A DNA stretch of 64,000 nt. Source: Podarcis pityusensis (Eukaryota). The notes under the pieces are model-generated. The model was given only the letters and a program-made list of their open reading frames with translations. It searched no databases and was not told the origin of the DNA. The position numbers and the translations under genes are program-made. Every line of letters begins with the position of its first letter. Within the stretch, counting starts at the first letter, position 1. Location of the stretch: the NCBI GenBank assembly GCA_964106645.2, contig OZ067046.1. One strand, 5' to 3'. Below are positions 1-64,000 of the stretch, one piece after another.

Positions 1-899
1 ACATAATACAGTCACTAAGGCTCCTTCTGTCAACATTCTTAAAGTCCAAAGTCGATCTCTATTTCACACAGTTCTTATCTTGCAACTGGAAAAACCCCAG
101 CTCCACTCTTGTAACTGTTTCAAAAGCTCTCTCTAGAGGGAAACAGTCTCCACTTGTATCAATCCTTTCAAACACAGTTTAAACTATAAAGATAGTTTCT
201 TTTACTACTTTTTAAACGCAGATGAGTACAATGGAAACAATATATTTTTCTTATTGCTAGCTGTCAAAAAACGTCACTCTTTCTGGCAGCCCGTTTCCAG
301 GTTCGGAGCAGTGGTAATTTGGTTTTTCACTCTCTCCTGCAGGCTCACTAGGTCCAAAATTTCCCCCCTCTTCTCTTGCTTCCAAGGGGGGTTTAATAGT
401 TTTAACCAATGGAGATTTAATCCTTTACAAAAATAAACTTTCCAAGGCTTTAACTTGCAACTTCTTTGCTTCAATCTGTTTACAAAAAAGGAAGGCGGAC
501 TTCCTGTTTAGAACCTTCCCGTTTCGATGCCAAATTAATGAATTTAAGGATCTAATTTTCCGTTCTACTCACGGGTAGTTGTTTAAAATCCAATTGTCCA
601 CAGGAAAAAGTCAGCGCTCTCCGGCAACAGCGATGCGGCTTCACTCCGTGAAAGAAGCAGTCAATTCGAAGCACCGCGCCACTCACCCCACTTCACTCCG
701 GATCCCCAAATCAGGGTTTCCCTGCAAGTAGGGGAGGCGCAAAGGGTGCCAGCCGAATCCCAAGTTCATAGGCTTCTCCCGCCTGTGATTTCAGTGGGTC
801 TCCGCCTTCGCCGTGGCGGTCAGACCCTAATTTCCGCGGAGCAAATTCCTCCCAATCGGAGGAACTCCGCCATTGCCTGGAGGCGCCAACCTGGAAGTC
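1..899 (-). mobile_element. Probable 5' end (5'UTR/ORF1 start) of an L1-clade LINE, truncated by the window edge
   Basis: Minus strand begins GACTTCCAGGTTGGCGCC...AATGGCGG, resembling the GACTTCCGG/GGCGCC start of fish and squamate L1 5'UTRs. It is CpG-rich over about 500-900, then A-rich on the minus strand. Family assignment is from memory. Confidence 0.45.
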
Positions 900-1547
900 T
901 GATTTTGTGTGATTCCTGGAGGGGTCCTTTGCTCACTCAGTAGCGGAACAGACCAGACCAGCAGCTGGGTCAGCCAATCTCTTTCTAATGAATGCAGCAC
1001 AACATTCCCCACTTAACTTATTTTGATCCACTATGCTGCTTTCCTAGAAAATCTAAAAGGTTTCTACCTATCTGGTTTCTTGGCTGCCTTGGTAACATCT
1101 CTTCTGTTGATTGCCCAAAGCCACAGATATCTTTGCTCAGTACTTTTTGCTCAAACGTATTCTTTCTGGCAGCTTTATTGCTTCTAAGAAAGTCCCATAC
1201 ATTTAAATGGATCTTGCTTCCAAGAAAGGCATGTGTGGGAATGGGCTTAAAACAGCAAACACCTGCACACACTCCCTAAAAACACAGGATGAAATATAAC
1301 ACAGTTAAGTATGCTGATTTCCATTTACAGCATTTAATTAGGAAAGGAAAGGTTTGATTTTCACTGATTCGTACCCACATTTCGGAAATTGTATTGTGAA
1401 TGCATGTTCCCCCAAAGACACTCTGGAAAATAAATTACTGTAGTGTACAAAGATTGCATAAGAGGCATATGTGGAACTATTTTTCCTCCTTTGACTTGAA
1501 GCCCAAATTTAACTCTGGTCTTCTCTATCCCCATACCTTTTGTACAG

Positions 1548-1685
1548 GTGAATGCAATGATAATTGCTTCTGTATTTTCCTGCTTCGTCACTCTACTTGT
1601 AATCATCTATACGTCTATAACATTAGAGTATGGTGAAAAATATGAAGAGTTTGACAATGTGTCCTCTTACCATCACCCAGCCGTT
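1548..1685 (+). CDS. MS4A-like gene exon: TM helix plus loop
   Basis: ccttttgtacag|GTG...GTT|gtaagt; 138 nt; hydrophobic stretch MIIASVFSCFVTLLVIIYTSITL. Confidence 0.8.
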
Positions 1686-4314
1686 GTAAGTATCAAACTA
1701 TCTAGTTTCTGCCCTTTTGAATACATTGCACACAGTTTAGGAGCGACAGAGTAACTAGCACACCCAAAGGTCTGTCACTCACATCAGTTAGGGCAGAAGA
1801 TGGTGCAGGAAAATCTCTCTGTGTGTTTCTTTACTGAACAAGGTCCAGGCTGGCACAGCAGAGGCAAAATCATTGGATGGCTCAACTCTGCCCCCTTCTA
1901 GGTCCTGAAATGCCTTTTATGGCAGGTATTGTTGGGAGTTCCATAGTAAAGGATGCCTCCCACAGGCACAGGCACTGGGGCAGATCAGGGTTGGGCCTGC
2001 CTTTTATATATTACTTTCATTTTATCCATCCAATTTGAGGATATTAATTGACACCATCAGTTTGTATACATGCATAGATCATATATGTGGTTGCTCAACT
2101 ATTTATCAGTTACTATTTATTGTTGTTTTTCACTTGTTATTCCTTTTCATGTAAAATAATTAAAATATAAAGAAGAGAATTTACAGGTGCTTTAAAAACA
2201 ATACCCACACCGCTCCTAAGGTTGAATTGCATTTTTTTGGATAAAGGGTGTGTGTGTGCTCATTTTCTGTGTTGCAGGCATTTGTGCTTGGTAAACTTGT
2301 AGAAGGAGCCAACATCACACTACTGATTGCATCGCTTTTCAGTGCTTTTATTGTGCTGATTATTGCTTATTTGAGTTGCCGAAGTCTTCCATGTTGTTCA
2401 TGCTATGACAGTGTCACTGGACTTGTAAGTAGCAACATTGCCATTAAATATGGTGGGTTTACTTGTCTTGTACTGGGAAGGAAAGCCTTTTGTGATTCTG
2501 CAAAAACATTTTTGGACAGTTTGATATGAGGTTGCCATATTTCCTTAACTCCCCCTCCCCTTCAACTAGTTAAGCCCAAAATGCCCACAAAACTAATTTT
2601 TTGAATTGTCATTTGGAAACAAATGATTTGTGGACACCTCTTATTATAGCATTGTATACACTAAACAGCTATGAACCTCATCAGTGCTGTGATGGTAAAT
2701 AACTGCCATCCTTATATAAGCTTCTGTGCACTTCCTAAAGGAAGGGGTATAAATTGTATATAACTGCCCCTTCTGCATGTTTTTCTTGACAGGTGTGTGC
2801 ATAAAATGTTTTTTACTAGGTTCACAGTTCTATGGGTGGTATTCAGCTAAGTTTAATTCAGAGTAGATCCTTTGAAATTAATGAACATGACTAAATAAGT
2901 TCCATGAATTTCAGTCAGTGTAACCTGAGTGAATACCACCCCTTGTGTTTAAGGTTTGCCAATTATGTAGCACTTACCACTTCTAACGTTGACTTCTCAT
3001 TGTTTGATAACTGCCTTATTTATGCATCTCTTAGATAGATATGTTTGTTCAGCTTCTTATCTGGGTTATTGAATGTGAATGGTTTGAAATAAATCTCTTA
3101 ATTATGATAATGGTAGCTGCAAAAAAATTAAGAAATACTTTTGTAAAGGAAAATATGGTAAACTGTGGTGGGCATTATATGATGAATAGCTTCTTTTTCT
3201 TGAACTCCAGAACTTTTTATTTTTAGTCTTGTTTGTTATTATACCATTGCAATTACTTTTGGTTAACCAAATTACAAAATGAAACCGTGTTTGTCTCGAA
3301 GACTGCACATTCTAAGATCAGTGCTATTCTCAGGTGAACCTTTTTAGCAATCTCATGCTCTCATTCTTAGGAACGGCTAGAACCTAATGAAGACCAGCTA
3401 CAAATTGCAGAATTAGTTTGCATTCCATCTGGTATGTAGGTGTTCTCACTGTTTTACTTGAAAATTAATTTCAGATTTACTAAATATGTAAGTCAAATAA
3501 TGAATATGTAAGGAAGACATTTGGGCTATATAAATATTATTTAAAATCATAATAATTAAAATCCATTTCCATAAAAGCAATCTAACTACAATTACAATAA
3601 CTAGGCAGTAGTGGTTAAAAATAAAATCCAGCACATTACTTTACTGCTGGTTTTAGTTTAATTTGTTCTTATTAATATTGAACTGTAAAACCCAACATAG
3701 CTCTTTTAATCAATAGTGGGTTAGAACAGAAAAAATTAAAAGATAATAAAGAAGCCCTGGTAATATTCCTTGGGAGGAAGAAAAAAAAATCTGTGTCATT
3801 GGTGCCCACAATAATAGATATTGATGGTAGACCAAGGCCAGGCCTCTGAAGCCAATGTTCCATCCTGGGCAGATTTCTGAGAGTGTAGGCTGTCCTTCAA
3901 ATAAAGCCCTACATTGTCTAGGGCTAGGTTAAGTGTCAAAACCAGTCCTTTAAATGGGGCCCAGAAACGAAATGGCAGATAATGCATTTGGTAAAATATG
4001 GGTATTATGTGTTCCCAATGCTTGATCCCTGCAAGAATCTGGGCAGCTACCTTCTGCACCAGTGAAAGTTTCTAAACCATTTTCAAAGGCAGCCCCATAT
4101 ATAACCAGGGTATTACAACAGTCTAGTCTGCATGTAGCCAGCACACATAATCAAGGCAAAGTTTGCTTTCTGCAGCTACATATGCTCACTGTGTGTGTTT
4201 TCTATTCTAGGTCAAGTGGATACAATTTTTAATTCTCCTGTAAAACTTTCAGATTTAGATATGGAAGCTGATGATGACATGCCCAAACCACCTCCATATA
4301 TCAGGATGACTTAA
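1548..4314 (+). CDS. Uncharacterised MS4A/CD20-like membrane protein, 3' part (4 exons: 1548-1685, 2278-2424, 3371-3431, 4211-4314); 5' exons not found
   Basis: All junctions are polypyrimidine-AG / GT(AAGT or ATGT). Intron phases 0, 0, 1 join into one open frame: VNAMIIASVFSCFVTLLVIIYTSITLEYGEKYEEFDNVSSYHHPAV-AFVLGKLVEGANITLLIASLFSAFIVLIIAYLSCRSLPCCSCYDSVTGL-ERLEPNEDQLQIAELVCIPSG-QVDTIFNSPVKLSDLDMEADDDMPKPPPYIRMT*. AATAAA at 4463-4468. Confidence 0.8.
2278..2424 (+). CDS. MS4A-like gene exon: last TM helix plus Cys cluster
   Basis: ttttctgtgttgcag|GCA...CTT|gtaagt; 147 nt; ITLLIASLFSAFIVLIIAYLSCRSLPCCSC. Confidence 0.8.
3371..3431 (+). CDS. MS4A-like gene exon: cytoplasmic tail
   Basis: ctctcattcttag|GAA...TCT G|gtatgt; 61 nt (3n+1), supplying exactly the phase the last exon needs. 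Confidence 0.72.
3790..4147 (-). mobile_element. Degenerate L2-clade LINE ORF2 C-terminal fragment (intronic)
   Basis: Minus-strand frames give RLDCCN... and QKVAAQILAGIKHWEHIIPIFYQMHYLPFRFWAPFKGLVL, matching the L2 RLDYCN / QNAAAR / HITP.L..LHWLP...FK pattern, with frameshifts. Confidence 0.75.
4211..4314 (+). CDS. MS4A-like gene last coding exon (acidic patch, PPPY, stop)
   Basis: ttttctattctag|GT CAA...CCA CCT CCA TAT ATC AGG ATG ACT TAA; AATAAA about 150 nt downstream. Confidence 0.75.
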
Positions 4315-4462
4315 ATATAAATTCTAGGAGAATTTTTTTTTTAAAGCTCTTTATAACTTAATAATTTTACTGAAAAGTTTGTACAATTCTTAAAAGAAAT
4401 GACTGACCACTCTGAAGAGATCCTCAGAATTTCAAGACTGGTGACCTATTTTCTGTACAGTT

Positions 4463-4468
4463 AATAAA
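4463..4468 (+). terminator. Polyadenylation signal AATAAA of the MS4A-like gene
   Basis: Canonical hexamer about 150 nt after TAA, followed by T-rich sequence. Confidence 0.5.
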
Positions 4469-4781
4469 CTTAATTCTATTTTCATAAATTTTAATTTAGC
4501 CCCATAGTGTTTATTTGACTCCTGCTGTGTAATAGAATCTTCAATAATAGCAAGCATCCTTTGAACCAGAAAAATTGTCATGGGCAAATGAGTCTTCCAA
4601 ATGCAAATTTGCTTGTTCAAATGGGAATGGTCTGCAGAAATCATACGATTCCGTGTGAAATCTGCTAGCACAGAAAGCAAAGAGTGGGCAGACAAATACT
4701 GTGAATATTAGCCAATGCACTCCACTCCAATGATTTCACCAATGCCCCATGTTAGAATTGATGGATTGCATTTTGTATGAA

Positions 4782-5148
4782 GTTGTTGTTGTTTAGTCGT
4801 TTAGTCGTGTCCGACTCTTCGTGGCCCCATGGACCAGAGCATGCCAGGCACTCCTGTCTTCCACTGCCTCCCGCAGTTTGGTCAAACTCATGCTGGTAGC
4901 TTTGTGAACACTATCCATCCATCTCGTCCTCTATCGTCCCCTTCTCTTTGTGCCCTCCATCTTTCCCAACATCAGGGTCTTTTCCAGGGAGTCTTCTCTT
5001 CTCATGAGGTGTCCAAAGTATTGGAGTCTCAGCTTCAGGATCTGTCCTTCCAGTGAGCACTCAGGGCTGATTTCCTTAAGAATGGATAGGTTTGATCTTC
5101 TTGCAGTCCATGGGACTCTCAAGAGTCTCCTCCAGCACCATAATTCAA
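4782..5148 (-). mobile_element. BovB (RTE-clade) LINE, 5'-truncated 3' end
   Basis: Encodes RVPWTARRSNLSILKEISPECSLEGQILKLRLQYFGHLMRREDSLEKTLMLGKMEG, then CCATGGGG.CACGAAGAGTCGGACACGACT and a (CAA)n tail. Confidence 0.92.
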
Positions 5149-6769
5149 AATTTCATCAAAGAGGCATCAGCTTTCATATCATATGCTTCATCTGGCCTAA
5201 ACTAAAGAAATCAATTTGAACATATCCAATCTTGCCCATTGGTCTTCTTCCACAGATTCATTTTTAAAAGCCAAATACATATATAACTCCAGCAATAAAA
5301 CACTTTTTAAATAGCCATAGGTGTAGCTGCCTGAGGCAAGCAAGAATCTTTCAGGACATGGAAGCTTCACAGCACTCATAACAATGTGAATGTTTCTAAC
5401 TGACAGGCAATTACAGTGGGGAAAAATGAGACGAAAGCAGAATTTTACTTGCTAGCATTTATTAGTTTAAGACAGTGGCACGTACTTGTGGTAATTTAAA
5501 TAAATCTTTCCTTTTGCTTTTAGAAAGAACAATTGACATTTTGTAGGTAAAGCATTATTAAATGGGGAAGCATTTTGGATTAACAACACTCTGTTTAAGA
5601 TACTATCAACGTAACTGATGCCGATAAGATGACAATGCTCAATGTTATTTTGCAATAATAAGATAGAACAATTCTATACTATACTATAGCAGTTTAAACA
5701 GTTTCAAAATAACCATTTCATCAGTATTTATGGGTGAAATCCAACATTAGTTACCAGACCTATCCTGGGAGCAATACAGGGATGTTGTCCTATGTGTTGT
5801 GGCCACATGATTAATTCTTCAAAACTCTCTTCCTTCTGTATATAGAACCCTGGTTTTTATTTTTTACTTTCTTTAGGATATGATTTAATGCACACATTAT
5901 AATTACATTTGCATTAAAAGCTATCTTTTACTTAAATGGGTTAAGAAAATGAAGTAAACAGGTGAGTCCTCTAAAGAGGAGTGTAAACTATATTTGAGAA
6001 ATATTTTAGAAATATACATTTATGAACATTTTTTCATTAAAAATCACTGAAGAGTCTTCGTATTAAATAAATGGTTTCTAGAAAGTGCGTAAACCAAAAG
6101 TAAAGACACAAAACAGAGTAAAAAGAACTTCCCTTTTTCAAGTGTTGTAGAAAAACTAAACAAGAAAAACCCTGTCACTTCTGGTTCTAAGCAAAATAAT
6201 AATAATCCTATATAAACTTGGACACAATCCTCTCACACATTTGGCCCACAATGCAAGTGGATTGTGTTCCTTGCATTTTACTGATTAAGGTGCAATCAAT
6301 AGATTTTCCTAAACATAAAAGCTAGTGTTTTATACTTCACTATGCTAATGTACGACAGAATAGCACCTAGTATTTGGCAATTACAATTACAGTAATTGTA
6401 CTAATATGTCTGCCTTCAATAGCATTACAGTAAAGGTTAAAACTTAGTAAGACATTTAATAAGCAGCACACAGTAGATATAAGCAAATTGGATTTGGAAT
6501 ATTAAGTAAATTGTTCTTTAAGTGTTAGCCTATAATACTGATACTCCATTCTCTTAGAATAATATGTAACGGTATCTTGAATTTCATTGCTTTCCCTTTT
6601 TATGTAACCAAAACTTATATGCAAGCTAACACGAAATGTGAAATGTAGGACACATGTAAAATAAATGAAGAATGAGGATCAAAAAGGTTACAATATGGTA
6701 CTGAACAACAGAGTTAAGATCAACTCCTACACAAGGTTCACTTATACTAAGGTTTGTAATGCTTACTTC

Positions 6770-6905
6770 CAAAACAGCCAATGTGGTAGCCTCCAGATGT
6801 TTTGGACTACAAGTACCATCATCCCTGTTCACTGGCCAAGCTGACTAGGACTGAGGGCAGTTGTAGTCCACAACATCTAGAGGGAACCATGTTGTCTCCT
6901 GCTGT
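6770..6905. mobile_element. URR1-like hAT non-autonomous palindromic MITE
   Basis: CCTCCAGATGTTTTGGACTACAA...TTGTAGTCCACAACATCTAGAGG inverted arms; related copies at about 23601-23735, 27825-27885, 47099-47228, 50040-50097 and 59523-59661. Confidence 0.65.
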
Positions 6906-8889
6906 CCTAGTTGATTAACATTGATTGATTTGTAAAATATTTTTTAATACTTAAGAAACACCAGGTGGCAGCCAATGCTAACAGGATTCTAACAACACGT
7001 TACTGTTAGCAGCTTGAGCTTTCCGAGTGGAGGGAAGAGCAAGAGAACAAAGATTAAACATAATTAAAATCAATCCCCATTATCTGTCATTCACACAAAT
7101 TATGCCATTTTCTACAGAACTGTTTTATCCCTTCCTCAATATTTGTAGCTTTAATATTTTATTAGTCAATAAAAGCTCAAATTTCTTTCTTTAATGGGTG
7201 ATGGTCCTAATTAGCAACAATAGATATACAAGGCTGGAGCTATATTTGTGCAAGGAGATGAAGATAGGCACCAGGATTTCTCCACTTGCCAATTACTCAG
7301 TACTGGAAGGCTGAATCGGGCGCTTGTGCCGGTAGTGCATGTTATACAATGAACACAGGAAAGCCCACCTATCCCTTACACCTTTAGCTTGAGCTGCCCA
7401 GAGGTGGAGGCAGTTATTATAGCAGAAATGTCTACGCAAAATCAAGCAAGAAATCTTGTAAGTTCAGCTCTAAACACTCTGTGCTGCAAATAGATTTGAA
7501 GATACCTCTTAACTGTTACTAAAAACAAGCTGCTAATATTACTAATGGAAAACAGCCACTTTCATATTTTATGTATTTATTTTTGATACTATGGGATGAT
7601 ACAGACCGCCCCTTCCATATGTTCATAGCTAAGGCACACAAGTAGTTATTTTTTTACAAATTGTAGATTCTGAAGTTCAGTTGCTCCTACTTTATGCTAT
7701 TTCAAAAGCAAAACATAGCGAGTCAACTACACAGAATAGCATATGATTTTCCCTATATTATTTGCAGTCCACATTTGAATTCATTGTTTGTTTTTAGTAG
7801 GATAAACCATGCATTCCTAAGACTTTTACCTTGGCCATTTGCTTCATAGTATTCCATTGGGGTACTAAAAATACCCCAATCAAGTCTCACGTTTTGGCAT
7901 TTTGTATGTTGTGTAGGTTATAACCACTGCTAATAATGAAAGTCAAACAATACACCTTAAGTTACATCATAATGTTATGAATATAAATGATACATTTTTA
8001 GAATTTTGTTAGAGCTTTTTAAAAAGTGTTACAATATTTAGGGAGAATCTGAACTACAAGATCTGGCGTTCCTATTGATGGCTTCACCTCCAGAGCAATG
8101 CCACAATTGAGTGGATACTTTCTGATCTCCTGCGGTTACATCAGAAATAAACAATCCACTACAGCTTCAGTTTTCAATGCAATTTCCAATGTTCCATGAG
8201 ATTCACATGATTTCATTTTATTGGGCAAAAGATAACCCTAGATATTTTTCCAATGTCATTTCTGTCTCACATATAAAGAAGAATACAAAACTATGAGGGC
8301 CATCAAACATAACTTTTACACAGAAAGTAAACTCCGTAGAGCTTCACTTGCTTTCAAAATTAACTAACCTAGAGTTTAGATAAAGTAATGAGATGAAGGC
8401 AAGAGGTGACTTAACACTTGTGCTCAAGTCGAGTCTTCATTCCATTGCATGATTAAGACATGTGATAGAAGTACAATTCACAAATCAATTTACCAAATTA
8501 TCTAAAAGTAATTCACTTAAAATTAGCAAGTCATACTACTCTTTGGGTTTCTATAGAACCGTGATCTGCTCAAATTGAATGCTAAAGGCATCAGTGATTT
8601 GACCTAACCTACACATTTCTATTTTAGTGGAGAAAAGATCTCAGAACTAAGCTACTTCAATGGAACCAGAGTCAAGCTTCACAAATCTAACTTCCATAAA
8701 TCTTCAGTAATTTAGATGATACAGTTAACAAAGTGCAGAGATAAGAGTGGCACACATCCAGATGTGAGGACATACAATAAAGTGCCCAGCAGATTCAATG
8801 TAATTTCTACTAAACTGGAACATTACCAATACCATACTCTCAAAGCACTGGCAAACAGACCAAAGTGATGACTGCAAAAATACTGTGAG

Positions 8890-9330
8890 CTAACACCAAC
8901 ATGGCATGGCGGGTTTTACTGCAGGTTCTAGGTGAATTGTGTTATCGGGTAGCTGACTAAGCATGAGTGGCTTGTGACTCTTGAGCTTATGAGCCAGCGT
9001 CATAAATATGGCTTCCACATGATCATTGTCATTAGGGTTTTTAGCAGATGTTTCAAACAGTGGCATGCTATGAGTGTCAGCAAATTTCTGAGCCATGTCC
9101 GTAGGGACCTGAATTGCACTTCTCAGATCGCATTTATTTCCAACCAAAATCCGGGGTATATCATTGGTGAGCAAGTGTTGTTTGCATTCCTCGATCCACA
9201 GTGGCAAACTATGGAAACTGGCAATATTTGTCATATCATATACAAAAACGACTGCGTGTACATTCCTGTAATAGTGCTGTACCATGCTCTTCCTGAATCG
9301 CTCCTGCCCTGCTGTATCCCAGAGCTGAAT
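8890..9330 (-). CDS. RAB33B: RAB33B coding exon 2
   Basis: tctag|ATT CAG CTC TGG GAT...TGT TAG. Confidence 0.96.
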
Positions 9331-10862
9331 CTAGATGTACCGAGAAGGGAGAGAAACAAGAAAAAAAATGATTTCACTCATGCTGGTGGAAAGGCATAAT
9401 TTCAACTTTAACTCAACAGTACTTTTATATTGCTATGATTTCTGTTCATGAGGGTCTTTGAGGTCAGTGGTTTTATATCTCAGCAACAGCAACAAAACAT
9501 AAATGCAAACTTTTGCAGTGAAGCTTCCTGCAAATACCTTTTTATACATCAGCTTTTCAAAAACAGTTATACTAAATATTAGTAATTGTGTGTCTTTCAC
9601 TGTAGATGAAGGTATTACAGGAATTAAGAGCTTGCCAAGAAATTGACATTGCAACATGAGTATTAAGTTTAATTAGGATCTACGTGATTTAAAAATCAGC
9701 ATGCTTACATTTCAATTAAAAAGCAGAGTTGTCATTGCTTAACATAACTGTACATGTATAAGGATGACACAACTTTCCATTTAAGCACTAGCTGGTACCC
9801 AAAGGTAACCAGGAATTCCATGCAGCTGGGTTCATGGAAGCACTGCCTCTCTGCACCCAGCACAGAAACCACATGTTGCTAGAGGTGGGATGAAGAATTC
9901 TGCAAGGCCCTAGCAATCTAGCGTTATGTGTTTGCAAACTTTTGTGAGCTTATTTAAACACCGGAATAAAGAGATACAATAGGCCATAAGTTTGACTAAA
10001 TATGAGCACATCTTCAAAACTGTGTGATGTTAATACATGTTCAGCACTCAGCACATGAACAACAGATAGACCAAGGGGCTCAGAGGTGCAACTAACAGCA
10101 TGTTTACAGGTGCAACTATAGGGCTCAGCGATGAAGCTCACCGGGGGACTTCCTCAAGTTACCGCACTCAGATTGTTGCAAACACAAATCTTGATTCAGG
10201 GGAAGCAGCTGAGATACAAGTATAACAAATGACCTCCATATTTTTGGCCTTGTGTCAGCTCCAGGCAGCATAGATGAGCAACAGGACTGGAGTTGCCCAC
10301 TCCAGTCCTGCCAGGTGGCCTGGTGTAAAAGAGGTCATAGATCATAGAGTTAGAAGGGACCACGAGGGTCATCTAGTCCAATGCGGCAATGCAGGAATCT
10401 TTCACCACCTGCACCTATAACAGTATTGCAGCAGAGGAAATCTCAGCAGATGTCGCTTGCCGAGGCAAAGCACCTGCCTTTTCTGCACACACCTGTTAAA
10501 GGACTCCCTGCCACTTTGCATCTACTACGCGCCAGCTGCAAGGCAGCCGGCAGAACAGCCCTGAGCCTAGCAGAGGAAAAGCAGCCCGAGGAGGCGACCT
10601 CGGCTTTCCGCACCTTGATGCGCTCCCCGTCGATGTCGACGGCGCGTTCTCGGAAATCCACCCCGATGGTGGCCTCGGTGCGCTCCGGGAAGCGGCCCGC
10701 GCAAAAGCGGAAAGTGAGGCACGTTTTCCCCACGTTCGAGTCCCCGATGACGATGATCTTGAAGATGCGGGAGCGCGCGGGGGGCAACGTCCCCGGCCCC
10801 GCGTAGCTGCTCGACAGGCTCAGCTCCAGCGACGACTCCACCTCGGCCGCCGCCGCCGCCAT
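8890..10862 (-). CDS. RAB33B: Ras-related protein Rab-33B (2 coding exons: 10614-10862, 8890-9330; 229 aa)
   Basis: GDSNVGKT P-loop, [25 protein letters not shown] and C-terminal CWC prenylation motif; 249+441 nt; adjacent to NAA15 as in other vertebrates. Confidence 0.97.
10335..10400 (-). mobile_element. CR1-type 3' tail (short SINE/LINE fragment)
   Basis: Reverse complement of GGACTAGATGACCCTCGTGGTCCCTTCTAACTCTATGATCTATGA. Confidence 0.7.
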
Positions 10863-11400
10863 CGCCTCCGGGCCCGCCAAGGCGCCTTCCGCTGCGTCGA
10901 GTCACTCGCGGCTTAGTCGCTCAGGCCCAACCTGGCGGAGGGATTCGCGTCGCGGCGTGGAGGCGAAAAAGGCCCGCGCGCCCCCGTCGCTCGCTCGCGC
11001 GCGCTCATTTCCCCCCTCCCGGACAAGCCGCTTCGCTTCCGCACCTGAGGGCGGCGGCTGCCGCTTCACGCGTGTTAAGCCACGTAGGAGGAACAGCTCC
11101 GCCCCTTTCGCGGCATAGGCCGGGCCTGATAGGCGAAGAAGGCGAGGCCATGGAAGGGGGCGTTTCCGCTCGTCTCAGCGGGGGAAAACAGGGACGACGG
11201 GAACACGAAAGCTCGCGAGAAGTGGGATGTTATGGACGCGTCTTTAAATGGCGGGTTGGGGCGGCAGCGGCCATCTGGCTGTCATTGTTCGCCAGCGCTA
11301 AGCTCGTGCTAGTCTCCTCAGTACAGGAGCGTCTCACACCCCTGGCTCTCTCTCTCGTCCCCACACGACAAGCGGGAGTCACCCGGCGAGACTGATGGGC
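10540..11400. promoter_or_regulatory. CpG island / RAB33B promoter
   Basis: High GC and CpG; ETS-type CTTCCG sites, GC box, GCTCGCGAGA (11211-11220), YY1-like AAATGGCGG (about 11246-11254). Confidence 0.85.
10614..10862 (-). CDS. RAB33B: RAB33B coding exon 1
   Basis: ATG at 10862 ([13 protein letters not shown]...GERIK)|gtgcgg. Confidence 0.95.
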
Positions 11401-13459
11401 AGGAAGTTCCCAGGAAAGACAATCCCCCTCCCCAGACCAAGTCTTCAAACTTTCAGCGCCTCTGGCAGTAGCTGTGGGGAAAGCCGTGAACATCAGCTTC
11501 CGGCTGGGCACTGGACCAACAGGGCTCTTCCTAGCCAAGATCTGTTGCTCCCACAACAGATGGGAAAGGGTGAAAAAGTAAACCGCGCTCTTGCGCCTTT
11601 AAACAGCTGGGTAGATAGAAGACTGAATTTCGGTACTGGTAGGCAGCTGCCAAAAAGGAAACTTCAGGCCAACCTGCTGAAACGCCCTTCTACAGTTAGC
11701 AAAGATGCAGGAACAGTGTCTTTATTTTTTACCTGCAGTTCCAGTTCATGGCAAAGATCAGCTGTCCTGGGCAATACATGAGCCTTTGAGCAGTAGCTTC
11801 TATTTATATATTGTTCTCTACTTTCCTGCTGGAGCCAGTGCTTTTCAGCAGAAACCCTCCTCCAAACACCTCATATTCCTTTTTCTAAAAACCCAGCAAC
11901 TTTGTCCATCGTCACTTGTTTTGCATAATTAATTTTGCTTCTCAGGGGGTGCAAAGTGCAATGGAGCACCACCCCTTGCTCAGCTCCTCTGCCTGCTTAA
12001 GTGGACAATATATTTTAAAAAACCTAACACAACCCTATATTTGCTTACAACGGAGCAAGTACCACCAAAATCAGTGAAATGTGTTTCCAAGTAGACCAGC
12101 ATATGATTATTATGCCTCTGGGCTGCCTTGGTTTTGCCTTCCTATAGGTTACACTGATCATTTTTTAACGACCCACTACGAAAGGTGTGCATGCGTGCTG
12201 CTTAAATAGTAATGACCAGATTACTGTGTGAGTTTTTATGTGTATATGATGCCCACTATATACCTACCTCCAAAATGTATGTCACTGCAAGATCACACAG
12301 TTGTAACTATAATGAAACATACTATCCTTGCTAAAAACAAAAGCCACAAATGAGTGATCTATGTTGTAGGATCTCAGCACTTAAGAGAGTTTTAGTTGAC
12401 CAACTATCACTGGAAGAGGAAAAAGAAAGGTGTAAATTATTAACCCAAGCCCATCTCCTCTTAGCAGAGCACTCTAGAAATAATGTGGCATCCTGAAAGA
12501 CAATAGGGCTAATTCTAGAGTAGTTTCCATGGAACATCATGACTACAGCAAGTATTTCCTGAAGGGTTGCTGGATAATAAAGTGGCTAAGTTAAGGGGAA
12601 GAAAAACAAGCACGTAGGATACTAAGGTTTCCAGATAGATAACACTGAATATTTGCAGACTAGGTGTGATGTTCAGCTCTTGGTTTGAATGTAATGTAGC
12701 AGAGTGTCTCAGTAGCAGACAGCAAAATTATTTTCTTGGAAATATTAGTCCATGAAAATATTGTAGTACATTTAACACAAAGTTATGACAAACTTCTTTT
12801 GTTCAGAGATGTATATATGCCAAAAGGGCAAGGCTCTGGATGAATGACAAGTCAATATTTCCTTTAACATTTTTTTCTTATCACAGAAAGAGTAATGATC
12901 TCTCTAAAGAGATGTACAACAGTGAAAACCATGAAGTGTCAACTGTCAAGTTTCTCATAATGCAAATTATTTTTATCATTTTCTACACTGTGCCTTAGAT
13001 TTCTTATCCCAAACTTCATAGCTTATAAAAGTTCTCATTTAAATTTGTAGTCTTCATAAAGATGTTGTATTTTGCAGAGATATTTACTATTAACTCTAGG
13101 AACGGAACCATTACTGCCAAGTTGCAAATTACTGTTCACAACAGCAGCCATTGTGGGTTAGCTTTATTGGAGAAGAGGGGCAGGAAGGGGAAATAGTGTC
13201 TCCAAGCACTGCTGCATTATGCATTGTGGGATTTCACCAACACTAACAAAAAGCTATTATAAGTAATTCATGTTACACTGATCTTGCACTACATCTCTTT
13301 TGACAGCAGTTTGCAAATTCTATAGCCACACAGCTCTTTTTCAAAACATTTTATTGCATTATATTTGGTACCTTATGTTTGACAAAGGAAATTACATCTG
13401 TAACTGCAGGAATAAGAAGCTTGTCTGTTATTGAAAAAAAATCTCGGGCCCGTTAAAAG

Positions 13460-13599
13460 NNNNNNNNNNNNNNNNNNNNNNNNNNNNNNNNNNNNNNNNN
13501 NNNNNNNNNNNNNNNNNNNNNNNNNNNNNNNNNNNNNNNNNNNNNNNNNNNNNNNNNNNNNNNNNNNNNNNNNNNNNNNNNNNNNNNNNNNNNNNNNNN
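13460..13599. other. Assembly gap (140 N), within the probable NAA15 3'UTR
   Basis: Run of n. Confidence 1.
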
Positions 13600-14551
13600 T
13601 GAACAAGGCCTGCTGAGGTTTTAAACAATTAGTCTCTCGATCAGTCACAAATTGGAAGTCAGGAGTTCCACTCTTTGAATTTTCAAGCCATAGTTATGTT
13701 CATTTATATTTTCACTGTACGTGAAAAATACATGCTGTCTTTTTAATGAGTTGGTGCCACATCACAGTGCATAATTTCATTTGGTTCTTGCATTACAGTT
13801 TTAACATGTACAGCCAAATGATGCTGTCATCATGCTCATCTCCTGAACAGCAGTGTTGATTTCTTTTCAAATTTTAATAAAAACAAAGTATGTTCTAACT
13901 GGTTCCTTCATTTAAAAACTGTGGTGCAAGAACACCAAACTGATCACGTGCAGTGAATTTCGGAGACACAACAAGCTAATTGAACACCTTATGTTTCGTT
14001 ATTTTGCTTCATATTTTAAATCCCAGTCTCTACAACAGCATTATATGTGTATTGCAGGTTTGTCTGCAAATAGTGATTCACATTGCATACTTCCAAAGGG
14101 TAGAATCATCTCTGTATCAAAATCAGTCAGATGTTAAAGCCCCAACAACTCTTTGTGCTCAGTGAAAAGGATCCAGTGCTAAAACAGCGTTTTTGCTGTC
14201 TGAGATAGTCATCTCAACAAGACAAATTTAAAGTAATATTTCTGCCACACACCTGCTCCAATGGGTGTTAAGCCTTCAGATTCCATATAAATTAGTTTAA
14301 AATGGGGTATGTAGATAAAGGATACTTTTCAATTTTAGCAGTGCTTAGTTTTTCTTTTAACTGAGCCACCTATATCCAGTAATACGTTACTTTATATTAT
14401 ATACTCGTCAGCAGGATAAAAAAAGTAAAACTTTGAAGGCAACCATTTTTACTCCTTCCATTCTGTGTAGGTTAGAACAATTCAGCAGGTGCGTGACAAA
14501 AATATTATACACCAGATACGGTCCAAAATCATTCCACTCCTTTAAAAAAGT

Positions 14552-45569
<31,018 letters not shown>

Positions 45570-46736
45570 CGTCTCCGCCGCTGCTGCCGCCACCACCGCC
45601 GCCGCCCTTCTTGCTGCTACCGGGCCGGTGAACCAGCTCCCTCCTCCTGCCGAGGCTTGAGCGCTGCCGCTGCTTCCGCCGCCACCTCCCGGGAGGGACT
45701 GCCCGCCAGGCCGCCGCGGCTACCAGAAGCAGCAGCACCGCCGTCGCCTGTTGCTGCTGCTCCTCCTCCTCCTGGCGCTTCCTTCCCAAGCGGCCTCCGC
45801 AGCCGCCGTGCCCGCGCCCACTTTACCCCTGGCCCCGCAGCGAGCCCGAGGCGGCGGGCGGTTCACGTGGTTAACTGAACAGGCCGGAGAGAGGAGGCGC
45901 CGCCAAAATGGCCGCCGCCGAGGGCTTCCCCAGCCGGGTCACCGAGCCCCGCGCGCATGCGCCACGACCCCGGCCGCCGCCACCACCTCCTCCTCCTCCT
46001 CTGCCTCACGTCTTCGCCCTCTTTTCTCTATGTAGGCTTAATAGCCCCTACAAGGTAAGTTGGGAAATGAGAACACCCTCCCGCTGGGAACTGTTGGAGG
46101 AGTGCGCCTGCGCGGGCTGGGGGGCGGGGGGCGGGCGCGTGAGCGGGATGCTTACTAAGCTTGCCAGTCGCGTGCAGCTCAGCAGGTAGGTGAGCGCAGG
46201 AGCGCAGCAGCCCGGGCTGGTGTCCTGCAGCCACTTACCGTAGCTGAGAACTCGGCGGGACTTACTGTCAGTGTACGTCCCCCATGAGCTTCTCCATAGA
46301 CATGGGTAGTGCTGTGAATTGTTCAGGAGGGGCGAAGGGAATGGTCTCTAGAGTGGCGCGAGGCAGATTTCTGGGCACCACTACAGAAATCCGAATACCT
46401 GCTGGCATAGTATTAGTCCAAAAATCCACAGTGGCAGTAATTGTATAGTCATTTAAACTTTTATCATTTGTTTTACTTTGGTGGTTACATGGTGGTGGTT
46501 GTAACCCAAGGGGGTTTCTTTATAAACAAAAATACTCTACATTTATTCTTATAAACAAGTATACTGTTCATTTATTTTGTTTGTGTTGGCTTTAAGTACG
46601 TTTGGAAGTGGTTTGGAAATATTGTATCCAAAAAGCTGTGCCTTGTAACTTGGCTTTGTGTATCAGCCCATTAAAACCAAAATAGTCACAAGCGTTGTAA
46701 TGTTGTTGACATCATCGCACTATGATTGAGATTCCT

Positions 46737-46803
46737 GAGTTGGACTAGATGACCCTTGGGATCCCTTCCATTTCTACAACTCTATGGTTCTATGATTCTA
46801 TGA
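46737..46803 (+). mobile_element. CR1-type 3' tail
   Basis: TTGGACTAGATGACCCTTGGGATCCCTTCCA...(TTCTATGA)n. Confidence 0.75.
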
Positions 46804-48599
46804 AATAAATATCATTCATGATCTATACTCTGTATATTTGTTTCTGCACTAAGTGCCAATTTTCATGTTCATCCAGGATATGCTACACAAATGAAAACCA
46901 CAATGGCAAGCTTAATGTTAGGATTAAATTATGCTTAACACAAGGAGAACAAAGTCCCATAGAGCCCACTGCCCTGTTTCCACCAGTAGCCAGCCCAGAT
47001 GCTTCTGGGAAGTCCTGAAAACGTATGGTACATCAAAAGCAAACACAAGGACCTGTACTTCTACTGTAAACAGTTCTAGAATATTATTTAAAACATAATC
47101 AAGGATGGGGAATAAGTGGCCCTTCAGATGCTACCGGACTCCAACTCTGCCCACTAGTATGTTCAGTGGTCAGAGGTAATGGGTATTGTAGTTCAGCAAC
47201 ATCTGGAGGTCCTCAGATTCCTCCTCCTGTTATATTTTCTGAAAATATAGTAATGAGTTCTGCATCCTGGAGAAAAGTTGCCCCAAGTAGCTACATAAAT
47301 ACAAGGAAGGTCCATAGTTGTATACCTTTAGAGGTATAAAGATTTTGTGTAGCTGTCAATGTTAAAAGCCGTTTGATGTTTAATCCCCTTTTGAAGCCAT
47401 CTTCACATCCTGTGGCAGTGAATTCCATAACTTAATTATGTGTTGCTGTACACTTCTTTTCTTTCTCACCTCTGTCTGCTTACTTCCTCTTTTGTCATCC
47501 CTGCAAGAGCCAAGTTCTGCTTCCACACCTACACACACTTCTTGATGGACCTCTTGCAATGTTAAACTCAACACACTGGAAGAACCAGTTTGTGATACTG
47601 CCTTCCTGCAACAATGGCAATGCCTCATTAGCCTTTGGCACATTATTGCAATTATTAAGAAACAGTAAATTGGTCTGAGGATGACAGACAATTTTCAGAT
47701 TGTAAGGAACCGCCTTTTCATAGACATGAAACTTTGCATGTAATGCTGACAAATGGCTTTTCTGTCTTTGCTGTTTAATTAGAAATTAAGTGTGGCCAAT
47801 GTTATTCAATGTAAGTCCTATTGTGGGGCTTTTTCCAAAGATAAATGTGCATATAATTGCATGTAGCCTTGCAGCGCAACCCTGTGCATGTTCAGTCAGA
47901 GTTCCCACTGAGTTCAATGTGGGCTTATTGTCAGGCAAGTGTGCATAATACAGCATAAATAGCAATAGCACTCCAGGCAGTTGGACTGTCTCAGACTGCA
48001 ATCCTGTACATGCTTACCTGATAGTAAGTCCCATTGAACTCAATGGAACATAACACTTCTAAGTAGACCTGTATGGATTACACTCTTAAGGTATGAAGCA
48101 CAACAGTAAGATCTAAGACAGTAATACTGAAAGTGGGCTGTTGAGTACCCTCATGTCAGTTGCAGTACTTTCCAAAACTTCTGACAGAAACATTCATCTT
48201 TAGCGGGTTTCACTGGAAGTATTGTATATTTGAGATATGGACTACTTGTTTGCATAGTCTACAGCACTTGTTCTGAAACAATCACCTATTAAAGTTCATA
48301 ACCTATTATACAATTTTGCTTCTGTCGAAATTCTCACAAGTGGCCGATTGGCACAGCCTTCCTGCTGTTAATTACAATATGTATCCTACATAAGGAATGC
48401 TATGATAAAGGCAGAATAATATCTACTTTTATTTATGAAAATTCTAACGTTAGCATGCTGCTTCCGCAGTGTGTGTTCTAAAGTCACGGAAACACAAAAC
48501 CACGAAGTTTTTTATGTTCTACTATCTCCTCACAACTCTCATGACTGATTGATGTAAAGGCAGTTTCGTAGCTGCTGAGCCAGCGTCTGGCTTAATACT

Positions 48600-49200
48600 G
48601 TATGTTTATAGGGGAGAGCGTTCCGAAGCAGCCACTACCTACGGCCATGTGACCAGGAGGGGGCGCCCTCCCTGCCTGAGTTCTCTCCTTCCGGATCAGT
48701 TAAGAAGCCCCGCCCCTAGCGCTGTTTGATTGGCGTGTTCGCACTGTTGCTCAGGGAACCTGCGTGGAGGAGGAGGAAGCAAAACAACATGGCGGCGCCC
48801 TTGCAGGTTGCGCGGAGGTTTTTGCGGTTATCTGGGAACCCGATCCGAGGTGAGTCACCGGGGCCCCAGTGGACCTCCCTCTCTTTTCCTAACCTGGGCA
48901 GGACAGAGGAATGAGCTATTTCCCCATCTGCCCTTCCTCAATACCACCCTCGTTGAACGACCGTGGGAGCGCTTCATCCGAGTCTCCTACGTGTAACCTT
49001 CAGGGTCTGCTGGTTTTTCCTGCCCCATCTGTTTCCCACTCTCCGTTCTTTGCTGTGAGTTTGGATGGCCTGGGCCTTTCGTGCCCAAACTGCTAGTGGC
49101 GCCCCATAGCAGCGGGCTAGAGCATCGCCTTGCAGCATCGGCGATATCGCTGTGCGGGAAGGAGAAGGGTTGCTGTGGATGAGCTGAATGGACATCAGTT
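48600..49200 (+). promoter_or_regulatory. Small CpG island / proximal NDUFC1 promoter
   Basis: ETS TTCCGG at about 48689, GC box CCCCGCCC at about 48707, inverted CCAAT (GATTGG) 48728-48733, YY1-like AACATGGCGG overlapping the ATG. Confidence 0.75.
48789..48849 (+). CDS. NDUFC1: NDUFC1 first coding exon
   Basis: aacATGGCG...CGA G|gtgagt. Confidence 0.9.
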
Positions 49201-52061
49201 ACCATTTTCCTTCCCTAAACTTTCACACCCTGCCCAATTTTCAGTTTCTTACAAGTTCCTTGTAAGAAGCTTGTACAGTATGTTATTTCTTTAGTAGCTG
49301 GTTCAATGCACGCGTTGTTTCATTTTACTCATTTTTTTTCCCGACTCCCGAGAGTCTCCTTCGAAGAGTAGGGCTGAGAAAGATGTATGCCAGAGATCCT
49401 AGAGCAGTGGTTCCCAACCTTTTTTTTTTTTTTTTTGCCATGCCCCATCTAAGCATCTCTAAAATCCTGATTTCCCCTCCCCCATATAATTCTTATTCAA
49501 CAAGTGAATTCCTATTCATGTGGAGGAAGCCTAAAAGGCCATTAACTGTTTATAACTCATTCTCAAATCCCCCCTCCCCTTAAAAATCAAATTGCCTCCC
49601 TGTGGGGCATGTGCCCCACGTTGGGAACCGTGGTCCAAGAGAGTCGGCATAGGGCAGAATGGGTAGAAGGTAGATTGGGATCTACTGGTAATTGTCTGGG
49701 TGACCTGCAGTATTTGACAAGGCTTTCTACCTGTCAACTGTCTTAAAAATAGTAATAGCAAAACACTTTTTGCATCTAAACTAGACTGCTAAAATTAAGG
49801 CGGCTAACCAGGAGCAGAATTCTGTGTGAAAGGACTCTTAGCTCAGTTTAGTCTCTTACTGAAAACAAATTCCTAACCTCGGAATGTGCTCAAGTGGCAC
49901 CCTTTTGTAACTCTATAGATACATCATTTGTTTCTGGCTGTATTTGGTATGTATTTGGGTTCCAGTAAACAAAGAAAGTGTATCTGACCTGTCTGAAATC
50001 TGGTGATCCTTGAAGTAACTAATGATACAGCAGTAGCAGAGGCTGTTGGGAGTGTAGTCCAAAACAGCTGGAGAGCACCAGGTTGGAGAAGGCTGGGCTA
50101 GATGGTCTGATGCTAAAAAGCAGTTCTTGTGTGTTGCATTTGCATGTGCTATTTCTTTGTATCAAAATGAACTCAGTTCTTTACCTCTCCTCTCTTATAA
50201 TTAGACAGCCATTTAAAAATACAATAAACTATCTTAGTCACATCTTCCCTGCACCTGCTCCCAAGTACCATGGACCGTTTTTACTCTGATCTTCCCTAAT
50301 CCTCTCCATGGATGTTTCTTCTTCCTTGCCATGTTTACTTTTCCTCTAGATTATGATTTGTGTGGAGATAAGAAGTGACTGGAACAAAGCATGTATTGGT
50401 GCTTTGTCTATAAAAGAACTTAAAGCTTAGAAAAAAATCTTTTCAGGGTTTGGGTGAATTAAGTGGGAACAAAGTAGCATAATACTGAAACTGTCAGAAT
50501 AGCAGTAGATTGTTTTTGAAAACATAGCCTAGATTAGAACAAAAAATAATTTTTGCAAGCAAGCCATAACGGAGTCAAAAAGAACAGTGACTTGTTCTAT
50601 ATTGACTGAAGCAGAGACATTAGGGAACAACTAGAGTTGTCTCCTGAAATACTGAATATTAAAATATCAGCGCTTAATACTGTCTCTTTCGTTGCCCTGA
50701 TATTGCTAAAAGAACTCTTTCCTATTACCTCTTCCATCCCCATTAGACAAAATCCATTCTAAAAACCCTGTTATGTATTCTTTCCTTTAACGCAAAATGT
50801 TACCACATTGCTGTGTGATTCTTTACAAATATTAATTCATACAGTAACTGCTATGTCAATTCATCATACGGAATAAACATTTCCAATTTGTACAGTTTCT
50901 GCCATTGTTCTTATAAGTCAAGGTGATCAGTGACTGACTGAAGAATTATTCCAACAGAATGCAGTGAAACCCCTTTTCATAAGTAAACTGCTCGCTCTCT
51001 CCTCTAAAATTTTGTCTCAGAACTAACATGTTTCTAAACTCCTTTATTTCAGAACCATCTCGTTCTGCATTCAGGGCACAGCCTGATGATATAAGCAGAC
51101 CGAACTGGGTTAAAGTTGGCCTGACTTTTGGTGCCTCCGTAGCAATATGGGTGCTGGTAAGAATTACACTGTGGATGTGATTAGCAGTGTTTTCAAAGTA
51201 ACTGTTCCTTAGTCAGTTACTTTTGTCAATAAAGGAAATGTGATAATATGTTATGCTTAGTTTGGGTCCACTAATTACTAGTCATTTGAAAAATTACAGT
51301 TCCACATTCAAGGCACATTGGCTTGGTTTGCACATATACCAAGTCATTGTTTGTTTAACAAATCACAAGTTAACCACAAGTTGTTCCATGAATGATCAGT
51401 CAAACCATTACTTTTTTCTTCTAAAGTTTGGTTTGTTTTCCCGCTATTCTTGTTTGGTGAGCGGCCAGGCAAACCATAGTGCTGAAATCTCAAGCCATAA
51501 TTAAAACAAGATGAGTGTTATAAACCAATAAATCATGTCTTCAGATCTTGTTTTCTTGGCAAACTATAGTTAAACCTGGGCAAGGTTTGCACAGTAATCA
51601 TAAGCCATAGTTTAATAAAGTGTGGTTTAGCTTTATGATGTGCAAATTAGACCACTGAAAGTGTTTATATGAGTGGAAATGCATTATTTAGCAGCATTTT
51701 AAAGTATAAGAATGAGTAAACTGTTCTTGCTACAGCTTTACAAATTGGGAACTAAAATTTACACCCACTCTGTTCCCACTCAGCCTCCAGAAGGTTCCCC
51801 ACAAAGGAATGTATTCTTCCAGCTGAAAAAGGTTGCCTACCCCTGCAATAATAAATATTTAATTTTGAATGTATAATTAATCAAATGGTTTCAGATCAGC
51901 CCTTAACACTGATCACTTAATGCCTGTCCACACTAAAATAATCATTTTGACTCTGCGTGTCTCATGCTCTTAAACCATGTGTATTTATTTTTTAGCTCCT
52001 AAAGCAGCATAATGAACATCAAGCAGAATATGAAAGGCGAAAAGCAGAGAGAGGTTCATAA
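48789..52061 (+). CDS. NDUFC1: NADH:ubiquinone oxidoreductase subunit C1 (3 coding exons: 48789-48849, 51053-51156, 51996-52061; 76 aa)
   Basis: MAAPLQVARRFLRLSGNPIR-EPSRSAFRAQPDDISRPNWVKVGLTFGASVAIWVL-LLKQHNEHQAEYERRKAERGS*; Arg-rich transit peptide, PNW.KVGLT.G and KQHNE...EY.RR motifs; synteny with NAA15 and MGARP. Confidence 0.94.
49405..49633. mobile_element. hAT-type MITE
   Basis: CAGTGGTTCCCAAC ... GTTGGGAACCGTG termini; TSD-like TCCTAGAG / TCCAAGAG. Confidence 0.6.
51053..51156 (+). CDS. NDUFC1: NDUFC1 second coding exon
   Basis: ctttatttcag|AA CCA...GTG CTG|gtaaga. Confidence 0.93.
51996..52061 (+). CDS. NDUFC1: NDUFC1 third coding exon
   Basis: ttattttttag|CTC CTA AAG CAG...TCA TAA. 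Confidence 0.93.
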   Translation, partial: LLKQHNEHQAEYERRKAERGS

Positions 52062-53665
52062 TGGAGGTGCTAAAATTATGGTGAGATCTGAATAAAGCTA
52101 TAAACCTCACTTTTTTCTGGAAATTGTTGCTCTTCTTTACATAATAATCCAACTTGTAAGATTGTTGCCTGTAATGAACAGCAGAGATCACAAATGTTGC
52201 AGTTTTGTCATTAATACTCTATTGCTGTTTTCTTCAGTTTTTTAATGTCCTAGTTGACTCGTTTCTTTAAAAGTATTACATTTCTGCTATATTTCAAAAT
52301 AAGTGCCTTGGTCTGCTTATTGTGTTGCTGTTTTTAAGTTAAGTGATCTGTCCAAGTTACTTCTTATGGTGCCAACTAATGGCTGACTTCCCCATCTGCC
52401 CTGCACTCTTCAGTTCCACATCCATTGTCCTTACAGTAAAATATAATGACTGCATTCCAACATAATGGTAAACCATGCTAATGGTTTATAATTATGAAAA
52501 TGAGCCTAGGGAAGCCTCAGGCTCCTCTACTCTTCCTTTCACCCTTCTTTGTCATGTGAGATGGAGGAGTTTGGAAGCTTTCACTTCTGATTTTGGTTAA
52601 TCACAGCTTAGCGATATGTCTAAACCATGGCAAATTGTAGTTAGTTGAAGCAGACCAGTTTTAAACCACGGGGTATGAACCTGGCTTGATTCAATTAACC
52701 AGAGTTAAGATTAACCATGTTTCAGGATTTTCTAACCTATGATTAGTCAAAATTATAAGTCGAAGCTAGATTTTGCCAACTGTGCCTGTGGGAGAACACA
52801 TGAGCCTGAGGCTCACCTGCACTCATTCTTAGAATAAAAAGTAATTGTGTATCATTATATCCAAATGTAGGCTACAGTATATTCTCAATTGTTGCTCAGA
52901 GCTCCTGTTCCCCATTATTTTAAATAACAGGACAGTAGAAGACAGAAAGTGAGTCTCTTCTTCATTGTATTATTAGCAGCCATGCAGCTGCTAATTATAG
53001 ATGTGTAAATATGTATTCTTGGCCTTGTCTTCTGTCATCTCCCACTAAAGAGCAGAAAGCAGGACAGCTATGATGATTGCTGCACCTTTGGGAGATGCAA
53101 ATGATTGATTTTGTGATATGGTTTGCATTCTGCAAATTCTCAAACACACTGCTATTTTCATTAAAGATTGCCTACTGGACATTCACATAGCACTGTCCCT
53201 GTGCTGTACTCTGCTGACAGCATGGAATGGATGGAGGCATAGCATGCTGCTCAGTTCAGCATTACACTGTTTCTATAGCAAACTCATTAATCCTGGTATT
53301 TTGTCCATTGTTTCCCTATTAGTATGTTCCTGGCTTTTAAACTGGAGTAATCACATTCTACTTTAGCAGCTTGTGATTATTTAACAGACTAAATATTGAT
53401 TAAAATACTGTTTATCTGATTAACTATCATCAGTCACTTAGTCACATTAGGCACTTAGTTATTAGTTTTCTGTGACAAAAGAGACAGACCAAGAGTACAA
53501 AGAGTACTCAGGCAGGGTTAGGCAATCACTTTCCCCATTGTTAATTTTGCATCAAAATCCGTAAGACTGTCATGTTTCCTGACTTTGAAAATACCCTGTG
53601 GGCCATGTAAAGACTGCACTTGTACAGTCTTATAGTATGACTTAATTACCTCCTCTCTTTTCTAG

Positions 53666-53870
53666 GTTGAAGATGGTCTCCATAGAAACTGTTACAGCCA
53701 ATGCATAGTCTACAAGGATATTTTTGTGTTAGTAGATAACCCATTGGTTGTTGGATTAACTCCAAACTAAATCTAATTTTCTTGAAATAAAGCAAAGAAA
53801 GCATGGAAGGTGGTTGAAATCTCTATGCTTCACATGGTTGCTTCTAAAGTCTATGAATAAAATATATTCC
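53666..53870 (+). other. NDUFC1: Probable non-coding terminal (3'UTR) exon of NDUFC1
   Basis: Strong acceptor cctcctctcttttctag|G at 53666; AATAAA at 53786-53791 and 53856-53861; matching donor ATG|gtgaga at 52081. Confidence 0.6.
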
Positions 53871-55646
53871 ATCAGAAAAAAAGTTTCTGACCCTATTTTG
53901 TATAGAAAAATAACGTATGACAGTGCAATCTTGTATGTTGAACTCAGTAGGACTTTGTCTCACAGGTGTGTAGGATTGCAACATGATTTACTGACTTCAC
54001 TTGTGCATATTAGCATTTGCATTTCTTCTCAGCATTTTTTGTTCATTAACACCAACCCTAATTATATTTACTATCAAAACTTTGAGGCTACTGCCACTGT
54101 AGCTATGGCTTAATTGCAGATCATATGAGAAGATGCTGCTGTGTTTACATTGTTTACTTGGAGTAACAGTGCAGTAATAAAGAGCATAAGGAGAATATAT
54201 GGGATATATTGGAATTTGGTTCAACTCTTCAGCTTTGCATTATTTAACAGTTTCCGTGTTCATTTCATGTCAACCGCAGTGGGACTCCTCTGTTCCTCTT
54301 TAAAAAATGTATAAGAATCTTATGAGGGTATTCCTAAATATTTCCTCAACATGTAATACTTTCACAGCAAGTGGATGATTCATTTCCCTTATGGATCATC
54401 CACACTACTCTTTCATATTCTCAAGAGTTGTTTCTAGAATTAGAGTGGATTCTTGAATTAAGTTATATTTCAAGGTTGATTCACCTACAGCACATTTCTG
54501 CGCCTCTTCTTTTCAAGCTGAAGATAATTGGCTGTGTCACACTACTATATTTTCAAAGACTGCAAGGCAAACTGGCATTGTAATTTAAAATAAATTGGCT
54601 AGATTTCACTTGTGTATTTCCAAATTTATTTAACAGCCCTTCCTAATGTGATGCTTCCTTTTCTTTATTTGTCCTTTGTTAGGTTATTTTTAAAAATATT
54701 TTGCTTCCCATTGATCCCAAGGGGAGAGAAAATAAGTATTCCAGCTCTAGGGTAGGAATACTTTCCCACTCCCTCTGTTCTGAAGGCATGTCAATTCTAG
54801 CAGACGGGGATCCACAGCATTCTGTGTCCACCAGAACCTCCCCAGAGACCATAAGATTGCAGCCCTAGTCACATTATTCAGTTGTAACTTCATTTATATT
54901 CATTAATCTGCAGCATTGTGTGTGGCTTCTTGTACATGTCATGCCATCCTGTAGAAGCTATGCAAAACAATCTTATGCATGTTTATGCAAAATTAAATCT
55001 TCAGTTAATTGAGGCCCAGATTACCATACATAGGATGGCAACTTAATGCAAACACTCAATACTTTAAAGAATATATTTTGATTCATTTGAAGGTTTCCTA
55101 GAAGGTTTATAGGCACATGTTATTTTACAGGCATTTAGCAGATTTTTTTGCAATGTTTTTTGTTCTCTTCCCATTTCCTACTTCTTGTAGTATGACTGTT
55201 CAAATTCTATATTTTTGAGTGTGAAAAAATCATAAATAAGAGATGCTTTCATATTATTAAAGTAAGAGAATTATTATAAATAATAATAAATAAATAAATA
55301 ATTTATTTATACTCCACATTTTTCCCCTGATGGGACTTGAGGCCACTTAGATAAAAATAAGAACCACTGAAAACATAGATAAAACAACTAGCCTCTGAAG
55401 AAGTGGAGGGAACGAAAGCTAACTAAATGAAAAATGTCATTATGTGAAATGTGTTTCTTTTATAGCTCATCTGGAAACTGGATAAATGGTTGTGGGTTCT
55501 ACACTCACCATTCTACTGACTGGCAACAACAGAACACATTCAAGCCTAATTTCAGTGGGGGAAGGGGTCCAGGAAAGCTGCTGCAGGCAGACACGTGTAC
55601 CTGGGAAAGTTGGCTTGGAATTTAAGGCCATGCACATAAGTGACAT

Positions 55647-55741
55647 TTCATAGTATCATCTAATCCAACCCACTGCAATGCAGGGATATTTTGCCCAACC
55701 CCAGGGCTTGAATCCATGACCCTGAGACAAAGAATCTCATT
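55647..55741 (-). mobile_element. Degenerate tRNA-Lys/CR1-tail SINE
   Basis: Reverse complement of the 30088 element (TCCAACCC.CTGCAATGCAGG...CCATGACCCTGAGA..AAGA.TCTCAT). Confidence 0.65.
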
Positions 55742-56279
55742 TACTATGAAATTCTGTTATAAGCCATTGGCATTTTAAAACAGAACAGAGGTACTCTGGT
55801 CACACAGAGAACTTTGCAGCAAGGTTGCAAGCTTCCCCCTATTTTTAGTGACAAGAAAAGTGCTATATTAGCCTGGCCCACCCTTGTAATGCCAAGATGG
55901 GGGAGCAGCTCAAATTGCTCATTCGGGGTGATGAAAACATGGTGCTCGGAGACACTACTGTTTATTAATCCTTTACGTTACAACACTCAGCTTTGCAAAT
56001 GGGTTAGAGCTCGGTCCTACCTCAAATTAACCTATATTACCATGATCCTAGCTAAACAGCACTGGCCTGTCTTGCCAGTTTATTGAGGTACCAATATTGG
56101 TGTGTGAGCGCCTGCAGCTACTTCCTTGTAATAAGGGGAAGAAATTCTGGGGCTGCACCTTTGTTCAGGCAGGAAGAGCCCCCTTTTCCAGCCAGTTTGG
56201 GGGTGGGCGTGGGAAACCGCACTTACCCATCCGTCTTAAATGCCCCCCAGGTTACATACAAAACACAGCTAAGCTCCAA

Positions 56280-57430
56280 TTCTGCAAATACTGTAACGCC
56301 ACTGGCGTCCTGGGGCGCGGTTTGCATGCATGTGGTGTGTGCGTTCCGTCGGGCAAAAGCCTCCTGCTGCAGACACATTCCATCACCTCCCACTTCCCCA
56401 GTTCTGCAGGCCCTTCTCGTTGTCCTAGTCCAGGCTGTTCCGCTGAAGGTGAGGGGGCAGCGGGGAAGGCTCCCGCCCCCTCGCAGGTCCCCACCGCCCT
56501 GGGGGCCAGGCCAGCACGGAAAGGCTACCGCTTTGAAGAGAGCCGCAGGGCAAGCTGAGCGCACGCACGCACGCACGCACGCAGGCAGGGCGGAGCCGCG
56601 GCGCTTGGATTGGCCGAAGTCTCGCCTTTCGTCGCCGCCTCGCTCTTCCCCGTCTCTCCCGCGTCTCCGCCTGTCACTCTTGTCTGAACAGGAGAAGCTC
56701 TCCAGGCGACGAGGCGAACCCTTGCGCGGCAGCCCACTCTGCGCTGCTGCTGCTGCTGCCGCCGCCGCCACCACCACCACCACCATGCACCTCTGCAGCT
56801 TCGCGTGGCGCCCTCTGGTCCGCCGCCTCACGCAAGGGGCTGCCCCCTTCGTCCGTGGACACGGTGAGTTGGGGGGGGGGGAGGAAGGGTCGCGCGCGTG
56901 GCTGCGCCGTCGAAAAAGCCCCCCAGAAGCCCGCCGAGGCGAGGAGCGGGGGCTGGTGACGAGCCGCGTGGCTCTGCTGGGCGAGGAGGGCGCGCAGAGG
57001 TTGAGGGCGCCGGTGTTTGCGTTGGCTGCCTGGGAAAGGAGACACGAAGGTCACGGCGCTGAGGCAATGGAGGGGAGCCGAGAGGACGCGGCTCCTGGCG
57101 CTCAGGAGAGCCGCTTCGCGTTCGCCCAGCCCCTCGGCGCCAGCGAGACCCAGGAGGCTCTTCCTGGCGGCGGCGGAGCAGCAGCATCTTAAGCCCGGCG
57201 TGGGGGGGGGGAGAAGAAAGCCACAAGAGCCTCTTGGTGTTTTTCTGTTTCCCCTCCGAAGTTATTTTGGCTAGCGGAGAACAGGGTGGGACTGTTTGCC
57301 GGAGGGGAAAAGATGACAGCCAGAATCACACACACACATACCCCGGGCCAGTGTGTAAGCAGCTGACAGAAATTCAGGCTGAAGGGAGAGAAAACGGCGC
57401 AGGGTGTTGGAGAGGGAGAGTCCGGGAAAA
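56280..57430. promoter_or_regulatory. CpG island / MGARP promoter and first exon
   Basis: GC/CpG-rich; GC box, inverted CCAAT at about 56608, (GCAC)n at 56561-56583. Confidence 0.85.
56785..56863 (+). CDS. MGARP: MGARP exon 1
   Basis: accATGCAC...CAC G|gtgagt. Confidence 0.88.
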
Positions 57431-60400
57431 ATTAATAAAGGGCTGGGGATTTCCCTTCTTACTGGGCATGTGAATGTGGCTGAGGTAGCACAAATTGGCG
57501 AGAACTTGCTGATTCTGCTCATAAAATAATCCGTCCTCTATCTGCACAGTGTACGTTCTTATCCGCGAGGATCGATCTGGGCCTTTCTAGGTTAGAAAGA
57601 TGGATCCTGCTAGTTAAGGACTGTACACTGGTTATACTAGCCCATATCTATGTCTAGTAGTCTGTTTTGCCCTCAGGGGATGGATTCGGATTAGCGGTGC
57701 TGCAGGTGAGATAGCCACACTGCTCTTTAATACCGAGGGTGTCAGTGGGACAGACGACTGTGTTTGAGGATATTTTGTCCAAGCAGTATGATTTCTTCCC
57801 TGAAAGTTTTGTAAACTGGCAAGAGTCAGATTGGTGCTTCCATTGTTTGTTTATTATTAGGTTTGACAAGCATATACTTAAAATGCTAAACATACGTTAA
57901 TAAATGGCCTGGGCAGTGGGATAGGGGAAGGTTGTAGCCCCATTACTGACATCAAATAGGAGTGTATGGCCATATTCCACATGACTGTGCATTTTTCCTA
58001 GTTATATAATAGTATGACTTGTGTAATGTAGGAATGCAGTAGCAGAAGTTCTGTCTTGAAAGATGCCACAATTCTCCCAAAACAACGTAGTTTAAATCTG
58101 CACCATTTATTGATTGAAAAAACACTACAGGAGTGCTTATATGGGGCATTGCGGTAGGCAGTGGCGTAGCGTGGGGGGTGCAGGGGGGGCCGGCCGCACC
58201 GGGCGCAACATCTGGGGGTTAGGGTTAGGGGGCGCAAATCCACTGGTTAGGGGGTGCAAATCCACGGGTTAGGGGGCGCAAATTACTTGCCTTGCCCTGG
58301 GTGCTGACAACCCACGCTACGCCACTGGCGGTAGGGACTGTGTGATGAGGCCCTCAGGTATCTTACATTATTAATTTCAAGACAAGATGGTTAGACTAGA
58401 GAAACTCTCTGGAGCAAGGGAGAAAAATCCATGTCCATCCTTTTTAAAACATTTGCGTTATCATAGAATCATAGAATTGGAAGAGAACCTGAGGATCATC
58501 TAGTTCAACCCTATCTAGTTCAATTCCTAGACACAGGAATATGCAGCTATCCCATACGGGGATCAAACCTGCAACCTTGGTGTTCTCAGCACCATGCTCT
58601 AACCAACTGATTTATCATGCCCCATTCAAAAAAACAAATGAACACCAGGCTTAAACTTCATTCTGGTCAGCATATTCAAGTCCACATTAAGAATGTCTTA
58701 AAATTATATTTTCACTTTGTATTACCGGGTTATTCTGTGCCAATCATCAGGTGCAGAAACTTTTCCTGGGATTCACCTTCTCACGTGAAAGGGCATTATG
58801 TTGTTGTTATGGGGAAAGACTAGCTCAGTGGTAGAGTACATGTTTTGCATGCTGAAGATCTGAGTGTCTCCAGGTAGGACTAGGAAAGGCTCTGGACAGC
58901 ATTAACAACTGCTTCTCCTGTTAATAGGTCGGTTTGATCTATTACCAATAACTTATGAAAATGCTAAGTGCAACAGTGGATTTGTATGATCCAAAGAACT
59001 ATTGATCCTGTCTTTATCTTAGATTATGAGATTTGTAGCTGATATATTTCTTTTAAAAGATCTCTAGATTATCTCAATTACAGCATGTTGAGCTTACTGA
59101 TTTGTTTTGTGTTTTTAGTATTATCACTAATATTATAGCTTTCGTTTTCGAAGCACCTTTCCGCCAGATGTCATCTGGAAGCGTTCCTGGATCTTCTGGG
59201 GAGAACTTTATTTATTATCTTCTCGTTGCTGGTGCTGCTGCAGCAGGAGGTTTTTTAGTGAGTGCTTTCTTTACACATCTGTTTACATTGTCCAAAAACT
59301 CCCAATCTTCTCAACAGGACAGAGAAATGATAATGTAGTCAAACCAAAATTTAAGTTGGAACTTCACTTACAATGTTTTCTGGTAGCAAGCTGCTGACTT
59401 TGAGACCAAAATCCTATACATACCTGCTTACCTAGAAATAATCCTCATTGAACTAATGGGATTTGGGTAGACGTACATTGGGTTGTGTTGCAAAAGTCAA
59501 GTGTTTAATCCAACATTTTACGGCAGAGGTGGGAATTTACAGCCTTCCAGATATTGCTGAACTATAACTCCCATCATTCCTGATCATTGACCATGATGGC
59601 TGGAATTGATGGGAACTGGAGTTCAACAACAAATGGGGAGAGGCAACAAGTCGCTCGCCTCTTATTTTATGGACTAAATTTATGTCTAAATTTTAAGGGG
59701 GAAAATAAGTAATGATTGTGAGAGTGCTCCATTCCAAAATAACTTTTTGATGATAAACCACTAAAGCTGGAGTCTTTACTGGGGTTGGGTGACTTGTTTC
59801 TGCTTATTGCTATAATGCAGTAATATTAATGCACATTTTCCTGTCAAAGCAGACTGCGAAACTAGATTTATCCAGAAAGAAAATACTAGAACTACAGGCC
59901 AAGGCTATGCACATTTACTAGAAGTAAATCCTTCTTACTTCAATGATGACAACTTAAAGTTAAAATTAGACATATCCTAAATGTCAAGGTGATTGTACAT
60001 AGCAATAGATGGGTTTTAGGATAGTTTTCCAAGAAAAGTTTTCTTGGAAATTGGAAGCAAATGTCAGTGGCAGTTCTAGTATAGTCTTTGTGTCAAAGAT
60101 GGGCATTAGAAATAATAATTGTAAAGTTTGTTCAATCAATATGATGAATTCAAAGAGCCTGCAGTCTCAAGTATGTGTGTTGGTGCTGGGGATAGTTATG
60201 CTTCCCAGTCCCATGCAGCTACCAGTATTTAACTTAAGATTGTATCATCCATAGCTATGGATTGTGTAACGAAACAAACCTACATAAAAAATCATGGTGA
60301 AAAGGCTGCATGAACTCATTGTCATGTATAGTTTGATGCTTACACTGATTGTTCCTACTGACTGATCCTACCTGTTCTACCTTCTCAATATGTAAATGTA

Positions 60401-60488
60401 GTAAATGGACACCAAGACATTCTTCCCACCAAAGGAAATGAGCTTTGTACTACTTCCCACCACTCAGGAATGCAATATTTTAATATTT

Positions 60489-60530
<42 letters not shown>

Positions 60531-63310
60531 TATGTTATTCATCTTCTAACTAGTACCTAGGAGATTAACCAGCTGAATCGAGCATTCAGTTGTCTTTGTC
60601 TAATCTTCATTAGTTGCTACACATTTCGGCTTTGATTTTCAGAACTTGGAAATTATATCAATAGAGCTTAATTCTAAGTAATATATGTTTGAATAGCAGT
60701 GCTTGTTTAACCATTGTTTATTGCTATCATAAGTTTTATTACAAAAATAACACTAGTCGTCAAAATGTTATTGCAAACATTGGCTAAATAAATAGTAGAA
60801 GATATGCCATAAAACTTTTTGTAAGGTTATACTATAACATTTCTACCTGTTTAAGCAAACAGAAAATAAAATACAAACAACAGTCTTACATTGCCTTAAC
60901 CTTACCTTTAATGTAGTGGAAAAAAGTAAAACTCTTTTTTTGGTTGGTTGGTAAAGTAGAATCATTTCCCCACCCTTAAATTTCAAATTTCATTTTTAGT
61001 GTGGACTTCCAGTTCTGGTTTGCATGTCATGCTGAGCCAAACCATGGCTTAGTGCAGATGTGCAAGCTTTTGGAGAGGAGATCCTTGCCCATCATTCTGC
61101 TGTTGTGCTGCACTTGTTGTAAGCCAAGAATGGCTTATCTTCTGAGTTACGCCAATAAAACTCAGAGACAAGAGGAGTTAGACTCAGTTTAGTATGCCAT
61201 GAGCTCAGGCCCTTGGGTTAGTTCTCTCTAGACTAACCATGAATTGAAAGCAAGGATTGTCCACTAGTTCATGGTTCATCCAGCAGAGCTAACTCATGAG
61301 CCCAGGTTCAGGGGCGTAGCCAGGGGGTGCAGTAGGTGCACCTCGGGTGTCGCCACTGGGGGGGGGGAACAAAATGGCAGGCGGCACTCACCGTGGGGCC
61401 TGCAGCGTGCCCGAGCCACACGTCTCTGGCGCCTGCAGACTCCATGCTGTCTGCCTACTGCCTCCCCCCCCCCCAGCTGTAGGGCGGCTGAGGCCCCATG
61501 GCACCCCCCGTTCCTATGGGTGCCACATGTCCCGTCCTGTCTCTATGGGTGTCATGCGCCCCGTCCTGTCCCTATGGGTGCCGCCCGTCCTGTCCCTCCC
61601 TATGGGCACTGTGCCTATGGGTGGGTCACCTCGCTCCTGGGCACGCTGCCCCAGGTTCATATAACATACAAAACCATCGCTTAGCTGAGTGCAGCAGCAA
61701 AACAAGCAGCTGCTGCCTGAGAGTTTATACATTTTTGCTAAGCCATGGCTTGGCTTAGCGTGATATGCAAGCCAGGTCAATGTGTTGTCGCTCTTAATAG
61801 AACTTTGAATCTGACTCTAATTAATAGATCATTTCGTCTGATTTTAATATTCTGAAGAGGGTTTTAATCAAACCTTAAATACTTTGATACACCGTATTTT
61901 TTGCTCTATAAGACTCACTTTTTCCCTCCTAAAAAGTAAGGGGAAATGTGTGTGCGTCTTATGGAATGAATGCAGGCTGCGCAGCTATCCCAGAAGCCAG
62001 AACAGCAAGAGGGATTGCTGTTTTCACTGCGCAGGGATCCCTCTTGCTGTTCTGGCTTCTGAGATTCAGAATATTTTTTTTCTTGTTTTCCTCCTCCAAA
62101 AACTAGGTGCGTCTTGTGGTCTGGTGCGCCTTATAGAGCGAAAAATACGGTAATTTTTATAAAGCTGGAATAGGGTGTTAGTTTAATTTATATATTTTTA
62201 TCTCTCATTTTAATCTATTAAAGGAAATTTATTAACATTCCTGTGTTTGTATGCATATATTCATATATTGCATTTTGGTGATAGAGTTTATATGTTTTAT
62301 TAATCTTTATTTATGATCTGTGTTTGTTCTTATTTTATTCCTGGTTTGCAGTGGCTTTTGGCTATAAGCAATTACGTTTGATCGTTAATGTTTAATCTGA
62401 CCCTCTTCTTTAAAAAGGCTAGCCTATGTATAAAAATACTCACTGTGATCTCTATACATTTTACTCACCCCCCCCCCCATATCATGTTGGCTGAAAAGCA
62501 AATCCTGGAATTTGGGAGACATTGGAAAGTGACTTTAACGCAGTGCAAGAAGCCAACTAGTAAAAAAAGGACACTTTATCTAGTAGAGAGCAGCAAATCA
62601 GAGTATGAGTTATTTGGAGACTGCCCATTCATGCCAAAAATAAATATACGCACAACAGTGTTTCCATGTGCCTAAGAGGCCCTTTAGAAACTAGCCTTGG
62701 AGTAAGCACTAGAAAGATCTAAAAGTTGACATGCTGGATTATTTGTAGCACAGTGATTTTGTTTTGCATTTATGGAAAAGTTAGTAAAAGCTGAGAGTCT
62801 TACATGGAATATAAGAAAGACACATTCTTCATTGATTGGTGCAACTTGATTATGTTTATATGTACAAAGAAAGTGGTAGAAGTCCACCTCCACATTATAA
62901 TTTGGAATGCTATTTAGTCATTTCCCCCACTTGTCCCTTGGTCAATGATGTCACAATTGTTTTTTCCCCAACCTGAACTTTATGTGAACAGTTTTGTATG
63001 GAATATTGGTTTGTTTTTTTCTATCCCATGTTCTGACACTACAAGCATTCCCTAAATGGAAGTGGGTGGAGCTACAGATTATGTGGGATTTGGTTCATTT
63101 CCCCCCTTGATGATATGTATTATTTTTGCAAACTATAAAAATTAATAGGAAAAGCAAAGAACACAGTCTTGGCATATGGAGATAAGTGCAATTATTATTT
63201 TTAGGCCTACAGAACGGTTACTTCTGACAAATCCAGGTACAACGAACGTATCAGTGATATGCAGCAAAGAACTGTAGCAGAATGGAAACCAAAACCGTGG
63301 CCTCCTCAGT
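56785..63310 (+). CDS. MGARP: Mitochondria-localized glutamic acid-rich protein, partial (exons 56785-56863, 59154-59257, 63205-63310; acidic last exon beyond window)
   Basis: MHLCSFAWRPLVRRLTQGAAPFVRGH-APFRQMSSGSVPGSSGENFIYYLLVAGAAAAGGFL-AYRTVTSDKSRYNERISDMQQRTVAEWKPKPWPPQ; R.MSS..PG.SG.N.IYYL.VG and AY.TVTSD motifs; synteny with NDUFC1. Confidence 0.92.
58159..58327. mobile_element. Young hAT MITE containing TTAGGG motifs
   Basis: 17-bp perfect TIR CAGTGGCGTAGCGTGGG / CCCACGCTACGCCACTG; perfect 8-bp TSD GCGGTAGG. Confidence 0.92.
58459..58610 (-). mobile_element. tRNA-derived SINE with CR1-like tail
   Basis: (ATCATAGA)2 ATTGGAAG...ATCATCTAGTTCAACCC tail; minus-strand head TCAGTTGGTTAGAGCATGGTGCTGAGAACACCAAGGTTGCAGGTTTGATCCCC with A/B boxes. 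Confidence 0.8.
59154..59257 (+). CDS. MGARP: MGARP exon 2 (TM segment)
   Basis: ttcgttttcgaag|CA CCT...TTT TTA|gtgagt. Confidence 0.9.
60491..60525. repeat. (AC)17 microsatellite
   Basis: Direct reading. Confidence 0.98.
61016..61776. mobile_element. Palindromic non-autonomous DNA element (about 38-bp TIR) hosting a nested hAT MITE at 61309-61649
   Basis: Host TIRs CTGGTTTGCATGTCATGCTGAGCCAAACCATGGCTTAG / CTAAGCCATGGCTTGGCTTAGCGTGATATGCAAGCCAG; insert starts CAGGGGCGTAGCC and is flanked by direct repeat CCCAGGTT. Confidence 0.75.
61892..62150. mobile_element. Tc1/mariner-type MITE (CCGTATTTT family)
   Basis: CCGTATTTTTTGCTCTATAAG...CTTATAGAGCGAAAAATACGG|TA; internal 25-bp inverted repeat. 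Confidence 0.85.
63205..63310 (+). CDS. MGARP: MGARP exon 3
   Basis: attttttag|GCC TAC...CAG T|gtaagt. Confidence 0.9.
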
Positions 63311-63599
63311 GTAAGTTGAGAATTTATGCATTTACAAATGATACTTCAATGTTAATTGTCTTAAGGGCATTTTGTTTTGTTTTTTAAAACAGCAAAGACA
63401 GGAGTGGGGGGGTGGAAATATAGAAGCTGCGAATCTGTTGAACTTTATGTTAGACTTTACATGGCTATGTATCAGAGTTCTGTTTAATTTAATTATTTTT
63501 GACAGGACTACAATGGTTCTAATTTAATGGCTCCTAGGTCCTAGAATATTATTGGTTGCAAGGTTTATATGCTACGTATGCATACATTGCTACTGTTAC

Positions 63600-63734
63600 C
63601 ATGGGCATAGCCAGGATTTATGTTAGGGAGGCAGACTTTATGTTGAGGGCCCCAAGAACTTCAGTTAGTTAAGTATTTTTATTGATTTACATGATGGGGG
63701 GGGGGGGCAGCTGCCGCACTTGGCTACACCCATG
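63600..63734. mobile_element. hAT MITE
   Basis: CATGGGCATAGCCA / TGGCTACACCCATG termini; imperfect TSD ACTGTTAC / ATTGTTAG. Confidence 0.7.
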
Positions 63735-64000
63735 ATTGTTAGTTTGCTCAGATACATTTGATCATTTTGTTGCAAAGAAAATGCAAAGACATTCCTGAAA
63801 GTGATTCAGTTCATGTAACACATAGTCTGGGATTGGTTGTTGGTTTTTTTTTTTTTTTAAAGATTTCATTAAGCATCACAGAGAAAAAATATAAAGCACT
63901 GAAGGTTGAACGTTTAGTGAAAGATAACTAATTACAGAACTCATATAACTAAAATTACAAAAGTGGTTTTGTTTGAGATCATAATTCCAGTCAGTCAGCA

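Follow-up and report, generated by a model that had tools for sequence, protein, structure and literature searches.

Four short exons lie downstream of RAB33B in a 64-kb stretch of lizard DNA (64,000 nucleotides, referred to here as the window), and they raise the questions of which gene they belong to, how widely this gene is distributed and what its protein may do. An initial annotation, made from the sequence alone, described them as a hidden, poorly characterised gene for an MS4A/CD20-like membrane protein.

Exons, transcripts and the intronic insertion

The window contains the 3' four of the six coding exons of a real, spliced and expressed gene. The features of this part of the locus are as follows:

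1548..1685, + strand: coding exon 3 of 6 (138 nt, residues 76-121), encoding TM3 plus a second loop that is acidic and has no cysteine
2278..2424, + strand: coding exon 4 (147 nt, residues 122-170), encoding TM4 with the invariant N133, then the cysteine cluster
3371..3431, + strand: coding exon 5 (61 nt, residues 171-190), encoding tail with conserved L173, E184 and C187
4211..4314, + strand: coding part of exon 6 (104 nt), encoding residues 191-224 plus TAA
4315..4468, + strand: 3' UTR, with AATAAA at 4463-4468 as its end
1..899, - strand: the stretch of a ~2.1 kb retroelement-like insertion (intron 2) that falls within the window, outside the mRNA

The four exons with their boundaries, the phases 0, 0 and 1, the stop codon TAA and the AATAAA signal were all located where the initial annotation had placed them. 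The exons, which sum to 450 nt with TAA included, have AG acceptors with pyrimidine tracts and the donors GTAAGT, GTAAGT and GTATGT; they encode the two long hydrophobic helices that had been described (peak Kyte-Doolittle values of 2.4 and 2.6).

Transcript evidence was taken from public runs in which 5-21% of the words of the region were present, and their contigs were placed on window positions 1000-4760. The predicted joints 1685/2278, 2424/3371 and 3431/4211 (all GT..AG) were present in contigs of all four runs (4 studies, 3 organisms); these runs are classed as RNA by software guess alone, and single contigs nonetheless join exons without introns. In two runs the exons were joined on one contig each (974 and 1055 nt) with 434-446 extra letters 5' of position 1548, and therefore further exons lie outside the window. 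The spliced contigs end at 4465-4494, near AATAAA, and contigs cannot prove an RNA end. One contig of run X1, deeply covered across intron 3404-4197, departs from the window sequence at a GT repeat and was taken to be chimeric. Within another intron, a short dispersed repeat (2826-2915) draws many unrelated contigs. The reading of the exons as a pseudogene or artefact was ruled out by the spliced joints in four studies and by the comparison of exon layout and dN/dS given below.

The two remaining coding exons (165 and 60 nt; TM1-TM2) were located in the P. lilfordi assembly beyond the retroelement, where they had been expected; their distances from the first window position, on its 5' side, are ~4.7 and ~2.4 kb. 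This ~2.1 kb insertion (P. lilfordi L010 3725-5826) sits between the TM1-TM2 exons and the window exons, occurs in P. lilfordi, is missing from P. raffonei, and has a target-site duplication, an AATAAA-containing A/T-rich end and a 233-aa stop-free frame that matched weak coiled-coil families only. It is likely an L1. A further repeat (window 4780-5150, with a short second copy at 34301-34354), presumably a look-alike of the squamate Sauria SINE / Bov-B type, is shared with P. raffonei, and positions 13460-13599 of the window are 140 N.

Orthologues, synteny and the mammalian line

In a lacertid protein of 224 aa, the window exons account for residues 76-224. Their peptide is identical to P. 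lilfordi CAI5784345.1 over 148/148 scored residues, and to the Podarcis raffonei RefSeq model LOC128421083 at 146 of 148 residues; at the DNA level, the window is 98.8% identical to the P. lilfordi assembly from which CAI5784345.1 derives. It is virtually certain that zebrafish zgc:113425 and chicken LOC422442 (XB5734924 in Xenopus) are orthologues of this lacertid (Podarcis lilfordi-like) gene, and that the gene is single-copy, encodes a 224-aa four-helix CD20-like (PF04103) membrane protein, is conserved in jawed vertebrates with RAB33B and SETD7 as its neighbours, and is under purifying selection.

Searches were run exon by exon or from database proteins by identifier. The TM4 exon retrieved 48 representatives from birds, frog, fish and sharks, with the label uncharacterized or zgc:113425, and the profile and turtle-protein searches returned 377 and 290 proteins, respectively. 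Members were found in a chimaera (Callorhinchus), sharks, ray-finned fish, coelacanth, lungfish and all three amphibian orders, as well as in tuatara, lizards, snakes, turtles, crocodiles and birds. This range, from chimaera to birds, bears out the proposal that the gene was kept in non-mammalian vertebrates and contradicts that of a lineage-restricted gene, since the distribution is pan-gnathostome. Neither is the gene hidden: it is modelled in GenBank (P. lilfordi) and in RefSeq (other lacertids and hundreds of vertebrates), so the gene model is already public and its existence is no new finding. The family is unnamed and seemingly unstudied, and the databases assign no function to the zgc:113425 orthogroup entries. 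The description of the gene as poorly characterised was apt: paper searches on its identifiers gave no study of the gene, only a chicken QTL table and a qPCR detection of LOC422442 in the day-old chick diencephalon (PMC9911055), which is the sole printed expression datum found.

Some database entries carry annotation errors (P0023, P0124, P0194 and P0234). One model is fused to RAB33, a frog member is labelled SETD7, and the Varanus and P. lilfordi members bear the name of chloroplastic ribosomal L23 (in GenBank, '50S ribosomal L23, chloroplastic' for P. lilfordi). RefSeq isoforms of 202-203 aa, 20 residues shorter, recur in birds, an amphisbaenian and a frog (P0197, P0198, P0203, P0208, P0224 and others), which suggests skipping of a 60-nt exon. 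In one Logan contig, apparently from a bird (P0007), a MamL-1 domain is joined to the gene from TM3 onward; this fits read-through splicing from MAML3, which we take to lie upstream in the same orientation.

Lizard, turtle, grouse, seadragon and elephant shark share one set of exon sizes (165/60/132-138/147/58-61/104-113 nt) and phases (0,0,0,0,1), and protein identity from shark to lizard is ~50%. The dN/dS ratio was not near 1, being 0.33 versus turtle (dN 0.28, dS 0.85; dS is saturated at greater distances) and 0.21 versus P. raffonei (five changes in all). Squamates, turtles, archosaurs, amphibians, lobe-fins, ray-fins and cartilaginous fish each came out as a single branch when 62 members were placed in a quick ML tree, as expected for a single-copy orthologue. 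No second CD20-like gene was found in the 64-kb window, and none was called in the fetched loci of relatives.

The anticipated synteny was observed in three lineages: SETD7 and a RAB33-type GTPase flank the gene in seadragon (SETD7 > gene < RAB33-type GTPase, convergent), SETD7 lies upstream of it in grouse, and RAB33B is convergent with it in Podarcis. In turtle and elephant shark, neither SETD7 nor RAB33B was called within 10 kb of the gene. In the window, the two exons of RAB33B (8890-10880) and, upstream of them on the same minus strand, matched NAA15 exons (23941-45569) were recognized. A non-coding stretch upstream of the start codon is 74% identical between lizard and grouse (L004 5593-5748, L005 9565-9721) and is a probable promoter or first non-coding exon; the turtle orthologue has a 5' non-coding exon.

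No named mammalian member occurred among the best 120 of 377 and the best 120 of 290 matches, which extended down to ~55% identity with turtle, sharks included. No gene was called up to 10 kb downstream of RAB33B (a part of the RAB33B-SETD7 interval) in three marsupials and a sloth, and a search for remnants by HMM in the 10-kb flank of two of these mammals gave at best 5 bits or less, on a scale where three of the four window exons gave 20-72 bits and the short one 5.7. Loss of the gene on the mammal line is probable for marsupials and placentals, and less sure for monotremes.

Membership in the CD20-like superfamily

Comparison with Pfam CD20 (PF04103), proposed with the initial annotation, placed full-length members well above the gathering cut-off (P0191: 79.2 bits versus 27.9, profile 2-156/156). 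All of the 106 orthologues matched PF04103, and exon 1548-1685 by itself reached 15.6 bits (E=0.017). The predicted model has helices at residues 11-38, 49-69, 73-110 and 119-157, with pLDDT mostly 85-94, and a tail with pLDDT <50. Its structural matches were FcεRIβ (Z 16.0; Foldseek E 3.7e-4), CD20 (Z 12.3) and two chains of dystrophin-glycoprotein complex entries, 9c3c_n (Z 15.4, rmsd 2.7) and 8yt8_S (Z 14.4), which were taken as sarcospan from the entry titles; helical bundles reach Z ~13 by chance. The best solved relatives are 13-18% identical. The family profile matched the FcεRIβ sequence over TM1-TM3 (E 8.6e-4). An Atlas search with one exon gave weak unnamed matches only, and the Atlas fold search gave nothing informative. 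Because the Pfam cut-off is passed, the four-helix model matches FcεRIβ and the profile match agrees, the protein is placed in the CD20-like superfamily. It probably represents a separate lineage of the superfamily, set apart from the classical MS4A-cluster genes by its separate locus, its short N-tail and its lack of loop cysteines and of an ITAM. Of the initial assignment, the four-pass CD20-like character with the TM3-loop-TM4 layout stands, and the attribution to classical MS4A probably does not.

Conserved motifs and a possible role in sorting

Sequence motifs were counted in 106 orthologues; those located in the window are as follows:

1656..1664, + strand: NVS sequon (N112), not conserved
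2377..2409, + strand: juxtamembrane motif CRSLPxCxCYD, conserved after TM4
4252..4278, + strand: acidic patch before the terminal motif, composition kept (3-7 D/E in 105/106)
4288..4311, + strand: terminal extended PY / YxxΦ motif, here PPPYIRMT

The juxtamembrane motif is a candidate palmitoylation or metal site. Within it, C155 (98/106), C161 (106/106) and C163 (105/106) are conserved, and C160 occurs in 25/106; the CC pair was therefore rejected as a family motif, and the cluster noted earlier after the last helix is present in the sequence without its CC pair being conserved. Together with C187, these three cysteines are each 92-100% conserved. The NVS sequon noted in the loop is also present but confined to P. 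lilfordi: the proteins of other lacertids have D instead, and position 1656 shows A>G in 4/4 runs. It was rejected as functional. An N-x-T/S at N133 is found in about half of the orthologues; since N133 is invariant without S/T and stands at the TM4 start, it is probably structural. Other near-invariant polar residues of the helices are Q21, D35, S86, Y96 and T100. The second loop is acidic (net -1 to -6 in 105/106) and its sequence is poorly conserved.

The tail is variable outside its motifs, with L173, E184 and C187 conserved. In the terminal motif, Y220 and YxxΦ are present in all 106 orthologues, Arg at Y+2 in 100, PxY in 99 (P218 and P219 in 99 each) and the full [LP]PxYxxΦ in 90. A conserved, predicted cytoplasmic [LP]PxY, which is the feature of a PY-motif NEDD4 adaptor, was accordingly found in 90/106; the strict form is missing in 16, several sharks having PAPY, and YxxΦ is kept in these. 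A YxxM PI3K site (15/106 only) and an ITAM (0/106) were rejected.

Conservation of this motif in an otherwise variable tail was counted in favour of an adaptor function. The protein may be a palmitoylated tetraspan adaptor with both termini cytoplasmic, in which the helical bundle would pack onto another membrane protein in the manner of FcεRIβ and sarcospan, and the cysteines after TM4 would be palmitoylated. The acidic patch and terminal [LP]PxYxxΦ could then bind WW domains of NEDD4-family ubiquitin ligases and/or mu subunits of clathrin adaptors, and the protein would thereby direct itself and its partner into endocytosis or endosomal-lysosomal sorting. There are precedents for such a motif: the PPxYxxL extended PY motif of ENaC binds Nedd4 ligases (PMC2582799), and PPxY in the CD20-homologous ENTREP/FAM189A2 recruits ITCH to CXCR4 (PMC8811627). 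We give this adaptor model slightly less than an even chance. The overall explanation that joins the identity of the gene, a putative sorting adaptor and the mammalian loss is the best available, and we regard it as evenly balanced. A bolder version is rather doubtful. In it, the published MS4A phylogeny overlooked an unnamed single-copy CD20 branch whose age is that of the jawed vertebrates; the protein would link a NEDD4-family ligase to a specific membrane cargo, and the gene would have disappeared at the root of the mammals.

The 16 orthologues with YxxΦ and without strict [LP]PxY fit a plain sorting signal equally well. The protein may instead have a structural role in a membrane complex, as a tetraspan subunit or chaperone similar to sarcospan, whose tyrosine motif is an AP-complex signal for its own sorting and recruits no ligase. 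Sarcospan ties with FcεRIβ as top structural match, and YxxΦ and the arginine are kept more strictly than [LP]PxY; nevertheless, P218 and P219 persist amid a variable tail and a YxxΦ signal needs neither, and we consider this reading unlikely. Somewhat less likely still is a channel or chemosensor like MS4A/TMEM176, in which an oligomer would conduct or gate cations, or would bind a small ligand through its loops. The polar helix residues and the acidic second loop would suit such a protein, but the loop is poorly conserved in sequence and the channel role of the MS4A family is indirect. Calcium entry by CD20 and MS4A12 is the family precedent for it (PMC2826416).

The remaining two readings have low probability. 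The conserved cysteines C155, C161, C163 and C187 might form a small cytoplasmic metal site, acting as the functional module instead of lipid attachment, and both models show strands near 161-165 and 185-189; pLDDT is, however, ~50 or lower there, the cysteine spacing fits no Pfam zinc-finger family, and cysteines directly after TM4 are typical palmitoylation sites, which makes this improbable. It is more improbable still that the gene is the orthologue of a moved or diverged named mammalian CD20-like gene (MS4A, TMEM176, TMEM196, TMEM212, SSPN or ENTREP). The Pfam family is held in common, and the Atlas neighbours include other chordate CD20-like clusters (0.92-0.93) and TMEM196 (0.89), but an identity of 13-18% to the best solved relative contrasts with ~50% from shark to lizard, and no source uses a mammalian gene name, bar one generic MS4A-like label.

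The majority of MS4A genes evolve fast and have expanded within lineages, which blurs the original job of the family. The branch described here is the opposite, with one copy, ~50% identity from shark to lizard and the same exons and neighbours, and provides a stable reference for the ancestral function, testable in zebrafish, Xenopus and chicken. It occurs in elephant shark, in which a 2010 MS4A/TMEM176 phylogeny reported no MS4A or TMEM176 gene, with one MS4A in birds (PMC2826416). The published tables of that phylogeny do not list the identifiers of the gene, and the branch was therefore apparently missed by the survey. If the mammalian loss is true, it is a clean case of gene loss.

Among known systems, the zgc:113425 orthogroup is the same gene: residues, exon boundaries and neighbours match, and the window gene differs solely in its private N112 sequon and the intronic insertion. 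The MS4A family shares PF04103, the four-helix fold and phase-0 introns, and the short 60-nt TM2 exon resembles the 57-nt exon of MS4A genes. Nevertheless, identity to MS4A/FcεRIβ is 15-18%, and the protein has just ~12 residues before TM1. CD20/FcεRIβ commonly have cysteines in their second extracellular loop, which have no counterpart here (0 cysteines in loop 2 in 106/106 orthologues), and the C-terminal ITAM of FcεRIβ is found in none. MS4A genes are clustered and lineage-expanded (PMC2826416), whereas this gene is single-copy and slow-evolving at its own locus. Sarcospan has the same fold at 13-14% identity, and its match excludes the longer tail with the PY motif. ENTREP/FAM189A2, likened by function alone, is also a CD20-homologous membrane protein with a cytoplasmic PPxY, but it has 450 aa, carries two PPxY motifs in a long tail and is described as single-pass.
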